DNA from: Trichosphaerium sp. ATCC 40318
Lineage: Eukaryota > Protista > Tubulinea
Direction of reading: 5' to 3'
DNA: 64,000 nt
Assembly: GCA_038496445.1 (NCBI GenBank)
Contig: JALMLS010000228.1
Coordinates: 248,001-312,000 of the forward strand
In this document: positions 1 to 64,000 of the stretch, piece by piece
How positions within the stretch are numbered: the stretch's first letter is position 1
Layout of the letters: each line of letters opens with the position of its first letter
Made by a program: the position numbers and the translations under genes
The notes under the pieces: model-generated
Databases searched by the model: none
What the model was told of the DNA's origin: nothing
The model's input: only the letters and a program-made list of their open reading frames with translations

Positions 1-1330
1 TGACATTTTCTTTAGTACGGCCATGTACAGCCAAAAGCTACATGATTAAAGTCAGTGCAAATAGTACAATGTAAGAAATTTTTTTTTATACCTGAGCACC
101 AGCCTCTTCAATGCCCTTTGCAAGTGCTATTGTATCATCATCATTTTTTAGAATACGTATTTTAGCAAAAACTGGTATTTTTAATCCATCTGCAAGTGTT
201 TTAACTACAGTAACAATAAGCGAACCGAGTTTTAACAAAGAAGTAATTGCGAAAGTTCTCCATTGATTTTTAGCAAAATCACAAAACGAAGAGGCCATAG
301 ACCAACTCGCTTGTATTCCAGAAATTGGGATATAGCTAATTAGCATACACCCACGAGACTTGGATTGTAGTTTTCAAATAGCAACGAGTGTTGATCCGGG
401 TGGACGTCACTTCATTCACTTACTACCCCAAGCGCAAAGACATGAGTATTGTATTGAATTGTAGTATTTAAACAAGTGCATATTAACAAATAAAAAATTA
501 TGGTACATAGAACATAGCAAAGCGAAAGACAATCAAGCAAATTCATTGAAACTGAACTGTTATTTTTTTCATAAATTTCGCAGATTTACTTGACTTGTAA
601 AAAACACGTGCCTATATGAAAAACCTTTTCGGGTGTCTCTAGTAAGAAAGCACCATATCCACCTTTTCTTGCACATCGTTGTGGACAACCAAGGTTTATA
701 TCTATAGCGTCACATTGATCTTCAATTATTCTCGCTGCATCCAGTAGTATTGACGCGTCTGTTCCATTAAATTGAGCTACGAGTGGTCTGTTTATCGAAA
801 AATAGTGTAAGCCATGGAGCTAATTGCGTGTTAATAATTTTTGGGACCTGTCATCCGGAGAAGGGTCAAAATGCTTTTGTCTATATGTAGGATCCTTTCT
901 GAAGTTAAAACTATGCGTTGGATAAGTTTCGGTGGAGAAATTGATGCAAAGTCTTTTTGAATGCGTACGCATGCATCATTGGCGTATATGTGAGCTCTGC
1001 ACCATATCTAAAAGCGTATTATATTTATTTACAGAAAGAATTGTGTTTTTCTTGTATAATTCTTCGAGCGTATAGTATGCGCGTCGTACCTCCTTGTAAG
1101 CAAACGGAATGCCAATTCGGACCCATCTACCTATAAAAAGCTGTAAAATCGCTAATATACGTCTGATTATTACCATAGGTGCCACCATTAGGCGAGGAGC
1201 TCCTAATTTTTCAAATGTAGCGTAAGCTGTTGTTTCTACAAGTACATTAGCGAAATGTACCAACAGGCACTCTTGTACTTTTTTGCTCCATTGTTATAGA
1301 CTTGTAGGCGTGAGTTATCTTTCTCAACAT
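1..1330 (-). CDS. DUS1: tRNA-dihydrouridine synthase (DUS1-like), spliced, 3' end runs off window
   Basis: Spliced translation gives LMVAPM|VDGSELAFRLLTR, YTPMMHA, RPLVAQF, DAIDINLGCPQRCARKGGYGAFL, PVFAKIRI, LAVHGRT, all Dus family motifs. ATG at 1330. Confidence 0.9.
281..441 (-). ncRNA. U4: U4 spliceosomal snRNA inside DUS1 intron 205-611
   Basis: Minus strand has GUCUUUGCGCUUGGGG (U6 stem II partner), a 5' stem-loop with K-turn (UGA-AGU-GA-CG...CG-GA-UCA), UUGCUAUUUGAAAAC (stem I), hairpin GGGUGUAUGCUA/UAGCUAUAUCCC, Sm site AAUUUCUGG and a terminal hairpin. Confidence 0.88.
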
Positions 1331-1663
1331 TAAATTAAGTCATTGCACGAAAATACGTTTGTTGAATACATGTTGGACAAATTATTCTTTTGCATAATTA
1401 ATTCACTTGAGCATTCCAATAGTTGAAGATGTATGACTGGTTTATGGTTCCCTGTCGACATTACTAAAGGCTCAGCAACAAGTGATCAGTAAATCACTTT
1501 CTACCACATGGTACATGTTTTATTTTGACACGTGCTATACAAGTTGTACCAAATACTTAGTCATGGCAGGGATTGTCAGGAATGGTAGAACCTGATGACT
1601 ACAAACGTTTTTGGGTTCAGTTATGACTTTACTGTACTAATATCGTGGGTAACTTCTGTTCGG

Positions 1664-2409
1664 TTATTCGTTGTCCCATCCTAAATTTCGTGCTTGCTTT
1701 CTACTTCTTGCCTTTTTTCGTTTTGCATCTCTACAATTATGGCGATTCCTATTAAGGTCTCTGTGAGTTGGATCTGTGTACACAGTTACAGGAAGTTGTC
1801 CTAATTCATATCTCTCTTTAGCAAGCAGTTCAACATACGACACTAAATAACAAAAAAATTAGCTAAAAAATATGGTTCTTTGCAAGTCACGTGCCAGAAC
1901 GGTGTCTTCCTATTAGACAACCTATAGCAATAGTAGCAGAGATTGTATCTTCGCAATTATCAAGATCAATATCGTTTTCAAGGAAAGTTATGATGGAGTC
2001 ATGTACTGAACTGACTGTCTCTTCGTAATGTCTTCAAAATGCGTTAATAAACACATAATAGCATCACACGATCACTGGTACCTTGCAACGCGCTTGTCAG
2101 ATAAAAATTCTTTCCTTAAAGCCTAGTCTGCGGTTAGACTCTTCAGTGATGTATTTCCAATCGGGAAGTATATTTAAAGTTCAGGTGTACCTTGTCTAGT
2201 CCTGTGTAGCGTTTAAGGAAGTCTGATTTTGGGCTGGGTAATTTTTGAATATTGTACACTCTTATCAAGTTTGGATAGTCTCCACTCGATTTAGGAACGC
2301 CAAATCTATGCCCAAACGATACAAACGTCAGTGCTAACGTGATTTGCCTAAAACGCTCTAAGAATACACCCACATATTATACACGCGAGACATACTGTTT
2401 CCTGGCCAT
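1664..2409 (-). CDS. Stand-alone RapZ C-terminal-domain protein (5 exons)
   Basis: Spliced product has FVSFGHRFGVP, LPSP...TGLDK|ALRKEF, IAIGCLIGRHRSV and HRDL, matching RapZ-CTD motifs SFGFKHG.P, TGLD, IGCTGG.HRSV, HRD. Confidence 0.8.
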
Positions 2410-2690
2410 TATAATAAAATTATGCCGAAATTGTGGTGAACAGTTAAGCAAGAATAGTGATCAAACTTGCGTCAAAATACGTTTGAAGACGTATAAACGT
2501 ATGTGGTTTAGTTGTTGTCATCGTACACATCGTTGAATATGTTTGAATTGCTTTTTTTGTAAAGGTTACACTACACGAAACTACGTGGCATCGTAGCCTA
2601 CAGGCATAAGGTAAACCCGTTTAGACCGCCACGAATCTTAAATCCTAGACCCACTCCTAAAAAACCATCGCGATCGTGACATAGAGCATA

Positions 2691-5174
2691 ATGGCAGCAC
2701 CAGGTACCGTTTTTTAGTTGGTTACTAAACTGCGAAAGCGTGTCTCGTTCAAACCCACTATCGACCTCAATAACACGTATTTCGACCGTAATTAACTCAT
2801 TAATGCGTTTAGCGAAAAAACGATCGTTAAAAGTACAAATTTCTGGCAAAGGACTAAAAGGAGGCTCTATTGGTACGCTACATTGTTTGTTTGAGGTGTA
2901 TCGCTCATATTTTTCTAGACAACATCCAAGACAGGCAAATTACTGTGCAATTGATTGACGGCGAGGGTAAACCGCGTCTCGACATACAATATCCTACTTT
3001 TAGCTATTTTTCTATTTATTACTATTCAGCCGCTTTTTATGATTCTTAACTACTCCTCACGGATAACCTCCTGTCATGCGTAATTGAAGACCTCCAGAGA
3101 ACATCAGTCAAATTTACTAAAGTGCGCCAACCAAACGGTACGCCCGCCCGAATACGCTTAAAACCAACAACGTATAATACTCGTTGCTTTAAACTACTTT
3201 CTACAACGCATCTATTGCTGACAGCCGATTTCTAGGCAGTTTTTTGATTACATATGAACCACAATCACCTGGTACATACTTCATAAGCCTTTTCTTATAC
3301 AAGAGTATGCTAAATCGTGGTAAAAAGTTCATGCCAAAGTTTGTCAGCGAGGTACAAAACACCATCTCAATAAAATAGATTCTCCACTTTCTTTTCCCTC
3401 TGAACTTACTTTATATCATAGCTTCTTGTGCCTAGCGCAAGCGCTTCTTCTTCTACATCACCTACGGCATCAGCGAGACATACTAAACAAAGAAGGAAGA
3501 TCACACCTAGAAATAAACGCGAAGCAAAAAAAATGAGCTTTCAAGAAAAATTGAAAACAGAAGCAGAGGCTGAATATGAAGCCTTCTTAAAATCACAAAA
3601 GGGAGAAGCACCAGTTTCACCTGTTGTAGCGCCTTTAGCGGCACCTATACCTATACCGGAAGAACCAGCATCAGTTCCTGAACCAGCTGAGAAACAAGCA
3701 CCAACACCAGAACCTAAGGCGCCTGAACCTATAGAACAAGCTCCTGAGCCACCTAAGGAACAACCTGAACCACCTGTAGAAGAAAACGGTACGAAATCTG
3801 TTGAAGAACCAGAGAAACAACCAGTTGAGGCCGAAATGCAACCAAAAGAAGAAGTCAAAGAAACACCAAAAGAAACGCCTCAGCCATCATCCAACCCTGA
3901 ACCAAGTCAACCAGAAGAACCTAAACCTGTAGCATCTAGTGATGGACCTGGACCTTTAAGAACACGGAGTAATAGTTTCAGAGACTTACAACCTGAGCAT
4001 GCTGATACTATTGATGGTATTGGTACATTTAGAAAAAGGAAATCAAGCGAAAATATATTACAAAACTTGCCCAAGTTAACTGAAAAACCTGAAAAGAAAG
4101 TGAGTTTCAATAACCAAGTTGATATATGGCAGGTTACGTAAGTTATTCGTGTATATATACATTTCATAGACTAACACTGGTATTTATTGTAGTCCTACAC
4201 CAACAGAAGAGGGGTACATGAAGGATATTAAAGTAGCTTCTAGAAATTTAAATATTTATCACGTGAGTGTTACTCTCAGTCTTTGTTTTGCTCTTTGTTA
4301 TGTGGTATTAATGTTTTATAGAACAATGGAGATATCAAAGGATTATCTCATGTTGAGGCTCTTGTAGAATTAGCCGATTCTGTACAGCAAATAGGCCACT
4401 ATTTGGTATGGTTTGTTTTATCCTTTTTTTTTTCAATTTTTTTTTGTTGCATTCTTTGGGCGTTTATTAATTATATTGTACGAAGGTCAATAACTTTGAA
4501 AATGTAACACTTTCATTAACAAACCACGACGAAGATTTAATGGAGAAAGTCCAACAACATTTGGCTTTATTGAGAACATTTGTAGGCCTGGTACGTATTT
4601 TCATAAAGTTTATGCGCCTCATATATCTTAGGACCCTGGTTTTGCTCCTCCACCACCGCCTGCCTTTGAAGAAGAATTTAACGCTGGTTTCTTGGGAGAT
4701 GCGCCACCACCTCCACCAGGGGATAGTCCAATCGGTGACTCATCAGGCATAGATGCTATTGCACCATTTGCCGATATGGTGCGAATACATTTATTTAATT
4801 TTGACTTATAAACAACCTCAGGGAGCCCCACCACCTTTGCCTGATATTAATAATGAACCACCTCGTCCTGCAATGATGGGAGGACTTGCTGGAGCTCTAA
4901 GTAATGTACATTTGAAAAAAACGCCAGCTAAGAGCGAAACTGATTTACCACCATTACCAAGAAGTCCAAGAGATGATATTGCTGCTGCAATATCTCAAGG
5001 TATAAAATTGAAGCATGTAGAAAGGTACAGTGGTCTTAGTTATTGGTTTCTAAACGATATATTTACCCTGAGTTTAGCGATGATGCGCAAGGAAATTTTG
5101 AAATTGCAGGGTCTCTTACTGATTGGCAAGCAAGTTTACGACAAACAGATAATGGAAGTGACTTGTTCAATTAA
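2691..5174 (+). CDS. Filamin-type Ig repeat, Pro/Glu-rich linker, polyproline and WH2 motifs (actin regulator)
   Basis: Spliced N-terminus SGKGLKGG...QITVQLIDGEGKPR...NGSFLITYEPQSPGTYFISL (filamin repeat) joins ORF 3428. C-terminus has PPPPP, GLAGALSNVHLKKT and RDDIAAAISQGIKLKHVE (WH2). KKVSF is an RVxF-like motif. Confidence 0.75.
2989..3060 (+). other. U12-type AT-AC intron
   Basis: 5' ATATCCT, branch site TTCTTAAC about 10 nt before a terminal AC. Removal restores the filamin-repeat frame (LDIQ|DNLL). I found no GT-AG solution that avoids the in-frame TAA at 3047. Confidence 0.8.
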
Positions 5175-5560
5175 CTTGAGATAAAAAAAAAAGAGGCAAA
5201 GAACTTGTACATTTTCTTTTCTACAACGTTATAACTCAATGGTGAGAAACGTGCAAAAAAATACATACACGTGTAAATTGATAAAGTTGTGTTATTGTTG
5301 GTTTGGTGCTAAAGCGAAAACTTGAATTGTAAATCGTGTGCAGCTTTTGTTTTTGAAATAAAAGACTTTCACTCGTAGAGTGATGGAGATGGTACAACCT
5401 AAGAAACAAGGTTGTAATTCCTTGTCGGCATCTGTAAGTACCTATTGGCTGTATCACGTGCGTGTACATTAAGCCAGGATATGGTTCATTGAATTTCTTT
5501 TTTTTCAAAACATCCCTAAAAGTTTCAAAAAACCAAACAAGCAGTTGGATAACAACACGT

Positions 5561-7740
5561 ATGGGAAACATATTTAACCGTAAGAGGAGAACGCAGGCGC
5601 CAGTTAGCGACATAAGCGCTTCAGAAGAGAGCGAAAAAGCATTAGACATTGATTCAGGCCACTCAATCAGTATAGTATGTATTGTTAGCACATTAGAATT
5701 AAAATTAACGGGTGTACAGAGAACTTTGACAGGAAAAACTTTATGGATAACAGTTGAACCTTCTAATACTGTTGAAGAGCTTAAACAGATGATCTATGAC
5801 GTAGACGGTGTCCCAGAGGACCAACAGCGTCTTATATACGCCGGTACGCGTATTTTTTTAAAGAACTAAAGCAATATCGTTCAAACGCTTATTAACACAG
5901 GTAAACAACTTGAGGACGGGCGAACGATGGAAGAATACCATCTTACAGGTAAAAACAAAAAAAGCCGATCATTCAACTAAAAAATACTCTTTCGCAGATT
6001 CTTTCAGTAAGCTTCAGAACGAAGCCCAGATAGCTGCTGGTGCTCTTATTAGTCTAAGAGACGAAGACCTTTACACTGGCCCCGAAGTTCACTTAGTACT
6101 CCGTCTACGTGGAGGTATGTACCATGAGACGAGCGGGCGTAATGATATGCATAACATTGCAACACGTGAGCCACGAACTCGCAAAGTTAAAGAGGTTAAT
6201 GTACGATCAAAAAAACCCCAGTTGAAACTTTTTTTTGTTGACTCTTTGTCTTTAGAAGAATTTCATCTATGTAAAGACAGAAACAGGGTCTGTACTGGAA
6301 ATACCTGTATCGAAAGCAAGGATATCAGGAAAGGAAATTAGAAGTACGTGTAGGAACAAGGTTTTATGTGGAGGGTAAAAACATTTAATGGATCTTACCC
6401 GAAAAAAAAACCCCTTATTCATTAACACCCTTTACAGAACTTGTGAAAAAGAAGTTACACATCGAATCAATGTCAGTTGATGAGCTTAAAAAAATGGCAT
6501 TTGATACAGTACAAGAGGATTGACAAGAAAGCAAAGAGGTTCGTTTCTAAACCAAAAATTAAAAAAAATTCGGGGTTTGCTTAAACTGGTTGTTGTAGAG
6601 CAATTCTGATAACAAATTGCTTGATATACCGAAAGAAGATCTAAAAGTAAGCCTACTAATAAGAAACAAAATAAATAATAAACCTACTTTTATTGCACAC
6701 GTGTTGAAACAATGAAGAGATTTTATAACTCATCTTTTTTTGTAGAAAATGTTGATCAAAGAGAACGAGCTTCGAAAGTCTCCAGAAACACAGGCTCTAT
6801 ACAAAAAAGCAGAAATGACAGATGAAACAGATTGGATGGAAGTTACAGATATGTTACAAAGACAGATACTCCGTGACTATGGTCTTGATGAAGTAGACTT
6901 GGAAAAAGGTAAGCAAAATATAGCTCCAAGTATTTCAAACTGACGGCTTCGCTTCTAGGTTTATTCTCACTCAGGACCGCTACAAAGCGGTTTCCAGAAC
7001 TATCTGATATCCCTCTTTATGTAAAGTACAACAGAGCAAGACAAGGTGACCTAACTGTTGGTGATCCTGCACCAAATGTTCCATTGGTTACTCTTGATGA
7101 AGTGAAAGTACATAGTCTTTGACCTTGCTTGTTTATTTTCTAATTGTTGTAGTGCGACTTGCACGATTACTGTAGTTCATCTAGACCTTTATTGTTAATG
7201 GCAGGATCATACACGTGACCACCATTGCGCGGTTTGATGAAGCATATTGAAATTCTTTTCAATGATTTCAAAGACCGTGCAGACTTTCTTTGCGTTTATA
7301 TTCTCGAAGCGCATGCTCAAGACGAATGGTATTCATATCTCTTTCTTCATAAAATGAACATAAGAACTATAGTTACTAAGATATTTGTAGGCCTATTTCA
7401 AGCGCAAGATTTCATGATGGCGAACCAGTCATTTTGATTCAACAAAAAACAATATCTGAGCGTGTTGAGACAGCCAAAGCATTCGTAAAACGTTATGAAA
7501 CTGAAGTACCTGTTGTATGTGATACTATGACCAACGAGTTTGAGAAAAAATATGCTCCTTGGCCTGTAAGGTTCTACATAGTAAACAACAGGAAAATGGC
7601 TCACATTGAAAATCCAGAGGTAAAAAAATGTCTTTTTTCTTTTTTGCCACGTGGTTCAACCATGTACTCACTTTTTCTTAAAGGGATGCACGTATTATAT
7701 CGGTCGTGTACGTAAAGCGTTAGAATCCATACTGGATTAG
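5561..7740 (+). CDS. Ubiquitin-like domain fused to an iodothyronine-deiodinase-like selenoprotein (Sec UGA at 7216-7218)
   Basis: Exons 5561-5674, 5720-5843, 5901-5948, 5998-~6200, 6256-6343, 6438-6508 (or 6538), 6599-6646, 6746-6908, 6959-7107, 7153-7328, 7391-7619, 7684-7740. Ubiquitin motifs: RTLTGK, QQRLIYAGKQLEDGRT, HLVLRLRGG. Deiodinase motifs: GDPAPN, AGSYT-U-PPLR, ADFLCVYILEAHAQDEWP, VVCDTMTN, YAPWPVRFYIV. Confidence 0.85.
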
Positions 7741-7753
7741 ATATCTTGAAAAT

Positions 7754-7837
7754 CACATGAACAAGAATGAAGCTTCCTTTGGCAAAGCCTTTTTTACAAG
7801 GCACCAAGGTAATTATGCTGACATACATTTGTTTGTG
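7754..7837 (+). promoter_or_regulatory. SECIS element (form II) in the 3' UTR of the deiodinase-like gene
   Basis: ATGAA core (7767), 12-nt helix II arm, unpaired AAA (7784-86), apical helix GCCTT/AAGGC, 3' arm CCAAGG...GC, TGAC (7819), and helix I CATGAACAA/TTGTTTGTG. Starts about 25 nt after the TAG; AATAAA lies near 7861. Confidence 0.72.
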
Positions 7838-7989
7838 TATCAAGTTGTACTTGTAGTATAAATAAATAAACACATTGTGGACGGCGTAAAGCTGATCAAA
7901 AACTCCACAAACAGCATTATTTAGCAATTTAACATACACTTTACAAATCTTAATAACACAAAAGAGTACTAAGTTCCTTACGTAATTAG

Positions 7990-8988
7990 CTAAAGCCTCC
8001 AACAACAGTAGGTTTTAGGGTAGTGTTTATCCAAAATACAGCAATAAAGCCGTCTTATATGCGCTCCTTTCAGTGCTCTCAACCCAACACGTGTCACATT
8101 AGTGTGGCTAAGATAGATAGTATGAACACCAACCAATGCTTTGACACCTTCATCAGTTACATATGTGTAATGAAGATTTATGGTGTGAACGCCAGCTAGT
8201 GCTTTGATGCCTTCATCTGTAGCACAAGTCTGAGAAAGATTTATGGTATGCACACCAGCTAGTGCTTTGATACCTTCATCTGTCACACAAGTGTACCGAA
8301 GATTTATTGTATGAACACCAACCAACGCTTTTACACCTTTATCTGTCACACGTGTATCACATAGATTTATAGTATGCGCGCCAGCCAATGCTTTGACTCC
8401 TTTATCTGTTACACAAGTGCGACAAAGATCAATTGTATGAACACCAGCCAATAATATGATACTTTCATCAGTCACACTTGTATAGGAAAGATTAATTGTA
8501 TGTGCACCAACCAACGCTTTGACACCTTTGTCTGTCACACAAGTATCAGAAAGATCAATTTTATGCACACCAGCAAGTGCAATGATGCCTTTATCTGTCA
8601 CGTTAGTCCGAGAAAGGTCTATTGTATGGACACCTGCCAGTGCTTGTACAAGTTTTTGTTGAACATGACGAATACAAATAGAAATAGAAAAGGCGTCCTT
8701 GAGGTGCTTTCTGAATTGTCTTGCTGTTATAATGTAATAAATCCTTACATTACACGATCTTAAATAAAAAGGGTAGTTCTGTTCGTGATATCTTTCAAGT
8801 TGTTCTTGGTTTTCTATTTTAATAATGCGTGCTGGTGGTGTATAGTCTAAGTAATCTTGTGCTATATCCAAAAACAGTGTACATGTTAGTCTTACATACA
8901 GACTGTAGCTTTTCGGAACACAACGAAGGATTCTAACCAATATTTCGTATGGTAGAGCACCAAGCAATCCAGCTGTGTGGGTTTCCAT
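7990..8988 (-). CDS. Intronless F-box + 21-aa LRR protein
   Basis: N-terminal LPYEILVRILRCVP...LTCTLF (F-box), then 9 tandem GVHTIxLxxTxVTDxGxKALx repeats (63-nt unit). Confidence 0.9.
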   Translation of the reverse strand: METHTAGLLGALPYEILVRILRCVPKSYSLYVRLTCTLFLDIAQDYLDYTPPARIIKIENQEQLERYHEQNYPFYLRSCNVRIYYIITARQFRKHLKDAFSISICIRHVQQKLVQALAGVHTIDLSRTNVTDKGIIALAGVHKIDLSDTCVTDKGVKALVGAHTINLSYTSVTDESIILLAGVHTIDLCRTCVTDKGVKALAGAHTINLCDTRVTDKGVKALVGVHTINLRYTCVTDEGIKALAGVHTINLSQTCATDEGIKALAGVHTINLHYTYVTDEGVKALVGVHTIYLSHTNVTRVGLRALKGAHIRRLYCCILDKHYPKTYCCWRL

Positions 8989-9007
8989 TTAAACGTTACT
9001 TTCTAGG

Positions 9008-9410
9008 CTTATGGTGGCGAAGTAGAGTAGTAATAATTTACCTATTGTGGTCGTACGAGAAGATGCGACAGTGAAAATTTCTATCTAGTACTACCTTTCC
9101 GAAGTATTCTGTGAATAATATGCGAATCAGCCTAAGGCACTGATGATGTCTTAACAATTGTAATAATCGCTGTGGTCACCGAGACGGTGGACCCTATTGG
9201 GTCGGTCTTGATAAGCAGGACAGTTTTAAACGCGAGCAGCAGCAAAGGCGCCCAAATAGGCAGTAGCCAAGACAACGAAGGCGGTGTTCCAGTATAGACA
9301 GCTGGAATGTGGACATGGAAGTCGTCATCCTCTAACTTCTCACCAGCCGAATTGGGACGTGCCGAAAATGGATGGCGCTAAACTGCCTTAGCCACCGCTG
9401 CGATCGCCCC
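9008..9410 (+). pseudogene. Degenerate LSU (28S) rRNA domain-II fragment
   Basis: Collinear matches to conserved LSU motifs: ATCTAGTA...TCCGAAGT, GCGAAT, TAAGCAG, AAGGCGCCC, TATAGACAGC.GG...TGG.CATGGAAGTCG..ATCC.CTAA, CTCACC.GCCGAAT, GAAAATGGATGGCGCT. Internal deletions are present (for example GGAGTGTGTAA is missing). Confidence 0.8.
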
Positions 9411-9808
9411 GGCTCGACCCAGAAACTAAACATGGATACCGTTGTTAGGCCTACTTATATACACAATAAGATAAAGTTGATCGTTCGTTCTTACACCCTT
9501 TGTTACAGAGATGAAGGTTATTGTAGACATGTTCATACTACAGTTTCATACAAGAGTGACAGATACAGGTGTTATGGCTTTGGTTTCACAATACTGCATT
9601 TTAGTGCTGGCAGTACTGGTTGGAAAGTTGGTTAACATCACTAAGAGACATGCAAAAACATAGCACTGTACAAGCTTGGTTTATATAGTATGCCTGTTGT
9701 AGCTAGTCAAATAACGAATGCATATTCATCTATGTGATGAAAAGATTGAGAGTATCAAAAATGAGTATTGCGATATAAAGAGATGTAGTTGTGTGGGTAA
9801 AATAATTG

Positions 9809-9831
9809 CCTCACTGTTAGCAACAGTGAGG
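9809..9831. repeat. Short perfect hairpin CCTCACTGTT-AGC-AACAGTGAGG; half-site GCAACAGTGAG recurs near 9878
   Basis: Seen directly upstream of the secreted-protein gene. Confidence 0.6.
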
Positions 9832-10020
9832 TTTTTTTCTTATTTTTTACATAAACATTTTCACGTGATAACTATTGGCAACAGTGAGTGTTAACCTTCT
9901 AAAACCGGCAAAAATGTGCAACACAAGAATGGACTTTGTGCTTAAACAATTTAAATTATTTAGCGTACACATTTAGCGGCAAGTCTCTGTTGTTTGACAC
10001 AAAGCTAAACTTTGAACAAG

Positions 10021-10755
10021 ATGCGCATCTTATCACTCGCTGTTCTTTCTTTCGTACTGTACTACGTACAGTGCATATCAAAAATGCCTTTACAAGCTCA
10101 GGAGTCAACTGTTTACAATCTGAAGATAACCATCAACCCAAAGTACTTGCCACTTCTTCAAGAGACTGACGAACGTGTTACTATCGTGAAATCAACGCCA
10201 AACGAAAACACAAACTATTTCGTAATGGCATCATTTTCTCCCTTTCCGAACAACTTCATCTCCCTTGATACATCTAAACGTTATATATACGCTTCATTCT
10301 CAAAGCTAGAGCCAGGGAAAGTCTTATTCATGGGCGACACAAAGAAAATCGACCTAGGATTCCTATATCCGTTCCATTACACCTTACAAGATGGCTTCTC
10401 AGTTCCTTACGTCGATAATAATCAAATTGGATTATTTTACAACGAAACAGGACATAACGACATTTTAACTTTTGGCGTTGGGCAAAACGTGACAGTGAAC
10501 GGTCAAGAATTTTCTAACATTGCTACTTTTGGTGATATGTTTCTTCCTGAGACTAAGAAAGTATATACACTTTCAGATGATGTATACGTATTCTTGTCGG
10601 GACCTTCGAAACCAAATACTATCATTGGTATCGGTGAAGAAGCTCTAGAAGGATTTGCATCTTCTTTGATTTACAGAGTTAAGTTTGATGCGTCACATGA
10701 TGATATTGTAATTGATTATGACTTACCTAATGGACGTTTTGTTGTTGTGAGTTAA
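10021..10755 (+). CDS. Intronless secreted beta-rich hypothetical protein
   Basis: 244-aa ORF with signal peptide MRILSLAVLSFVLYYVQC, followed directly by AATAAA. Confidence 0.8.
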   Translation: MRILSLAVLSFVLYYVQCISKMPLQAQESTVYNLKITINPKYLPLLQETDERVTIVKSTPNENTNYFVMASFSPFPNNFISLDTSKRYIYASFSKLEPGKVLFMGDTKKIDLGFLYPFHYTLQDGFSVPYVDNNQIGLFYNETGHNDILTFGVGQNVTVNGQEFSNIATFGDMFLPETKKVYTLSDDVYVFLSGPSKPNTIIGIGEEALEGFASSLIYRVKFDASHDDIVIDYDLPNGRFVVVS

Positions 10756-10912
10756 TAAAGATTTACTTACGCCACTTGTTTTTCAAATATTAATTGAGTG
10801 TGGGCTGGTTTAACAAGCGGAAGACAGCGATTAAATAGCTCTTTATTTGGTATTTACTTGTTCTATTGCTAGCTACGGTAGCTAAACCTAGACACCTCCA
10901 AGTTTATGAAAA

Positions 10913-12501
10913 CTACTTAGCGCCCTTTAGTTGTTGCATTTTTTCTGCTATTACATCAGCAGTAATCTCATCTTTGTCTTGACAATTAATAGAGATATGG
11001 AAAGGCTACGTCTTTGCATGAGAAAAAAAACCAAGTAGAGAGAAAAGTACCTCAAAGAATTCATTGATAGCTCCTTTGTGAGATACAATAAGTCCTTTCT
11101 TCAGAGGACTTACGCTACCGCCAATCCAGTTGATGAAGAAGAACTAGAATACAAGTTAATCATAGGTAGCAACTTTAAGCGACTATTACTTGCCCTGTAC
11201 ATTGCAGAATCATCAATCTTGTCAGCAACACGCATGAAACCGTATAAAACACTTTTTGGATCTAGCTTAGCTTCAAGCTCTTGTATGCCACCTGAACCTT
11301 GACCGACAAGGCTTAGCTGCTTCTTACCAGTGTATCTAGTTACTTTGTAAGTACAATATATTATTTTAGTGGTTTTAGTGGTACCCAATTAACATCCAGT
11401 CAGTGTCAGTATTGTCATTCCTGACGTCTGCAATGGTTGCTTTCATAGCATCTTCTTCTTCAAATACCACAACTTGATTGGCTGTAGGAACCTTTAAAAT
11501 TGTATTAACAATTAATACAAGTTCATGTAGGACTTACAGCACTGCGAGGGGAAGCAGAAACCTTAGAACGACGTGGTGTAGTGTTGTTTGATTTTGCTGT
11601 AGGTTGTTGAAATGGTCTTTTAGCGTCATCTGCAGCAGTTTGTGCACTGATGTTTTTTACCTCACCACTTCGATCACGTGATCCAGAAGCATCAGCAATC
11701 TTATTAGCGATAATCTATACAAGCATTAAAAGTACTGCAAGGAAAGAAAATAACTTACTTCTGGAGTGACTTCGTCTTTTTCAGAAGCTACAATTTCAAC
11801 ATTGTAGTGACCAATGAACTCAGTGATAGCGCCTTTATTTGTTCCGATACGACCTTTCATAATACCTGGTACGTTGTCACCAACCCAAGTAATGTAACAA
11901 AAGCGTTTGGTTGGGATATCATCAACACTAAAGAAAAAATGAGCGTTAATTCGATCAAGAGATAAAAAAAAAAATGGGCGAAAATCCTTTTCGTTAGTTT
12001 CCAAGTTTGGAAATGCGTAGACAACCTCAGACTGAAAGAAATGTACGTTCAAACATGAAAAGGATAGAATATAGATAGACGTACACGTCTACAACTCGAA
12101 TTAAAGCGTAACCAACCATATCGTCCGATAGGTGATTAATAGCTTCTGCAACACCGCCGGTACCTTTAATTTATGCGTCAGTTGACAGAATAAAGCAAGT
12201 TGTGTCGCAAAAATAAAGTACCGCTTCCAAGCAAAATCAACGTAGTGATATCGCGTCCTTTGTACCCAAACAATATCCTAAAGGCGTATTTAGCGTTGTT
12301 TTACTTGCAACTACAAACCAGTCATTTTCTCCTGTAGTGTGAACGGCATCGAGCTGCTTTTGGCAGTCCTCGCTTTCTAGGTTAATACTAACACCAGAAT
12401 CACCTTATTTACGTTAGTTTACGTTTTTTAGTTTGTGTTCAACCTGATTTTTGTACAAAACCAGGTTTTCTTTCGTTCATAGCAAATCGTAGTTCGGCCA
12501 T
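10913..12501 (-). CDS. Tandem ADF-H (coactosin/drebrin-like) actin-binding protein
   Basis: Two repeats: DW|ILFGY...GSGTGG...GYALIRV...RFCYITWVGDNV, and DWMLIGY...GQGSGG...LYGFMRV...FFFINWIG. Confidence 0.85.
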
Positions 12502-12785
12502 CGTAATTAGTAGTAACTGCAAAGTTTTCAACTCTGTTTTATCTTGATTTATAGAAAGGTTTTTGGGTAGCAAAGTCCTTTACCCAAATTCACAATGTGC
12601 TCATCGTTTGCACAAGTGCCATTAAGTGCTGCATTTTTGGTGACTAGGTCTGTACGGCAAAGCGTATGCAAGATAATTGCCTAGCATGTACAATGAGCGC
12701 GCTTCGAGAGCCTTGAAATTTGTTGGCTGTCACTAAGAAAACTCAACTATTTTCGCTTTTATTTGAAACTATTTGTAAAAATCAA

Positions 12786-14281
12786 ATGACAACTACAAGC
12801 GAGCTACTAGACCTTCCTCTAGAAGTATTAATTTATGTATTAAGAAACGTACCGTCTTTATCGTTACTACGCTCGTTGTCTGTATCTAGAGTATGGCGTA
12901 TGATCATAACAACCGCGCCTGAACTGAAAGTACGGCCATATTCTGTTATTTAACTACAAGTGTTTTTATTTTAACGTTACTGAACGCGTCAACTGATCTA
13001 TTGCTTAGTCTGTTCAGTTTTATACAAAAACACTGTGTTCTGGCCATTTTATTATCAGAGAAAGTCCTACCCCAGTCAGTAAGCGTTCAAAAAAAAAAGG
13101 AAAAAATTCAACTTTTTTGACATGAGAGATCGTAGGCTTGTTCAACCGATTATTCGAAAAAGGTAGCTTTCTATGCTTGACAAGAGCGCAATTACTTGTT
13201 TACGAAACAGAAAACAAGGTGTGATATGCAATTAATCGAGCTTTTTTACTATTAATGAATAGTCAATGACACTTCTTTTCGAAATAGGAAAATTTAGTTC
13301 TTACTATTCCGCATGAAACAACAAATCTATATATTCATAAGGAATATATTCTCTGCGACTATAAGACAATATTGCGTGGTGGACTTAGAACTTTGAGGTT
13401 TTATGTACCAACGATAGGAGGGGGTTATCGTCCTGATATACAAACATGGTGTGATTATGCTAAAGAGTTGTACGTTCACAACATTGCCACGAGCTCCAGC
13501 AATTAATCTGGTTTTCTTTAACTGCTCGTCATAGCCGAAATACTTACAGGGAAAAGAGGAAAATTCTCGTACTTGGAGCTGCAAGAGTTGGTAAAACAAA
13601 GTTTATTGAGAGATATGTTACTGGTAGTCTATCAAATAATGAATATAAACCGACTATTGCAGTTGAAAAGGTATCTTTAATATTTGTAAATCACGTGACT
13701 CAAAGTTGATTTTCATCACTAGAGTATTAAACGTACAGAACACACATTCGAGGAGCACACATACAGAACAAAAATAGATATATGGGACCTGAGTGGAGAC
13801 TTAGAATATAATGTAAGATCTATGAAAATTGTACTACTGTTTCTTTTTAATTGTACTATTTCTCTACATGAAGATACAGCTTACTAAAATTGTTATTTAG
13901 AAAGTGGGTATTAGATGGAGTTATATAAGAGATGCAACAAGTTTGATTCACATATTCGATGTTACAGATCCAACGTCATTTGAAACAACACAAATGCTTT
14001 TACAATATTTCACATCATCAACAAAACCTATATTGATTGTAGGTAATAAAATGGACCAACAAAAAGATAGAAAAGTTTCTTCTGAGCAAGGTAAAGAACT
14101 TGCACGAAAACATAATGGAGTGTATCTCGAAACATCTGTGAAATATAATATCAATGGTACTAGTATAAAGTGTACTTGTAGATACTGACTTTTTTGTGTT
14201 GTAGTAAAACAGTGTTTTGACATTGTCGAAAGACTAACTGTAGAGAAAAAGGAATTTAGGCTACCTCGCGCCTTGTGTTAA
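12786..14281 (+). CDS. F-box + probable PH domain + Ras-family small GTPase fusion
   Basis: F-box LLDLPLEVLIYVL...VSRVWR; PH-like FLCLTRAQLLVYE...DIQTW; G-boxes GAARVGKT, PT, WDLSG, NKMD, ETSVK; ends RALC*. Middle exon boundaries are uncertain. Confidence 0.75.
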
Positions 14282-14354
14282 ATGATACTTTCTCCTTGTT
14301 TTGTTCTACAGAGTAAATTGAAGCTAAGTTATCAAGAATATTTTTTAAATGTGT

Positions 14355-15257
14355 TCAGTTTCTTGTTTTGTAGGAAAGGTTAATAGTATGAACTCCTTTT
14401 AGTGCTTTGATGCTTTTATCAGTTACTGAAGTGCCCGAAAGGTTAATGACATGAACACCAGCAAGAGCTTTAACGCCTTTGTCAGTTACTGGAGTGACAC
14501 CAAGGTGAATAGTATGAACCCCTTTCAGCGCTTTGATGCCTTCATCTGTTACTGAAGTGCGATAAAGGTCAATAGTATGAATGCCCTTCAGTGCTTTGAT
14601 GCCTTCATCAGTTACTGAAGTGCGAGAAAGGTTAATATTGTGAACACCAACAAGTGCTTTTACACCTTCATCTGTTACTGAAGTGCAAGAGAGGTTAATA
14701 GTGTGGACCCCAGCAAGTGCTTTAATGCCTTCATCTGTAACTAAAGTGTCACCAAGGTTAATGTTATAAGCGCCAGCAAGTGCTTTTATGCCTTCATCAG
14801 TTACTTGTGTGAAAGCAAGGTTAATAGTATGAACTCCAGCAAGTGCCTTGATGCCTGTATCTGTTATTGATGCGAAACCAAGGTCAATATCATGGACTCC
14901 TGCAAGTGCTTTGACACCTTCATCAGTTACTAAAGCGTTGGTAAGCTTAATAGTATGAACGCCATTAAATAGCTTTACAATGTCGTCATTAATATGTCCT
15001 TTTAGTACGATTTTAGAGTGTTTAAGAACCCCAGCATGTTCTACAACTGACTTTGCCTGAGTTAGTGTTGTAATCGTAATAGCGCTGTATCCAATAATGT
15101 CATGAACGATAGAAGCAATGAATTGACAGCTTTGACAGGCTGCAAATCGAGATTTCGTTGTATGACGCAAGATATGGGCTAATATCTCTGTAGGTAGCTG
15201 CAGCAAATTTGTACACCTCCTACGGCCAATTTCACGCGTCTTTGAGCTAGAAAGCAT
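14355..15257 (-). CDS. Intronless F-box + 21-aa LRR protein (paralog of 7990-8988)
   Basis: LLQLPTEILAHIL...C..CQF F-box and about 10 repeats of the same consensus. Confidence 0.9.
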   Translation of the reverse strand: MLSSSKTREIGRRRCTNLLQLPTEILAHILRHTTKSRFAACQSCQFIASIVHDIIGYSAITITTLTQAKSVVEHAGVLKHSKIVLKGHINDDIVKLFNGVHTIKLTNALVTDEGVKALAGVHDIDLGFASITDTGIKALAGVHTINLAFTQVTDEGIKALAGAYNINLGDTLVTDEGIKALAGVHTINLSCTSVTDEGVKALVGVHNINLSRTSVTDEGIKALKGIHTIDLYRTSVTDEGIKALKGVHTIHLGVTPVTDKGVKALAGVHVINLSGTSVTDKSIKALKGVHTINLSYKTRN

Positions 15258-15518
15258 AGTATTGTAACAAGCAATATCACGTGAACAAAAGCAACAGTTG
15301 ACCTAAAGTGACCAGCAGTAACTTAAGAGCATCGAAAAACCTTAAATTCATAAAGTCACACATACGTTTAAACCCACATTGTATTTATTATATTTAATAT
15401 AATTAAATGCGGTTGAGTTTCTTTCTTGCAAGCAAAGTTGTTAGCAAGTAAGTTGAGCACAGTTTGATAATGATAGTGTTGATGCTTAGTATTAAAGTTG
15501 CCTATAGGTCCAACTAGC

Positions 15519-18500
15519 TCATGTCTCGTTCATCTTATCAACACTTCTGAGAGGGTGTCCACATTGGAACACAATATTAGCCAACTTTTTTTTATTGTAT
15601 TAGTTTTGTTAGTTGTTAGACGTTAAAGCTTGTGTTTGGTATTGGTACATCCGCCATTGGTACTTTACTAAACCATTTGAAATGGTCTGAAAAATCTTTA
15701 CCAATCTGATTGCCAACATCTTGTCCAGCAGTCTTTAAGAAAAAAGATCGATCCTTTTTTTGAAAGTAAGTTAGAAAATTTCTCAAAAGAAATAATAAAA
15801 GGCTTGTTAGTCATCTAAAGTATTCGTTTTTAAGCCTTGGATTAAACTTGTTTGTAGAAACAACATACCTCAGATATACCAAGAGATTTATATGCTTTAA
15901 AATCAGTCGCAGTATTACCATAACCAGCATATATTTCAATATTTTTTTGGATGAACTTTGCTGATAAAAAGGAAACTTTAAAGTCTCCTACTCCTGCTTT
16001 TGTTGCAGGTATCTTAAAAAAAAGTCAGAATAAACTTACTAATCCTTGACACCTGTACAGAAAGAAAAAGATGATTACGTACATGATATATTGGCAAAGT
16101 AGGCAAACTTGAGTCTGTGTGGCCTACAATACCTGGAGGAAATCCTCTGTTGCGTAACCAAGACAATGTAAAGTTATAGTGAGTACCTAATGTATACATA
16201 ATGAGAAAAAAATCGTTTTTGACACGTGTTTCTGCTACGAAATTGCGTAAAATACATAACAAGGTTTTTTTTAAAGAAAATATTTATGAAACGCTTTATG
16301 ACGTACCAGCTCGTCCACTAAGGTAAATAGGTACGTATCCTTTAGCATACCATCCACGCACTATGCTGCACGCTCCGTTTCTCATAGAAGGATTGATTGA
16401 AATATAAAACTATAAAGAGTTGTCAACCACAAAAGTTTAGGCTGTTTACTATAAATAGCTTCGTACAGGGTCAAGTGATAGTTGAGTAACAACATGAATA
16501 TCAGAAGGTGTAAGAGTTCCATCAATATCGAATACTACAGCTTTGACACCTTTTTTAAATACCCATATTGAACCCTGTTGAAAAGAAAAAAAGTTAGGAT
16601 TGGGGTTTGTACAAACATAAATTACGTACTTCAGCTGAAGTGAGATCAGAATGAGAAACCATAACCATTCTGTAGCGCCCTTCTTCTGATATGACAGTCT
16701 TTGGTATATCAAATTCTACACGTTCTTGTGTAAGATCACCTCCAACCGACTAATGTACAATAAGGAACATCAAAACAACAAAAAAGAAAACTCAAAAAAA
16801 ACCAATCATGATTATACTCACTCTAAGCTTTTGTGTGCCAAAAGAAGTCCATTTACCTTCGTATATATGTGTATTTGGTTCCTAAAATACTGGTAAATAC
16901 AAAGAAAATGGCAACGGGTTCTTGAAGATAAAGAAATAAACTTGAACGATAAAAAATTTAACTTGGTTCGACTACACTTCATAGCCTATTTTGGAAGCAA
17001 GCAACAAAGAGCGATTGTATTTGGTTCATTTACCTGAAGGAAAAGTTCTACGGTCTTACTACGAGCTACATAAACTCCTAGTTTTCCCCACTTGAAATAA
17101 CCATGAACAGTAACAACTGCATTATCATCCATTTTTGCTAGTTCATCCACGTGGTAAATATCATCTAACCCACATCTGTGGTTTGCAAACTTTTCTTTAA
17201 GGCCATGAGCTCCTTTTTGAGTTGTTCTATGTTTAAGTTGCTATAGAAGGCGTAAGAAAGTAAACAAGCGAACAAAACCGAAATTTCAATTTTTTTTGGG
17301 ATACTCACAGATTTGAGGTAGGAAGTTTGCTCTCTTGCTACAATTTGTTGTATTGGAGTAGGCGGTCTACAAGACTCAACAGGGAATACTTCCTTTCGTA
17401 AGTAATATCCGTCATCCTTTCCCTACAATAAACACTGTCAGGCTTTGTAAAGTTTTCAAAACAAAAAAAAAGTACACTTCTTCACGTACATAGAGTTCAG
17501 TAAATTCTAATTTTATGTTCACTGTTCCAACCTCTCGTCCTTTGTGATCTTTAATCGAATACTTTACTTTCTCTTTAAAACAAATTCATGTTAGAGAAGT
17601 ACGTCACACATAAAAACAAAGGTGCACCTTTCTTGTTAGTGTCCAATTCATGGAAATGAATAACAACCTTTCCAGTCTCATGCGAAGTTGACGAACTTGA
17701 AGATGCCTTAAAGGCCTTGGTTCCACGACGGAGAGATAAAGTAACAAACTGGTAAGAATGAAAGATGTACCTAAAGCACTGGCGTTAACAATACTAACCA
17801 TATACAAAGTAAAAAAAAACTTACAAAAGCATTTCTTGTTTCCATTTGGCAAAACCTCCTTTAAATGCGAGCCTCTTTGAGTTAATATGCTGTCCATCAG
17901 CTTCCACTCTCCAATACCGACGACCAGACTTTACATTATCAAGGGTAGCATCACAAACTACCAAAAACAATCAAAATCACAGCAACAAAAATTGTTTTCT
18001 GAACTCGCAAATAGCGCACTTGTTAGCTTCAATTCACTACAAAAAGGTCCACGTGTATGCTTTGTTGGACATTGAAGAGGTGCCTATTAAGAAGAATAAA
18101 TATACAAGGCAAGTCACTTCAACCAGTACCGTTTGCTTAGCAAACGTATAGTACATGTCTTTATCCATAAAATGATGTGTTCCAGCAGCAGGAGTGAATA
18201 CACCCTTGACAATAAATTAGACGCATTTCTCCGCAATTATTTGCTGTAATTGTGCACGTGCTTTATCCATAAAGTGTTGTCCGACTTTAACTGCATGTTT
18301 ACGGCTTTTAGCATTTATAAGAGTAACAAGAGTTGTCACTGCATCTCTTCCTGTTTTGAAAAAGGAAATTAGTACAAATTTCGTTTACACTCTACTTTAT
18401 ACCAGTAAATGAGCGTTTGAACGTCTTGAAATGGTATTTTCTAGTCTTCGCAGGCGTTTGGGCGACAAAAAGAGCAATAATGTTATCAATTGTGTCACGA

Positions 18501-18867
18501 CCTTTACAAATAGCCAAAGCCTTCTTTTCGTTCATCTACAATAACGTCAGAACGAGGAGAAATTAAACTGTTATGTTAATTTGTTTACGACCTTGTACTC
18601 GCGAGCAATATCGTAAGCGCATACTTCGTCATCCTCCGACGTTGTTTCTGTCTTTGAGGTTTTTTTCAAATTGGGTACAGATGTAGACCGTGCTATTGAT
18701 CGCCTACGCCGTGATGGTTCTTCCGTAGGCTCAGGATCGCTTTCACGCGATATAGGAGGACGTTGTGTTACAGTTAGTGTTGTAGCCCTTTGCCTACGCC
18801 GTGTGGGTGGTTGAACAGACACAGCCTTGCGCACGGGTACTGGTTCGTCATAAGTCGTTTCGCTCAT
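15519..18867 (-). CDS. C2-like + LNS2/PITP (lipin/Nir2-type HAD) domain protein
   Basis: AVVFDIDGTLT, GYVPIYLSGR, WLRNRGFPPG, FK, IYAGYGNTATDFKAY are LNS2 motifs. An upstream C2-like region ends GTVNIKLEF. Confidence 0.8.
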
Positions 18868-19110
18868 GACGAATACAAAATTGTATGTTCATAAAATGAC
18901 TTATTAACGTTTCTCCGGTTGATCACACTCAAAACGAATGGCCCATAGCAAAACACATATAACCAAAACAAACATTTTGAGCGAAACTTATTGCTTCTCT
19001 ACAAGTAAACCAAACTACATCATACGCTCACCTGAACATCTACGAAGCTATTGAGGTGTATGTAGCGCATAAAAACAGATGCACATGCGAAAATACCTCC
19101 TACCTTGATT

Positions 19111-22100
19111 TTACTCATCGGGTACACTTTGCCTTGCCTTTTTTTGTGGTGGCACATAAACGTGCTCGATAACGGCATCATTTGAATCGCTTAGCCTCCT
19201 TTTCTTTCCTTGTACTTCCTCTCGCTCTTCTATTACCCAGTCACCAGCTTCAGCATCTTGACTAGAATATCGTTTAGTAACTACAAACTCACACTTTTGT
19301 AAAGAGAAGCGTACCTGTACTCGTCTTCAGAATCACTTGTGACTTGTATGCTTGTGTCGAATTCATCGATATCCTAGCATTAGATTTAAGCTAAGCGCGT
19401 CTACAACAGAGTGTATACAAATCAAGTGTCAACGTACCTCAGAATCGCTATCATCAGACAAGTTTGTCCATCGTTGTGGCTTGGATTGATTTTTAAATAC
19501 ACCTGCAGCGTCCGAGGTCCATAAAGGCTCATACAGATCATCAATACAATCATCACCGTCAACAGTACGTGTGAGCCTCTTTGTCACTGCGTTCTCAACA
19601 AGTTCTTCACTGTGTTTGTAGTTAATAACCGAATGGATTTTGTACGAATAAGAGGTACCTCTTAAAAGAAATAGATACATCCTGAGTGAAGTCAGAAATG
19701 AATTCGTTGAAAGAAGCCAATACAAGAGTCAATTTAGGGACTGATCGAAATTCACTCGCAAAATTCGAGTTGAGCTCACGTGATGACTTTAATCTTTGTG
19801 ACAGGATATAAAGCATACGTAGTAGAGAATCTGAATCAACTAAAAGTGAAAGAAGATTCACATCTGTCTTTGCTTTTGACTCGTTTTTTTTTATGTATTT
19901 TTCTAATTTTGTTTTCAGTCTTGGAATAAATTTGGAGCCTATAGAAAAGACAACCGCAAAAGAAGCCCTTAAATAATAAGCTTAGTATATATAAGAGTGT
20001 TTTAGAATAGTATAAAGTACATACTTGTTCGGTATATCCAAATCAGAAACGAGATAATCAAGAGTTATCATTACCCATTCATAAAAAAGTAGAACAATTT
20101 TTTTTAATCCTTCAGCATCAACTGAACTATATCGTAATAATGCATGTAACAGCGCAGTTCCTGTTTTTTGAATAAATATATACATTGTATAATCGTTCAT
20201 TTGCTTCAACTCTGTAGGCTCTTCTGGACTATAAAATCACAAAGTCAGCTTCACAGCGTACAAAGAAAGTGTTCAGAAACTTACGCTTCTAGGTAGCACC
20301 GAAACAAGTATAAAAAATCAGATATACAATCAACAAGTCTGTTACTCGGTGTTAGGGTGAATAACGTGAATAACACATAGTTGTGAAAGAAATAAGGAGC
20401 TCCTAGAGTGATTGTATGCCATCTACATATAGAATTCGTCTTTGCATACCTGTTGGATTATGTAAGAAAGAAATCGTCATATTTGAAAAAAGGTACACGC
20501 ACTCAATCGCAGCTGCCTGTCTCACAACATTTGCTGACTCACTATCTGTATCTGGATACACACTTTTAGATGCATTAGTATTAATATAAACCAAGAGGTA
20601 GGAGTTACCGTGAAAGTATGTTGTAACACAAAAGCGCAACATCAGCTGATTTCCTCAAGTGAGACGTCAAGTGTTTTATAACCATTATCAATGTTGCTGC
20701 AACATTTCTGCTTCTTGTCTTAACGAGTTGAGAAAACAACTCACAGAATATTTCATCATAAGTTAATCGTATATCGTGAATACTCTAAACAGAAAGTAAA
20801 AATCACGTGTTCGAAAGCACCAAACGATTTTCGTACCGAATCGAAAAACTCATCATTAGTACAAGCATAAATGACATCTTTGAATGTTTCATTCTTTTGT
20901 TTTGAGATGAATATGATATGAGCCAAAGATAAGTATATATGTGTTAGTATCTGTGTGCATGCACTGTATTCTTCCTTTAGATCATGAACTGAATCTTTTC
21001 GCTTCTAAAAATATGTTTGGATCAAGATAAGAAAAAAACAAGAAAACTTAGTAACTTCTCAGCCTGAGCGAAAATTTACTTTGATGAGCTCATAGCAGAG
21101 ATTATAGATGGCCAATAATGGGTTTATAAAATTGTAGTGTAGGATCGTACCATTGCCTTCTCGTGAGACAGTAATTGTCGTATCTCTTTAGTTGCTGAAG
21201 ATACAACTTTCGAAAGTGAAAATAGATGTTTAATGGTCCCTGACCTTCTTATACTATATAAAAAGTAATTCCAGTAAACACCCTGTTCATCGTTTGCATA
21301 GATACGAAAATTACGACAAATTCTATGCATCAATAATGGAGCAAATGTGTTGGCTTCATTTCCTTTTCCAACAGTCTTTTTCTTAGCAAGTTGAGTTCTA
21401 GAATTTGTTGTTAATACGAGAGAATACAATGTTTTAGTATGTACGTACTTAATAGGTAGGAAGTGAGATACATAGCCATAAAGTGCTTCTACAATATCCA
21501 GAAAAGCAGCAAAGTCAAAATCTTCATCTCCAGCCTCTTGTTTTTTATTGAATAAAGCCAAACCAGAAATAACAAGTGGTATATCTAAGGAAGTCGCAGT
21601 CTTCAATAACATCTTCAGATATGAAAACATCCTCTCCCTATAGTATATTTCTAAGAATAGCGAACAAATAAAACCCGAAGTTGGGTAGGAAAGAAAGCAA
21701 CGCACCCAATATGAACCTTGATAAGTTTTGCGAAGTTCATATATTTCTTCTTAAATGAAGTTGCATTAGACAAAACATGCATTAGACAATCCTCGTAGAT
21801 TGAATCTTCATCATTACTTCTATTTTTATGATCACGTGCTAGAAAATTTGCCATTGTAATACATAAAGCATGGTAATGAAGCATTGAGTACAGATGAATG
21901 AAAACTGTAACTTGAGTCAATTATTAGAGTTAAATTAATGCGTACTCTGTTTTTTGTTGGATTCAAAAGCATTCACATCTTGCAATGGTTGAATTAGATC
22001 TTCTACATTTGATACAACTTGGAATTGAGCTTTCAAAACACTTTCAATACTCTCCGACTTAAACCAAAAGCGTTAATACAGTTCCAAAATAACCTGATAG

Positions 22101-24612
22101 AAGGAAAAAAACTAAATCGTACATCGTGGCTTTTACAGTGAAGAAAAGCTTGTAGTAGCCAGCACGTATAATGAGAAGATCTTATAAGCTTATAGTCAGG
22201 ACCTATACTATCTACCAAATGATGCAACAAAAAGCCAAAATCAACTTGCTATCAAAAAATAAACAGTCAGGTAAACCGTTCACTAAAGTATTTTTTTGTG
22301 GGTACTAACTTTGCCTTGTTCGATGTTTTCAAATCCATGAGCAAATACTGTATCAAAGGAATGTGATTCAACGTCAATCTGAGCTTGTGTACACTTGAAA
22401 AATCGTGCTTGTACCAAATGGGCAAGCACGTGATCAGTGTACATGCAATCAAGAACTTCCTTCAAATAGTTTTGTTAATTTTGTTTATACAAAAAGATAA
22501 AAGACGATGCCGCACTTGAGAAACGATATTGACACTCTCAGCTATGAAATCGAAAGCATACATCCTCACATGTTCATCACAAGTTGGTAGGAGATCCAGT
22601 ATCCATTTTGTTACTGCATGCTGATCCTGAAGAGTCAGACTCGACAGCAAATGCGTTGCAACGATAACAGCTATAGAATTGATTAATACTCAATGTTTGT
22701 TGTTCTCTACCAGTATGAGTACCTGCTTGTTGGGCATTGACGCTACCAGAAAAAAGCTGCTTTTGTACAAATATGAGCAGAGATGAGTGTCGTTCAGGTC
22801 TTCTTTGACAAAGCCACGTCAAAGTATGTGCCAGAGCATGCACAACATTTAACTACAACATAACTGTTAACAGGATATCACAACCTTGTGTTTAATTAAG
22901 TACACGAAGAGGCTGCCTTCCAGTAGAGCTACGGACAAGTACTTCTTCAAGCGAATGAGAATGAGGTGAAAGAATATCCGTATGATGTCTTGCGAGAGAT
23001 AAAAGCGTCATTGCACATGCATTCAGATGAGTAGCGCTATACAAGGTTTAGATCACATAAGAGTACAATTAAAATAAGTACCTGTTGCTAGCAACAGCAA
23101 TAGAGCAAGCACCCAATATGTAGTTTATCACCTAACGGAAAAAAGTCAGAAACAGTCTTTTGGATTTACTGGTATTTGAGTTGAACTTACGTCTCTTCTA
23201 CGATTCTCGTAGTTCACAAAAATCAGTAGCAGAATGCTATGCCACCAATATAATAATTTAGCATTCTGTTCTTCGAATAACTGAGATGCAAGGACAATCA
23301 AAGATTTTGTAATGTTAGATGAAAACATTGTATCCAAAAGTACATCCCTTACAGAATTAGGCTTCGAATTTTTCTTATTTTTTTTATGATGACGTACTGC
23401 AATAAATTAAGCTGTAGTGTCTGATTACGAAGTATATTACGAAGTGTTTTAACAGCAATATTGTATTGAACAAGACGAGGACTGCCTAGAACTGAAAGAA
23501 GAATAATAACATCAACTTTGTTCAAACATTTTGCTTTTCCAATAACTTTCAAGAACGTCTGAGCTATGTATCACAGTAAGAACAAACAGATAAATATACT
23601 CCCTTAGAAGGAATCAATAAACTTACCAACAAAACTATCAACTTTGACAGCGTTAATGACAATGTCTGTCGTGAGCTTTAGGTATTCTTTGAAAAAAGGT
23701 CTTAGTAATCAAGAATCGTATCGAAATTCTACCTTTATCAACAGAGAACCCTTCACGCCTTATCTCATCCACTACCTCCTCTGCAATAGAAGGTGTCAAA
23801 GTACTTAGAAGAGACCTAACTAATGTAGGCATATCACAATCTTCAACTACTTTCAACGCTTCCTTCGCAAGCTCAAAAACGGAAGCCTATAAACCAAAAA
23901 AATTATTTCTCAAACCATCATCGCACGTGCAAGAATAAATAAATTGCAAAAAAAAAATAGCATACGCGCCATACCTTCATTTCAACGCTTAAATGAAGCT
24001 CAGCCAACGATCCAATGATGGGAATCAAAAAACTTCTGTCCATGTCCAACAACGCCTTATACTTTGATAAAATCATGCGATGCTCCTCCTCTGATGACCC
24101 ACTAACTTCTACAGAGAGTTAATTAACGGTTTGCCACATAAATCTGCAAAGGCTACCTGACATTGCGTTTATAAACACGACAGGGAAATCCACTATTTCC
24201 ATTGTTGTTACAAACTGTTTAGACTATTTAGAGTACTATTCAAGCGTTAATGGCGTACGTGGTTCGTAATGACAGGGCTTGGAGTAGTATGACGCGCTAT
24301 TAAGCGTACTATCGTATTTGCTTCTTGTTCTGAACGAATAAAGTCAGTACTTGTATTTTAGGCTTTAACAATGCATGTAGATATCACTCGCGCGAGTTTT
24401 GGCAATTATTGTTTAAATGTAGTTCGTACCAGTACATAAACCTATAAACACTCTCTTGAGTAGCGACACAACCACATTAACCTATAACACGCCTTATTAA
24501 TAAATAATAACGGAAAATACCTAACAAAACATACCTGAGCGTCCCCATTACGCAATTTCGAAGGAACAACGCGTATGAGCTCCGAGAATGGCATTGTTTG
24601 TAATTGATCCAT
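19111..24612 (-). CDS. Large alpha-solenoid protein, FANCD2-like (many short introns)
   Basis: IPIIGSLAELHL...KVVEDCDMPTLVRSLL...EEVVDEIR and LIFVQKQLFS resemble FANCD2 VPILDVLSSL...EDLPVIIKFIL...EVISELR and IRKQL. Acidic C-terminal tail. Confidence 0.55.
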
Positions 24613-24787
24613 TTCTAACTGCCATTGCTTGTACTGAATAGTATATTTCGGTACTGTTAAAGGTTACTTGACACTGTAAAAGCACATTTCACGAAAAATT
24701 CGGACAGGCGGCAAAAAATTGCGGTTAAATTTTTTTGAACGAGACTTATCCTCAAAATCATCAAACTATCCTCAACACTCCCTCTAA

Positions 24788-26051
24788 ATGGCAACACATC
24801 GATCTTTATTCCGTAGCGTAGCCAAAACAGCCTCCTCTCCGTCATTTAACAAGTTGGATACCAAACAGCGTCAAAAAGGTCTAAACACCAATTTTCATAT
24901 TAACAACAAGGAGAACAATGCTACAAACTCAAATACCTTTTATCGTAACGGCTGTTATCCAACAAGTACAAAAGCTCCCTCCATGCGTCGAAACACGTCT
25001 AAACAGAGCGTACTATCACCATTTAGAGCCCGTAGACGTAGCGCGGTTAGTGTAAGAGTTCCCGCCATTAAACAAACGACAACAAAACGAAAACTATCTT
25101 GTATGTCAAGTACATCAAAGAGTTTTACAAAGGCGAAGAAACAACGTACAACAAAAATCAAGAAGCACATGACAGGTGTCATTTCTTTTAAACCGAAAAC
25201 ATCAACACCAACAGTGATCGAGATACCAAACACAATGCCTACAGTACCTAAAAATATACAACAAGAAGAAACACCTCTCGTACCCCAAAACCCACGTGTG
25301 AAGCGCCGTGTTGAGTGTAAACATGTTTACATGTTTGCTCTTAACAATCTATTTGACTTACCAAGCGAGATGCAGTTGAGCATCGCCAGGCATTTAGATT
25401 CTGCTTCTGTATCGAGGTACTTATTTTAAAAATAATTTTTTCTTGGATATCGTTTTTGCTAACTTCCTTTTTAGGTTATCACGTGTTTGTAAAAAATGGC
25501 GTGAAATATGCACTGACAATAGTATTTGGCGCGTCCTCTACTCACTTGAGTTCCATGAATCTGAGCAAATTATATTAACAAAGGGGTGGAGAAATGAATA
25601 CGTCAGAAGGTAGGCATATTTTTAGTTATAACCAGAAAAAAAAAAGACTTTCAATTGATTTTATGTCTAGGAAGCTACTTGGTCATAATCTATTACAGAA
25701 AGCCCTAGTTTCATCGAAAAGAACGCGACACGGAACACGTTCTTACGCTAGAAGACGTTCCTCTATTGATGTAAGTGGATACAAAAAAAATTTTCACATT
25801 GCTACTTAATATTTTTTCTTATTCTCTCGTAGTTATTCCGCGCCCTCTCCATTAAGCCTAAATTGTCAAGAACAAAATCATTCTCTAGTCTAGATCACAG
25901 TGCATTGCGGCCAAAACGACAAAGATCTAAGGGTAGCCGTTCAACCTCTCAACAACATAATTTTGAGAAACTATCACCTCAATTTCAAAAACAAAAAGAG
26001 TGGTTAGAGAAACTAAGCTCAGAAAAATCGTTAATGGTTCAGACAGTGTAA
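24788..26051 (+). CDS. F-box protein with basic low-complexity termini
   Basis: LFDLPSEMQLSIARHLD...|RLSRVCKKWREICTDNSIWR; 3 introns. Confidence 0.75.
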
Positions 26052-26331
26052 AACCTAGAATGAATACCTAATAAACATTGTATTTAAGTGTATAAAACAA
26101 AAACCAACGTCATGAATGAGTTCAGTTCAAACCATTTGTGAGTTTAGCTTTGTCTCAATTCTGTTCCGCTCAAACGTCCTATAGGCTTTGCTGCATACTA
26201 GAATAGTTGGGATAAGGTTATCTAACAAAACTGGATAACAAGATAGGTTCAGGAGAGTCGGTTTTGTCGTTCACGAGAATCAGTGAAGAAAAAAAAAACT
26301 CAAAATAATAAAACATCACAACAGTAATATC

Positions 26332-27757
26332 ATGGCTCAAAAAGTAATAGTTGCAGGTGGCACAGGGTTTATTGGTCGTCAGTTGGTGACTAAACTAAAA
26401 TCAAAGGGTCACGAGGTAAGAAAAGTGTTACTTCCTTTAAACCAATTATGAGCCTGTATTAACGTCGTTTTAGGTACTCGTTGTGTCTCGTAAGGCCACA
26501 AAACCAGATTTGACATGGGACGGTATAAAAGAGTCCGGGATACCCGAGTGCAACGCTATTATTGCGTTACAAGGTGAAGGCATTGCAAAACAGGTACTTT
26601 GACCATTTCTCCGCTGATGTCATCTCAAAATGAAGTAAAATGTAGCCTATTATACTTAACTACGCTATAGCGATGGACTAAAGCTAGAAAAAAGTTATTG
26701 ATAGACTCACGAGTCGAAACAACAAAACTCCTCATCGAAAAGGCTAAAAACCTCGCCAAACCACCTAAATATATAGCTACATCAGCGATAGGGTGAGTTT
26801 CTTATTTACAACGACTAAACTGAACTCACACCAATTAAGCTATTACCCAACACAACGGCCTGAACTAATGGATGAAACTTATGATGGTCCTGTAGCAGCA
26901 AATTTTGCAGGTACGGTTTTGTTGACACTTCAGTTTTTTTTGTAGTTGTTTTGGCTTTCATTGAACTTTCCTCCGTTTGATTACTTTCTATAGGTTCACT
27001 GTGTAAAACACTTGAAGATACAGTTAAAGATGGTGTGAAAGATAGTAAAATAAAAGCAACTACAGTCAGGATGGGCGTAGTGATGGGTCACGGAGGTAAG
27101 TATTGCACTTTCAATAATTTGTTTACCTAATACAGTTTTTCTTAATCTACAGGTGCTTTAGCAGAGATGACACTACCTTTCGGTATTTATGCTGGACGTA
27201 TTGGAGATGGAACCCACTACTTCCCATGGATCCACCAAAGTACGTACCTTACCTACCGTTTACCGAACGAAGACTTTTGTAGTTTTTTGTTTGAATTCAA
27301 TCTCAAGTTCTGGGTTGTACAACTCGTTTACACCTTCTTGTCTAATGTTCTCTGCTTCAGACGATGCTGTTAGTATTTACGAATACATACTAAACAACGA
27401 AATTGAAGGTATTGTGAACGCTGTTGGTCCTCAACCAGCAACAAGTATGGATGTTGCAAATGCTATTACGAAATGTGGTAAATTCGCAATGCCTGCACCT
27501 GCAATTATGATGCAAATAATGTTGGGTGAGAGTTCAGTACTTCTTACAGAAGGACAGAAGGTAAGTACTAAATTTTGAGGTCTACTTGCTACACGTGACC
27601 AACAACAATCCACATACAAAAACAACTTTTTTTTTCACTTTGAGGTGACTTCTTTACTCTTACACTATTTTAGTTGGCTCCAAAATGTATGCTTGATAAT
27701 GGCTTCAAGTTCGAGTTTGATACAATAGATAAATGTATGAAAGACTTGATTAGTTAA
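26332..27757 (+). CDS. SDR39U1: Epimerase family protein SDR39U1 (TIGR01777-like)
   Basis: VIVAGGTGFIG, RWT...DSRVETT, TSAIGYY, RMGVV, G.IGDGTHYFPWIH.DD, GIVNAVGP, LL.EGQK...GFKFEF. Confidence 0.9.
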
Positions 27758-28149
27758 GGACTCAATTGACCAGAACAAACAAAAAGAAAAAAAAAACAAA
27801 AACACCCAAAAACCAGGTGTTTCCCGATTCTTATTGGCTCACTTCCTTTCAAGAAATATACGTGACTATAATTCGTTTAATAAGCTTTGGTTATACATCG
27901 ACATTTATATTTCTGTATTCCTTAATGGCAGCTTTACAATAAGATTTTGCATGATATACAATAATCGACAGAATACATAGAACGATTTATGTGAAACGTT
28001 TCTTTAGTACAAACCAATTCTATCATACTTACATGACTGAACAATCACAACTAACAATGCAATTTCCAATTGTGATTCCCGAACATAAATGAATACTTTA
28101 TGTGCAGTAAAATCAGATTACTGACATGAGAATACTTTGTAAACAGTTT

Positions 28150-31100
28150 TTATGGTTGAAATTGCTTCAATATAACGCTCTTCATTGCCATGATATCCTG
28201 TGCCATCTTATCATCAACAATGGACTCATTCAAATTAATCATTGACAATTGATTAGCACTCTCTCTCATAAACGAATCAAGTTTCTACAAGGGAAAAAAA
28301 CAGTTAGCAAAAAAGCTTGGTTCACTTGAAATAAAAAATCATTTACCTCAGCATGTTCAATGAAGGATATGTATTGAGACCGTTGCTCGTCAGTTTTGAT
28401 ACAAAGTTGAATCAAACGCATGTAAGATATGAGTAACATCCTAGCTGATTTATAATCATCTTCATCAGCCAAGGAAGCACTTTTTGAAATTCCATAATGC
28501 CCAATTATATCAACACGTGCTGAAGCTAAGTTATCAATAGCGTTCTTTGCTAAAAGCATATATGAGAACAAATAAATGTACACAATAATTCTAGTACTTG
28601 ATTTAACAGTTTTAGTAACAACTGTGAGAAACTTAGCACCACTAAGGCTTGTCCATGATATTTGTGCTTGGAATGGTATTTCTGAATTATGATTTTTTGG
28701 ATCATCCTTCACATTAAAAGCTACTGTGATACCAGAATCTTTATTAGCATTTCCGGGCAATAATTTTTTGATGTTCGCGGCTACAAAAAAGACACGTGAG
28801 TTCGTACAATAAAGATAAAAATGCAACAAAAAAAAAAAGGAGAATTTGAGCGTTTTCTTTTCAATGACGTACTTGCATCATCCCATGTGACACGCTTCTC
28901 AGCGATAAGATCGACTGCAATATTTAAGGCAGTGACGGGTTTAGAATCGCCTAATTTACCAGTTTCCATGTCTCTCAGAGACATGACTTTTACAAAACCA
29001 GAAGTCAAATCAGATAGTGTGCCAATAACAGATAATCCACAATCTTCACCTTCAAGCGAAATCACATCAATCTGCGTTCCGTAATCACGTGCTTCTAATC
29101 CGACATCTCTATAGAAAGCCTACGAAAACAGTAACTAAGAAGTCTATAATGAAGTACAGATCAAAGGTTGACTTGTTGAACAAAACCAACTGCTTTTTGC
29201 GTACACTTGTTTCTTCTTTGTTAATGGATTTAATGTTACCAATCCCAATGTTAGAAAATCCATCAGTACACAGCAAAATCCTTGACCCAGGTGCATTTGC
29301 TGTCATTCCTACCGCAACAGCGATAGCAGGACCAAGAGCTGTTTCACCATACGGATTCACTTCAAGCTTTGAGAGAAATATTAAGACAAACGAAATTAAA
29401 TTTTATAAAAAAGACTCGTACCTTGCTCATCACATCATTGAACTTTGATGGATTTAAGAAGTTAGATTTATGCTTTACATATAATGATTCACCATGTTTA
29501 ATCAATTGTTCATACGTCTTAGCTGTTACAGCAGCAGACACTACTTCAGACTTTTTATCGCTTAAAGTTAATTGGACTTTTGAATTAAACGTCATCATGG
29601 CGATTCGCGCATTTGGAGATTCCACAATCTACAAAGATAATGAGTACTTAATATGTACTTAAACAAATAATGAAGGGTATTGATTTGCCAGAAAGCCCAT
29701 AAAATAGAAAACTCAGGAGAACTAAACTGTTCATACCATTTTTTTAATTTGTTTTGAAATCATTGTAAGAACACAGTCTCTTCTATTCTTGTAACTATCA
29801 CGAACCATAGGGGCTATAACATAGGGTTTTAAAAATAAATCACATGCAATTGTAAAAACCACGTGATTCCCGTACAAACGATGGATACCGATGTTTCAGG
29901 AACAAAAATGACTTCACCATCATCAACCTGAATACCGGATTGACCTGCAGCATAAAGACCTTCTAGAACATAAACAGCTCCTTTTTCTAATTCAATAGCT
30001 CTTGAAGATTGACTATCATCAAGCTTAAAGTCAGCCTTAGCGACATAAGTCCCATCTTAAGCAACCATTATTATTTAAAAAAAAACTGCAAAAAATAAAT
30101 AGTCTTTAAAAACACTCTTTGTTTACGAACCTTTTTTTTCCTCAACATAAGTGCTTGGTACTGCTCCTCTCTTGCTCTTATCACTTTGTTTATGCATGGC
30201 TAACCACGCAGGTAAATACCAATCATTGACGAATTTATATCTGTCACCCTTCTTTAAGTTGTATCTTGCGTTTTTTTCAGTAACAATAACTTCATCTTTT
30301 ACCATCTCTATTATACCCCCTGGTGTTGAAGCTATAGGTATACTACCCATAGATCCACTTAAATCAATACAGAAAATACAAAGAGGTTCCTCATTTGATA
30401 CTTTTGGACCACTTGCGATGGTATACTCTTGGATATTTTCAGATAATTTTTTAGGTTTCGATTTGAAGCGATTATTTGCATTACAAAATTCACACTTCCA
30501 AACCCACTGGACACCTTTCTTTTCTACTTTACTGAAAAAAAACAAGATGTTAGAACCATGGAATTTTAAAGACATTCAAGCAAATAAGGTATGTACCTGT
30601 GTTGGTTTAAGATTGCTCTACAATTTCTGTTCATACAATAAACAACATCTTCCTTTTGAAGTTTGTCACGTGGGTGTTTGGATTCTGCTAGGTGTCCGAA
30701 AGGAATGTATGCTATATTCGTGTTTGCTTTTGCATATTCGTTTGCCTTAACTAGCAAATAGAGGTAAGCTTGAATATTACAAGCACTTTGTTTTACTAAA
30801 CTTACTTTGTTCATCTTTTTTATCTTTGTTTGGAGAAGCTTTATCTTTCTCGGTATCCCCGATTTTGTAAGGCAAGTTTAAGGATGTTTTGCACATAGTA
30901 TGACCGATAGTTGGTCCTGAGGAATCATAAGCACCACACAGAACAACTACGAAAAAAACACGGAATGTGTACATACCACTTTCTTCATATTGTTTTCGGG
31001 TAACATAACGCAAGAGTTTACTAGCGACAGATGTACCAATGAATGCCGTTTGATCTCTATTTTCTGGGGCTGAAATAACAACCTTTTGACAAAGATTAGT

Positions 31101-33641
31101 TAGTGGATAAACGAAATAACTTATCGATTTATAAATATAAAGACTTATGAGCAGTAAACGCACTGGTAAGTCTCCTCTGTACTTCTTTAGTTCTATCTAT
31201 TGTTTCAATTATTAGTCATTATGTATATTACAAATAATGACGCACTTCCAATCTCTTCACAACACCTGGAAGCATAGATCCACCTAATGTCCAGCAATGT
31301 CAAACACAAAAAAAAAGTCAGATTATAGTTCATTACCTCCACCAATAACAATGTTATTCCACATATCTTCTTGAATCTCTAGAGGACATCTTTTTATACT
31401 TTGAATAACAACATCAACAAGACCCAATTCTTTACTATCTACCAAGCTTGGTGTAAACAAAACCTCACCGACTCTGAATCTAGAAAAAAATTGATAAGCA
31501 TTTCACTTCTAAAATAGCCATCGTTTACCTCTCATCACTTAATTTGACGGTATACTTCTCATCATTGTATGGAATCTCACACTCCTTTTCATGCGTTTTA
31601 ATAAATTCTGGGTCATCTTTTAAACCCATCTCTTTTTTAAAGTCCTCAGCAACATAACACAACTTCTACAAACCAGTAAGATACTTATTCAAATTTTCCT
31701 TTATAAAAAAAAACAAACAAAATAAACGTGACAGAAGCTGGCCTACTACAAATATGTTTGATGTTTTAAATTCATCCATGTACCTCCTTAATTTCCTTTG
31801 CAACACATAACATCTCACGACCAGTCTGTATATTCTGTTCTAAAAAATAAAGCTAAGTAAAGAGAAGACCTGCACTTTTTTGTAGTCGAACCTTTTGCAC
31901 AAAGTAATTTTTCAAGATACTCAGTTAAAGTATCACCTCCTACACTACTTTGTACACAAGAAGCGCTTATGCCATACATATTATAAATTGGTGTAACCCT
32001 CATCTCTTCGGCACCAATATCAACTGATAAACCAGTCTCTTTTGCTAAACAGAGTCAATTTGCATATTTGGAAAATCACATCTTTTGAACAAACAAAAGC
32101 TGCCCCAACTCTACATAGTTACTAAATGGCTTCACACTAACGTACATGATTCAAAAATTCTAGCTTGGGCTGAACTAATAAAAGCAAGACGAGACACTTT
32201 TAATTCCTCGAACGCGACTAAAAACAACATAAATATTAAGTCCCAGCTTACTTATAAGTTAGCAAAAACAAACGTACACTCTGTAATGAACCCACGTAAC
32301 TTATCATTGGATTTAGGGTGCTCTATAAACACGAGTGGATAATCTTTCTTTTCAGCTATACCGAGTTTATCAACAGCGTGCCTTAGCAACTAGTATCAAC
32401 AGTTTAGAAAAAAAAAAGTATTCATCTAAACCACGTGCGTGTTCAGCGGTTCCTACTGTGTATAATTGACCTTTAACAACAGGTTTATATATGTGAAACA
32501 TTGCGCCAAGAAGATATTTACGTTTTGTATTCACAATTTCACCCACGTAATGGCGCTCTAGGCATTTGTTTCAACAAAGAAAAAAAAAACACTAACAAGA
32601 TATTCTTTACGTACTTGTCATGCCAGTTAATCCAGGGATTACACCACATCCACTTCGTTTGCGCGCTGCAATTGTTCTAAATATATAATCAACAAACAAT
32701 GACTAAAAGACAAAAGCCACGGTAAACAGAAAAGTTAACAACAAAATAAAAAGCAACTCACTGAAAAATACAAGTAGGTTTTTCATCACCAACATAACCA
32801 ACTCGGCAAAAATTAGATCCCATGTCCTATGGAAAAAAACACGTGTAAGTCAACTGAACAACTGCTAGGCTTTGAAGGCTTTTTCCTTGACTCACAAAGG
32901 CTACGATCTTTTCTTGATTCTTTCCAATAACACTTGCACCTTCATCATTATTGGCATGTTCTATGATCTCAGCAAGCTATCATATGAAGTTAGAACCCAA
33001 TACATTAACACACCACAAATATGTCGTACATCTCCTTCCTTGAGGTCATACACAACTGATATTTCTTCGATGGATTTACCACCTGCTACAAGCTTTTTTA
33101 TTTCATCGTCGACTGTGCTCTTAGAATCCTGTTCCTTAGCTTTACCCTTTTGGATATATAAGCCTCTTCAAGTGAGCTATTAATATTGGTGTACCTTTTG
33201 ATAAGGTCTTCGTTCAGAAGGAGGCAAACTCTGGTTGAGTTTGGCTGCTTTTTGTTTCTTTTCTTGAATGGTTTTTTGCCTTCTAACTTCAGCAGCCATT
33301 GACGCTAAACAAACATGAACCTACGTTCTGGGCGCCAGTACAAGGGCGAAAGAGTGTTTAATACCTAAATTTAACCCAAAAGCCTTTGTAGATACACTTT
33401 GGTCCTTTTTATCATTGGAAGCTTCTATCAATGCGTATTAAGTCGTTTACAGGCCATAAAGTTAGTTTTTAGTAGTTTTCGAACGTACCATGTTTTTCTG
33501 CCAATTCTGCTGTACCACCTTGCAGCTCATCTAATATTGTATTTATTGGTAGCTGTACAAGTTTGATTTAAAAGTACAAGAATAGATCTCTTCGTTTTCA
33601 TCCTTTTCAGGCGCATATACCACTGCTGAACCAAATTCCAT
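28150..33641 (-). CDS. Actin-related domain fused to a Cpras/Sec23-type Zn finger + vWA domain with SH3-like inserts
   Basis: N-terminus MEFGSAVVY. Actin motifs DMGSNFCRVG, DIGAEEMRVTPIY, KEIKE|KLCYVAEDF, RFRVGEVLFTP, MWNNIVIGG|GGSMLPG, YEES|GPTI. Then C..NC.AIL...WKCEFC, IFCIDLSGSM, GETALGPAIAVA, ILLCTDGFSNIGIG, FQAQISWT. Confidence 0.8.
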
Positions 33642-34577
33642 ACAGTCAGGCTTGTGGAAATAGTCACTGTTTAATTGACTTACAAATTTCGTCTAATTTC
33701 GCATAATTAACGACTTAAGCCTCGTGCACAAACATTGTGTGAATGTTAACCTCAACATTGACAAAGTTCGTCTCGCAGACACAACAAATAATTAGAAGAC
33801 CAAAAACGTTCGGTTAACGCTTTTCGAGTATACAATATCAGAGTTACCAATGTTGTTACTCTACCAAGTACTCCACGAATTCATTGGGAAACTCTTTCTA
33901 GCGATTTTCATGGATTTTGTTGGATCCCACTAAACTTATGGGTAAGAATGTGCAGTATAGCTTGACCAAGTATGTTAAAGCTGAATATTACAGTACACAC
34001 CCTAGCTCTTGTAATTGTTAAAAAGTTTAAAAATGTTATCAAAATAAAATGAAAAAACGAAAAACGTGCTTTCTAACTACAACTTGACTTTGTACCATTT
34101 TTATGGTGGTAACCATGAAGGTATCAAAATGCCTTCCGTTATGTGACATGGTTTCGGTCTATCTAACTTTGCTACTAGTACACTTGTGTACTCGTCCACT
34201 TGTATTTATCATGGCTGTACACGTGTTTTACTCCGTTACAGACGTTTGGGTAAACTTGAGTTGACTTCGTATAAATCAACAACAACAACAACTGACAAAG
34301 CTTAAACAACATGGCGAGCAGCAATCACCCACATCCCACCCAAAAATTTCCTTTTCAATTTGTTGAAAAAACTGTAAAACTTTTCTTTTATTTTCCAAGT
34401 GTTCTTGTATAATATAACAAATGCTAGGCGCTGCGCTAGAGCCACAACACATTTTGTCTTCCTCCCAACATCGTCTTAGTTAGCGTTCCTTGGTTAGTTG
34501 ATAGAGAAAGTCAACTGAGAACTCTAATTCAACAAATCAGTTCAGTTGTTTTTGACCTAGTCGTTACTCGCAACACA

Positions 34578-35357
34578 ATGAGCACAACAGTGCTGCTAAA
34601 GAAACAATATAAGGACTACACTGGCGCTGGAGTATTGCCTGTTGCTAAAAACGAATCAGGACGTAGTTTTGTACTGGTGCATCGTACATTCGTTGGTATG
34701 TATTAATTTAACGCGATTAGAGATAAGACGTTAACTTATAAGGTGTTAAACGCTATTAACCTTCTAAGCGGATGTACAGGTAAGAAAGTTGGCACTCTGA
34801 TAGATTTTGGAGGAAGAAGAGACGATGAGGATTCAGGTAACGCTAGTAAATGATAAAACCTAATAACGATACCTACAGGAGACGCAGCGTTAACTGCAGC
34901 AAGAGAATTCGCTGAGGAAACAGGTGGTCTCTTTTTATCAGACAATGTCGAAAAAGATATTGCCTTAATTTCATCTTCAAGGTAAAAACACTGACTTAAA
35001 ACTCCGCCTACCTCGTCTCACATTCCTTTAAAGTGAAGTAGAGATGCAAAAGCATGAGCTCATATCACAAAGACGAATCAGATATACGACAAACTTACCA
35101 GTGAGGATGTTATTGTCGAAGAAAAAAAGTTTTTTTGTGGCCGGTATTACTTGTTTTTTGTCGAGATACCAATGATGTCAGATGATGATTTTGTGCTTAT
35201 CAATAATCTATTTGGACGAGACTCAAAGAAGAAAAAAAGAGAGTTTATGTGGATACCTGTTGAAGACATTATCGCGAAGAAAACACCTCATCCTTTTTTT
35301 TCAAGAGTTTATGTCAACAACTTTTATTCTGTTATGAATACCCTAAATTCAGTTTAA
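34578..35357 (+). CDS. Nudix hydrolase
   Basis: GAGVLP, DFGGRRDDED...TAAREFAEETGG (Nudix box). Confidence 0.85.
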
Positions 35358-35917
35358 CAAAACTTGTATTCGACGCCTGTAATAATGTATGAAATATTGC
35401 CTAGTTCGTAAGTAATAAAAAATTGCAAGACACCAAGTTATTTTGTATGTGTAATTGAAGAAAGTACTTCACTTTTTCATGTATTACCTTCAGTTTGGTC
35501 TACAACACTTTATTACTGCATTAAACAGACGTTCTAAATTTTACCATTGGCAGTAACGTCTGACACCCATAAGCTATTGGTTTAGTACTATAATCTAAGC
35601 TGTTGTTTTGTCCCAAATAAAGTAAGAATCGAAAACAAATTACCTAACTTGTTACAAAAAAGATAAAATGTACATAAGTTTTGTTGCTTCGTGCGTTGGT
35701 GCATTGTCTGAAACAACAGAAATCAAATACTATGGAAATAATGATTTAAAAAGGAGGTATTAATAGTATTTTAACAACTACAAAAAAGTAAAAGTAGAAA
35801 AAGTGTTGAGCTCGGAATTCGACTTAATAGAATACAAAAAACATAAGGCAAAAAATAGAGGCTAACGCGTTTTTATTTTGGGTGGCTTTTGTACAAGTGG
35901 ATTAATTTGGTTAATGA

Positions 35918-36844
35918 TTACCAGAATACACCAAGCTCTATGACATACATATCATAAGCTGCACGTGAACAAATAGGAAAAAAGAAGTTATCTGGAAAGG
36001 CGTTCTTCTTGAGATAATTACAAACATCTGTAACTATATATTTGCAAGGAAGCGGGTTAATCATCCGAACTTTACCGTCGTCTTCAGAAGCAAAGTATTC
36101 TGCGAAAGCAAAAACTAATAATGTGTGTAGGTGCGCTTCTTTATCAGGTAGCGTGTCCCACTCTGGATCTGGTTTATCTGTCTTTGGCGTTGTGTCGTTG
36201 AGTGATTTAAGTAGTTTCTGTGCGATTGGGCATACTTCCATTACTGTGTTAAAAACAGTATCAGGAGAAACAACGATTTTCTCTTCTTCTTCTTCTTGTT
36301 TGTGTTTCTTTTGTACTTTAGTGAGGGAAGGAGTAGAATCGTTTGCTGTGGCTTCTTTTTTCGAAAAAACTTCTATTTCGGGCGTGTCTCTTTGCCTGTG
36401 GTCCTTTTTTGGTGATGTTTTGGATAGAGATAGCGCGATAACATCCATTGATCTACGACGACGTTTGGCTTGGTTTTTTTGTTTACGTTCTTTTGATTTC
36501 GGTGGTAGAATACCGTCTGGTGCGCTGTTGGTTCTTTTAGAGTGTTTTACTCTCTTTTTTCGCTTTTGTATCTTTTTCGATGATTGATTTTTTGATTGAG
36601 AAGTAGTCATCGTTGACGTGCTAGAAGTGCTTTCGAGGTTCTTGCGAATATGTTTAAAGCGTTTTGCCTTTGATTCGCGTCGAGGACTTCGTCTTTGTTT
36701 TGGTGATTCTGTTGGCGTTTCACAGCCATTTAATGCTGCGTCAGTAACGCTATGACGCCTTTTTTTCTTCGTTTGTTGTTTTTTCGGTTGGGTTTTCTTA
36801 GATGGTACAAAGTACGACTGAATAGATGATAGTGTAGTAGTCAT
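35918..36844 (-). CDS. Intronless Lys/Arg/Ser-rich hypothetical protein
   Basis: 308-aa ORF with ATG and a globular-looking C-terminus; no recognised domain. Confidence 0.7.
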   Translation of the reverse strand: MTTTLSSIQSYFVPSKKTQPKKQQTKKKRRHSVTDAALNGCETPTESPKQRRSPRRESKAKRFKHIRKNLESTSSTSTMTTSQSKNQSSKKIQKRKKRVKHSKRTNSAPDGILPPKSKERKQKNQAKRRRRSMDVIALSLSKTSPKKDHRQRDTPEIEVFSKKEATANDSTPSLTKVQKKHKQEEEEEKIVVSPDTVFNTVMEVCPIAQKLLKSLNDTTPKTDKPDPEWDTLPDKEAHLHTLLVFAFAEYFASEDDGKVRMINPLPCKYIVTDVCNYLKKNAFPDNFFFPICSRAAYDMYVIELGVFW

Positions 36845-37451
36845 TATGTATTTAGTTTGTTTCGTGTGAAGAGGAGTTGTTATCGATAAGATGGAAGTCG
36901 AATAATGAAAATTTTCTGCTCGTATTTGGATGGAAAGTTGTCAATCAAAAAATACGGTTTTTGGGCACTAAAATCGCTATGATTGAGTAAAGAGTGATAG
37001 ATAATACTCAATCATAATCATTCAAACAAGATAGAGTGTCATTAAACCGGTTTTATAGAAATACGAATTTGTTTTTAGAAACTGATTGATAGAAACCCAA
37101 AAGTAGGTTGTACTCCGATAATACACAATGACAACGCGTAAAACAATAATAATAAAGCGCTAATCAGTCAAGTCGTAATTATTAGTTTGTCCGTATATTT
37201 CTCGACTTACGTGGTTTTAGTACGATAAACAACATGTGTACTATTAATTAAAGTCACCTAAGAGTGAAAAGAAATATCACTCTGCAAATCTAGAAAGTTT
37301 GTTCTGAAATCAGATCGAAAATCGATTTTTTCCTTCTTTCAATCATTTCACCCGAACAAAAAAAAAAAAGTCGTATGAGTGATTAATGATGCTATCATCA
37401 CCTGTTTCAATCAAAAGAGTAAAAAGAGTCAACAAACAACGTTTTACATTA

Positions 37452-40400
37452 TTACCTCCAAGGCGTTCGTTTATTTAGTATTAACCAACCACCAAGTGCA
37501 GCAGATGCTATAACAACGCCTGCACCAACAACCAGAGGTACCATAAGGCTTGAGGCGGCTTTTGGCGCTTTGTTCCTAAGTGAGAAATCAGAGAAAGCGA
37601 AAAAAACAAAAAAATCGAAAGAAAAAAACGAAGAAACCGAAAAAAAAAAAAAGAAATGAAGAAGAAAAGGTCTTAAACGTGCTATTCTACGCGTTGACGT
37701 ACGTTACAACTGCATCAAAAATGCGACTGTAAATATCATTTGTTTGGTTCATACTCATTGAGACCTTTATTGGTGGGTCCAGAGATAGGCTTTTACATAA
37801 GCTAGAAGGACTTTCCTTTGTGTTCTAATAAAAGAAATAAATGTTAGTTAGAAGTTCGAGAAAAAAAACAAATTTCGGAAGTTTTGCTACGAGTCTTTTT
37901 TTCGGTAAGTACCTGTTGTACGGGTGGTTTATCTCCTTTAGTGGCGACATAAACACATGGTAGATGTGGATATGTCTGTAATAGATGTTTTTGTATCTCA
38001 TAAACGTGGCTAAAGGAAGAAGGATCTAGAGGAATGAAAGAAATGAGTTTACGTAATCTTTCTCTCTTTTTTTTTTCAAACAAAAACCGAATAACACGAA
38101 CCTGATAAGTCATAAACTAAGCATACTACGTCAGCTTGTCTCATTTCACTCGGTAACGATAATGTCTCGTTTTCTTTAGAACCGAGTTCTTTCATTACCT
38201 ATAAAAGGACATCAACAATTTTCTTTATTTTGGACAAAAAAAAACAAAAAAGAAGTTGAACGAACCAAATACTGTCCTTTAGCGTTTATTGCATTAACCG
38301 CTAGTTGAGGCATTATAGTAGGTTTATGTTCATTCAAAAATGGCTTTTCAATAAGCTGTCGTAATATAGCCGTCTACAAAAACAGTTAACAATAAGAAAT
38401 AAATAAGTACTATTGTTATCAAAAAAAACCAAACAACCATACCTTTCCACATCCTGCTGAACCAAAAACATAACACATGAATACATTCCTGTCATTGGTG
38501 TTTTCTTTACTATAAAAAAGAGTCATTGTGAGTTACCATGATACACCACAATAAAGAGATAAGTTAAATCAAACGTACTCAAATACAGTTATACAATCAG
38601 TCCTAGACTTTCCAGGGAAACCAAGATATCCCATATATTGCATGGCTTTCTTATAATCCAGTAAAATTATCATACTAAATAATCACGTTAATTTTATCTG
38701 TTTTTTCGCACGTGTGCTTGCACAATTTATTTTTACAAAATGATTGGGAAAAGAAAAAGGAAATGTCACAGATCGATTGAACACGTGCCTCCAAAGAGAT
38801 AAAAATCCCTGTAATGTAAGTTCTTTATTTCTTTCTGCTGTTTGTGCTTGATCTCTGTAATTTGCGTCCCAAATTGGAGTGCTATTTGGTGCTGTTTCAA
38901 AAAGTCTAAAGAAATTATTGATTTGTAATTTCTTCAAAAACAAAGTACCTTTTAACCTGTGACTCAGACAGAGATGACCCTAAGTATTAAGTTAGAAGCT
39001 AGTGATATTTCCGCGGAAAATAGAGGATAAAATAGGGATAGTTTACCAAAGCGACGAAAGCGTTCTGCAAGGAAGTGATATCCTTCTTGTGATAACCCAA
39101 CAACCTATTTCAAAAAAAACAATGTTTAATCACATGACACGCATTAAAATAATATATAGTATTCTTACCTTCATATATAAATCACCAAGGTCAGGTACGA
39201 GGAAAGAAGGCATAAGCTCCAAATTATCACCATAACCTTAACAAAAAAACAAATATCATCAAAACTATTTTTTGTTTGCGGATTTAATATAAATCTCGCT
39301 TACCAAAGTGGCGTAGTATCCGCCATACGCTATCCTGTCTACTCAATTCCATAAAGAGGCGCATTAAAAATAAAAATCCTCTACAGGAGAAAGTGTCAGC
39401 GGATGAAATAAATCCCGAAAAAATTACGATGAAAAAAAAAAACTGTAAAAAAACATACCGTTCGTTAACACCTCCATCTCCTAATCCTTCAGGATAACGT
39501 GCTTGTAGTGTTTTGTTTATACTTTTTAGGTTATCTTCGCTCATTTTTTTACCAAAACAAGTGCTCTAAACGCACTCAGTGAGTACAGAACCAACAACAA
39601 ACAAATTTCTTATCAGATGGTTTACCTGAAATTCCCTGAGTTCATGAGCATCCAATAAACCGTCTTTATCCATATCTATCAAGCAAAATATACGTTTTAA
39701 CGCAGCCACACAACTAGGGGTGAATTCCTAACAAAGCAGTTAAAGAAAAAATTAATCATTTCATTTTATAACTCACCTTAGCTGTTGGATCAAAAATTGG
39801 ACGCGTTGGGAACAATACAGCCTTTTTAGCATATCCAAACGCTTCATCAACAAATTGCCCAGATTTTGCCGAACATGCAACACAATACATAACCTCTTTA
39901 CACTCCTCTGCGATAGTCTACATTTCAATGAAAAAAAAGAAAAGTTATGTAAGTTCAAAAAAAAGAAATAAGAACTCACGTTTTTCATCAATTCTAGCTC
40001 CCTACGTTGTTCTTCTGGTGTCATTAAATCTATTTTATTTGCTAATATAACCACTGGCGCATTAGGATTTACATTACGCATAAGAGGTAGCCACAGACTT
40101 CACAAAATGTCAAAATGCGTACGATTATGGGATTGTTAAGGAAGTAGAAAAAAAAACGTTACCTTGTAATTGTTTCTCTGCTTTTGGCGTTCTTTACAGA
40201 ATATACTATGCATACAGCATCTGCAGAACGAATGTGTTTATCCATACCCTTGTCATCTTCCTTTCGAGCTTGACAGGTCGGTTACAAATCAATTTCGTGA
40301 AAAAAGTAGGTAAAATAATACGTACTGAGGGTGTCTATGAGCTCAATTGCTACCCGCTCAGACTCTGGACCTGCTAGAATTTGTTCTGGTATCGTAATTG

Positions 40401-40622
40401 GTGGAGAACATGCGGTTACCTGCTCAGAGTATTAAGATTTGTAAATTGAAGTGTTTGTACCCTCTCAGTGAAATTTGAAGATACCAGCCGACTCAATAAG
40501 CTCGTTTTACCAACACCCTCTATTTTACTGTCAGAAACACCTAAAAACAACGCCAACGCGGTATCCGCGCACGTACCATCACCACAAATTACAATTGTCA
40601 CTTTTTTGCGCTCCTCTCCCAT
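37452..40622 (-). CDS. RHOT: Mitochondrial Rho GTPase (Miro/Gem1)
   Basis: GD|EGVGKTSL, NKID, EF-hand DMDKDGLLDAHELREFQ, WRILRHFG, LTLQGFLSLW, second GTPase CYVFGSAGCGK, VATKGD, C-terminal TM helix. Confidence 0.92.
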
Positions 40623-40833
40623 TTCTGTTCAAAAGGGGCGGCAATTTTATGTTAGGCGCTAGAGAAGCGATTGGAGGGATCCAAAGGTGAGTTTCTCAAA
40701 TACAATGAGAGCTGAACACACTTGAAAAATGAAGGTTTTTCACTCGAAAATACGTCGGACAATCAACAGCTGTTTTTGCGCTCAAATTCTAATGTACCTA
40801 TTGTCTGAACCCCTGAAATGTTAGTAAACACTC

Positions 40834-41799
40834 ATGGAAAGAAGTGACAACGAAGAAGAGCCTATAATTCGCGAGAATATATTCGCTAGGCAGTCACCAA
40901 GGCAACAACGTGACAACCTAGAAGAATTCCTTAACCACAACTCCCCTGTACCAAAATTAAACGCGTCTGGAAATTTTACATCATACCAAAGCCCACGAAA
41001 ACGAAAATCTTTCCGTTTCTCTGCTGCTAGCGTTGTTTTTGACCCAGTAACTGATGAAGTCGTTCATACAGTTGAAAAACAAGACACTTTGGCTGGTTTG
41101 GCTATTAGATATGGATGTTCGGTGCGTAAGCTATTTAGACGGCAGTAATAATATTCCTTCAACTTTGACAAGTAAAATTTCAACTGTTCGTCAGTACAAT
41201 GACATATACACCTACTAACGCATCAAAGGTAAACAAAATCATGCGCGCAAACAAAATGTACAACAGAAATGCCTTCCACTCTCGTCGTACGATAAAAATA
41301 CCGATTAAAAGGTAGTTATAACAAAGCAACTCTACAAAAAAAACATCTTTCTCTAAATAAATCACAAGGGACGCATTCTACGCACATATCAAAAAATCAG
41401 AAGGAGAACGATCAAAGAAAAAACAAGAGAGAAGTGACATGGCAACACAATTTGCTGAAGTAAGACAATGTTTTTTTTGGTTTTTTTGGAACTTTTTTTG
41501 TCTATTTCGTTTTCTACTTTCTATCATCACTTTTTTGGCTCTTAATGCCCTCCATATATCTCCAATATCACGTGATTCTCATGGTTCTTTAGATTTTTAA
41601 TTGTAGCAACCACATGGCGTATACGTACTTAGAAAAGGCAAAATATGACTTTGATCGCGCAATGACTTTATACCAAATGCAAAATCACGTTAATTTGCCA
41701 TCAGACGATACCAAATCTACTTCAGAAGATATGTTAGTGATACCGACAGATGATGGTTCTAATGCGTCAAGTTTTGATAATAGCCCTAAAATATCGTAA
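40834..41799 (+). CDS. Intracellular LysM-domain protein with UBA-like C-terminal helices
   Basis: HTVEKQDTLAGLAIRYGCS|VNKIMRANKM...IKIP (LysM); AYTYLEKAKYDFDRAMTLY. Confidence 0.8.
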
Positions 41800-42564
41800 G
41801 TGAACAACTATGTATTTATATACAACAGCAATCTTACGCTCTGACCATTTAAAATCAAATCAAATGTAAAATTTTATAAAAATCCAAGAAAGTTGAACTT
41901 CAACAAACCTCTAGTTACTTACTCACATTACGCAACTTTCATTTTTATTTACGGAAAAAACGAGAAAAAAAACTGATGGAAATTTTCAGGGTTGGATCCT
42001 TCTACGAGTCATCAACGGGAAGAAAAACGTCAAGACCACTTAGTAAGAGGACTATTGATAAAATGACACAAACACAAGATGACTTGTTTCCAATGTAGTG
42101 AACGTTTGACCTTCGTAGCGAAAAACTAAAAAAAAAAATTCCCATTCCCAAACGCACGTGAAAAAAAAACTAAATGCAATGTAAAACATAGACAAAATAC
42201 AAATAAAAAACCCCAGCCTTGTACATACCACAACGAACAGTAATTACATTTTAATGCCATTACAACCTTTTCACCCAAAATGCTGACTATTAGTTCATTT
42301 TTTCGTTTATAACGCTTTGAAACAGTAAGGGCATGCGCAGGTGTCAAATTTACCAGGTGTTTGTCAGAAAGTTCAGAAAGTTGTAGACTGGCTTACATTG
42401 TTTTGGGCTAATTTAACGCAAATATTATTCAACTGTGCGAAAGCACTAGCGTAAAGCGTAGTATTCGCTAATTTTTTTTTGTAACGGTGCGTAGAAGGAG
42501 CAGTCCGACAGATAGTCAGTAATTTACGAAATATACCCTTTAAAGTACTTATATATACGTTTAG

Positions 42565-43120
42565 ATGGGTTGTGGAGCATCTTCATCTCATAGCAGCGAC
42601 GAGTATGATAATAATACACAACAAGAGCAGGCATCTGCGCCAGCAGGTACCTCCTATAATCACTCCGCTTGTCACACAGTATTAATTTTTTTTCTTTTTC
42701 CAGATGACAGGGAAACTGAATCAATGAGCCTGACTGCTATCATGAATATGAACAAGGTAGAGGATGAGGGCATACCAGAAGGTTAGTAGTTTAAAAGGCA
42801 AAACGAAAAAAAAAAGATAATATTACTTGCCACCAACCCACGAAACACTGTTCAATCCCTGTCTATACGACTGCAATTTTTTTTTCTTTTATTAATAAAT
42901 GTACCGGCCTGACTGATATTCAGGCTACCCCGCAAAGCCAGCGCAACCAGCAATGAGTGGTGACTCTGAGGAGGAATATAAACGATTCATGAGGGCCAAG
43001 TATAAACTAGAACAGTGGGAGAATGGATTGATATTGTACAGAATGAAAATCAAAGAAGGTAATATGCAAGCATGCGAACAGATTGTAGCAAGGATTGAAA
43101 CAGAACTACAAACAGAGTGA
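42565..43120 (+). CDS. Small N-myristoylated/palmitoylated hypothetical protein
   Basis: MGCGASS start; 2 introns; ends ETELQTE*. Confidence 0.6.
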
Positions 43121-43570
43121 TTAACTGACTACTCTGTGACGTTGTTTCAAGAAAAAGAAAAAAACAAAACGCGTTGTTGGGATTAGGTGTACGGTAAAAA
43201 AAACCTTAAACTGACTTTCTACAACGCCAGTATTTAAAAAAGATATTAAACAGCTACGCGCTTGACGCGTTTTTGATTCGAGACTTGAATTCTTGTTTGA
43301 CTTTCTGTCGATAAAACTCGCTTCAAACCTAATTATGAAAGAAGATAACACAATAGACGCTCAAACAGTGTTCTAGCTTATATTATGAGGTGGTTATCGC
43401 GCTTGAACGTCATCGTCCGTTTTGGTTTTTTTTTTCGCCACTCGATCGCTTTACCCAAAACCAAAATGAATGTATACGCATAGTTTAAGATTGTGAATTG
43501 TTTTTTACTATTAACAGGGGTTTTTAGGTTTTTTTTTTTTCTAAAGTACACCAAAGGCTTTATCACCTTT

Positions 43571-45343
43571 CTAGCAAACATCCATCGGTGATGGAGAAGC
43601 ATCATTATACAGAGGTGATCGTTGATAAGGCGCTGATGCTGTGTACTTTGGTTTTTCCATAAAAAATCGTGAAGCATGAGCAAACAGCGTGTGAAAAGTT
43701 TTTTTGTTTTGCAACTCCGAAAGCATCTCTTCAATTTCAATATCAGATAGAAGCCGATAGTTATGCGCGTGGCCATTTCTGAGCACATTACTAGCATCAG
43801 AGAGCATCTTTTGAGCTTCCAAAAATTGTCCGTTTGTTGCAAGTTTTGAGGCTTTAACAAGCGTAATAGCGGCTTTGAATCGCGAGAGGTTCTGATCCAA
43901 GCTGAAAGGCATAAGTTCTTCGTGCTCGCAAACCTGCGGCCGCTGGACATTTAATTCGCTCGAAATCTGCTCGCTTACTCCAGATGAAAACAAACTATAG
44001 CTCGTCTGGAAGAATAAGGTAAGTTTACGCGCTTTGCAGTATTTGTTGATTGAATAAATAAAAAAAGCCGTTGGTTTCGATATCACTCCAAAGAAGCGCG
44101 AAACGGACACAAATAAATCAAATAGCGATTACTACCAAATCGTAAAAAAGAAGGCGGTTGGAAGGTTTTTTTTTTTGGTATGCGCTACGAATGGGATAAA
44201 ACTTGCGTAGTTGTGGCACTAAGCGAGTTTTGAAGGGTTTCTCGTGAAAACATGAGAAGAACTAAAAAGCAAAAAAAAAAGCTTTAAACGGGACTCAAGC
44301 GCACGTACTTGTACTTTGAGTAGCTTGTGGCAATCTATTGGTTGATTCATTCGCCTGAGAGATAACTTCACAATAATTGTCTTCGTTTCTCCCCTCGACA
44401 TACGACCAACATTAACACTGTATTCCTTTAGTTTTTTGTGCGGTTCAATCGCGTAGTTTGTAGCTAACGTGATTATACGCGCTCCATCCAAAGCTTTTAT
44501 GAATACTGTAGAGTCTGTGGCGCACGTAGTCGTGAGCTGATTCGCGCACTCTAGGAGAGCGGAGACCATGTCTGTGCCGTTTTCAACGTAATAGTACATG
44601 CCTCGCGTCTCGTTCGCTAGAGCGTATAGAAGGGCAGAATCGTGGTCATCGCCAATACCAAAAGTGTGTATTACAGCATGTTTCGCTCCACACTCTGCTT
44701 TTTGTTTCTGTTGTTGTTTTACTTGTTGTATGAATGTTTGGTTTGAAACGCCGCGGTTTGAAGCTCCATCGGTGAATAAAAATATAGCCGGTACGCGATT
44801 TTCTTTTGCGGCTACCGCTTGATATTCGGGAGCGTCAAAGAGTGATAAAGCTGTGAAAAGAGCATCTGAAATATTCGTTGAACCATGAGGTTTGATGTTA
44901 TCACGCAAATGCTTCTCTAGCCTCTTCAAGTTTGGTGCTGTGGCGGGTTCGTACTTGCAAACCGTAGAAACGATGTGGTTGTATGTTACGACGCTGATCG
45001 TATTAAGTTCACCCAAAGTATCGAATACGGCACCCAATCCATCTAGAACTTTATCCATGCGATTGTGGTTTTTCATACTAGCAGAAACATCCAACACAAA
45101 TACAAAGTCCACAACAGGGTGATAATCACCTTGAGAGGTACCAGTAGAAGAGGCGATGAGGTCTTGGGCCTTTAGTTGAATAGTCGCCCAGCAGGTCGGG
45201 GCGTGATTGTAAGGCAAATGCGTCGCCTGTATCTCTGTTTTGAGGGTAAGAGTGCTTCGAGTTTGTACCCTAGAGGAAGATTGCTCTTCCCCTTGTTGAT
45301 TATCCGACCCGCCCCAAGCTGCGCTATACGATACGTTGTTCAT
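43571..45343 (-). CDS. vWA-domain protein (one intron 44006-44308)
   Basis: FVLDVSASM (MIDAS), GSTNISDAL, FLFTDG, IHTFGIGDDHD, GMYYYVE. Confidence 0.88.
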
Positions 45344-46656
45344 TTTGTTTGTAATATATTTTGCTTCGTTTGCTTCTTGTTGGGTTGAAAACGCGTTTGT
45401 TTATTCGTTAGTGTATGTTTACGAATGAACAGGGCTTGTGGGTTAGGAAATATACTACAAATGAGTCGACGAGGGACGTGTAGCTTCCGTTTTAACTATG
45501 AATTCTGCTCGCACAAAAAGACTAGCTCTTCACTGAAATCCGCATGGAAAAAACTCATACAAAGCGGAGAGTATTCAATCACCTTTCGCTCATTCTCCTC
45601 TTTTTAGCAACGAATATCAAGTTCACATTGAGTGTACTTATCTTAAGTTTACGAAATTTCTTTGAAGGCCCATAGCTTGTCGGTTTAATGTTTGCTGGTT
45701 CCTATGTGGATGACGTGATACCTTTGACGTACACTTTCCTTTCCTATTTATATTTCACGTCAATAAGAACCGAAAAACTATTTATATGCGCCAAACGAGT
45801 GCTTTTCTCTCAAAAAAAGGTATGGAAAAGCGTCTGATGGCAATAAACGGTTTTTTTTCGAAAAAACGGAGACATTCGCTAATCTACTTTCGCCTGAAGC
45901 ACAACAATAAAGGGCACCTCATTAGTTAGCGGTAACTGTTTTTCGCTTGTATGCGCTTATAATTAACTTCTTAAAAAGGATGTAGGACGCGCAAATAATA
46001 ACGTTTTTTGAATGTCAAACAGTACTTAGTGTTTTGCGAAGGTACGAAAAAATATCCCGCTCGCAAAGTATTCAACGAAATGATTTATTGTCCAGCGAGA
46101 GTCATATTTTTTGGTTGACTTTTACTCCGTTAGAACTTGTTGTTGGCACTTGAATCTTCTATATTTTTACTCGGAAGGAAGCGTCATTAGAAACTTGAGC
46201 GAACAACTTTTTTTTTTTCGTGCTAGGTCATTGACTTGTTCCATTTGTTGAACGGTATTCGACGGAGCGTGTTTCTTAGGCAGTATTGTGTTTGCCAATA
46301 TTTGGACTAGTAAAAAGCAAGATTATTCATAGAAAGTTAGAAGAGTATTCTTGACGTGTTTGACATGTACGCGTGACGTTCATAGCTATGTTCAATTTTC
46401 TGATAATTTTCGTAAAACTGACGGTTCGTTTTGTGCGTTTAGCTACTTTACGTTGTTTGAGACACTCAAATTGCTCCTTCTAAAATGCCATGTTTGGTCT
46501 AGTGATTGATTCACTAAAGTGAGAAAGGGACGATGTTGGAGAGTACTGAATGATTTCCACGTGCTAAGCGAAAATGTCATTTTATTCAGCTTCTGCGTAC
46601 ATAGACTTTCAGTGACATTTGAATCGACAAGTGCCAAAATCTTCAAGTTTACTGAT

Positions 46657-48169
46657 TTATATGAATAAAGCAAGGAAACAAAGTACAACAGCAAACGCAA
46701 ATGGCAAAGCATTTCTAGTAGTAATTGCGTCACTACGAGTACCCATCGTTGGTGCTTCTGTAGTTGGTGAAATAGTTGTATTCACAATAGCAGTAGGAGC
46801 AACTGTAGTTGGGCTAGCGGTGGTAGGCGTAGCAGTTGGAGCAGCTGTAGTTGGTGGAAGTGTAGCATTTGGAAGGAAACGAGCATCATCTGAATCCAAG
46901 CCATCAACAGAGTCTGTTGGTGTGAATTGGAGTGTGGTTATATCAAACAAGTATGCACTAGTTCTGCATTGAATGAAAATTCTTGTATCATCGTATCTTG
47001 TGAAGGCTACGAAAAATAGAGTTACGAAAAAGCCTGTATGACTTGACGAATGCCACTCACCTTTGAAACTACTACAAGAAACTGGAAGATTTGTCGAGTT
47101 TTGAGTTTCACAAGCCATTGACGAATTTGAAGGTATTGAAACTTTAAGTACTTGGGTCGAAGTGGCAGAGTAAAGTGTCGTGTTTATTACAACAACTACG
47201 AAAGGAGTCAAACACAAAAAACCTTGCAAGAACTTTTTGAACTACGTACTGTACTCTGCGCTTGGATTTGATGTTACGTATGAAGTACATACACGTGTAG
47301 TCTCACATGCGTTGATATCCACAGTATGTAAACCAAGCTCAGCTTCCGTATCAGCTACTTCAAGTGCACCATACATTGTATTTGTAACATAGTCAAAAGT
47401 TAATGCTGTAAAGACATTAGGGTTTGCTGGACAACTAGCAACCTGTATAAATAGCACGTGTTAGATTTCTTCGTATGTATTGATATCAATTGACAGACTT
47501 CGACAAGAAGTCATAGGAATGGTAGAAAATTGACTTAAGGGTGGGCTAGCGTTACACTACTGTTAGGCGCCCTTAAGCAAGCACATTTCTTGGATTTTAT
47601 TCTTAAAACGTACCGGATTGCAATCGCCTATGTTGTAAATTTCATACCCTCCAGTAGCGTTATTCTGATACCAAGTAGCAAGAAGAACTTGTCCATTTGG
47701 TAGTGGAGAAACAGCAGTATATTCACCGATGCTTGAGGTGTAAGAGCATCCTGTAAAAAAAACTGTTTTAGTTTAATGCCGAAACAACTAAGTGAGTGTT
47801 GTTGTGTATTTTTATGAAGAAATAGGAACGCCAAGGGCGTTTTGCAAACACTCAACGAGAGTTAGTTTGTAGTTGACAAGTGCAACTACACAAAAACTTC
47901 AAGCTGCTTGCAGGGCGTTGTATTCAACAAGGGGTAAGGCATTGTGGCGTTTTCTATTGTTTTTGTCGATTGGTATTGAAGTTTTCCTGAAAATAATGTT
48001 GGTACGTACTGTTCTTAACTACTGCTGCGTTGTCGACTTCAACAATACCAAAGTAGCTGTTGAAATTAAAATCTCCTTCTATTACAATCATTGTAGTACG
48101 GTTAAGAGCGTATGAAGCAACAAAAGGTATCATTAGACACATAAGGCATATCGTGGAGGTGTTGGTCAT
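46657..48169 (-). CDS. Secreted, probably GPI-anchored surface protein with a Pro/Thr-rich stalk
   Basis: Signal peptide, beta-rich ectodomain, PTTAAPTATPTT repeats, hydrophobic C-terminus. Confidence 0.7.
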
Positions 48170-48547
48170 CTTGTTTTGAAACTTGCTATTTTAAGTAGAA
48201 ATTTAGTAAATTATAAATAGTAGTACTTAAAATTATAAAACTGCCAAATACTTGAGAACTACAGACCAAAAAAGTCTTTGTGTACAATTCAACACTTCTA
48301 TTAAGTATCTCTACAAGTGTGACAATACTGAGAACTAGCAAACTACATAATGTGTAAAGAAAAAAAGACAGTCCTGCTATCAAAAGCGGGCTAGAAATTT
48401 CTAGCTGATAATTTATCAAGTTTTCCTGTTTCCGTATTGACTTTCTTCCTTCAGAGTTTACTAATCAGGCTATTTTGGAAGCTGATTGGTAATAATTGAT
48501 AGCATAAGGTGTATTCAAACATATACAACAACCTCTATTTGTAAAAT

Positions 48548-49853
48548 TTATTTTTCAGTGCTATTGGAAACATTTTCTACAATTGCATTTCTGTTAAATA
48601 CTGACGCAGCATACGGATAAATTCTCTTTCTCAATGAAGGTATCAATAATGAAAGTATCGTAATTGTGATTACAAGAATGAACACTATAACAACAATGCA
48701 GATGACTGCGACTAATGGAAATCCCTTACTGTTTTCTTCTAAACATGAAGATCCAAACAGAACAATTACCTTGCCGCCATCTATGTAGTTTGTCAATATT
48801 GTGCCTAGAGTGTATATTTTGTACCTCTTTCAAGGCAAGAACTTGGGTCGTTTATAGTAACATTGCCTGTGTCAAAAGTGCACGTGCTATTAAACTGGAG
48901 TAATGTAATACTGTTACTTGTCTAGAGAAGCTGTTAGTTTAATACATCTAAGTTTTAGTGACGTCTACCTCTACTTCTTTAACGTCTATTTCTACCATCT
49001 CATTAAAACTAGGACATCCGTACAATGTTATTGAAGATTGGTCATCGATAAGCAACACTGTGTTCACAAATACAACATCACCTTTGCAAAAAACGTGAGA
49101 AATATTGGTGTTGACGTTTTAGTTAGTACCAGGAGCTATTAATGTATTGCCTATCACTGAAAAGTTGCCTGTTATAATAGTTGGCTGAATGTTGTTGACA
49201 GATTTATTGAAACATTTAACTTTGGCTATACTATGGCACGGTTTATCATTTAGAACTAAAAGAAAAAGAAAAAGTTAAGTTATGTTACTACAATAGTGGC
49301 ATTAAAACAGGTCATACATCCGATATGCTTCTCCAGACATCGTTCTTGCGTGAAATTACGGCTCATGTCTTCAAACGTTGGTTCTGCACCAGTACCAAAA
49401 AATGTTTCCAAAAAAGTTTTTGTATCGTTTTGAGCTGTGAAAAGAAACATTTCTGTATCGGTCATTCTCAGGCCGCTATCTTGCCAAACGTAGTAAGATA
49501 GTGCTTCGTAACAAATAGAGCAGTTGTTACTTGTGCGACAAGGCTTACAAGCAAGCAAATCGTAGTCTGGTCCATCGTCTCTTCTGGCTTTTACCCACCA
49601 TGATCTTGTGCCTGCTGGAGGCTCGATTGTTTCGAATACATCTTTCGATCGTATTTCGTGCAGTGTTTGGCCTCTGTTTAGTTTAAGGGTTCACAATTTA
49701 ATTTGTTCGTAAAAGTAGATTTTTGCGCCTGTTATGAGCACGTGGGTACCTTGCTTCACAATATTGTATGGCTTGGTCATAGTTTCTGTACATGGCATCA
49801 CTGGTTTGTAGATGTACAAGGATAAGCAAGCAAACAGCGACAGTACCCCTCAT
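48548..49853 (-). CDS. Cys-rich type I membrane protein
   Basis: Signal peptide MRGTVAVCLLIL, Cys-rich ectodomain, TM helix followed by PSLRKRIYPY. Confidence 0.7.
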
Positions 49854-50506
49854 TTGAGCCCACTATAGAATCTATTGGTCAAAATAAGTATGTCGTCATA
49901 GTGTAAGCAATAATCACGGATTGAAAATTTTTCCGTTAGTTCCCGTGTGCTTAGTAAGAGCTCGGAATTCTAAATGAAAAATCGAAAATTATTTTTTTGT
50001 GTGGTATTGGCGACAACCTTTATTTTACAATGTAACATGCTTTTGAGTGGCAGACAAAGTAATTCTAATCAACCATGTATCATTCTCATCACCCTATTGA
50101 TAATAGCAGATTTTGCAAGTCTAGATTTCAAAACTAAAGTCGCCAAAACTCAAAACTAAACAGACAATCAATCATTTTAACTTTCCTAATTTCAATCAAA
50201 ATAAACAGATATTTTATTACCACACAAGTATTGCAACACCTCTACAAAAACCAATAATCGACGTGATATAGCATATGGAACCTCCTACTTTAACAAAGGT
50301 ACGATTACTTTTTAATCAACGTACAAGATTAAATCAGTCATTAATCGCATCAATAGACCAACGAACCAACGATAAAAAGTTCCAAGCAACTACTGCTGAG
50401 CCTTCCACTTGAATTTTAAGTGGAGATAATCGATCTGGATACCGAAGTTTCCTTAAAGTGGCCTTTGTTATCTAAGCATACTGCAATGTAAAGCTAATTT
50501 ATTTAC

Positions 50507-53500
50507 TCATATTAGACCACCTCTGGTAACACAGTGTCTATTCCATGTTATGGCAGGACTATCAATTAAAGCATATGCTAGGTTTCCAAAACCTTCATGC
50601 ATCTCATCAATGTCGTCGTTTGGATCAATATCAAAATAAATACAAGTTTGAAAGTGCCTATAGTTTGTGTTAAAACAACTTTTTCAAATCTTAATATCTT
50701 ACTCTCTAATCAGAGCAGTGAACTCTGGAACTTCAGCTGTACCATAAGGACCAAGATAAACCACAAACGACCTAATAAATGTACCACCATTTCCAGGCAT
50801 CCCTTGGTAAACATTCACAAGTACGTTGCCTGCTGCAATTGGGCTGAAGTTTCTTAAACGCGCACTTATACGAGCTAAAACATTTCCGGTGATATCTTGT
50901 GTAATACCAGAAAACCTGATATCACGTGTTTCGTCTCTTGCTGATAGTACTGGTGAATGTCTTGCCCATTTTATGAATGTTGGATCAGGTTTGTTGTAAA
51001 CATTTGCCCACTGTGGCCCGGTAGAGGCTGCATCTAGATCTAGAACAAACAATTATGTATGGATCTATATGAGTAAGAAAAGCATTGTTACCAGCTATGT
51101 GTTGAAGTGACATATATCCACCATCTGTAGACCAATACAAGTATGGAGTAACCTTTAGAAAAACGTCATTTAAAAGAACAGGAAAACACTTTCTTGATTT
51201 TAGTACATACTCGAAAACTCCACTCTTGAGGTAATGGCTCGTAATCAATGACTATTTGTAGGGATGAACCCGCTGAGTATTCTCTCACGTTTAATGAGGC
51301 ATCTCTAAGACAGAAATTAGTATATCTTGTTCAACAAGGACATTCAAATAAAAACTAACGTGTATGATGCTTCAGTTGATGTGTCCAAGCTTGAACCTCC
51401 TCCAATAAATGGAATTTCAAATCCAATTCCTGATGATATTGTTACTTTTGTTGTAGTCGTTGAAGAGAGACTGACTGTAAAGAAGAAATTAGTTCATGTT
51501 GCAGATAGGGTATTGTAGTACCTCCATTTCCAACTAAGCTGTCCCATTGGATAGTTTTGGTTGTACCGCTTCCTGTACTAAATGATTGAAGAGGTGTAAC
51601 ATGTGGTTGATTAGGCATATCAGGTGGTATTGGATTAGTATTAGTCACTACATAAGATAGAACGTTTCTATTTTAAAAAAAGAGTTAGAGCAAATTTAGT
51701 TGTTGGTGTTGCGAACCCGGGTTCATAGTTTGGTCCCCAAGAAGAGGCTTCATATCCAGCGTATGAGCTTATAACAGAATTAAAACAGTAAACAACATTT
51801 AAGACATACTGTTCAGTAACTTCAGGTGCACAATCCTCAGTGCAATATGGATCTAGTTTTGTAGGCCAAACAACCAGGATCGAGCCTGCACGTTCGTCTG
51901 AAGATGTGTTGTATATAGGATACTCCCACGTATGCTTTAAAAAAGAGTCATTAGCGATATAAAAAGGATAGAGTGCGTACATAATTAATTTCAAGTAGTT
52001 CTACAATATCACTTGTGCCTGTTGTAGTTGTTTCAGTTACAGTCTTTCCTAAGTTTTAGTTAAACACAGTAAAGCTAAGAACATGAGTAACTTACCTGAG
52101 AAAGAACTTGCAGTAATCTCAAAACTTTTACCATATGCTTTTTCAATGGCACTTGATGTTTTGAACTATTGAGCAACGATGAGAAAAACAATGAAGAGAA
52201 ATAAAAAACAGAATAAAATAGGAATGAAGCTTCAACTGTAATACATACACCAAGCCCTTTGAATGAACCTTCCGAGCCTGTTCCAATAGAAGCTGAAAAC
52301 GCGTAGTCACGACTGAAACTTGTTGATAAGCTCCTCGTATTAGACTACAATCAAACGTTAGTACAGTCAGCTATTTTTTAAACAATAGTACATTTTCTCT
52401 CTTGATTTGACTGAATGCTATATCTCTACTGGACAAATAACTTCGTAGATCGATAACTGTTCCATCATCAAGAACATCATAATGAACTGGAGGTATACCA
52501 ATAACAGCAAGTGCTCCTACAGTATCTGATAATCGTCTATATGTTGGTGGACCAACACGGATAGATCTTCCATCAAAGTTTCCAGCAAGTGCATAGAACT
52601 GAGTAGTGCCGGTTGGATTACCTTGTGCAAAAGAAATCACCCTGGACGCTTTTAGATGCACAGTCCATAGTTCAGATTTATCAAAAGCACTTGGATTTTG
52701 CGGTTGATACACTAAAAAGCTTGCAAAGTCAAGAGTATTTACTTCTAAGGTTTCTTTTGTTAGCTGCGAATAAGTAGACTTTGTGAGACGTACTACAACC
52801 AGCTACTATTAGTTCTGCCTGTAAATCCAAGTTCAAATCACCGATTGCTAATTGTACTCCTTTAAACCCACACTGCCTAACTGAAGACCAAGAGACATGT
52901 TGTGTCGCAAGATTTTTCGAAAACTGTATGATAGTGAAAAAGTTGTCTAAACCAAAAGGGAGCACTTCTCTATAATAAGTAAAGGCTAGTTCGTCATGCA
53001 GATCTCCATTTAAATCTCCGACAGCAATGTGACCGAATCTATATATCGAGCGGTACAAAAGAGGTGCAGGGAAGCTCTTATAAGACCTAACAACATTAAA
53101 CAAACAAGTAAAAACCAAGAAATATAGAGTACCCAGGAACATATTTAACGTATGACAAAGAAGGTGTGGCATATAACAGCACAATAAAGTTGTGATGAGC
53201 GTTATTGCAATTGCTGTTACTTCTACATAAGCCAACAGCATACATAGCAATCTCGTCAACACCATCTCCATTAAAGTCTCCCGATTCAACTAAAACACGA
53301 TTAGATGACTAAAGTTATAATTTATGATAAGAATTTGAAATCACGTGCTTTGAATTTGTGATATCCCGTGTAAAGCATAAGAATGAAAGTCTGGTTTAAA
53401 TGCATAGTCTCCTCCTGAATTAACAGTTGTACGAACTACACTCATCGAGGGAGTGCCGGGTGGAGAAAGCACTTTGTACAAATGCTATACATTCATTAGT

Positions 53501-54869
53501 TCTTGTAACAATGTTAAAAAACTGCTCACCATCCATGGAGATCCACCAGATTCTATATTGAGTAACGGAGCTTGGCCAATGACTAAAAGACAACAATTAT
53601 AATAAAATCAAAGAAATGGGACTTACTGCGTTTACGTTGAACCCATCCTACAGCAATAGAGCCTTTTCCAGCACCTACACAATATTAGATTATTTTCCAA
53701 GTTCTTTTAGTTCATACCATTAAAATCACCGATTGTCACATCAAAGTTAAAGTGGTAATCGTTTACAAATGAACTTGCATAAGTTCGTGCAACATTTTCA
53801 ATTCTCTCAATGCTACTCCAAGAGAAATCATCATTGTACTCAATAATAGTCATATTTAGTCTATCTTCTGTCCACACACCGCCAATCTTAACACGAAAAA
53901 CAACTACAAGCTCTTCTCTAACAAAAATAAGCATGCAAAAAACTCCAGAATCACAAAGATACGTGCCTGTTATCACCATTCAAATCACCTGCTGCACATG
54001 CTACTTGTTGTGGTGTTCCATAAGGATATAGAAGATGAAGTCTGGTCAGCGTAGCTGTTGTTTCTTGAGGAACAAGGTTGTCATCATAGCTGATGATTGT
54101 TGATGTTAGCTCAAAAATATCGTTTTCAAGATGAACATAAACTTGAACAACTTCATCCTATTCCATATTAAAAAAGTTCTTGTAAACACCAAATAAAAGC
54201 TATTCGTACAATTGTATCTCCATTGAGATCCGCAGATACTGTACAAAACGCACGACGTCCATCAGCGTGATTGGTATCACTACAAGTTTTCGTTAGCAGT
54301 TCGATTGAAATATAACTACAAGCGTACCCATCTTCCATCTCCCTTTGTTTGAATATTTGTGTCCCGTCTGAAAGATCATCATGAAATGTCATTTCGTTTT
54401 GATAAGCTTTGAAATTACCATTCCTTGTATAGCTCAAGTGAAGGTTATCACGTGATACTAAGAACAAAAAAGTTAATACAATAACAAGAAAAAAGGTAAG
54501 GAAATACCAAGTTTGTAGTTTCCAGCGAAAGGATCAGCATCTACAGGTGGATCGGCTTGACCAGTGATACGTTTAGTAGATTCATGTTCCGACAAACGTT
54601 TTTCTACCATCACATCAAGAGGTTCAAAGTGTGTAGGCGCATTTGGTGCACCACTCTAAATACAAGATTAAAACAAATCAAAGATAGTGTCAAAAAGTAG
54701 GATGGCTTTATGAGAACGCCGTTATACATACCATTGTTCTCTTAGGGTTACTGAACTTAGCTGCTTTGCCTGGTTTATGACGAGGAAAGTGTGTTCCTTC
54801 ATATGAACAAAAACAAGTTATAGAGAGAGTAGAGAGTATTAAGAAACCAAGAAGCTGAGTTGTTGTCAT
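50507..54869 (-). CDS. Large secreted FG-GAP/VCBS-repeat protein with Ser/Thr-rich beta hairpins and a C-terminal Ig-like domain
   Basis: Signal peptide; repeated ADLNGD/GDLNGD/GDFNGDG-xxE motifs; PPVHYD; C-terminal ISARLRNFS...VNVYQG. Confidence 0.8.
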
Positions 54870-55046
54870 GGTTATATCTATGTTTTGTTTTGGACAGTTT
54901 TAAGTGTCCTTAAGTATTTTATTACGAAACTTTCCAATTTGTGAACAAAAAATGGCAAAGAATGCCAATAAATTTTTATCATACATGCGTAAAGAATAGC
55001 TTTGAGAGTAGATTTATTTTAGTACCACTAGCGCGTGGTATTTAGC

Positions 55047-55291
55047 TGTGAATTGGCAACGCAGACAGAAAAGTTAGCACAACTACGTTTTTATCACGTG
55101 TAATAAATTGTAGTGGTAGTAATGAAAGCGCAGAGCCTGTTAACAATTACAACTCAAGAATGGGTCTTAGTTAAAATAGTTTCAATGAATGGATGTGATG
55201 CTCTTCTTATACTTTTATTACCGGTCATGTGATCATGTGAATTGGCAACGCAGATGGAAAAGTTAGCATAAGTTCGTTTTATCACGTGTAA
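55047..55291 (+). repeat. Imperfect ~57-bp direct repeat (55047-55103 and 55236-55291)
   Basis: TGTGAATTGGCAACGCAGA..GAAAAGTTAGCA.AA...CGTTTT.ATCACGTGTAA occurs twice. Confidence 0.9.
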
Positions 55292-55394
55292 CCTACCGTT
55301 AAAGTGACACTTGGAGTAGTTATCTGTGATTTGACCGGTAATAAAAGTATAAGAAGAGCATCACATCCATTCATTGAAACTATTTTAACTAAGA
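55165..55394. repeat. Perfect 63-bp inverted repeat (55165-55227 / 55332-55394) with a 104-bp spacer; MITE-like or hairpin RNA
   Basis: The arms are exact reverse complements. Degenerate complementarity extends outward (TGTTAACA...CAAGAA). Confidence 0.9.
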
Positions 55395-55936
55395 ACCTTC
55401 GGTTCTTGTTGGGCTGTTAACACGCTCCATATGTACACGATCACATTGGAGATTCTCTTCAGCACATCTATCAGTACAAGATTGACCTCTCTAAGGAGAA
55501 ACATTAGTGAGGGAACAACAGTAAAAAAGAAAAAAAAGAAAAACGCTTACGTTGGATTGAAACCATGTTTGACGTGGTTTACCGCTTCTTGATTCTGTGA
55601 GTTTGAGTGGAATTTTCTTGAGCTGTGTAGATCCCATCCCATGTAGACTCCAACTGTGGCCGACAGTGTCTTCGTAACAACACTGTTTATCATACTGGGC
55701 TTACTCGAGCAAACATTAACAAGGTACAATGGTGCTAGTATAAGAAAGACTTACAACCCATACACATAATGAACACATTCACTCTACGCTTTAACTCACA
55801 TGCAAGACGTTCAAGCAAGAGTGATAGTTGGAAACAGGAGTAAAGTGATAATTTTGTTACATCGCAAAGAAATACTAACCTGAGGTTAATTTTTTATTAA
55901 GACAAACACGTGTTTTGAAACGTCTAATTTAGAGAT

Positions 55937-56671
55937 TCAATTGGCCTTTCTGAGCGGGGTAGCCTTTACTGATGGCATGTCTTTTTCATCGACCTGCACT
56001 TGCTGTTGTTGTTGTTGTTCTTGCTGTTCTTGTTGCTGTCTGATAACATTCTCCCAGAATGAAGGAACATCGAGGCGCATAAGGATAGTAGGTCCGTTAA
56101 GAGCAGCATCAGGTGTGCGGTGTAAAACCCCTTCTTCCTTTCCTTTAAATACAGCAACATCCCAAGCATTCAAAAACTTCCTGAGTTCTGGTTTCTTGAG
56201 AATTTGGTTGTTAGGCGCGAAGTTCTTGTACGCGAAGCGGTCACCAGCCCCTTCTGGAAGCCACTCGGTGCCTGTGCCATTGTAGGTAACTAGGAGGCGC
56301 ATTGGTACGTTGTCGATATGGTAACGGCGACATCCTCGTTCAGAGCCTAGCCAGAAGCCGATTGCTTTTTCGTCCACCATGTCACAAAAAGTATGAGTTA
56401 TCTCGGTCATGTCTTTGAGCCAGAGCTTGTAGAATTCATCAGAGCGTAGGCTCTCTGGTACAGCTTCTTCAATGATAGCCTCAATGTCTTTTTCAGCGTG
56501 GTGTTTATGTACTTTCCCCAAAACGCCAAACGGACCTGGTTTGCCCTCCAAGAGTTTTCTAAAGAACGGGGAAGCTTCTTCTGGTGCTTTACGTTCGATA
56601 ATTCCTAAACTTTCTGGTTTTTGTGGGAGAGTGCGTAGTTGAGTTAAACTAGTTGCTAAAAACGCAGTCAT
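55937..56671 (-). CDS. DUF1826-family protein, intronless, polyQ tail
   Basis: CRRYHIDNVPMRLLVTYNGTGTEWL...DVAVFKG...GVLHRTP...LMRLD matches the DUF1826 pattern (HxD...H, 2OG-Fe(II)-like). Confidence 0.8.
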   Translation of the reverse strand: MTAFLATSLTQLRTLPQKPESLGIIERKAPEEASPFFRKLLEGKPGPFGVLGKVHKHHAEKDIEAIIEEAVPESLRSDEFYKLWLKDMTEITHTFCDMVDEKAIGFWLGSERGCRRYHIDNVPMRLLVTYNGTGTEWLPEGAGDRFAYKNFAPNNQILKKPELRKFLNAWDVAVFKGKEEGVLHRTPDAALNGPTILMRLDVPSFWENVIRQQQEQQEQQQQQQVQVDEKDMPSVKATPLRKAN

Positions 56672-57253
56672 GGCTTTGATCGTGTAGGGGTAATGCTTTG
56701 AGCAACTTAAGACAAATAAGCGTTGAACGCGCGGTAATGTGAGTAGTCATGGTGTAAACGCATTCAGAATGATTAATAAAAATTATAAACGTAAACGTTT
56801 TATAAAAATTAAAATTACTACCAGGGTTGCCCAGGGCAATCAACACTCGTTTCAAATAATTAATACTCAAAATTACAATAGCTTGAGTAACCTTGTGTAC
56901 GTAAGTTGAGTCGCGAAGTTAATTATTTACATCACAAGCAACAGGTAAAACAAATAGCCTTCTATCACCAGTTCTTGTCTTACAAATATACAAACACTAC
57001 TAGGAACGCAAAAAACACACTCGTTTTAGCACTTATTCACTCTTTTGGGCTACATTTGAAATATCTGAGTTTTACGACGTGAAGGCTCATGAAGTGGAGA
57101 ATCTTTAACTCGCAAACACGAGTTTGGTATTGTTACGAACTTGGTTTGATTAAAGTATGCTGAGTACAGCCTGAAATTCACAACGTGGTATCAATTGAAT
57201 AATTAATAAAACAGCAAATAACATCTAACAAATTATCACTACCTACAACACCT

Positions 57254-58319
57254 TTATTTTCTTAAATTCCCACAATATTCGCTTGAAGCGTTTGTTACAT
57301 TTGTATTATAAACACAACACGTGCCAACACCCTTCAAATGTTTAATGCCTTCATCAGTGATATTCTTGCAATTGTTTCCAGAAAAGGTTTTGACGCCTGC
57401 AATGTGTTTCAAGCCTTCATCAGTTACCTCAGTATCGTTTACACTGATAAACTCAGCTCCAGCAATAAAAGGCATACCAACATCAGTTATCTTTGTATTA
57501 TTTAGCTCAATATGCCTGACACCCTTGAAATGTTCCAACGCAGCATCAGTGACATTTGTATCGTTCAAATGAATCACCTTGGCTCCTTTTAAGTACTTAG
57601 CACATGCGTCAGTAACCAATGTGTTCGAGATATTAATATATTCTACTCCCTTGAGGTACTTGATTCCGCTATCTGTGATCACTGTAGATGAAATATCAAT
57701 AACCTTAACACCTTCAACATACGACAAAGCTTCATCATTCAGTGTTTGCGAAAAAGGTGCATAAAAGGATTTAACACCTTTGAAGTATTGAAATTGATCA
57801 GGGGAGCTCGGACTGCATCTAGCAAAAAAACTGTCAAAAATGGCGCCAATTAAACTTTATTTTCACTGAAATTAATGACGAGTATAACTAAAATTAGTTT
57901 CAGTTGTGTAAAAAAGACTGTTACCTTGAGAAGTCTATATGTTTCACTCCCGTAAGGTACTTAACGAGTTCTTCTTGTTCATACCAATACGAAGATAAAA
58001 CAACTCTTGTATGGCGTACAACGCCGGGATACTTCATAATACGTTGTGCTTGCTCCTCTGTGGTTATTATTATGCGATCATACCCTAACCTCTCCCGTAT
58101 CATCTCCGCACACGCTCTACACGTAGCAGCTACATCAACACGCGTAATTCCATGCGTATAAGAAATAATATTGTCTACAACAAACAATGGTAAAGCATCT
58201 AAAAGTACAATGTTGGAATCGCCTGTCAGAAGCGGAAAATCGTCTGTAGTTGGTTTTTGCCTCAACGGCTTTATAGGCAGCGGTTTGTGTGGGGGAAATC
58301 TACCCTTGCTATTACCCAT
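57254..58319 (-). CDS. F-box + 21-aa LRR protein, one intron (~57820-57925)
   Basis: LLDALPLFVVDNIISY...ATCR F-box-like; GVKxIxLxxTxITDxGxKxLK repeats. Confidence 0.85.
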
Positions 58320-59252
58320 TATAAATTTTGATTGTTTATTGTGTTTGACCTGAAACGCTATTTTGTGTTTGCGCTACAGATAGTTTTTCGAGGTTTGTGA
58401 GCACTGGTAACCGCTAGAGCACAAGCTAGCTTGTCGACTTATCTCTATGGAGTACTTTGTGATGGTTGGGTTAGAGTCACGTGCTTGCTACATCGGGAGT
58501 TACCTTTTTGAACAGTAAGTTAATATTGAAATACGTTGTTTCAGATATATGTTTTTGATTAGTGGACACGTCTATTTATTATTTGGCCAAGTGCATATTT
58601 CCGGAATGATGGCGCATGTTGTATTCGAGAATAAGCTGGTAGGCTGCATTTGCTCTTACAGTATCATGATGTTGTCTCCTTTTACATACTCATTTTGCTT
58701 TGTTTTATTCAATGGGAGGGCCTTTATTTAGCTGGTGTTTATGTATTTGAAGCTAACCAATTAGCCATAATTCATTGCTTGATTTGGCATTTACTTATGT
58801 AACATAGTTTTAGTACAAAACACATTTTTTTGAAACGTACAAACTTTGTAGCTACACTCTGGCTTCAAATGCACAGGAAGCAATAGCATTTTCTCCATGT
58901 TCACCACGGAGGTGTAGTTGATGGGAAGAAGGATTCTCAGCTGAATCTGAAACTGTAAAAAGCTACGGAAATTCAAAGCTTTTTACTTGCCATCCAATCG
59001 TTTATCAGAAAATTGTAGTTGTTTCTGAAGTCACCTAAACACTACAAGTTAAAAAATACGTGCTGCATCTTGTTTTGCACAAGGCCCTCGAAATACTTAA
59101 AATGTTACTTTGAAAATTGTGAATCTCAGTAATTTACTTTGTGAAGCTACCAAGCATGCGAGTAATGGTTCAATGAAAAACAAATAGTCAGAATAAGTTA
59201 TGTCCACTCAAACTGCTCGTGTTTTTAAACGTGACAGTCGCTCCAAAGCACC

Positions 59253-62200
59253 ATGACAATAAAAGGCTTATTAAATAAGTTAAAATTACCTTCATGTAGA
59301 GACGTTTTATTGGTTTTAATTTACCTGACAGTTATATAGGCAATATTCGCCTATTTAAAGGTCAAATAGTCGGTATTGACGCTCAAGGATGGCTATACAA
59401 GGGTGCCAGCAAATGTACCATGGATTTATTATTGAACAGGCGCACAACAACGTACGCGTAAGTACTAGTACCTAATAATAACATTTTGTGCTAGATATGT
59501 GACATACGTTATAAATCGCGTTCAGGAACTCATTGACTGTGGTATTAAGCCTATACTGGTATTCGACGGCGCATCTCTGAAAGCCAAGGATCAAATAAAC
59601 GCAGCTAGGAGGAGGTGAACCTAATCTGTACAAATATACAAACTAATCAGCTCAAGGCACCGTAACAAGCATAAAAACCTAGCACTTGAGTACTACAGGC
59701 ACAGGGATTTTCAAAGAGCAGAAAGCCACAGCCGAGAGGCATTACGAGTAACATCAGCAATGGTAGAGCAAACAATAGCAGTAAGAATTTTCTTCTTCCT
59801 CTGAGAGACAAGATCGATTAAATACTCTCTATAGGCCGTAAAAAAGCTTGGAGTACATTGCTTAGTAGCACCATATGAAGCAGACGCACAATTAGCGTTT
59901 TTAGAGAGCATAGGACATATATCTGCAATAATTACTGAAGATTCTGATCTTATCGCTTTTGGATGCAACACTGTACGTCATCTAGGTCGTTTTTACATTC
60001 AAACTATTGCTTATCATCGTAATAAATACTCTCTAGATTATATACAAGCTACGCCCTTCAGGTATCTGTTTGCTATACCAGCGTGGTAGAGTGGAAAGTA
60101 CCTTTAAACTTGGAGGAATCAAAACTTTCACAAAAGAAATGTTACTTCATATGTGTATCTTAGCAGGCTGTGATTACTTGCCTAATATCCCTGGTATTGG
60201 TATACAAAGAGCTCATCTTTTTATGCAACGTAATGGAGATATTTGGGGAGCTATAGATGATATCATTGATAACGATTGGCCTGTGCCTAATGGTTACTTT
60301 AGAAGAGCTGAAAAGGCAGAAATGTCTTTTCTTTACCAACGTGTATTTGATCCACGCTCTAAAACAGTTGTCCACATGAAGTAAGAACACTTATTATTGT
60401 TTAATATAGCTTATGTTTATATCTCAGGAAACTACCTAGAGGTGTAAACCCTAGGGACTACGCGGTGGGACCTCATATTGAACCGGGGCATGCTCAAAAA
60501 ATTTGTTTGGGTGGATCCTTCTCACTAGTGAAAGTAAGAAAAATCTGAGACTTTTAGATGGCTAATTTATGGCTTTTTTATTAGGTCGACATCAAGAACG
60601 TAGAAGTAAACGCATCTGACCTACGTAAGAGAATAGTTTTTAATCAAGAATTATCTTCAATTGACACGTGAGAATTATTTAGAGAGAGAAAAGGGAAGAC
60701 AAGAAATTTCTGAGATAGTGTTTGAGAAAATGAAGGAAGGCCAAGTAGGACGTACGCTATGGTTTTGAACCAACACGCTGCTTTAGGAATCCTTATTGAT
60801 TTGTTTTATTTAGGAACTGCGTACACAGTGAAGAATAATTCCACGCGAAGCAGAAGGTTCAAGGTATTTATCTTACCGGGAGGTTTCAGCGGATACAAAG
60901 TTGAGGTTCCTCTAAAGGTACATCTCGTCATGCTTCTTTTCTGACGCAGTACAGGGTAAATATGTTAGCTTAAATCCTGGGAAGACGTATAAAGGAATAG
61001 TAAGCATAACAGCACCTCTAAACACGTATGGAGAGTTTCGCTGTGTAATCATATTTCACTTTGGAGGTTTTGTGATTGGTCGCTTTGCAAGCACCCTTGT
61101 AGTTGTACGTTAGAGAATTTCGAAATAATACGTCCTCTTACAAGTCTTTAAAGGACGCAGAAGGTGTTATTGATGGTATGAGACCTAAAACACCGTATAA
61201 GAAGCGGCCAACCCCAAAAAGACCTAAAGGAAAAGTTGTCCGTGCTCCATTTTCACGTGCAGATTTTGCAAAGCAGTTCAAGCACAAGCTTCCTCCGTAC
61301 CCTATTCCAAAGCCATTGGATGCTATACTTTCTTGTAAATCGGCAGATGATGTTCATAGACGCCTACAAGAAGGTCCTTGGCTTGAAGGATATGTACCAA
61401 AAATGCAAACTCTGCTGTGGATTGAAGAGGTACTCTCCTTTTGTTTATCAAACCAGCTTTGAATTATACCTACCTTCCACAAACCTTTTTATTGCTAAAT
61501 CTATAAAAAATCCGTCTGTTAGTAAACTACAACATTCAAGTTTTGAAAGCCAACAATTATTGTATTTCTTTTCTTTTTTCACATTTTGAGTAGGTCCAAG
61601 CGTGTACTGATATTCGTCATTACGATATGGAAGGAGTAAGACTTCAAGGTGGAGGAAACGGTGGTTACTTACGATTGAGAGTACCCGGATTAGCAGAAAA
61701 AAGACCATCTCTTCTTTACGGTGATTCTGTTTTTGTAACACTTGGAGGTAATCAAACAAACACGTGATCTGTCCCTATTTTGATAAGAAAGGAATTAATG
61801 ATAAACAGAATTAAACTAACTTGTTTCTGTTAAACCAGGTGATGATAGACAATGGGAAGGACGTGTTCATCAAGTAGAATTATCAAGTGTGATGCTTAAG
61901 TTTGCCAGAAGGTTTCATGAATTATATGTAAATGGCATGCCTTGTAATGTCCGTTTCACTTTTTCTCGAACGCCTTTAAAGAAGATGCATAATGCAGTAT
62001 CTCTTTTCGAAGTACGTCTGTTGCAAAAAAGAAGAAAACCCAAAAAAAAAGAAAAAAAGAAGAAAAAAAAGGAACTCTTCACTTCTCCAGAACTTATTTA
62101 TTTCTAGAACGAACCACCTGCATGGGAAGTTAAAAATAACTACCCAAATGACCTTGTGCTGAAGTATAGGATTGCTTTTTACAATCCAAGAATCGGACAA

Positions 62201-63920
62201 AACCCAAGCCAACAAGTATGAATTCTTTTGGGTTTTTGTAAGCGTTATTTATCACTCATTGTTTTTGTAGCGAGCTATTATTGGTGTACTTAGTCATAAT
62301 TCGAAACTCCCTTATGTTATTTTTGGTCCACCTGGTACAGGTAAAACTGTAACAGTCGTAGAGGCTGTGAAACAAATGTACAACAAGGCACGTGTCAGTA
62401 CATCTTTCGCTCTAACTGTTCATGTTGCTGCGATGTTACACCTCCAACCTGAGGTTACTGTACTCTACTTACGTCTGATATTTTTATTAAACAGAAACAA
62501 ACTGTTCTTGTTGTTGCTCCCTCTAACAGTGCCGCTGATCTTCTGGTGGAACGCTTAGGGCATGGTTAGTTAATATCTAGCTCATCTTTTCTGTTTTTTC
62601 CTGATATCCTTTTTTAGGAGGGCCTATTCCTCGTACTCAGTTGTTTAGATTGAATGCGTATAGTAGGAACCCAAGAGAGGTATCAGATATTGTTAAGAAG
62701 CACTCTATTATTGGAGACAATGATCGGTTTGCTATGCCAACTTTAGCTCAATTAAAAACAAAACGTGTTGTCGTATCAACTGTTGTATCAGCCGGCTACG
62801 TTTATTCATTGGGGATTGAAAAAGGTACGCGGAGCAAACCCCAAGACATCTTCTAATAACTTGATCCACCACATCGTATTTTTTTCTTGTTTTTTCAGGA
62901 AACGTCTTTTTTCGTAAGTGAACGATTGCTCTTTACTAATTTCTCTACTTATAAGGGTTTTACGACTGTGTAGTAGTAGATGAAGCAGGTCAAGCAACCG
63001 AACCTGAGCTGCTTATAGCAGCATCTTGCGCCGGACCAAAAACAAAACTAGTACTTGCAGGTGATCCAAAACAACTCGGTACAAAATTTCAACTAAATCA
63101 TTATGTGCCTCACTAATCGCTAAAAGGTCCTATCATCCGTTCTAAGATTGCTGTAAGCTATGATTTGCACGTGAGTCTTCTTGAAAGGCTTCACAACATA
63201 GAGCCTTACAAGTATGTCGATAACGGAGATGTCGGAACTTATTGCAATGGCTATAACAAGAACTTCATTACAAAGCTCACTTATAACTATCGATCTCATC
63301 CTACTCTTCTTAAAGTACCTTCTGCTTTATTCTACAATAATCTTTTGGAACCAAAAGCAGATCCTCTAAGGACAACTTGTTTAATGAATTTTGAGAAATT
63401 ACCAAATAACAAAATTCCTTTCATCTTTCATGGTTGTGTTCATGGGTACGTTTTCAATAAAATTATTTATCACAGCGAATGCCTAGTGTTTAAGCTAGTA
63501 AAATAGGGTAGTATCATATCTTTTATGATACATCTCTTTCTGATGAAGCATCGTTTCTTTTTTTTTTCTTAATTTGTTTGTTTCGTTTTCTCGATCTAAT
63601 TTTTTGCTTGTTTAGTAAGGATGAGAGGGAAGGTAATAGCCCTTCTTGGTTCAATGCTTTTGAAGCTAAACTAGTATTTCAATACATACAAGCACTATCT
63701 TTCATGAGAAAGAACAGACCAAGAATGGAAGAAATCGGTACACATAGTGGTTGTTCTTTTGCTAGCGTAGTGCTTTTCTTTTGCATTTTTATGTCATTGA
63801 CACGCGTATTTTTACATAGGTGTTATTGCTCCATACAATAAACAAGCAAAGAAGATACGTGATGTGTTATACGCATCTGGATATGAAGGCGTAACTGTTG
63901 GACCTGTGGAAATCTTCCAG
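59253..63920 (+). CDS. EXO1/XPG-family nuclease fused to a MOV10/SDE3-type SF1 RNA helicase (continues past window end)
   Basis: Nuclease: [61 protein letters not shown]. Helicase: [76 protein letters not shown]. Linker exons are open and in phase. Confidence 0.82.
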
Positions 63921-64000
63921 GTACACTTTTTTATTTTTGTTTATTGAAAATCACAACTTTTTTTTGGTCAATGCTTGCTTTATGCTATGTTTGGTTTTTT

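Follow-up and report, generated by a model that had tools for sequence, protein, structure and literature searches.

A ubiquitin-type part and a deiodinase-like part are encoded by one spliced RNA in a Trichosphaerium-type marine amoeba, in which the two modules share the same frame and are split by an in-frame UGA at codon 221. The gene has 12 exons and lies at 5561-7740 on the plus strand of the window, i.e., the whole 64,000-nucleotide stretch of DNA that was analysed. The link between the ubiquitin-type module and the deiodinase-like enzyme is real and recurrent, and both proteins very probably work together, since a second protist has the same pairing and giant viruses carry the two genes as neighbours. 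On balance, we lean towards the junction UGA being read as selenocysteine (Sec) via the same SECIS as the active-site codon, so that a stop would give a 220-residue protein and read-through a 499-residue fusion containing two Sec. No published description of a pairing between ubiquitin and a deiodinase-like enzyme, or of such a junction UGA, was found in the literature searched, in keeping with a previous, sequence-only reading of the window, which knew of no described ubiquitin-deiodinase fusion.

The structure of the transcript is drawn from RNA contigs of four runs (X1 to X4) belonging to three studies, and all its splice junctions are of the GT..AG type. The 5' UTR spans 5534-5560 on the plus strand, like all the features described below, as one X2 contig begins at 5534 and the X3 alignment starts from 5551; ATG 5561 is the earliest ATG in this 5' stretch. 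Several contigs cross from one part of the gene into the other. Record 1 of X1 runs from 6140 to 7826 across every later junction, record 11 of X4 joins ubiquitin exon 2 (5772) via exon 6 into exon 7, and record 4 of X2 covers 6438-7029. Such contigs, which drop rare variants, are also compatible with the additional existence of shorter transcripts starting downstream of 6538, or of a rare isoform using a donor at 6508. As the full spliced protein contains stops, homology and fold searches were performed with exon pieces or with homologues.

Along this RNA, the sequence-only reading had placed an MGNIF start, a ubiquitin domain with LRLRGG, a second ubiquitin-like segment, a helical domain and a deiodinase domain with AGSYT-UGA-PP, and each of them was recovered. 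Its first stretch contains an intron (5675-5719). Exon 1 (5561-5674) opens with MGNIFNRKRR at ATG 5561 and continues with an acidic, Ser-rich part and the first ubiquitin strand, its junction 5674/5720, which skips 45 nucleotides, being present in X2 and X3. The ubiquitin core (TLTGKT ... DQQRLIYAG) lies in exon 2 (5720-5843; junction 5843/5901 in three runs), which alone matches PF00240 with 41.2 bits for a cut-off of 25.4 (E 1.4e-10). It is followed by the KQLEDGRT part in exon 3 (5901-5948; junctions in X2, X3 and X4). Exon 4 (5998-6200) encodes a 30-residue insertion in the beta4-beta5 loop, just before the last ubiquitin strand, then HLVLRLRGG, which is read directly (LRLRGG at 6099-6116), and MYHETSGR (6117-6140). 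Splicing at 6115, just after GG, was considered and rejected, the RNA reading straight from GG into MYHETSGR. At its other end, ubiquitin carries a 36-residue extension, the start of which fits the loose N-myristoylation pattern G-x-x-x-[STAGCN]. Membrane tethering is a possibility suggested by this loose pattern, which the distant relative L011 does not have.

The 7-8 residues following GG deserve particular attention, as they are near-invariant across a whole family, including in members found without using the motif. We define this family, Ub-GG-MYHETSGR, as ubiquitin directly followed by M-[YF]-H-E-[TI]-S-G-[RK]; it is an undescribed ubiquitin family, and 6099-6140 of the window falls within its definition. 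P0153-P0156 carry the motif as well, as do 20 further loci, three of which (L029-L031) were found via the enzyme gene. The proteins sharing it otherwise have unrelated tails. Such conservation points to a role more specific than generic cleavage. In the AlphaFold model of the relative L023, the RGG-MYHETSGR stretch is predicted to be exposed and flexible (pLDDT 49-68), a flexibility with which access of a deubiquitinase and cleavage after GG would be compatible, and the exposed junction is likely to be a processing or recognition site. Even a cleaved ubiquitin would keep the 36-residue extension and the 30-residue insertion, so that a role as a conjugatable modifier is speculative. A single-sequence AlphaFold model of P0152, the MMETSP0405 peptide of the present gene, was poor (pLDDT 41) and was set aside.

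Beyond MYHETSGR, the RNA encodes the second, partial ubiquitin-like segment (FIYVKTETG...SVDELKKM), located in exons 5 and 6. Exon 5 (6256-6343; junctions 6200/6256 and 6343/6438) encodes its beta-hairpin, NFIYVKTETGSVLEIPV, and exon 6 (6438-6538) its helix with ESMSVDELKKM, followed by the in-frame junction TGA (6521-6523) and five more codons. In the L023 model, the equivalent segment is predicted as beta-beta-alpha (pLDDT 61-76). Exon 7 (6599-6646; junctions in X1, X2 and X4) consists of 16 codons, SNSDNKLLDIPKEDLK, in frame and stop-free.

The deiodinase-like module starts in exon 8 (6746-6908) with a helical N-domain (MLIKENELR ... DWMEVT ... LQRQI), 53% identical to residues 228-274 of P0047 (E 1e-15), the remainder of which, IPLYVKYNRARQGDL, is encoded by exon 9 (6959-7107), as delimited by the family alignment and the RNA junctions. 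This helical domain is common to the protist and viral relatives aligned. Exon 10 (7153-7328) contains the active site, AGSYT-TGA-PPLRG, with the TGA at 7216-7218, and YILEAHAQDEW; exon 11 (7391-7619) the C-terminal half of the thioredoxin fold with APWPVRFYIV; and exon 12 (7684-7740; junction 7619/7684 in four of four runs) ends at the stop TAG 7738-7740. PF00837 is matched collinearly by three consecutive exon pieces (profile positions 93-113, 115-149 and 155-214), exon 11 alone reaching 29.0 bits for a cut-off of 27, and the two neighbouring pieces 22.8 and 11.2 bits. The TGA 7216-7218 thus falls between positions 113 and 115, i.e., at position 114, the Sec position of the family. At the same place of the active site, homologues have a TGA (13 loci and L011) or a Cys (P0065). 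The relationship is further supported by tblastn of the spliced domain against homologous loci (E 1e-30 to 1e-42) and by 344 library proteins matched by exon 11 at E<=0.001. The fold motifs EAH..D.W (YILEAHAQDEWP) and WP.R[FL]Y (APWPVRFYIV) are both present, their residues E, A, H, A, D, W, W, P and R being invariant in alignment A2. No N-terminal transmembrane anchor of the vertebrate DIO1-3 type was found upstream of the domain, where the residues form a soluble-looking helical domain, and the protein is therefore classified as deiodinase-like rather than as a DIO1-3 orthologue. From its peroxiredoxin-like deiodinase fold, the enzyme part would be a redox or dehalogenating selenoenzyme.

The SECIS that the sequence-only reading had placed after the gene is only partly supported. 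A type-II SECIS-like hairpin does lie at 7755-7838, with helix I at 7755-7765/7828-7838, a core pairing AUGA (7767-7770) with GA (7820-7821), a helix II, the unpaired AAA 7784-7786 and a mini-stem (7787-7791/7798-7802), and RNA contigs cover this region up to 7826. It is the only match of our descriptor in the 128 kb formed by both strands of the window, versus 7 matches in 2.56 Mb of shuffled sequence; these statistics are supportive only, as the descriptor was hand-built and tuned after the candidate had been seen. A first descriptor had missed the candidate because its internal loop has 6 nt on the 3' side. Rfam, in contrast, gives no SECIS match, neither on 3.6 kb nor on the 166-base 3' UTR stretch alone. 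In their 3' UTRs, L001, L002 and L005 have the same arrangement, namely AUGA, then AAA after 12-14 nt, and GA further 3'; the mini-stem that follows AAA forms in the folds of L001 and L005 but is not reproduced in the constrained fold of L002. Alignment of the four candidates with MAFFT and RNAalifold was useless, with 0 pairs predicted. No tRNA was found within the window.

The codon that separates the two modules has no place in the single open spliced frame assumed in the sequence-only reading. That frame needs a donor at 6508, but the spliced contigs of X1, X2 and X4 use 6538|GT, so that the mature RNA keeps the in-frame TGA 6521-6523, which is retained in the RNA of all four runs. The proposed ubiquitin-deiodinase fusion stands as far as the single spliced RNA is concerned, but it has no uninterrupted frame, and a fusion protein would only be made if UGA 6521 were recoded or skipped. 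The junction UGA is preceded by 220 codons, the catalytic UGA is codon 368, and the deiodinase-like part forms the last 278 codons. The 22 codons between TGA 6521 and ATG 6749 contain neither a stop nor another ATG. Within them, IPKEDLKK of exon 7 aligns with IPRDKLLR of L005, and also with coding sequence of L003, P0065 and P0128, upstream of the Met of the conserved ML-x-x-ENELR motif; judged by this alignment, exon 7 looks translated. A general use of TGA as a sense codon was rejected for this organism, as 4 of the 16 long ORFs in the window end with TGA, P0152 stops at the junction TGA, and the catalytic TGA has a candidate SECIS.

The same architecture is found in L011, a transcript from a distant protist, on an intron-free contig of 1614 nt with a GC of 0.54; the enzyme parts of L011 and of the Trichosphaerium gene share 33% identity. 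It encodes, in this order, a ubiquitin with an insertion in the same loop, MYHETSGRDGF, an acidic linker, a TGA, 26 codons, MLEREEELR and a deiodinase-like domain with a Sec TGA, all modules and both TGAs being in one frame; the contig ends 54 nt past its stop. The first ORF of L011 and P0158, a peptide of a EukProt transcriptome, are 95% identical and have the same end point; no contig encoding exactly P0158 was found on record. An enzyme-domain tree did not resolve whether the two genes with a junction UGA are sisters.

Other relatives combine the two modules in different ways. In P0047/L001, a ubiquitin-like domain is fused to the enzyme without a stop, the sole TGA being at the Sec site, and in L032 a UBL and a ZZ finger are joined to the enzyme, likewise with no stop; L005 has at least 75 open codons upstream of the enzyme. 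Word-based searches for proteins resembling the N-terminal or the middle part of P0047 returned only P0047 itself and P0151, the product of a chimeric contig. On giant-virus contigs there are deiodinase-like genes that have TGA as the codon for the Sec position, as well as SECIS-like hairpins. Of the six viral loci identified from the enzyme alone, four (L027, which is the same contig as L009 and L010, L029, L030 and L031) have a Ub-MYHETSG gene no more than 1.5 kb away from that of the enzyme. Such a gene also adjoins the enzyme gene in L006 and L022.

The reading towards which we lean would work as follows. Ribosomes starting at AUG 5561 would translate a first module made of ubiquitin, its MYHETSGR tail motif, the partial second ubiquitin-like segment and a helix. 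Those stopping at UGA-221 would release a free ubiquitin-like protein, like the separate viral one. Alternatively, Sec could be inserted at UGA-221 with the same SECIS, and then a second Sec at the active site of the second module, a deiodinase-like selenoenzyme of the protist and viral type, giving the fusion. The share of fusion would depend on the efficiency of Sec decoding, i.e., on selenium supply. The ubiquitin-like part would most likely target or regulate the enzyme, or be its partner or substrate.

Several observations count against Sec at this position. The context of UGA-221, VQED-U-QESKE, is acidic with no Cys nearby, an unusual site for a functional selenocysteine in a linker that is probably disordered. 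The UGA lies 23 positions before the conserved Met in Trichosphaerium and 27 in L011, where a Cys comes next, and L005 has Cys 24-35 positions upstream of this Met, but the linker is not reliably alignable and the junction UGAs of the two genes match in position only to about 8 residues. Moreover, both halves occur as stand-alone proteins elsewhere, so that the UGA is exactly where a plain stop would fall.

UGA-221 could accordingly be a stop of the ordinary kind. Two proteins would then be made from this mRNA, or from overlapping ones, namely a ubiquitin-like protein of 220 residues and a deiodinase-like selenoprotein of 278 residues begun at AUG 6749, either through re-initiation or because transcription also starts internally, and the shared frame would be a relic or a coincidence. 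This is the alternative that we take most seriously, even if we consider it rather improbable. The stand-alone homologues P0022 and P0025 begin exactly at the Met equivalent to ATG 6749, stand-alone Ub-MYHETSGR proteins are common, giant viruses have two separate genes, and the TransDecoder-type peptide calls P0152, which stops at ...VQED immediately before the junction TGA, and P0158 finish the first ORF at the UGA. On the other hand, two distant species have in common the frame, the use of TGA instead of a different stop codon, and linkers free of stops (22 and 26 codons), for which chance would account with a probability of roughly the 1e-3 order, if odds of about 1/3 for the frame, 1/4-1/3 for TGA (from the long ORFs) and about 0.3 for a stop-free linker are assumed. 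Another argument against an ordinary stop is exon 7, which precedes the Met and aligns with sequence that is coding in relatives. Furthermore, re-initiation past a 660-nt ORF is inefficient in eukaryotes, and an mRNA with six introns lying beyond its true stop would normally be prone to nonsense-mediated decay.

It is unlikely that the fusion comes only from a minor isoform using the in-frame donor 6508 (GTACAA) and skipping the UGA, the major isoform encoding the ubiquitin-like protein only. The GT at 6509 does sit exactly 30 nt upstream of the donor used, donors of the GTAC type exist elsewhere in the gene and a rare variant would be dropped from the contigs; nevertheless, the 6508/6599 junction is found in no contig of the four runs, versus three runs for 6538/6599, and the intron-free L011 contig keeps its junction UGA too. 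Finally, a once-continuous fusion recently broken by a nonsense mutation, with the deiodinase part no longer made from the locus, would fit the existence of the uninterrupted relatives P0047, L005 and L032, but is very improbable given that the downstream part keeps all family motifs, its Sec codon, correct splicing and a candidate SECIS, that the TGA is in the RNA of all runs and studies, and that L011 and P0158 retain a UGA at the same junction.

If decoding of UGA-221 as Sec is extended to the relatives, a wider and more tentative proposal can be made, namely that the two proteins form a conserved system with two parts, shared by protists and giant viruses, and that the junction UGA would serve, here and in at least one other protist, as a selenium-dependent switch, a stop giving the free partner and Sec the tethered enzyme. 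The linker Sec, next to which L011 has a Cys, might then also act as a mobile partner for the active-site Sec in redox reactions.

Parts of this arrangement are familiar from other systems. Vertebrate DIO1-3 have, as here, a thioredoxin/peroxiredoxin-like fold, G-S-x-T-Sec-P-P, EAH..D.W and a UGA decoded with a SECIS; they differ by their N-terminal membrane helix, instead of which the amoeba gene has the helical N-domain and the ubiquitin-type module. DIO2 is regulated by ubiquitin attached post-translationally, whereas ubiquitin is encoded here. In ubiquitin-fusion precursors (polyubiquitin, UBA52 and RPS27A), which deubiquitinases cut after GG, an LRLRGG-ending ubiquitin likewise directly precedes another polypeptide, but without the N-terminal extension, the 30-residue loop insertion and the partner opening with MYHETSGR. 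Yeast Urm1, a protein of ubiquitin fold, is functionally paired with the peroxiredoxin Ahp1, the two being neither fused nor adjacent as genes; this is an analogy only, with no sequence relation, as Urm1 is not ubiquitin-like in sequence. For amoeba deiodinase homologues, we know of no function proposed since their discovery. An early UGA in a multi-UGA mRNA can end translation and give truncated products. Selenoprotein P mRNA also has several UGAs, which are redefined as Sec and regulated by selenium availability (PMC5133445); here, where Sec is proposed, the first UGA differs in lying at the boundary of modules that are separate elsewhere, so that stop and read-through would give two functional products. 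A further case is the deiodinase homologue of Dictyostelium discoideum, an amoebozoan protein with UGA-encoded Sec and a type-II SECIS with unpaired AAA, as has been reported for selenoproteins of Dictyostelium in general (Lobanov et al., 2007; PMC2375036). The text of that paper mentions no ubiquitin domain, fusion or second UGA ('ubiquitin', 'fusion' and 'fused' occur 0 times).

The link with a ubiquitin module is thus recurrent and independent, as it takes the form of a fusion across a UGA, of a stop-free fusion, of a UBL with a ZZ finger or of neighbouring viral genes. It offers a lead, namely that deiodinase-like selenoenzymes may act within or on the ubiquitin system. If Sec is indeed inserted at the junction UGA, Sec recoding would be used here in a new way, with selenium setting the ratio of two proteins that are elsewhere encoded by separate genes.

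The contigs of four public RNA runs (X1 to X4), aligned on 5300-8000, are spliced at eleven GT..AG introns, which marks them as products of RNA. Their alignment defines twelve exons on the forward strand (5561-5674, 5720-5843, 5901-5948, 5998-6200, 6256-6343, 6438-6538, 6599-6646, 6746-6908, 6959-7107, 7153-7328, 7391-7619 and 7684-7740) and a 3' UTR extending to at least 7826, in a window with the GC content (0.37) of intron-rich, AT-rich eukaryotic DNA. One intron, 5675-5719, was absent from the sequence-only reading. The spliced translation runs over 499 codons, of which 221 and 368 are TGA, and the MMETSP0405 Trichosphaerium sp. peptide P0152 is identical to it over 159 of 159 residues. 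X4 record 11 runs from ubiquitin exon 2 (from 5772) via exon 6 into exon 7, and X1 record 1 from 6140, just past the GG codons, to 7826, crossing all later junctions; X2 record 4 covers 6438-7029 and X3 record 6 covers 5551-6532. The single open spliced frame initially proposed is not borne out: after exon 6, the donor at 6538 is used in X1, X2 and X4, and that at 6508 never, so that between the ubiquitin and deiodinase parts the mature RNA still has an in-frame TGA, 6521-6523 (VQED-TGA-QESKE). Neither a contig end nor a separate start is seen between these parts in the contigs of the four runs, which may miss additional shorter transcripts; polyadenylation before about 6600 with an independent start at ATG 6749, which would have separated the two parts, is thus unsupported. 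The 40 letters of the X3 contig upstream of 5551 mismatch the window (5511-5551), which could reflect a difference between strains or a 5' UTR exon lying further upstream; the 30 letters shown hold no ATG. A 332-codon ORF with leucine-rich repeats of the GVHTINLS.T.VTD.G.KAL type (7990-8988, minus strand) faces the gene's 3' end in convergent orientation.

The frame starts with MGNIFNRKRR, which includes the MGNIF first described and fits a loose myristoylation pattern, nothing further. Exon 2 alone matches Pfam ubiquitin (E 1.4e-10) and the domain end, HLVLRLRGG, is intact (LRLRGG at 6099-6116), with a 30-residue insertion in the loop preceding the last strand: the first part truly belongs to the ubiquitin family. 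Searching with the exon-4 ORF retrieves proteins (P0153-P0156) with LRLRGG followed by an identical MYHETSGR, and motif pattern scans add 16 contigs from metagenomes and one from a giant virus. The tail runs on as a conserved stretch of about 25 residues in AT-rich giant-virus-like contigs; in the GC-rich eukaryotic contigs L014, L020 and L023, MYHETSGR is followed by a beta-hairpin/helix segment, then by a helix with an S-M-S/C-x-x-E-L motif, a layout matching exons 5-6 of the Trichosphaerium gene. No Pfam model exists for this tail. In an AlphaFold model of L023, made from an alignment of 23 family members, the ubiquitin core is confident (pLDDT above 90), RGG-MYHETSGR is flexible (49-68), and the beta-beta-alpha segment and the helix reach 61-76 and 80-94, respectively. 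Given this flexibility, MYHETSGR would behave as an exposed linear motif rather than as a fold component, and such an exposed junction would be compatible with cleavage after GG. As the motif is near-invariant, and also present in viral loci found independently of it (L029-L031), it suggests a specific recognition step. The stand-alone L023 protein (minus strand, frame 2) ends at a TGA followed by 52 further open codons to the contig end. Viral genes of this ubiquitin family (L006:1363-2890, L013, L025) often are tandem paralogue pairs; common to them is an N-terminal domain, some 130 residues long, without Pfam match.

Three consecutive exon pieces of the second part match Pfam T4_deiodinase collinearly (profile 93-113, 115-149 and 155-214), which makes TGA 7216-7218 coincide with profile position 114 and confirms the AGSYT-U-PP active site previously noticed. 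By profile, active-site position and motifs, this part belongs to the deiodinase family; we name it deiodinase-like since, unlike DIO1-3, it is without a membrane anchor, and it may catalyse dehalogenation or a redox reaction. With exon 11 as query, a profile-free HMMER search retrieves 344 proteins, most of them short fragments starting about 30 residues before the match, as expected if a Sec UGA makes gene callers split the frame. In full-length relatives, a helical N-domain precedes the deiodinase fold (ML-x-x-ENELR ... DWMEVT ... LQ ... FG ... YVKYNRA). Some of them (P0022, P0025) begin exactly at the Met equivalent to ATG 6749, and others extend upstream of it. P0047 (locus L001) is longer by 228 residues at its N-terminus, where there is a weak ubiquitin-like match; its ORF is uninterrupted, its one TGA is that of the Sec site and its type-II SECIS is clear. 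L005 has at least 75 open codons upstream of the Met. The 7-8 residues just before the conserved Met are kept among these extended relatives and their equivalents are encoded by exon 7, which sits between the junction TGA and ATG 6749; this conservation suggests that exon 7 is translated. The last 45 or so residues of P0151, an ENA metagenome protein of the beta-propeller type, are near-identical to the P0047 linker and N-domain start; it is most likely a chimeric assembly.

Where a SECIS was announced downstream, folding of the 3' UTR gives a hairpin resembling a type-II SECIS; a Rfam search at the 3' end of the gene reports no SECIS. The core comprises AUGA (7767-7770), 13 nt, an unpaired AAA (7784-7786) and GA (7820-7821), with a 5-bp mini-stem after AAA and helix I below. 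With both strands scanned, a hand-written descriptor matches this site alone in the window, against 7 sites in 2.56 Mb of shuffled sequence, counts to be read knowing that it was tuned after the candidate was known. The 3' UTRs of the homologues L001, L002 and L005 also carry AUGA, 12-14 nt, AAA and, further 3', GA; the mini-stem folds in L001 and L005, and not in the constrained fold of L002. Dictyostelium selenoproteins, its deiodinase homologue among them, are reported to have SECIS elements of type II in which the AAA is unpaired (PMC2375036). Strain or species differences between RNA runs fall within the hairpin (7747, 7775-7776, 7789), with TC to AT in the helix II internal loop in X2, while the mini-stem loop is one T longer in both X1 and X2; AUGA, AAA and GA are unchanged.

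The junction TGA recurs in a second transcript, L011, an intron-free contig of 1614 nt and GC 0.54. Its single frame (L011:55-1557, minus strand) encodes a ubiquitin with a large insertion in the same loop, MYHETSGRDGF and an acidic linker; after a TGA and 26 further codons come MLEREEELR and a deiodinase-like domain, which holds a TGA at the Sec site and then a third in-frame TGA (U-A-P-C context), and last a TAG stop. The first ORF has 220 codons, as in the Trichosphaerium gene, and is 95% identical to the EukProt transcriptome peptide P0158, with the same end residue. A Cys codon directly follows the L011 junction TGA. The contig stops 54 nt past the stop codon, too early to show a SECIS.

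The two genes adjoin in giant-virus-type contigs, being in tandem in L022, convergent in L006, where the ubiquitin-tail gene has two paralogous copies, and separated by about 1 kb in L009/L010. When the search starts from the enzyme alone (alignment of the enzyme domain), six viral loci are retrieved, among which L027 is the L009 contig. A ubiquitin gene with MYHETSG(R/K) or MFHEISGR lies at most 1.5 kb from the enzyme gene in four of the six, and the relevant flank is absent in one. In the sixth, L032:4948-6300 (plus strand, 341-kb viral contig), a ubiquitin-like domain, scoring just below the Pfam cut-off (25.1 bits), and a ZZ finger are fused N-terminally to the enzyme, without any stop in between. 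The Sec position is a TGA in all eight viral-type enzyme genes, which come from IMG/VR GVMAGs and from AT-rich contigs of metagenomes (L006:3003-3836, minus; L009:3730-4563, plus; L022:1176-1904, minus; L028-L032, around 5500-6300). Several have SECIS-like stems downstream, such as that of L031 (AUGA, 12-nt helix, AAA, mini-stem, GA), and they look like virus-encoded selenoproteins. In the enzyme-domain tree, the AT-rich viral sequences form one well-supported clade and the eukaryote-type ones branch without resolution; the association thus spans the deepest split sampled.

A 3' UTR SECIS acts on the in-frame UGAs of its mRNA, as established in multi-UGA selenoprotein mRNAs. The catalytic UGA would need this SECIS, and a ribosome starting at AUG 5561 would reach UGA-221 first; Sec insertion there would yield a 499-residue fusion, and termination a ubiquitin-like protein of 220 residues, the counterpart of what the separate viral gene encodes. 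We argue that read-through probably occurs and is selected for, because two distant species share frame and junction TGA, both linkers are stop-free (22 and 26 codons), exon 7 residues are conserved and uninterrupted fusions exist in relatives. A rough estimate puts the probability that all of these arose by chance on the order of 1e-3. It assumes odds of 1/3 for the frame, 1/4-1/3 for the stop being TGA (as it is for 4 of the window's 16 long ORFs) and about 0.3 for a linker free of stops. This favours the Sec-joined fusion; on balance, we lean towards it. Three points count against it: UGA-221 lies in an acidic linker without nearby Cys, both halves are stand-alone proteins elsewhere, and UGA-221 occupies the very position expected of a plain stop. 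That UGA-221 is such a stop, with separate proteins made, is rather unlikely in view of the shared frame and linkers. A rare isoform skipping the UGA is improbable, the contigs reading through exon 6 all keeping the TGA. A broken gene is very improbable for an arrangement also found in L011.

A deiodinase-like selenoprotein is known in Dictyostelium (PMC2375036). The literature searched yielded neither the MYHETSGR motif, nor a giant-virus deiodinase, nor any work combining deiodinase, ubiquitin-like domain, selenoprotein and fusion, or Trichosphaerium with selenocysteine, and ubiquitin and selenoproteins both go unmentioned in the paper on the Trichosphaerium genome. The gene is real, and the association of ubiquitin with a deiodinase-like enzyme is real and recurrent. 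The architecture is well supported, the protein product and function being proposed: the conserved junction UGA probably joins the two parts by Sec insertion, and the gene would be a variation on two known kinds, selenoprotein recoding and ubiquitin fusion.

Follow-up and report, generated by a model that had tools for sequence, protein, structure and literature searches.

The window analyzed here is a 64,000-nucleotide stretch of DNA from the marine amoeba Trichosphaerium sp. ATCC 40318. One gene within it, at positions 5561-7740 of the forward strand, encodes a ubiquitin-like module and a deiodinase-like module, and a TGA stands in frame in the linker between them. The question raised by this locus is whether this UGA is removed by splicing, ends the protein, or is decoded so that the two modules are joined. 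An earlier note on this DNA had proposed a switch between two competing 5' splice sites. One of them deletes the UGA, and the other retains it, so that the deiodinase half would have to be made by recoding.

Gene model and the linker UGA in the spliced mRNA

The RNA evidence consists of spliced assembled contigs from three studies (X1, X2, and X3); rare isoforms are dropped by such contigs. The RNA-backed gene model has 12 exons and 499 codons (Table 1). When the codons were walked along the RNA-supported exons, the frame was open apart from two UGAs, at codon 221 (TGA at 6521) and codon 368 (TGA at 7216), and was closed by TAG as codon 500. Both UGAs are exonic in the mature mRNA. The transcript from exon 4 to the 3'UTR is covered in a single piece by X1 record 2. 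A convergent gene at 7990-8988 bounds the 3'UTR to at most 250 nt.

Table 1 Coordinates of the gene and its features within the 64,000-nt window.
Feature	Position	Strand	Evidence or remark
Gene model	5561-7740	+	12 exons, 499 codons
Exon 1	5561-5674	+	ATG at 5561; 38-residue N-terminal extension MGNIFNRKRR...; contigs X2 record 4, X3 record 8
Junction exon 1/exon 2	5674/5720	+	GT..AG, from contigs
Exon 2	5720-5843	+	contig joints
Ubiquitin-like domain	5720-6116	+	exons 2, 3 and start of exon 4; Pfam ubiquitin E 1.4e-10 on exon 2
Exon 3	5901-5948	+	contig joints
Exon 4	5998-6200	+	contig joints
Family motif MYHETSGRND	6117-6146	+	immediately past ubiquitin GG; conserved in relatives
Exon 5	6256-6343	+	contig joints 6200/6256, 6343/6438
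Exon 6, carrier of linker UGA	6438-6538	+	contig pieces X1 6438-6536, X2 6438-6536, X3 6438-6532
Alternative donor candidate GTACAA	6509-6514	+	phase-0 GT; used by no contig
Linker UGA, codon 221	6521-6523	+	in frame; next codon CAA; exonic in three contigs, three studies
Intron 6, donor GTTCGT	6539-6598	+	60 nt; length fit of X1 record 2, X2 record 6
Exon 7 (SNSDNKLLDIPKEDLK)	6599-6646	+	length fit in contigs
Exon 8	6746-6908	+	bears conserved ML.REN.LR motif
First in-frame AUG past linker UGA, codon 244	6749-6751	+	M of ML.REN.LR, exon 8
Deiodinase-like thioredoxin-fold module	6959-7742	+	exons 9-12; Pfam T4_deiodinase (PF00837) on exons 10, 11
Exon 9	6959-7107	+	contig joints
Exon 10	7153-7328	+	contig joints
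Catalytic Sec codon UGA, codon 368	7216-7218	+	AGSYT-U-PP; T4_deiodinase profile position 114
Exon 11	7391-7619	+	contig joints
Exon 12	7684-7742	+	contig joints
Terminator TAG	7738-7740	+	in exon 12
SECIS-like hairpin	7767-7821	+	folding: AUGA 7767-7770, 12-nt helix strand, unpaired AAA 7784-7786, mini-stem, GA 7820-7821

The ubiquitin-like domain is closed by LVLRLRGG (GG at 6111-6116), and about 30 residues are inserted ahead of its last strand. It does not begin at the initiator Met, as the exon 1 extension precedes it. The partner follows directly after RLRGG (LVLRLRGG-M, 6093-6119), and the same junction is present in eight relatives. The MYHETSGRND-type motif after ubiquitin is also found in P0017, L003, L009, L010, L015, L025, L027, and L034. 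Exon 5 encodes a small beta-grasp-like segment (NFIYVKTETGSVLEIPVSK...), the counterpart of which in L025 gives a weak match to the ubiquitin profile. For exons 4 and 8, look-alikes from the ESM Atlas gave no useful information.

The T4_deiodinase profile is colinear with exons 10 and 11 over profile positions 93-214, with segments 93-113 (E 0.23) and 115-149 (E 6.6e-5) in exon 10 and 155-214 (E 8.3e-7) in exon 11. The active-site context G-S-x-[ST]-U-P-P is present, and type III deiodinase 4tr3 is a weak PDB match to the module. By this family match, the product is predicted to be an iodothyronine-deiodinase-like selenoprotein enzyme.

The four features on which the splice-site proposal was built, the in-frame TGA in exon 6 (...FDTVQED-TGA-QESKE), the donors at 6509 and 6539, and their shared acceptor, were all confirmed on the sequence. 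The donor GTTCGT (6539-6544) is a phase-0 GT and, of the 11 donors of the gene, the only one that is not GTA; it is joined to the acceptor AG at 6597-6598. The downstream frame is kept by either excision, 6509-6598 (90 nt) or 6539-6598 (60 nt), as had been stated. All three contigs that cover the site, from three studies, continue past 6509, to 6532 or beyond, and those of X1 and X3 have no letter differing from the genome in the linker TGA region. Between 6536 and 6746, X1 record 2 and X2 record 6 each leave 50 letters unplaced, that is, 2 + 48 nt, which are compatible only with the junctions 6538/6599 and 6646/6746. The junction 6508/6599 was not seen in the three spliced contigs, where only the form continuing through 6509 was found. 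Because the contigs pass 6509 and two of them fit only 6538/6599, the UGA belongs to an exon of the assembled mRNA. Exclusive use of donor 6509, which would make the TGA purely intronic, is contradicted by these contigs. With donor 6539 in use, the mature mRNA retains the UGA, and therefore the deiodinase half needs recoding. To this extent the earlier note holds; its splice gate and its alternative of leaky UGA-C readthrough are not supported.

A single SECIS-like element that could serve this recoding is present in the 3'UTR. The hairpin was found by hand, and its helix II contains a 3x7 internal loop. A crude SECIS pattern scan, run with closing pairs enforced, gave 5 sites per 128 kb, and of these only the site at 7767-7821 lies in the 3'UTR, whose 250 nt or less contain one candidate, not two. 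The Rfam SECIS search (SECIS_1) gave no match on the window. This result carries little weight because the model is insensitive for the relatives, most of which it also misses. A SECIS_1 match below threshold was obtained for L003, which has the same architecture.

The linker UGA among ubiquitin-fused relatives

An in-frame UGA between the modules recurs in about nine other protist lineages. In these lineages, ubiquitin closes with RLRGG-M(Y/F)H..SGR, and the deiodinase-like module comes after a linker that varies. The separator is TGA alone, never TAA or TAG, and in every linker that is not spliced this TGA is in frame. The arrangement upstream ORF, TGA, 11 to 46 codons, ML.REN.LR, deiodinase, Sec is read in one frame in L003/4, L006/7, L008, L009, L010, L015, L025, L027-32, and L033/34. 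The upstream ORF holds a Pfam ubiquitin domain in all of these lineages except L006/7 and L025. The L006/7 contig is cut at its 5' end; in L025 only the RLRGG end of ubiquitin is left, with a weak profile match on the segment after the motif. A single contig, L018, has an in-frame TAA in place of the TGA. The upstream sequences of L005, L042, and L043 are too short to be informative for this comparison.

In a frame-agnostic scan, each GG-M(Y/F)H..SGR motif shared its frame with the deiodinase module; the one exception was L024, a form lacking ubiquitin in which an apparent intron separates the two. In ubiquitin forms only TGA occurs between the motif and the module, and in non-ubiquitin forms there is no stop. 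The MYH motif and the deiodinase module lie on one unbroken ORF in P0017, P0024, P0058, P0020, and P0036, and they are therefore parts of one protein. The final stop codons of the family are mixed (about 8 lineages with TAA, 6 with TAG, and 4 with TGA), and therefore the TGA found in ten of ten linkers is unlike ordinary terminators. An alternative genetic code was rejected, as family genes terminate in TAA, TAG, or TGA.

The lineages with the linker UGA range in G+C from 30% to 60%. Across ten lineages, the codon after the TGA is CAA, ATG, CTT, CAA, CAG, GGA, GTG, ATG, ACG, or ACC, a variation that speaks against leaky readthrough at a UGA-C. Folding of 91 nt after the UGA in nine relatives did not reveal a conserved hairpin (L010 z = -2.4, the rest near 0). 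The residues next to the UGA are unconserved between distant lineages, and therefore a chemical role for Sec at this position is unlikely.

The position of the UGA in orthologs, which the earlier note had asked about, has proved to be a conserved trait of the ubiquitin-fused members of the family. From this comparison, the linker UGA is beyond chance, because the same UGA recurs in relatives. Its recurrence in about nine other lineages makes it look like a conserved translational gate, not an intron remnant or a splicing switch. No description of a conserved linker UGA in ubiquitin-deiodinase genes was found in the literature searched.

Proposed decoding at the linker UGA and its alternatives

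We propose that the linker UGA is decoded, probably as Sec via the same SECIS, in competition with termination, so that the gene would give both the full fusion and a short product of the ubiquitin module. The rough probability we assign to this reading is 0.6. The order of the predicted selenoprotein would be modular: ubiquitin-like domain (LRLRGG), MYHETSGR, small beta-grasp-like tail, linker, and deiodinase-like domain with the catalytic Sec. On the mRNA that keeps UGA-221 through donor 6539, two outcomes would be open to the ribosome at this codon, termination and the insertion of an amino acid. Termination would release a 220-residue ubiquitin-module protein. Insertion, most likely of Sec, by the single 3'UTR SECIS that would also serve UGA-368, would give the 499-residue fusion. 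Placed at the module boundary, 147 codons upstream of the catalytic UGA, the gate would determine how much short product is made relative to the full-length one and would link synthesis of the deiodinase module to Sec-decoding capacity. We infer four elements here: decoding at UGA-221, Sec as the residue, a functional short product, and a selenium-responsive ratio.

A wider proposal is that, in many protist lineages, the conserved non-catalytic UGA at the boundary is a SECIS-dependent gate and a fail-early checkpoint, by which the deiodinase would be made only by Sec-competent ribosomes in a selenium-coupled gene fusion. This proposal is tentative, and we lean slightly against it.

An unlikely explanation is that UGA-221 is an ordinary terminator of a functionally bicistronic mRNA and that the deiodinase is made by reinitiation at the AUG at 6749 or from an internal transcription start. 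In the close relative L001/L026, the ubiquitin module and the deiodinase are separate neighboring divergent genes, and stand-alone forms of both exist; a short product together with a deiodinase that has its own initiation would thus be biologically viable. The M of ML.REN recurs widely in the family, and in four lineages an AUG lies within 0 to 10 codons past the TGA, directly after it in L003 and L025 and at 2 to 10 codons in L010 and L006. However, reinitiation requires neither a common frame nor a TGA, and ten of ten lineages show both. Reinitiation past a 220-codon ORF is generally inefficient, which also counts against this explanation. The family-conserved IPKEDLKK (IPKEDLK at 6626-6646 in exon 7) lies between the linker UGA and the window's only candidate restart AUG, and no AUG occurs between the TGA and the (I)PK(E/D)xLxxML motif in the window gene, L008, L009, L015, L027, and L034. 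In L027, a stretch of 66 codons between two TGAs has no AUG, and it is homologous to L034 sequence that is translated as a contiguous ORF. The contigs also show exon 6 joined by splicing to the exons of the deiodinase.

It is quite improbable that UGA-221 is decoded as a neutral passenger, tolerated because mRNAs with an efficient SECIS would accept sense-to-UGA mutations in unconstrained linkers. Extra in-frame TGAs do occur inside the deiodinase domain of L033/L034, where L027 has Arg and Leu; L027 has an additional linker TGA that L034 lacks, and the flanks of the linker UGA are unconserved between distant lineages. Random tolerance would give scattered codons that do not track domain architecture, whereas 9 of 10 ubiquitin-fused lineages have the UGA and no non-ubiquitin form does, and its place is always the boundary just ahead of the deiodinase module. 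L027 and L034 conserve the UGA together with its flanks (RQ-TGA-TES[VI]P.GDQ). In favor of decoding as such, pN/pS between these two past the TGA is 0.57, on 27 codons only, and is read as the same as the 0.52 of the ubiquitin and deiodinase parts. A Cys of L034 lies one codon off the extra UGA of L027, where the alignment is ambiguous for a Sec/Cys swap.

The splice switch, in which conditional use of donor 6509 would give a UGA-free fusion and donor 6539 a ubiquitin-only product, has no support in the contigs, and we consider it very improbable. GTACAA is nearer to the usual GTA donors of the gene than the used GTTCGT, the frame is kept by both choices, and a minor isoform may be hidden by assembled contigs. 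Against this, 0 of 3 contigs use 6509, and L008, L027-L032, L010, and L025 hold the TGA in unbroken frames on genomic contigs that are intronless at that point. The second donor is not beyond chance; by our estimate, a phase-0 GT within 30 nt upstream of the used donor is expected in about half of cases. An assembly error was rejected because the three RNA data sets agree with the genome on the TGA, and a pseudogene, for which the premature stop codon itself is the only argument, is next to negligible in probability, as the ORF is otherwise intact and spliced and the linker UGA is conserved in other lineages.

Known recoding systems and the ubiquitin link

In SELENOP, the inefficient first UGA is a bottleneck, and the UGAs downstream of it are then decoded efficiently (PMC5727441). 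SELENOP likewise has several in-frame UGAs per mRNA, and ribosomes that stop at an early one produce a short isoform; the same logic is proposed here, with UGA-221 before UGA-368. However, two SECIS elements are present in SELENOP, together with a stimulatory hairpin past its first UGA, whereas one SECIS-like element was found in the window gene and no conserved hairpin was seen in its relatives. The Sec residues of SELENOP are cargo or active site, and the first UGA of the window gene falls at a domain boundary, within a linker that is not conserved.

The retroviral gag-pol UAG and the tobamovirus replicase are similar in that one mRNA gives an abundant short product and a rarer readthrough fusion. 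These depend on near-cognate tRNAs and on local context or a pseudoknot; in the present family the codon is always UGA, the context is unconserved, and the mRNA bears a SECIS-like element. Vertebrate type 2 deiodinase (DIO2) has a catalytic UGA and a second, non-catalytic UGA near the C-terminus, read as Sec or stop. It is thus also a deiodinase-family selenoprotein with one catalytic and one non-catalytic UGA. The extra UGA of DIO2 is downstream of Sec, a few codons before the stop, whereas that of the window gene is upstream and splits the modules.

As in UBA52 and RPS27A, an LRLRGG ubiquitin is fused directly to the first Met of its partner, which suggests deubiquitinase cleavage between GG and M. 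The partner in UBA52 and RPS27A is ribosomal, whereas here it would be a selenoenzyme precursor with a gate codon, and the ubiquitin carries its N-terminal extension and internal insertion. The deiodinase-like selenoprotein of Dictyostelium (Lobanov et al. 2007, PMC2375036) is an amoebozoan member of the T4_deiodinase family, and its SECIS is of type II, with an unpaired AAA and a mini-stem. An unpaired AAA and a mini-stem also occur in the SECIS-like hairpin of the window gene. Neither a ubiquitin module nor a second UGA was reported for it (PMC2375036).

Non-catalytic UGAs in selenoprotein mRNAs are usually treated as curiosities; the linker UGA here marks a domain boundary and tracks the ubiquitin fusion. 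If it is decoded, it would be a natural SECIS-dependent recoding that joins two proteins which elsewhere are separate neighboring genes or a plain fusion, and it would offer a simple system for the idea of the first UGA as a checkpoint outside SELENOP.

A word-based homologue search with the ubiquitin-module protein of L001 as the query returned only 3 matches. A giant-virus origin of the AT-rich intronless contigs L001 and L008 was dropped, as a scan of viral contigs found no relatives. The predicted proteins of most relatives stop precisely at the catalytic Sec codon. Genes of this kind are split by gene callers into three pieces, so that public annotation shows neither the family nor its link with the ubiquitin system. 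The N-terminal modules of relatives and paralogues that make up this link are ubiquitin, F-box, and RanBP2-type zinc finger.

Exon structure and the linker UGA in the mRNA

The reading of exon 6 as …FDTVQED-TGA-QESKE with two frame-preserving donors proved correct in the window sequence. The TGA lies at 6521-6523, the donors at 6509 (GTACAA) and 6539 (GTTCGT), and the acceptor AG at 6597-98. Spliced contigs from three public RNA runs of three studies (X1, X2 and X3; assembled contigs only) were compared with window positions 5001-9500, and their GT..AG joints define 12 exons. The spliced frame is 499 codons long and contains TGA at codons 221 (6521; UGA-221, in the linker) and 368 (7216; UGA-368, the catalytic Sec codon), and TAG follows as codon 500. 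X1 record 2 covers exon 4 through the 3'UTR on one contig, and X3 record 8 covers exon 1 through exon 6. At its 5' end, X3 record 8 carries 40 letters upstream of about 5551 that have no place assigned on the window; these may come from a leader, an adaptor or a 5' exon further upstream.

Exons of the ubiquitin-deiodinase gene (window positions)
Feature	Position	Strand	Basis and remarks
Exon 1	5561-5674	+	RNA-contig joints
Exon 2	5720-5843	+	RNA-contig joints
Exon 3	5901-5948	+	RNA-contig joints
Exon 4	5998-6200	+	RNA-contig joints
Exon 5	6256-6343	+	RNA-contig joints
Exon 6	6438-6538	+	RNA contigs; holds UGA-221
Exon 7	6599-6646	+	48 nt; placed by length fit, X1 and X2
Exon 8	6746-6908	+	RNA-contig joints
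Exon 9	6959-7107	+	RNA-contig joints
Exon 10	7153-7328	+	RNA-contig joints
Exon 11	7391-7619	+	RNA-contig joints
Exon 12	7684-7742	+	RNA-contig joints

All three contigs covering exon 6 read through 6509, to 6536 in X1 and X2 and to 6532, the contig end, in X3. The number of letters between 6536 and the start of exon 8 is exactly 50 in both X1 and X2, equal to 2 nt (6537-38) plus exon 7. This length fits the junctions 6538|6599 and 6646|6746 and excludes both the use of 6509 and intron retention there. Ten of the 11 donors start with GTA. Only the donor in use at 6539 departs from this, with GTT, and the unused 6509 is of the GTA type. The earlier note had proposed that the two donors compete and switch the UGA out of or into the mRNA. 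This is not supported, since the use of 6509 was found in 0/3 contigs covering exon 6 (assembled contigs, in which minor isoforms do not show) and the X1 and X2 lengths fit 6538|6599. Its proposal of UGA recoding is supported by UGA-221 in the spliced mRNA and by the linker UGA in relatives.

Conservation of the linker UGA among relatives

With exon 9 as query, exhaustive HMMER searching identified 101 relatives. Their predicted proteins (P numbers) mostly stop at G-S-x-[ST], which is the Sec UGA, and have in common the N-part …(I)PK(E/D)xLxxML.REN.LRLSPE.Q…DWM.VT..LQ…IPLYVKYNRAR.G…. The public gene calls of P0014 and P0075 read W in place of Sec (GSFS-W-PP, GSYT-W-PPF); a UGA=Trp table was probably used in translation, and the annotation is therefore misleading. 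In several relatives (P0017, P0024, P0058, P0020 and P0036), M(Y/F)H.TSGR and the conserved N-part stand on the same uninterrupted ORF, which indicates that the parts before and after UGA-221 are one protein in relatives. P0017, in the order kinase-ubiquitin-GGMYHETSGR-deiodinase, is a ubiquitin form without the linker UGA. P0036 (219 aa) has a histone-H3-tail-like start (MVRTKQTARKSTGG) joined straight to MYMPSSGRRDF, where others have the ubiquitin RLRGG.

DNA of relatives (L numbers) was obtained by exact-protein look-ups and one metagenome scan. The window architecture, with upstream ORF, TGA, 11-46 codons, ML.REN…deiodinase and TGA(Sec) in a single frame, was found in nine further lineages (L003/4, L006/7, L008, L009, L010, L015, L025, L027-32 and L033/34). 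The pairwise identity of their deiodinase N-parts is 33-56%, except for L027 vs L034 (69%), and their G+C spans 0.30-0.60. Pfam ubiquitin was found in the upstream ORF of L003, L008, L009 (twice), L010, L015 (with SAP and SAM) and L034. The upstream ORF of L025 keeps the ubiquitin RLRGG end, with a weak profile match on the post-motif segment and a RanBP2-type zinc finger; the L006/7 contig is cut at its 5' end.

A frame-agnostic scan of the deiodinase strand placed every GG-M(Y/F)H..SGR motif in the deiodinase frame, except in L024, which lacks ubiquitin and apparently has an intron. Between this motif and the deiodinase module of the ubiquitin forms, TGA is the only kind of stop codon, with two TGAs in L027-32; in forms without ubiquitin, starting at or near (M)G-M.H.TSGR, the scan found no stop at the linker. 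The true terminators by lineage are about 8 TAA, 6 TAG and 4 TGA. Ordinary terminators before independent downstream ORFs would not be expected to give 10/10 TGA and 10/10 in frame. These data support the linker UGA as a conserved family feature and extend the recoding reading to the family. No account of a deiodinase-like selenoprotein fused to ubiquitin, or of a conserved UGA in the linker, turned up in full-text literature searches, and the eukaryotic and algal selenoproteome surveys PMC2375036 and PMC7539508 mention neither.

The sole non-TGA in-frame stop found upstream of a deiodinase module is a TAA in the SAM-like segment of L018:1-194 (…CAELGV-TAA-ELHRKKLL…), a relative of L015 without a linker TGA, known from a single metatranscriptome contig. 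Unfused arrangements were also found. L041 encodes a stand-alone deiodinase that has a start of its own, and ubiquitin-GGMFHETSG occurs as a stand-alone protein in P0103 and P0104. In L001/L026, divergent neighbouring genes encode a ubiquitin-MFHETSG protein of 196 aa and the deiodinase. The separate genes of L001 and the fused gene of the window are in a Rosetta-stone relation. In L001 the ubiquitin-GGMFHETSG gene (129-719, minus strand) and the deiodinase-like selenoprotein gene (865-1668, plus strand) lie head to head, an arrangement shared by L002 and L026. By exon 9, no relative is closer than L001 (70% identity); the L001 contig is AT-rich and intronless, and a DUF4116 gene adjoins the pair.

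Possible translation past the UGA and its proposed decoding

The stretch from the linker UGA to the conserved ML.REN Met is free of AUG in the window, L008, L009, L015, L027 and L034. Restart at this Met would lose the conserved residues just upstream (IPKEDLKK in the window, 6626-6748). RQ-TGA-TES[VI]P.GDQ is conserved between the two related species L027 and L034, and their pN/pS is 0.57 over the 27 post-TGA codons, a small sample, and 0.52 for both the ubiquitin part and the deiodinase N-part. The second, upstream TGA of L027 is followed by 66 AUG-free codons homologous to part of the uninterrupted upstream ORF of L034. L033 and L034, two independent contigs, both carry two more in-frame TGAs downstream of the Sec codon, within the deiodinase domain (…NGPV-TGA-VEQP…, …DAFE-TGA-RFAPWPF…), at positions that are Arg and Leu in the related L027. 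A single gene of this lineage may hold four or five UGAs.

The linker stop is always UGA, its 3' context varies among lineages, and no conserved hairpin was found after it among the relatives folded. Together with the SECIS-like hairpin on the mRNA, these features favour SECIS-dependent Sec insertion at UGA-221 over context-driven near-cognate readthrough, as judged from sequence. In SELENOP, decoding is inefficient at the first UGA and efficient at later ones (PMC5727441). By analogy with this inefficient first UGA, UGA-221 may serve as a checkpoint, at which termination would release an intact ubiquitin-module protein and not a half-made deiodinase domain.

Encoded modules, 3'UTR and neighbouring genes

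In searches of the spliced model made one exon at a time, Pfam ubiquitin matches exon 2, and T4_deiodinase is colinear on exons 10 and 11 with UGA-368 exactly at the profile Sec position (AGSYT-U-PP). LVLRLRGG ends the ubiquitin-like part and MYHETSGRND follows directly. The LRLRGG|M junction is exact, which, given what is established on ubiquitin-fusion genes, suggests that deubiquitinases would cleave ubiquitin off. A convergent F-box/LRR gene has its end near 7990. The 3'UTR is short and contains a single SECIS-like hairpin (7767-7821) with AUGA, a 12-nt helix strand, unpaired AAA, a mini-stem and GA. A crude SECIS scanner gives five such sites per 128 kb (both strands), and the probability of a chance site within this 3'UTR is estimated at about 0.005. 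Rfam gave no match at the window hairpin and, in relatives, sub-threshold matches only, in a few.

The F-box/LRR-repeat gene (7990-8988, minus strand) has repeats of about 84 nt, and the RNA contigs show many skipping and backward joints among them, which fits paralogues with shuffled repeat cores. Short contigs of X2 and X5, a further RNA run, pile up at 9050-9500 to depths of 10^4-10^5. An element there may be repeated or highly expressed; Rfam gave no family match over 4500-10500. Minus-strand contigs at 5096-5263 lie upstream of the gene, stop about 270 nt from its 5' end and may represent a divergent neighbouring gene, with a promoter region common to both.

What the first reader, a model, noticed from the sequence alone, without database searches (positions are those of the whole stretch)
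28150..33641. Actin fold occupying the Ras slot of a Cpras-like Zn-finger/vWA protein
Seen: a continuous spliced frame from MEFGSAVVY through a complete divergent actin domain (~32830-30890) into KANTNI...CxxxxC...CEFC and a Sec23/24-like vWA trunk. Known: Dictyostelium Cpras proteins pair a circularly permuted Ras domain with this C-terminal module. Inference: an undescribed actin-related fusion in which an ATP-binding switch replaces the GTPase, perhaps linking a COPII-like trunk to the cytoskeleton.
Basis: partly seen in the sequence, partly recalled or inferred. Interest (0 to 1): 0.75.

Follow-up and report, generated by a model that had tools for sequence, protein, structure and literature searches.

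The report
Divergent actin fused to Sec23-like adaptor
This amoeba gene very probably makes one 1,197-residue protein that joins a badly worn actin fold to a metal-binding adaptor built like the COPII coat proteins Sec23/24; it belongs to a widespread protist family that no paper I could find describes.

Summary
On the minus strand, 33641 to 28150, 29 exons joined by 28 GT-AG introns (47-118 nt) give one open frame of 1,197 codons. The order is N-terminal extension, actin fold, short linker, four-cysteine finger, and a vWA trunk with a complete MIDAS motif, beta-sandwich and helical domain.

The layout is not unique. At least 55 database proteins (Tubulinea, Archamoebae, dinoflagellates, a choanoflagellate) have the same order in single transcripts, and the window gene aligns with them from end to end. 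In a tree of the C-terminal module it lies inside the actin-type clade (100/99). That clade is the nearest neighbour of the cpRAS-type clade (98/84), so "actin in the Ras slot" is a fair description.

The "ATP switch" part is not supported. Q137 is lost in almost the whole family. This copy has also lost G15, K18, D157, G158 and H161, and it matches the family actin consensus at only 32%.

This copy carries an SH3-like insert next to the MIDAS motif, which no aligned relative shows.

No RNA run was listed, so the 55-nt junction intron is inferred from homology and splice signals.

The scan had already noted a paralogous actin-Sec23-like gene on another piece of this genome (s1-390569).

The parts
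28150..33641 (-). Whole gene: 29 exons, 28 GT-AG introns, 1,197-codon ORF (ATG 33641, stop 28152-28150)
   Evidence: Model built from the window in a script; intron statistics; end-to-end collinearity with family members
32896..33641 (-). N-terminal extension, exons 1-6 (aa 1-152). The first 35 aa (33641-33490) carry the family's conserved N-terminal motif M-x-F-G-S ... E-x-I-Y ... D/G-G
   Evidence: Family N-terminal HMM matches model residues 1-66, E 2.8e-8; tblastn of P0165 residues 1-20 to 33641-33582
30891..32913 (-). Divergent actin-fold domain (aa 147-520, end of exon 6 to exon 19). P1 loop at 32826-32794 (DMGSNFCRVGY), P2 loop at 32024-31995 (VDIGAEEMRV), adenine loop at 31343-31264
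   Evidence: Pfam Actin on exons 32761-32826, 31818-32054 and 31326-31502; family actin HMM E 3.9e-70 over profile positions 3-372 of 374; site table
30806..30890 (-). Lys/Asp-rich linker that continues the frame past the normal actin C-terminus (rest of exon 19)
   Evidence: Direct reading; aligned with the longer low-complexity linkers of relatives
30751..30805 (-). Junction intron 19 (55 nt, GTAAGT...TAG). It must be spliced out for the fusion; retention gives the TAA at 30779-30777
   Evidence: Typical of the other 27 introns. No RNA evidence available
30483..30750 (-). Exon 20 and the start of exon 21: family motif ANTNIAYIPFG (30727-30695) and the four-Cys finger, CMNRNC (30637-30620) plus CEFC (30494-30483)
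   Evidence: Alignment with family members; weak Pfam zf-Sec23_Sec24 hit; coordinates
28873..30365 (-). vWA / Sec23-24 trunk with a complete MIDAS motif: DLSGS 30365-30351, Thr of GETALGPA 29348-29325, Asp of LLCTDG 29276-29259
   Evidence: Family C-terminal HMM E 4e-107; MIDAS residues are invariant in the family; Pfam Sec23_trunk weak hit
30138..30269 (-). SH3-like insert, seen only in this copy, in the same exon as the MIDAS DxSxS (aa 688-731)
   Evidence: phmmer against PDB: BTK SH3 E 0.005, and about 55 of 60 listed hits are SH3 domains covering query 19-60. Pfam gives no hit. Absent from the 45 aligned relatives
29877..30053 (-). Second copy-specific insert (exon 22, 59 aa), nature unknown
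   Evidence: No Pfam hit; one weak PDB hit, E 0.24
28150..28872 (-). Beta-sandwich and C-terminal helical domain (exons 27-29) with the family C-terminal motifs (AEKLDSFMRE 28352-28261)
   Evidence: Weak Pfam Sec23_BS hit; tblastn to P0165 and P0166; fold of the homologous module

Best explanation
This is one gene encoding a 1,197-residue cytosolic protein. It is a fast-evolving paralogue within a widespread protist family. The family layout is a conserved N-terminal motif, an actin domain, a flexible linker, a four-Cys finger, and a Sec23/24-like module (trunk/vWA with intact MIDAS, beta-sandwich, helical domain, no gelsolin domain). Shown: the gene structure, family membership, the Sec23/24-like fold of the module in a relative, loss of the actin catalytic residues, and an SH3-like insert. 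Inferred mechanism: the Sec23/24-like module is the working part. It acts as a metal-dependent (MIDAS) adaptor that grips an acidic residue of a partner, as other MIDAS vWA domains do. The N-terminal nucleotide-fold domain (cpRAS, plain Ras or actin, depending on the clade) is a flexibly tethered targeting or regulatory head. In most family members the actin head is nearly conventional on its surface but cannot hydrolyse ATP, so it probably plugs the adaptor into actin filaments or actin-binding proteins. In this copy the head has lost phosphate-loop glycines and much of its surface. Here it most likely serves as a nucleotide-independent protein-binding scaffold, with the inserted SH3-like domain providing a new handle for proline-rich partners.
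For: The gene model has 28 canonical short introns and no stop. 55 proteins carry Pfam Actin plus VWA_2 or Sec23_trunk in one ORF. They come from Copromyxa, Pyxidicula, Mastigella, Mastigamoeba, Stephanoeca and several dinoflagellates. One relative is held as a 3.95-kb single-ORF contig ending in poly(A). The window gene aligns end to end with these proteins, including the N-terminal and C-terminal motifs. The family C-terminal HMM scores E 4e-107 and the actin HMM E 3.9e-70 against the model. In the careful tree the gene groups with Pyxidicula, Copromyxa and P0107 (99/99) inside the actin-type clade (100/99), and actin plus cpRAS clades form one bipartition at 98/84. A profile of the module hits Sec24A at 1.9e-10 and Sec23A at 1.4e-5 in PDB. 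The AF2 model (pLDDT 85.8) matches Sec23/Sec24 by Foldseek at E 1e-24 to 1e-17, TM about 0.6. The MIDAS D-x-S-x-S, T and D are invariant in the family and kept here. The site table shows Q137 lost in 45 of 46 members and D154 kept in only 3; this copy has G15N, K18R, Q137S, D157A, G158E and H161R. The copy keeps 74% of the family's >=90%-conserved columns in the C-terminal module but only 52% in actin. Full-length AF2 of P0124 gave two confident modules, a disordered linker and pTM 0.51.
Against: There is no transcript evidence for this locus: no RNA run was listed. No protein more than 50% identical to the MIDAS exon turned up among representatives of 15 billion proteins. The fusion therefore rests on one inferred 55-nt intron. 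The end branch is three times the median (2.0 against 0.68), which could also mean relaxed selection. The SH3 assignment is weak (E 0.005, no Pfam hit). All functional statements (MIDAS ligand, actin-filament or partner binding) are inference; nothing in this family has been studied. The exon 9/10 junction removes about 8 residues relative to other actins and might be mis-modelled.
Confidence: 0.72

Rival explanations
1. Two transcription units: an actin-like gene whose mRNA keeps the 55-nt 'intron' and stops at the TAA at 30777, and a separate zinc-finger/vWA gene with its own start.
For: No RNA data for this locus. An ATG at 30814, in another frame of exon 19, opens an ORF that reads through the intron into the zinc-finger exon (ORF 30566-30814). 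Finger-vWA proteins without any N-terminal domain exist in other taxa (PMC2430557).
Against: In the family the two halves are always on one transcript. Exon 20 has no in-frame ATG before the first Cys of the finger. The alternative start lies inside the actin coding exon, so a promoter would have to sit within the actin gene. The intron has typical signals and length. Exon 20 begins just upstream of the family's ANTN motif. The C-terminal module belongs to the actin-type clade, not to a headless clade.
Confidence: 0.07
2. A decaying, functionless duplicate: a paralogue of the conventional family member in this genome that is drifting and perhaps not expressed.
For: Very long branch. Actin domain at 32% of consensus against 38-84% for the others. 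Loss of near-invariant family residues. No RNA holder listed, although other genes of this genome are reported as expressed in earlier notes. No close relative in the large protein library.
Against: A 3,594-nt frame stays open across 29 exons at 37% G+C with all 56 splice signals intact. The MIDAS motif and all four finger cysteines are kept, as are 74% of highly conserved C-terminal columns. It has gained an ordered-looking SH3-like insert. Divergence is concentrated in one domain rather than spread evenly.
Confidence: 0.12
3. One reading: the actin fold is still an ATP-binding conformational switch that takes over the role of the GTPase and controls the Sec23-like module.
For: D11, G13, S14, D154, G156, K213, E214, G301 and G302 are kept in this copy. 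Some actin-related proteins bind ATP without hydrolysing it (general knowledge). The actin-type clade is the neighbour of the cpRAS-type clade, so a like-for-like swap of nucleotide-binding heads is plausible.
Against: G15N and G158E put side chains into the two phosphate-clasping hairpins. D157A, Q137S, H161R and K18R remove metal, water and phosphate contacts. Q137 and D154 are lost across nearly the whole family. AF2 gives no confident head-to-module docking in a relative (pTM 0.51).
Confidence: 0.09

Closest known systems
CPRas1-type cpRAS-VWA proteins (Elias and Novotny 2008, PMC2430557)
   Same: The same C-terminal half: a four-Cys finger followed by a vWA / Sec23-24 trunk and downstream domains. 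The C-terminal modules of the two groups are nearest neighbours in the tree (98/84).
   Different: The head is an actin fold, not a circularly permuted Ras. No GTPase motifs were found on any exon. There is an extra conserved N-terminal extension.
Sec23/Sec24, inner COPII coat
   Same: Finger, trunk, beta-sandwich and helical domains in the same order. Profile hits to Sec24A, Sec24 and Sec23A. Foldseek E down to 7e-24 with TM about 0.6 for a relative's module.
   Different: No gelsolin-like domain. A complete, invariant MIDAS motif. About 14% sequence identity. A covalently attached head rather than a separate Sar1 partner. No evidence of COPII function.
Unnamed actin-finger-vWA proteins in databases (e.g. 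Copromyxa protea P0165, Pyxidicula operculata P0166, Mastigamoeba balamuthi 'putative actin' P0133, Stephanoeca P0175, dinoflagellate transcripts)
   Same: Identical domain order and N- and C-terminal motifs; loss of Q137; same clade.
   Different: This copy's actin is far more diverged (32% against 38-84% of consensus). It has lost phosphate-loop glycines. It has CX4C instead of CX2C in the first finger knuckle. It carries about 110 extra residues, including an SH3-like domain, after the MIDAS motif.
Other actin-fold proteins with extra domains (actin-related proteins; Dictyostelium filactin; from my own knowledge, not tested here)
   Same: An actin fold used as one module of a larger protein, often with degenerate nucleotide sites.
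   Different: None of those that I know of carries a Sec23/24-like vWA module. Here the extra module is C-terminal to actin.

Membership tests
Actin family (Pfam PF00022) | Collinear match to the whole actin fold | tested here: met
   Three exons hit Pfam Actin, two above the cut-off (35.1 and 39.3 bits against 27). The family actin HMM covers positions 3-372 of 374, E 3.9e-70.
Actin family (Pfam PF00022) | Conserved ATP-binding and hydrolysis residues (D11, G13-S14-G15, K18, Q137, D154, G156-D157-G158, H161) | tested here: not met
   G15N, K18R, Q137S, D157A, G158E and H161R; 9 of 18 checked sites kept.
Actin family (Pfam PF00022) | Conserved filament-contact surface (D-loop, plug, C-terminus) | tested here: inconclusive
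   The D-loop region is rewritten with a 3-residue insertion, and only 52% of >=90%-conserved family columns are kept. No conventional actin reference or assay was available.
CPRas1-type cpRAS-VWA | Circularly permuted Ras domain (G3-G4-G5-G1-G2) | tested here: not met
   No Ras-type Pfam hit on any exon. The slot holds actin. True cpRAS members show split Ras hits (P0174, P0200).
CPRas1-type cpRAS-VWA | Four-Cys finger upstream of the VWA / Sec23-24 trunk | tested here: met
   CMNRNC and CEFC align with the near-invariant family cysteines. The C-terminal HMM scores E 4e-107.
Sec23/Sec24 (COPII) | Finger, trunk, beta-sandwich and helical domain order and fold | tested here: met
   Shown for the relative P0165. 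Carried over to the window gene by alignment and weak exon hits.
Sec23/Sec24 (COPII) | C-terminal gelsolin-like domain | tested here: not met
   Only helices follow the beta-sandwich up to the C-terminus. No Gelsolin hit in relatives.
Sec23/Sec24 (COPII) | Works with Sar1 in ER export | not testable with these tools
   No functional data.
Actin-finger-vWA fusion family (unnamed, delimited here) | N-terminal M-x-F-G-S motif, actin, ANTN motif, finger and MIDAS vWA in one frame | tested here: met
Actin-finger-vWA fusion family (unnamed, delimited here) | C-terminal module inside the actin-type clade | tested here: met
   Careful IQ-TREE: 44-row clade at 100/99; subgroup with P0165, P0166 and P0107 at 99/99. 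A long branch was noted.
Actin-finger-vWA fusion family (unnamed, delimited here) | Both halves on one mRNA | not testable with these tools
   No RNA run listed for this locus. Shown only for relatives.
SH3 domain | Recognisable SH3 sequence signature | tested here: inconclusive
   PDB phmmer: BTK SH3 E 0.005, Src, NCK and Fyn SH3 at 0.05-1. Pfam and the Atlas gave nothing. The RT-loop part looks shortened.

The most novel reading that the evidence does not exclude
Actin-finger-Sec23/24-like proteins are an old, widespread and so far undescribed class of adaptors. A non-hydrolysing actin head occupies the position that a circularly permuted Ras holds in the sister clade and couples a MIDAS-based cargo or partner binder to the actin cytoskeleton. 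This locus is a neofunctionalised paralogue that has given up the actin surface and acquired an SH3 handle instead.
Probability: 0.3. Interest if true: 0.75.

Novelty: new variant of a known kind. Interest (0 to 1): 0.58.

Why it matters
Actin is among the most conserved eukaryotic proteins and is rarely found as a module inside larger proteins. Here it sits in front of a Sec23/24-like adaptor in at least four distant eukaryotic groups, with its catalytic glutamine lost almost everywhere. That points to a function for the actin fold that does not depend on ATP turnover. It also shows the same adaptor module paired with three different nucleotide-fold heads: cpRAS, ordinary Ras and actin. This makes the 2008 open question 'what do CPRas proteins do?' approachable by comparison. 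The window copy shows what happens when the head is released from constraint while the adaptor is kept. This suggests that the Sec23-like, MIDAS-bearing half is the essential part.

Tried and rejected
- **RNA evidence:** The look-up of sequencing runs listed no RNA holder and its cap is one call, so read laying could not be used.
- **Big protein search:** the MIDAS exon gave only three weak hits. The gene's own product and close orthologues are therefore not in that library. I reached the family indirectly through P0002, then P0116.
- **Exon-wise Pfam:** most exons give nothing on their own.
- **Inserts:** Pfam and the ESM Atlas gave nothing for either insert. The second insert stays unexplained.
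- **Cis-docking test:** full-length AF2 of P0116 failed. The repeat with P0124 gave pTM 0.51, so I dropped the idea that the head docks on the Sec23-like part as Sar1 does on Sec23. That is only weak negative evidence.
- **P0116 as same-species transcript:** I considered this because P0116 also starts MEFGS. I rejected it because its contigs are 52-53% G+C against 37% here.
- **Later start codon:** I considered a start at MAAEV (33298). I rejected it because the MEFGS motif is conserved in relatives.
- **Joined model:** the joined protein was used only inside local scripts (alignment, HMM, tree). It was never sent to a database search or to structure prediction.
Full report
**What is in the sequence.** The region is eukaryotic DNA of about 37% G+C with many short introns, and the gene lies on the minus strand. 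Starting from the ATG at 33641, I joined 29 exons through 28 GT-AG introns and obtained a 3,594-nt frame ending at the TAA at 28152-28150, which encodes 1,197 residues. Introns are 47-118 nt with a median of 62. Donors are GTA in 22 of 28 and acceptors are TAG in 22 of 28. Mean intron G+C is 31% against 37% for exons, and 25 of the 28 introns would stop the frame if read through. By my own estimate, at this base composition about 7% of random codons are stops, so the open frame is not chance.

**Domain content, exon by exon.** Pfam Actin is hit by exons 32761-32826, 31818-32054 and 31326-31502, the last two above the curated cut-off. Weak zf-Sec23_Sec24, Sec23_trunk and Sec23_BS hits follow downstream in the expected order. 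After the normal actin end (...SGPTIGHTMC) there is no stop. Another 28 codons lead to a GTAAGT donor, then a 55-nt intron, and the next exon continues in frame into ANTNIAYIPFG, CMNRNC, CEFC and the MIDAS motif DLSGS.

**Is the fusion real?**
- No RNA run was listed for this stretch and the cap is one search, so there is no direct transcript evidence.
- A search of 1.84 billion representative proteins with the MIDAS exon found nothing close. The gene's own product is therefore not in public protein sets.
- The weak hit P0002 (Ras + finger + vWA) led by word search to P0116. P0116 led to 55 proteins that combine Pfam Actin with VWA_2 or Sec23_trunk in one ORF of 735-1,467 residues.
- Named sources include Copromyxa protea and Pyxidicula operculata (Tubulinea), Mastigella eilhardi and Mastigamoeba balamuthi (Archamoebae), Stephanoeca diplocostata (choanoflagellate), and Scrippsiella, Biecheleria, Polykrikos and Gymnodinium (dinoflagellates). 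Most are complete transcript ORFs.
- P0116 is carried by three transcript-like contigs with one ORF each. One ends in poly(A), and their 52-53% G+C shows that they come from another organism.
- The window gene aligns with these proteins from the first residues (MEFGS...; relatives begin MNFGS, MEFGS or similar) to the last. Against the locally joined model, family HMMs score E 2.8e-8 (N-terminal motif), 3.9e-70 (actin, 3-372 of 374) and 4e-107 (C-terminal module).
- Exon 20 has no in-frame ATG before the first finger cysteine. The only alternative start, ATG 30814, lies inside the actin exon in another frame.
- I therefore put the single fused gene at roughly 0.9 and the two-gene reading at about 0.07.

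**What the C-terminal half is.**
- A profile of 23 family modules hits Sec24A (1.9e-10), yeast Sec24 (3e-8, finger through beta-sandwich) and Sec23A (1.4e-5) among solved structures.
- AlphaFold2 on P0165:616-1154 gave pLDDT 85.8 and pTM 0.85. Foldseek's top 46 matches are all Sec23 or Sec24 chains (E 7e-24 to 1e-17, TM about 0.6). They are followed by the archaeal ArnA/B Sec23/24-like core and by bacterial vWA proteins.
- The module ends in helices, with no gelsolin-like domain.
- The MIDAS residues (D-x-S-x-S, Thr, Asp) are invariant in the 23 aligned family modules, and the four cysteines are nearly so. The window gene keeps all of them, with CX4C instead of CX2C in the first knuckle.

**Relation to CPRas.** Elias and Novotny (2008, PMC2430557) described cpRAS-VWA proteins with just this finger plus trunk, as well as headless relatives. 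My careful maximum-likelihood tree of 100 C-terminal modules (545 columns) gives:
- an actin-type clade of 44 rows (100/99), comprising 42 actin-bearing proteins and two N-terminally short entries;
- a cpRAS-type clade (100/99);
- a bipartition uniting the actin-type and cpRAS-type clades (98/84);
- a separate amoebozoan clade whose head is an ordinary, non-permuted Ras (100/100).

The window gene sits with Pyxidicula, Copromyxa and P0107 (99/99), on an end branch of 2.0 against a median of 0.68. The tree is unrooted and the branch is long, so placement inside the clade is firm but the exact sister is not. 'Actin in the Ras slot' is thus a fair evolutionary description. The nearest relatives being tubulinean suggests, by inference only, that the genome is a tubulinean amoeba.

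**The actin head.** I numbered sites through the collinear P0165 head.
- The family has almost universally lost Q137: only 1 of 46 members keeps Gln. Asp154 is kept in only 3 of 46 and is mostly Ser or Thr. G15 and G158 vary. K213, E214, G301/G302 and most surface segments stay conserved. Family heads match their own consensus at 38-84%, most of them at 60-84%.
- The window copy matches that consensus at only 32% and reads G15N, K18R, Q137S, D157A, G158E, H161R and K336D. Side chains at G15 and G158 sit in the two phosphate-clasping hairpins (established actin structure, from my own knowledge). Hydrolysis is therefore very unlikely and nucleotide binding is doubtful.
- The copy keeps 74% of the family's >=90%-conserved columns in the C-terminal module but only 52% in the head. 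Constraint has been relaxed mainly on the head.
- Full-length AlphaFold2 of the relative P0124 gave two confident modules joined by a disordered linker (residues 412-470) and pTM 0.51. That is no support for a fixed head-on-module arrangement of the Sar1-Sec23 kind.

**A feature of this copy only.** Right after the MIDAS DxSxS, and in the same 401-nt exon, the window gene has about 110 extra residues that no aligned relative has.
- The first part (30269-30138) matches SH3 domains in the PDB. BTK SH3 scores E 0.005 over most of the domain (the alignment stops short of the RT-loop part), and Src, NCK1, Fyn, Yes and Sla1 SH3 domains make up about 55 of the 60 listed hits. Pfam and the Atlas give nothing, so I call it SH3-like and probable, not proven.
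- The second part (exon 22) is unexplained.

**How it most likely works.**
- Shown: one collinear gene, family membership, a Sec23/24-like module with an intact MIDAS motif, and a non-catalytic head.
- Inferred: the module is a metal-dependent adaptor, and the head is a flexibly tethered targeting or regulatory domain. In typical members the near-conventional but non-hydrolysing actin could dock onto filaments or actin-binding proteins. In this copy the head is more likely a nucleotide-independent scaffold, with the SH3-like insert adding a binding site for proline-rich partners.
- Some family members also carry WW, Deltex-C or U-box domains, which hints at links to ubiquitin ligation. This was not followed up.

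**Novelty.** Six full-text searches found only the 2008 cpRAS paper and nothing on actin joined to a Sec23/24-like or vWA module. The library lacks most subscription journals. Databases label these proteins 'actin', 'putative actin' or 'actin-related protein'. The scan itself had already reported a paralogue with a near-normal actin on another piece of this genome (s1-390569). My independent route reached the same family and the same loss of catalytic residues. I file this as a new variant of a known kind: the CPRas1/Sec23-24-like adaptor with a different head. This locus is its most diverged member seen here.

**Limits.**
- The joined protein has no reference, so it was used only inside local scripts. 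It was not sent to any database search or to structure prediction.
- The exon 9/10 junction, which removes about 8 residues compared with other actins, and the 5' exons rest on splice signals and homology alone.

Noticed in passing
window 13907-14155 (+): An exon encoding the G4/G5 part of a Ras-like small GTPase (...LIVGNKMD...ETSVK...), hit at about 33% identity by the Ras heads of CPRas-type proteins. It is a separate gene.
   Followed up: no
window 44741-44899 (-): Weak tblastn match (E 2.1) of the family's MIDAS Thr/Asp stretch to ...HGSTNISDAL...IFLFTDGASNRG..., which looks like another vWA-domain gene.
   Followed up: no
P0002, P0015 and about 15 other amoebozoan proteins: A whole clade of finger-vWA proteins carries an ordinary, non-permuted Ras head (Pfam Ras 1-159 of 162 in one stretch). 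NCBI nevertheless names some of them 'circularly permutated Ras protein 1'. This is a third kind of head on the same module.
   Followed up: partly
P0142, P0129, P0180: Some actin-finger-vWA proteins carry extra domains: a WW domain before actin (dinoflagellates), a Deltex C-terminal domain between actin and the finger, or a C-terminal U-box. This hints at links to ubiquitin ligation.
   Followed up: partly
PDB 9ya0 chains GA, GB, GF: Sec23/Sec24 chains in the Toxoplasma pre-conoid ring structure are among the best structural matches. This is an instance of this fold in a cytoskeletal assembly.
   Followed up: no
window 29877-30053 (-): Exon 22 encodes a 59-residue insert with no recognisable family. 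It may be a second small beta domain next to the SH3-like one.
   Followed up: partly
window 27189-27578 (+): An ORF on the opposite strand ends about 570 nt from this gene's stop codon, so the two genes appear to converge with a short shared 3' region.
   Followed up: no

Follow-up and report, generated by a model that had tools for sequence, protein, structure and literature searches.

Gene structure

On the forward (+) strand of Trichosphaerium sp. ATCC 40318, a gene of 24 exons encoding 1162 amino acids runs from position 59253 to beyond position 64000, the end of the window (the window being the whole 64,000-nt stretch that was analysed; all positions follow its numbering). That the fusion gene is real is confirmed. 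ATG 59253 starts the EXO1-like reading frame, the stop codon lies past the window end at 64655-64657 (G000:C16:312655-312657) and the complete exon chain is in frame with this single terminal stop. Judged by its translation, this is one gene for one polypeptide of 1162 residues, in which an EXO1-type core (aa 1 to ∼335) replaces the N-terminal domain of a MOV10-type helicase.

The EXO1-type catalytic core (aa 1-329) is encoded by exons 1-7 (59253-59295, 59340-59451, 59495-59614, 59657-59780, 59835-59972, 60037-60380 and 60428-60533) and is identified by Pfam, blastp, structure matches and RNA. The linker between nuclease and helicase starts with exon 8 (60585-60624; 40 nt, phase 0 to 1, aa 330-343), present in contig 8 of RNA run X3. 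Intron 8 (60625-60682; 58 nt, GTAAGA...TTTAG) carries, 45 nt into its sequence, a TGA (60669-60671) at which an EXO1-like protein on its own would terminate; this intron is removed in RNA. Exon 9 (60683-60751; 69 nt, phase 1 to 1, aa 343-366) is defined by the open frame from exon 8 and by a counterpart in a second fused copy on contig C63 (see below); it includes ATG 60730, which encodes Met359, internal to the fused frame. Intron 9 (60752-60813; 62 nt, GTACGC...TTTAG) is predicted from the frame and from a C63 intron at the same place and phase. Its splicing is needed for continuity of the frame, since retention of the intron would bring the fused frame to a stop codon at 60766-60768; donors of the GTACG type have at least four further uses within the same gene.

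Exons 10-12 (60814-60917, 60955-61104 and 61154-61429; aa 366-542) encode a putative Ig-like domain of MOV10 type followed by a basic segment, with RNA for junctions 60917>60955 and 61104>61154 and a near-cut-off Pfam match in C63. They are followed by exons 13-14 (61594-61747 and 61839-62011; aa 543-651) with the MOV-10 beta-barrel (1B) domain (Pfam PF21634, RNA), by exons 15-19 (62108-63078; aa 652-860) with the first RecA-like domain (Pfam AAA_11, motifs, all junctions in RNA) and by exons 20-22 (63127-63921; aa 860-1041), which encode the initial portion of the other RecA-like domain (Pfam AAA_12, 27.8 bits, and RNA). One intron, at 62388-62494, is of the GC-AG type. The start of intron 22 (63922-64000) is the last feature in the window, and exons 23-24 (64201-64428 and 64518-64657 in continued numbering) lie beyond it, the last intron having been picked by homology with C63.

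The preliminary description of this locus, made from the sequence alone, listed a series of short exons leading from the nuclease into the helicase; these are indeed in phase and keep an open frame, although the exon from 60955 ends at 61104 and not at ∼61071. The gene end that it placed at 63920 has to be moved, as exon 22 ends at 63921 and exons 64201-64428 and 64518-64657 follow.

RNA evidence across the fusion

At least 15 of the 23 junctions were seen directly in spliced RNA contigs (at least 13 in run X3 and two in run X1). The X3 contigs confirm 59972>60037, 60380>60428, 60533>60585 and 60917>60955, along with all 11 later junctions in the window, and two junctions near the start of the gene, 59451>59495 and 59614>59657, are placed by the X1 contigs. 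The donor at 63921 is confirmed by an RNA contig running on into the letters that open the next exon at 64201.

The critical junction lies at 60624-60683, where X3 contig 8, a public spliced contig, joins 60533 to 60585, runs to 60624 and ends in AGAGAGAAAAGG, which corresponds to 60683-60694. Junction 60624>60683 rests on these 12 contig-end letters, and the 12-mer has a single occurrence in 71.5 kb, at 60683; thus, position 60624 continues into a unique sequence and the intron with TGA 60669 is removed. No RNA contig covers 60695-60890, and junction 60751>60814 is a prediction. Contig depth in X3, a poor measure of level, was 8.4 over the nuclease part versus 25 over the helicase part, and no transcript start was detected. 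Between strains, we counted 11 distinct variant sites, eight of them synonymous.

The EXO1-type nuclease

Scanned by single exons, the nuclease half matches Pfam XPG_N with 29.5 bits (cut-off 22) and XPG_I with 55.2 bits (cut-off 24.9). The counterparts of human EXO1 residues D30, D78, E150, D152, D171, D173 and D225, the seven acidic metal-ligand positions listed in PMC5499597, are all kept in the translation, in agreement with the earlier statement that the acidic motifs of the core are intact. A Lys and an Arg at the positions of human K85 and R92 are kept as well, and a GCDYL...GIG helix-two-turn-helix segment is present. The nuclease core of the window copy is complete and apparently active, as far as can be read from its residues.

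Among solved structures the top match is human EXO1 (E-value 4.8e-11), with FEN1 at 7.6e-07. In blastp searches full-length EXO1s match residues 1-345 with their own residues 1-348, at identities of 36-40%, and the identity is ∼40% to the genome's own EXO1 versus 29% to its FEN1. All 55 full-length matches in the nuclease tree align from residue 1, as EXO1 does. Of EXO1, FEN1, XPG and GEN1, these comparisons place the nuclease half closest to EXO1. The tree itself is poorly resolved, with weak branch support within the EXO1 group, and does not place the origin of the fused copies within EXO1 history; both fused nuclease domains form long branches, with at most 41% identity to any EXO1. A tree keeping the two fused copies together was not rejected (p-AU 0.85) and even scored better. 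The long C-terminal regulatory tail of EXO1 is absent, as the preliminary description had noticed: after ∼aa 335 the chain enters MOV10-type domains.

The MOV10-type helicase

Two exons match the MOV-10 beta-barrel family PF21634 (44.9 and 36.2 bits, cut-off 23.6). A single exon matches AAA_11 above the cut-off (49.1 bits), and the piece at 64203-64427 matches AAA_12 with 54.5 bits, also above the cut-off. The SF1B motifs are intact in the translation: I (GPPGTGKT), Ia, II (DEAG), III and VI (NVAITRA). The helicase half also carries the LGFLKNPKRFNVAITRA segment, common to MOV10-type helicases, and its best solved-structure match is UPF1.

The MOV-10 Ig-like profile gave no match in the window exons scanned singly. 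In C63, the counterpart of exon 11 scores 25.7 bits with it, below the cut-off of 27.4, over positions 75-125 of the 126 in the profile. Since this match opens at profile position 75, the domain would start ∼74 residues earlier, in exons 8-9, upstream of ATG 60730. From this domain content the helicase half can be classified as an SF1B helicase of MOV10 type, with a putative Ig-like domain, a beta-barrel and two RecA-like domains.

A second fused copy and other genes in the genome

A diverged paralog at G000:C63:5285-10259 is intact (1158 aa) and has the same nuclease-to-helicase domain order. The two copies are 46% identical overall, with 37% identity in the nuclease, 57% in the helicase and 35-42% in the region of exons 10-12. 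The linker exons are alike in length and phase in both copies (69 nt of phase 1 to 1, then 104 nt); the C63 homologue of exon 8 has the same phases, and the homologue of intron 9 lies at the same place in the same phase. The boundary methionine is not conserved (Met359 in the window copy, Met339 in C63): the C63 69-nt exon, counterpart of the exon with ATG 60730, contains no ATG, and the next in-frame Met of C63 falls within the Ig domain. In the catalytic site of C63, D stands in place of E150 and S in place of D171, the S being directly preceded by a D. Two copies sharing this architecture at only 46% identity indicate that the fusion is older than the duplication and has been kept for long. 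The single-chain EXO1-MOV10 architecture proposed earlier is thus borne out: RNA removes the intron with the TGA, the frame is open and C63 keeps the same fusion.

The genome also encodes a canonical long-tailed EXO1 (on contig C1), a FEN1 and, more distantly related, a MOV10-like helicase that is not fused; separate EXO1 and MOV10-type genes, a point raised by the preliminary description, are therefore present. With a normal EXO1 retained, the fused copies come in addition to it, as specialised genes, and do not replace it.

No fused relative was found in other organisms, in a lineage that is barely sampled. A HMMER search with nuclease exon 6 against 1.84 billion representatives yielded 1558 matches, with identities of 40-42% at the top ranks; none of the best 150 of the 1558 has a helicase part, and none among the matches listed exceeds 51% identity. 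Two metagenome scans with alignments of the beta-barrel and the C-terminal helicase produced no relative, the ESM Atlas returned XPG fragments or nothing, and a word-index search with an exon-sized query produced no match. When a plant EXO1 (P0102) served as a long query in the word index, only plant EXO1s came back, an outcome uninformative on fusions. The libraries searched do not contain this genome's own proteins, and all of these negatives are therefore weak. In the literature, we found no paper describing a fusion in which MOV10, Armitage or SDE3 is joined to EXO1 or XPG. The combination of EXO1 and MOV10 in one protein was thus neither found described nor met in the organisms searched.

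Alternative explanations

Could the locus make two separate products, an EXO1-like protein ending at TGA 60669 with intron 8 retained and a helicase starting from ATG 60730 or 60759, with the spliced read-through a minor by-product of tight gene packing? Such a reading would account for the in-frame stop within intron 8 and the ATG in exon 9, for an ORF (60759-60944) that shares the frame of the Ig exon and stays open through predicted intron 9, and for the threefold higher contig depth of the helicase next to a gap in RNA coverage at 60695-60890. We nevertheless regard it as very unlikely, because the sole RNA contig reaching intron 8 has the intron spliced out, which contradicts, for at least one transcript form, the scenario that the preliminary description had named as fatal to the fusion (an end at TGA 60669 and a helicase from ATG 60730). 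Moreover, by profile arithmetic a start at Met359 would cost ∼30 Ig-like residues, the linker exons of C63 are open and phase-matched with no ATG in its exon 9, and chance poorly explains two open, phase-matched 69-nt exons in such diverged copies. Two packed genes joined as an operon or by trans-splicing were also considered and were rejected on the cis-splicing across the gap in RNA. A helicase-only isoform made beside the fused protein, from an internal promoter or an alternative start, would be compatible with the one-polypeptide fusion, and we give it a modest chance: the depths of 8.4 and 25 come from two X3 contigs and Met359 is available in the window copy, but contig depth is unreliable as a level and 3′ bias would produce a like difference, no transcript start was detected and the Met is not conserved in C63.

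The fusion may also be real with a nuclease module that no longer cuts and serves as an end- or flap-binding head for the helicase. The long branches of both nuclease domains (identity to any EXO1 of 41% or less) and the substitutions at two metal-ligand positions in C63 would fit such a loss of activity; we hold it to be unlikely, given that the window copy keeps the seven acidic residues as well as the Lys and the Arg matching human K85 and R92 and that strain variation is mostly synonymous. An artefact of assembly or annotation, with a chimeric contig made of unrelated genes, has nothing in its favour and a negligible probability, as independent RNA contigs from other runs show the same exon order and the diverged second locus has the same order too. 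Taken jointly, the explanation by a one-polypeptide fusion that is older than the duplication and would work by the helicase-nuclease mechanism proposed below is, in our assessment, highly probable, and the earlier interpretation as a whole is partly supported.

Proposed mechanism and comparison with known systems

In the proposed mechanism, the helicase would bind a 5′ single-stranded tail of RNA or DNA and travel 5′ to 3′, like MOV10/UPF1-type motors; its movement would open duplexes or RNA:DNA hybrids and strip bound proteins, and the tethered nuclease could then trim 5′ ends, flaps or, in a hybrid, the RNA strand. The fused protein may in this way combine in itself what a paired helicase and nuclease, MOV10 and RNase H2 for example, do together.

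The C-terminal tail of EXO1 holds its sites for mismatch-repair partners. With EXO1 (Rad2/XPG; human 3QEA and 5V07) the fused protein shares XPG_N, XPG_I and the seven acidic residues, and the aligned span of ∼1-345 nearly matches the crystallised 1-352 core; it differs in having a helicase instead of the C-terminal tail, and in its 36-41% identity and long branch. Zucchini/PLD6 is the nuclease partner of Armitage and MOV10L1. Similarity to MOV10, MOV10L1, Armitage and SDE3 extends over the beta-barrel, AAA_11, AAA_12 and motifs I, II and VI, with an Ig-like match near threshold in the C63 copy; these helicases have an N-terminal domain of their own and separate nuclease partners, whereas in the fused protein an EXO1 core stands covalently before the Ig-like domain. 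MOV10 binds RNASEH2, and depletion of either leads to a build-up of L1 RNA-DNA hybrids (PMC5829647).

A likeness of design exists to DNA2, the nuclease-helicase of Okazaki-fragment processing and end resection. DNA2 is likewise a single chain with an N-terminal 5′-processing nuclease followed by a UPF1-like SF1B 5′-3′ motor, and acts as a translocase with a nuclease tethered to it. The nuclease of DNA2 is, however, of the PD-(D/E)XK type with an iron-sulphur cluster, while that of the fused protein is XPG/FEN-type by Pfam and PDB, and DNA2 is not known to carry a MOV10 Ig-like or beta-barrel signature. On these sequence features the fused protein is an analogue of DNA2 and not a member of its family, alike in design and not by descent. 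In PhoH2, a PIN-like nuclease (from the superfamily of XPG/FEN) is coupled to an RNA helicase-like ATPase (PMC5499597). HELZ2, PhoH2 and Cas3 each have a motor and a nuclease within one protein, with other nuclease families, motor families and domain orders; none of them is known to have XPG_N/XPG_I joined to a helicase of MOV10 type.

Helicases of the MOV10 family stand at the centre of RNA silencing, piRNA production and the restriction of retroelements, and their coupling to cutting nucleases is still debated. The fused protein seems most likely to act in the control of retroelements or in RNA silencing; RNA:DNA hybrid or retroviral/retroelement substrates, and hence the genome-defence effector proposed earlier, are inferred only from what EXO1 and MOV10 do elsewhere. 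More tentatively, and with rather less than even confidence, we suggest that the two fused genes may form an undescribed amoebal class of single-chain effectors, a 5′ nuclease plus a 5′-3′ RNA helicase, that would break down the RNA:DNA intermediates of retroelements or process the precursors of silencing RNAs (compare MOV10 with RNase H2 and Armitage with Zucchini) and would have been under selection since before the ancient duplication.

A natural covalent fusion with an intact EXO1 core indicates which kind of nuclease activity may be usefully tied to the MOV10 motor, be it on a 5′ end, on a flap or on the RNA within a hybrid, and it offers a single recombinant protein for studying helicase-nuclease coupling. 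As a convergent counterpart of DNA2, drawn from unrelated nuclease stock, the fused protein bears on the repeated pairing of an SF1B motor with a 5′-processing nuclease.

A single reading frame across nuclease and helicase

Translation in all three frames was combined with inspection of splice sites and with RNA contigs to model the gene starting at ATG 59253 of the window (G000:C16:248001-312000); the model has 24 exons and a product of 1162 aa with one terminal stop. The preliminary description gave its span as 59253-63920: the start is retained, while the end has to be extended, since exons continue to a TAA at 64655-64657, read on the same contig 657 nt past the window end. The gene is intron-rich and eukaryotic, with introns of 37-279 nt; intron 62388-62494 is of the GC-AG type (GCACGT...AAACAG), as a spliced RNA contig supports, and all remaining introns are GT-AG. 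The upstream neighbours, within 57254-58319, are on the minus strand: a leucine-rich-repeat ORF (57254-57727) and a 132-aa ORF (57921-58319). The window gene thus has its own upstream region of ~930 nt and follows no same-strand gene.

RNA across the boundary comes from X3, a public sequencing run. X3 is not recorded as an RNA run, and no run recorded as RNA contains the fused-gene stretch; in practice X3 is a transcriptome, because every covered intron is missing from its contigs. Contig 8 (659 nt) consists of blocks 59835-59972, 60037-60380, 60428-60533 and 60585-60624, followed by the 12 letters AGAGAGAAAAGG, where the unspliced reading after 60624 would be GTAAGAGAATAG. The sequence AGAGAGAAAAGG corresponds to 60683-60694 and has no other occurrence in 71.5 kb on both strands; therefore, splicing removes intron 60625-60682 together with the TGA that it contains at 60669, and the frame continues. 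For at least one transcript form, this splice contradicts termination at that TGA, the event which, together with an independent helicase start at ATG 60730, would have made two genes of the locus. The short in-phase exons proposed to lead into the helicase are indeed part of one frame, with junction 60624>60683 seen in RNA. Contig 9 (2337 nt) begins at 60891, contains junction 60917>60955 and 11 later ones inside the window, includes the splice of the GC-AG intron, and passes from 63921 into the next exon, which begins at 64201, beyond the window end.

The RNA contigs leave 60695-60890 uncovered, and predicted junction 60751>60814 (donor GTACGC, acceptor TTTAG) falls in this gap. This splice is needed to hold the fused frame open; GTACG-type donors are used at least four further times in the gene. 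A further frame, 60759-60944, starts with an ATG at 60759, crosses predicted intron 9 and is in phase with the Ig-like exon; retention of this intron would bring the upstream frame to a stop at 60766-60768, which overlaps ATG 60759.

The two X3 contigs also differ in variants and depth. Over the nuclease part (59835-60624) 10 of 628 positions differ from the genome, whereas over the helicase part (60891-63921) the listed pieces of the 2337-nt contig show zero differences; depth is 8.4 in the former and 25 in the latter, which makes a helicase-only isoform possible. The contrast might stem from a mosaic haplotype, from a sweep, or from transcript pools that are not the same. In contigs from X3 and a second run, X1, 11 distinct listed sites differ from the genome, eight of them synonymously, weakly supporting constraint on the coding sequence.

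A diverged fused paralog

In the 70.3 Mb genome (642 contigs), a profile search found XPG_I matches at four loci only, and XPG_N at the identical four. At one of these, on contig C63, the XPG_I match is followed ~1.7 kb downstream by a MOV-10 beta-barrel match on the same strand, as at the window gene. The C63 gene (G000:C63:5285-10259, 4975 letters, minus strand) was modelled with 28 exons encoding 1158 aa, frame intact. The two proteins are 46% identical overall: 37% in the nuclease, 22% in the linker, 35% in the Ig-like domain, 53% in the beta-barrel and 57% in the helicase core.

The linker gene structure is common to both copies. The first linker exon runs from phase 0 to 1 (40 nt in the window gene, 55 nt in C63), the second has 69 nt and runs from phase 1 to 1, and the third has 104 nt and ends in phase 0. 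The 69-nt exon of C63 has no ATG, and the boundary methionines do not correspond (Met359 in the window protein, Met339 in C63). An open, phase-matched bridge kept in such distant copies would otherwise be hard to explain, which argues that the linker is translated. In C63 the exon equivalent to exon 11 aligns with positions 75-125 of the 126 in Pfam MOV-10_Ig-like, at 25.7 bits slightly below the cut-off of 27.4. Because the match begins at 75, simple arithmetic puts the domain start ~74 residues earlier, in exons 8-9, before ATG 60730; a helicase begun at that ATG would therefore lose ~30 domain residues. On the combined evidence of frame, RNA and paralog, we consider it quite probable that the window gene encodes nuclease and helicase in a single chain.

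The two halves

In Pfam searches of single exons the nuclease half yields XPG_N (29.5 bits) and XPG_I (55.2 bits). Residues 1-345 align with full-length EXO1 proteins from residue 1 at 36-40% identity, and the closest solved structures are human EXO1, then FEN1. The acidic motifs were reported intact in the preliminary description, and the translation retains all seven acidic residues given for EXO1 (PMC5499597). Also as described there, the long EXO1 tail is missing: the nuclease part approximates the crystallised 1-352 core. In C63 two metal-ligand positions are changed: E150 is replaced by D, and D171 by S directly preceded by a D. With these changes the C63 nuclease could be either active or inactive.

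The helicase half of the window gene has exon matches to MOV-10_beta-barrel (44.9 and 36.2 bits), AAA_11 (49.1 bits) and AAA_12 (54.5 bits; all Pfam). Helicase motifs including NVAITRA are intact in the translation, and the solved structure closest to the C-terminal exon is UPF1.

Other family members and origin

Separate genes for the two families, whose existence had been left to be checked, are both present. A canonical EXO1 (G000:C1:~632900-634700, minus strand), 51% identical to a fungal EXO1, carries a long low-complexity Ser/Pro/Lys-rich C-terminal tail. A stand-alone, more distant MOV10-like helicase (G000:C102:~18800-21300, plus strand; 28-40% identical, beta-barrel region) has no nuclease within 6.8 kb upstream. 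The genome also has FEN1 on contig C5 and another UPF1-like helicase (G000:C13:~550200-551900). Since canonical EXO1 and other family members are retained, the fused genes are additional, specialised copies. An isolated 24-aa beta-barrel-motif stretch (G000:C213:16901-16978, 87% identical) may be a gene fragment or relic; no other parts of the fused gene were found in the 16 kb around it (C213:10000-25999).

A tree was built from 59 nuclease domains, and both fused nucleases form long branches among its EXO1s. Constraining the fused copies to group is not rejected (p-AU 0.85); the constrained tree scores 29 log units above the free search. This would fit a fusion that preceded the duplication, with long-branch effects possible.

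Putative function and novelty

No fused relative was found in the protein or metagenome libraries searched, from which this genome's own proteins are absent; the nuclease exon has at most 51% identity to any sequence among the best 150 of 1558 matches. No description of an EXO1/XPG fusion with a MOV10-type helicase was found in the literature. Both negatives, in the libraries and in the literature, are weak.

For a 5'-3' SF1B motor with a 5'-end/flap nuclease tethered ahead of the Ig-like domain, the predicted substrates are 5'-tailed. EXO1 cuts DNA 5' ends and flaps and takes RNA primers off hybrids (PMC5499597, table). MOV10 binds RNase H2, and L1 RNA-DNA hybrids accumulate when either is lost (PMC5829647). 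The fused protein looks like a one-chain version of the latter pair and is similar in design to DNA2. By this analogy a retroelement or silencing role might tentatively be suggested, although we regard it as somewhat doubtful. Both parent families are well known, as are single chains that join a helicase to a nuclease; what is new in the fusion is its domain architecture.
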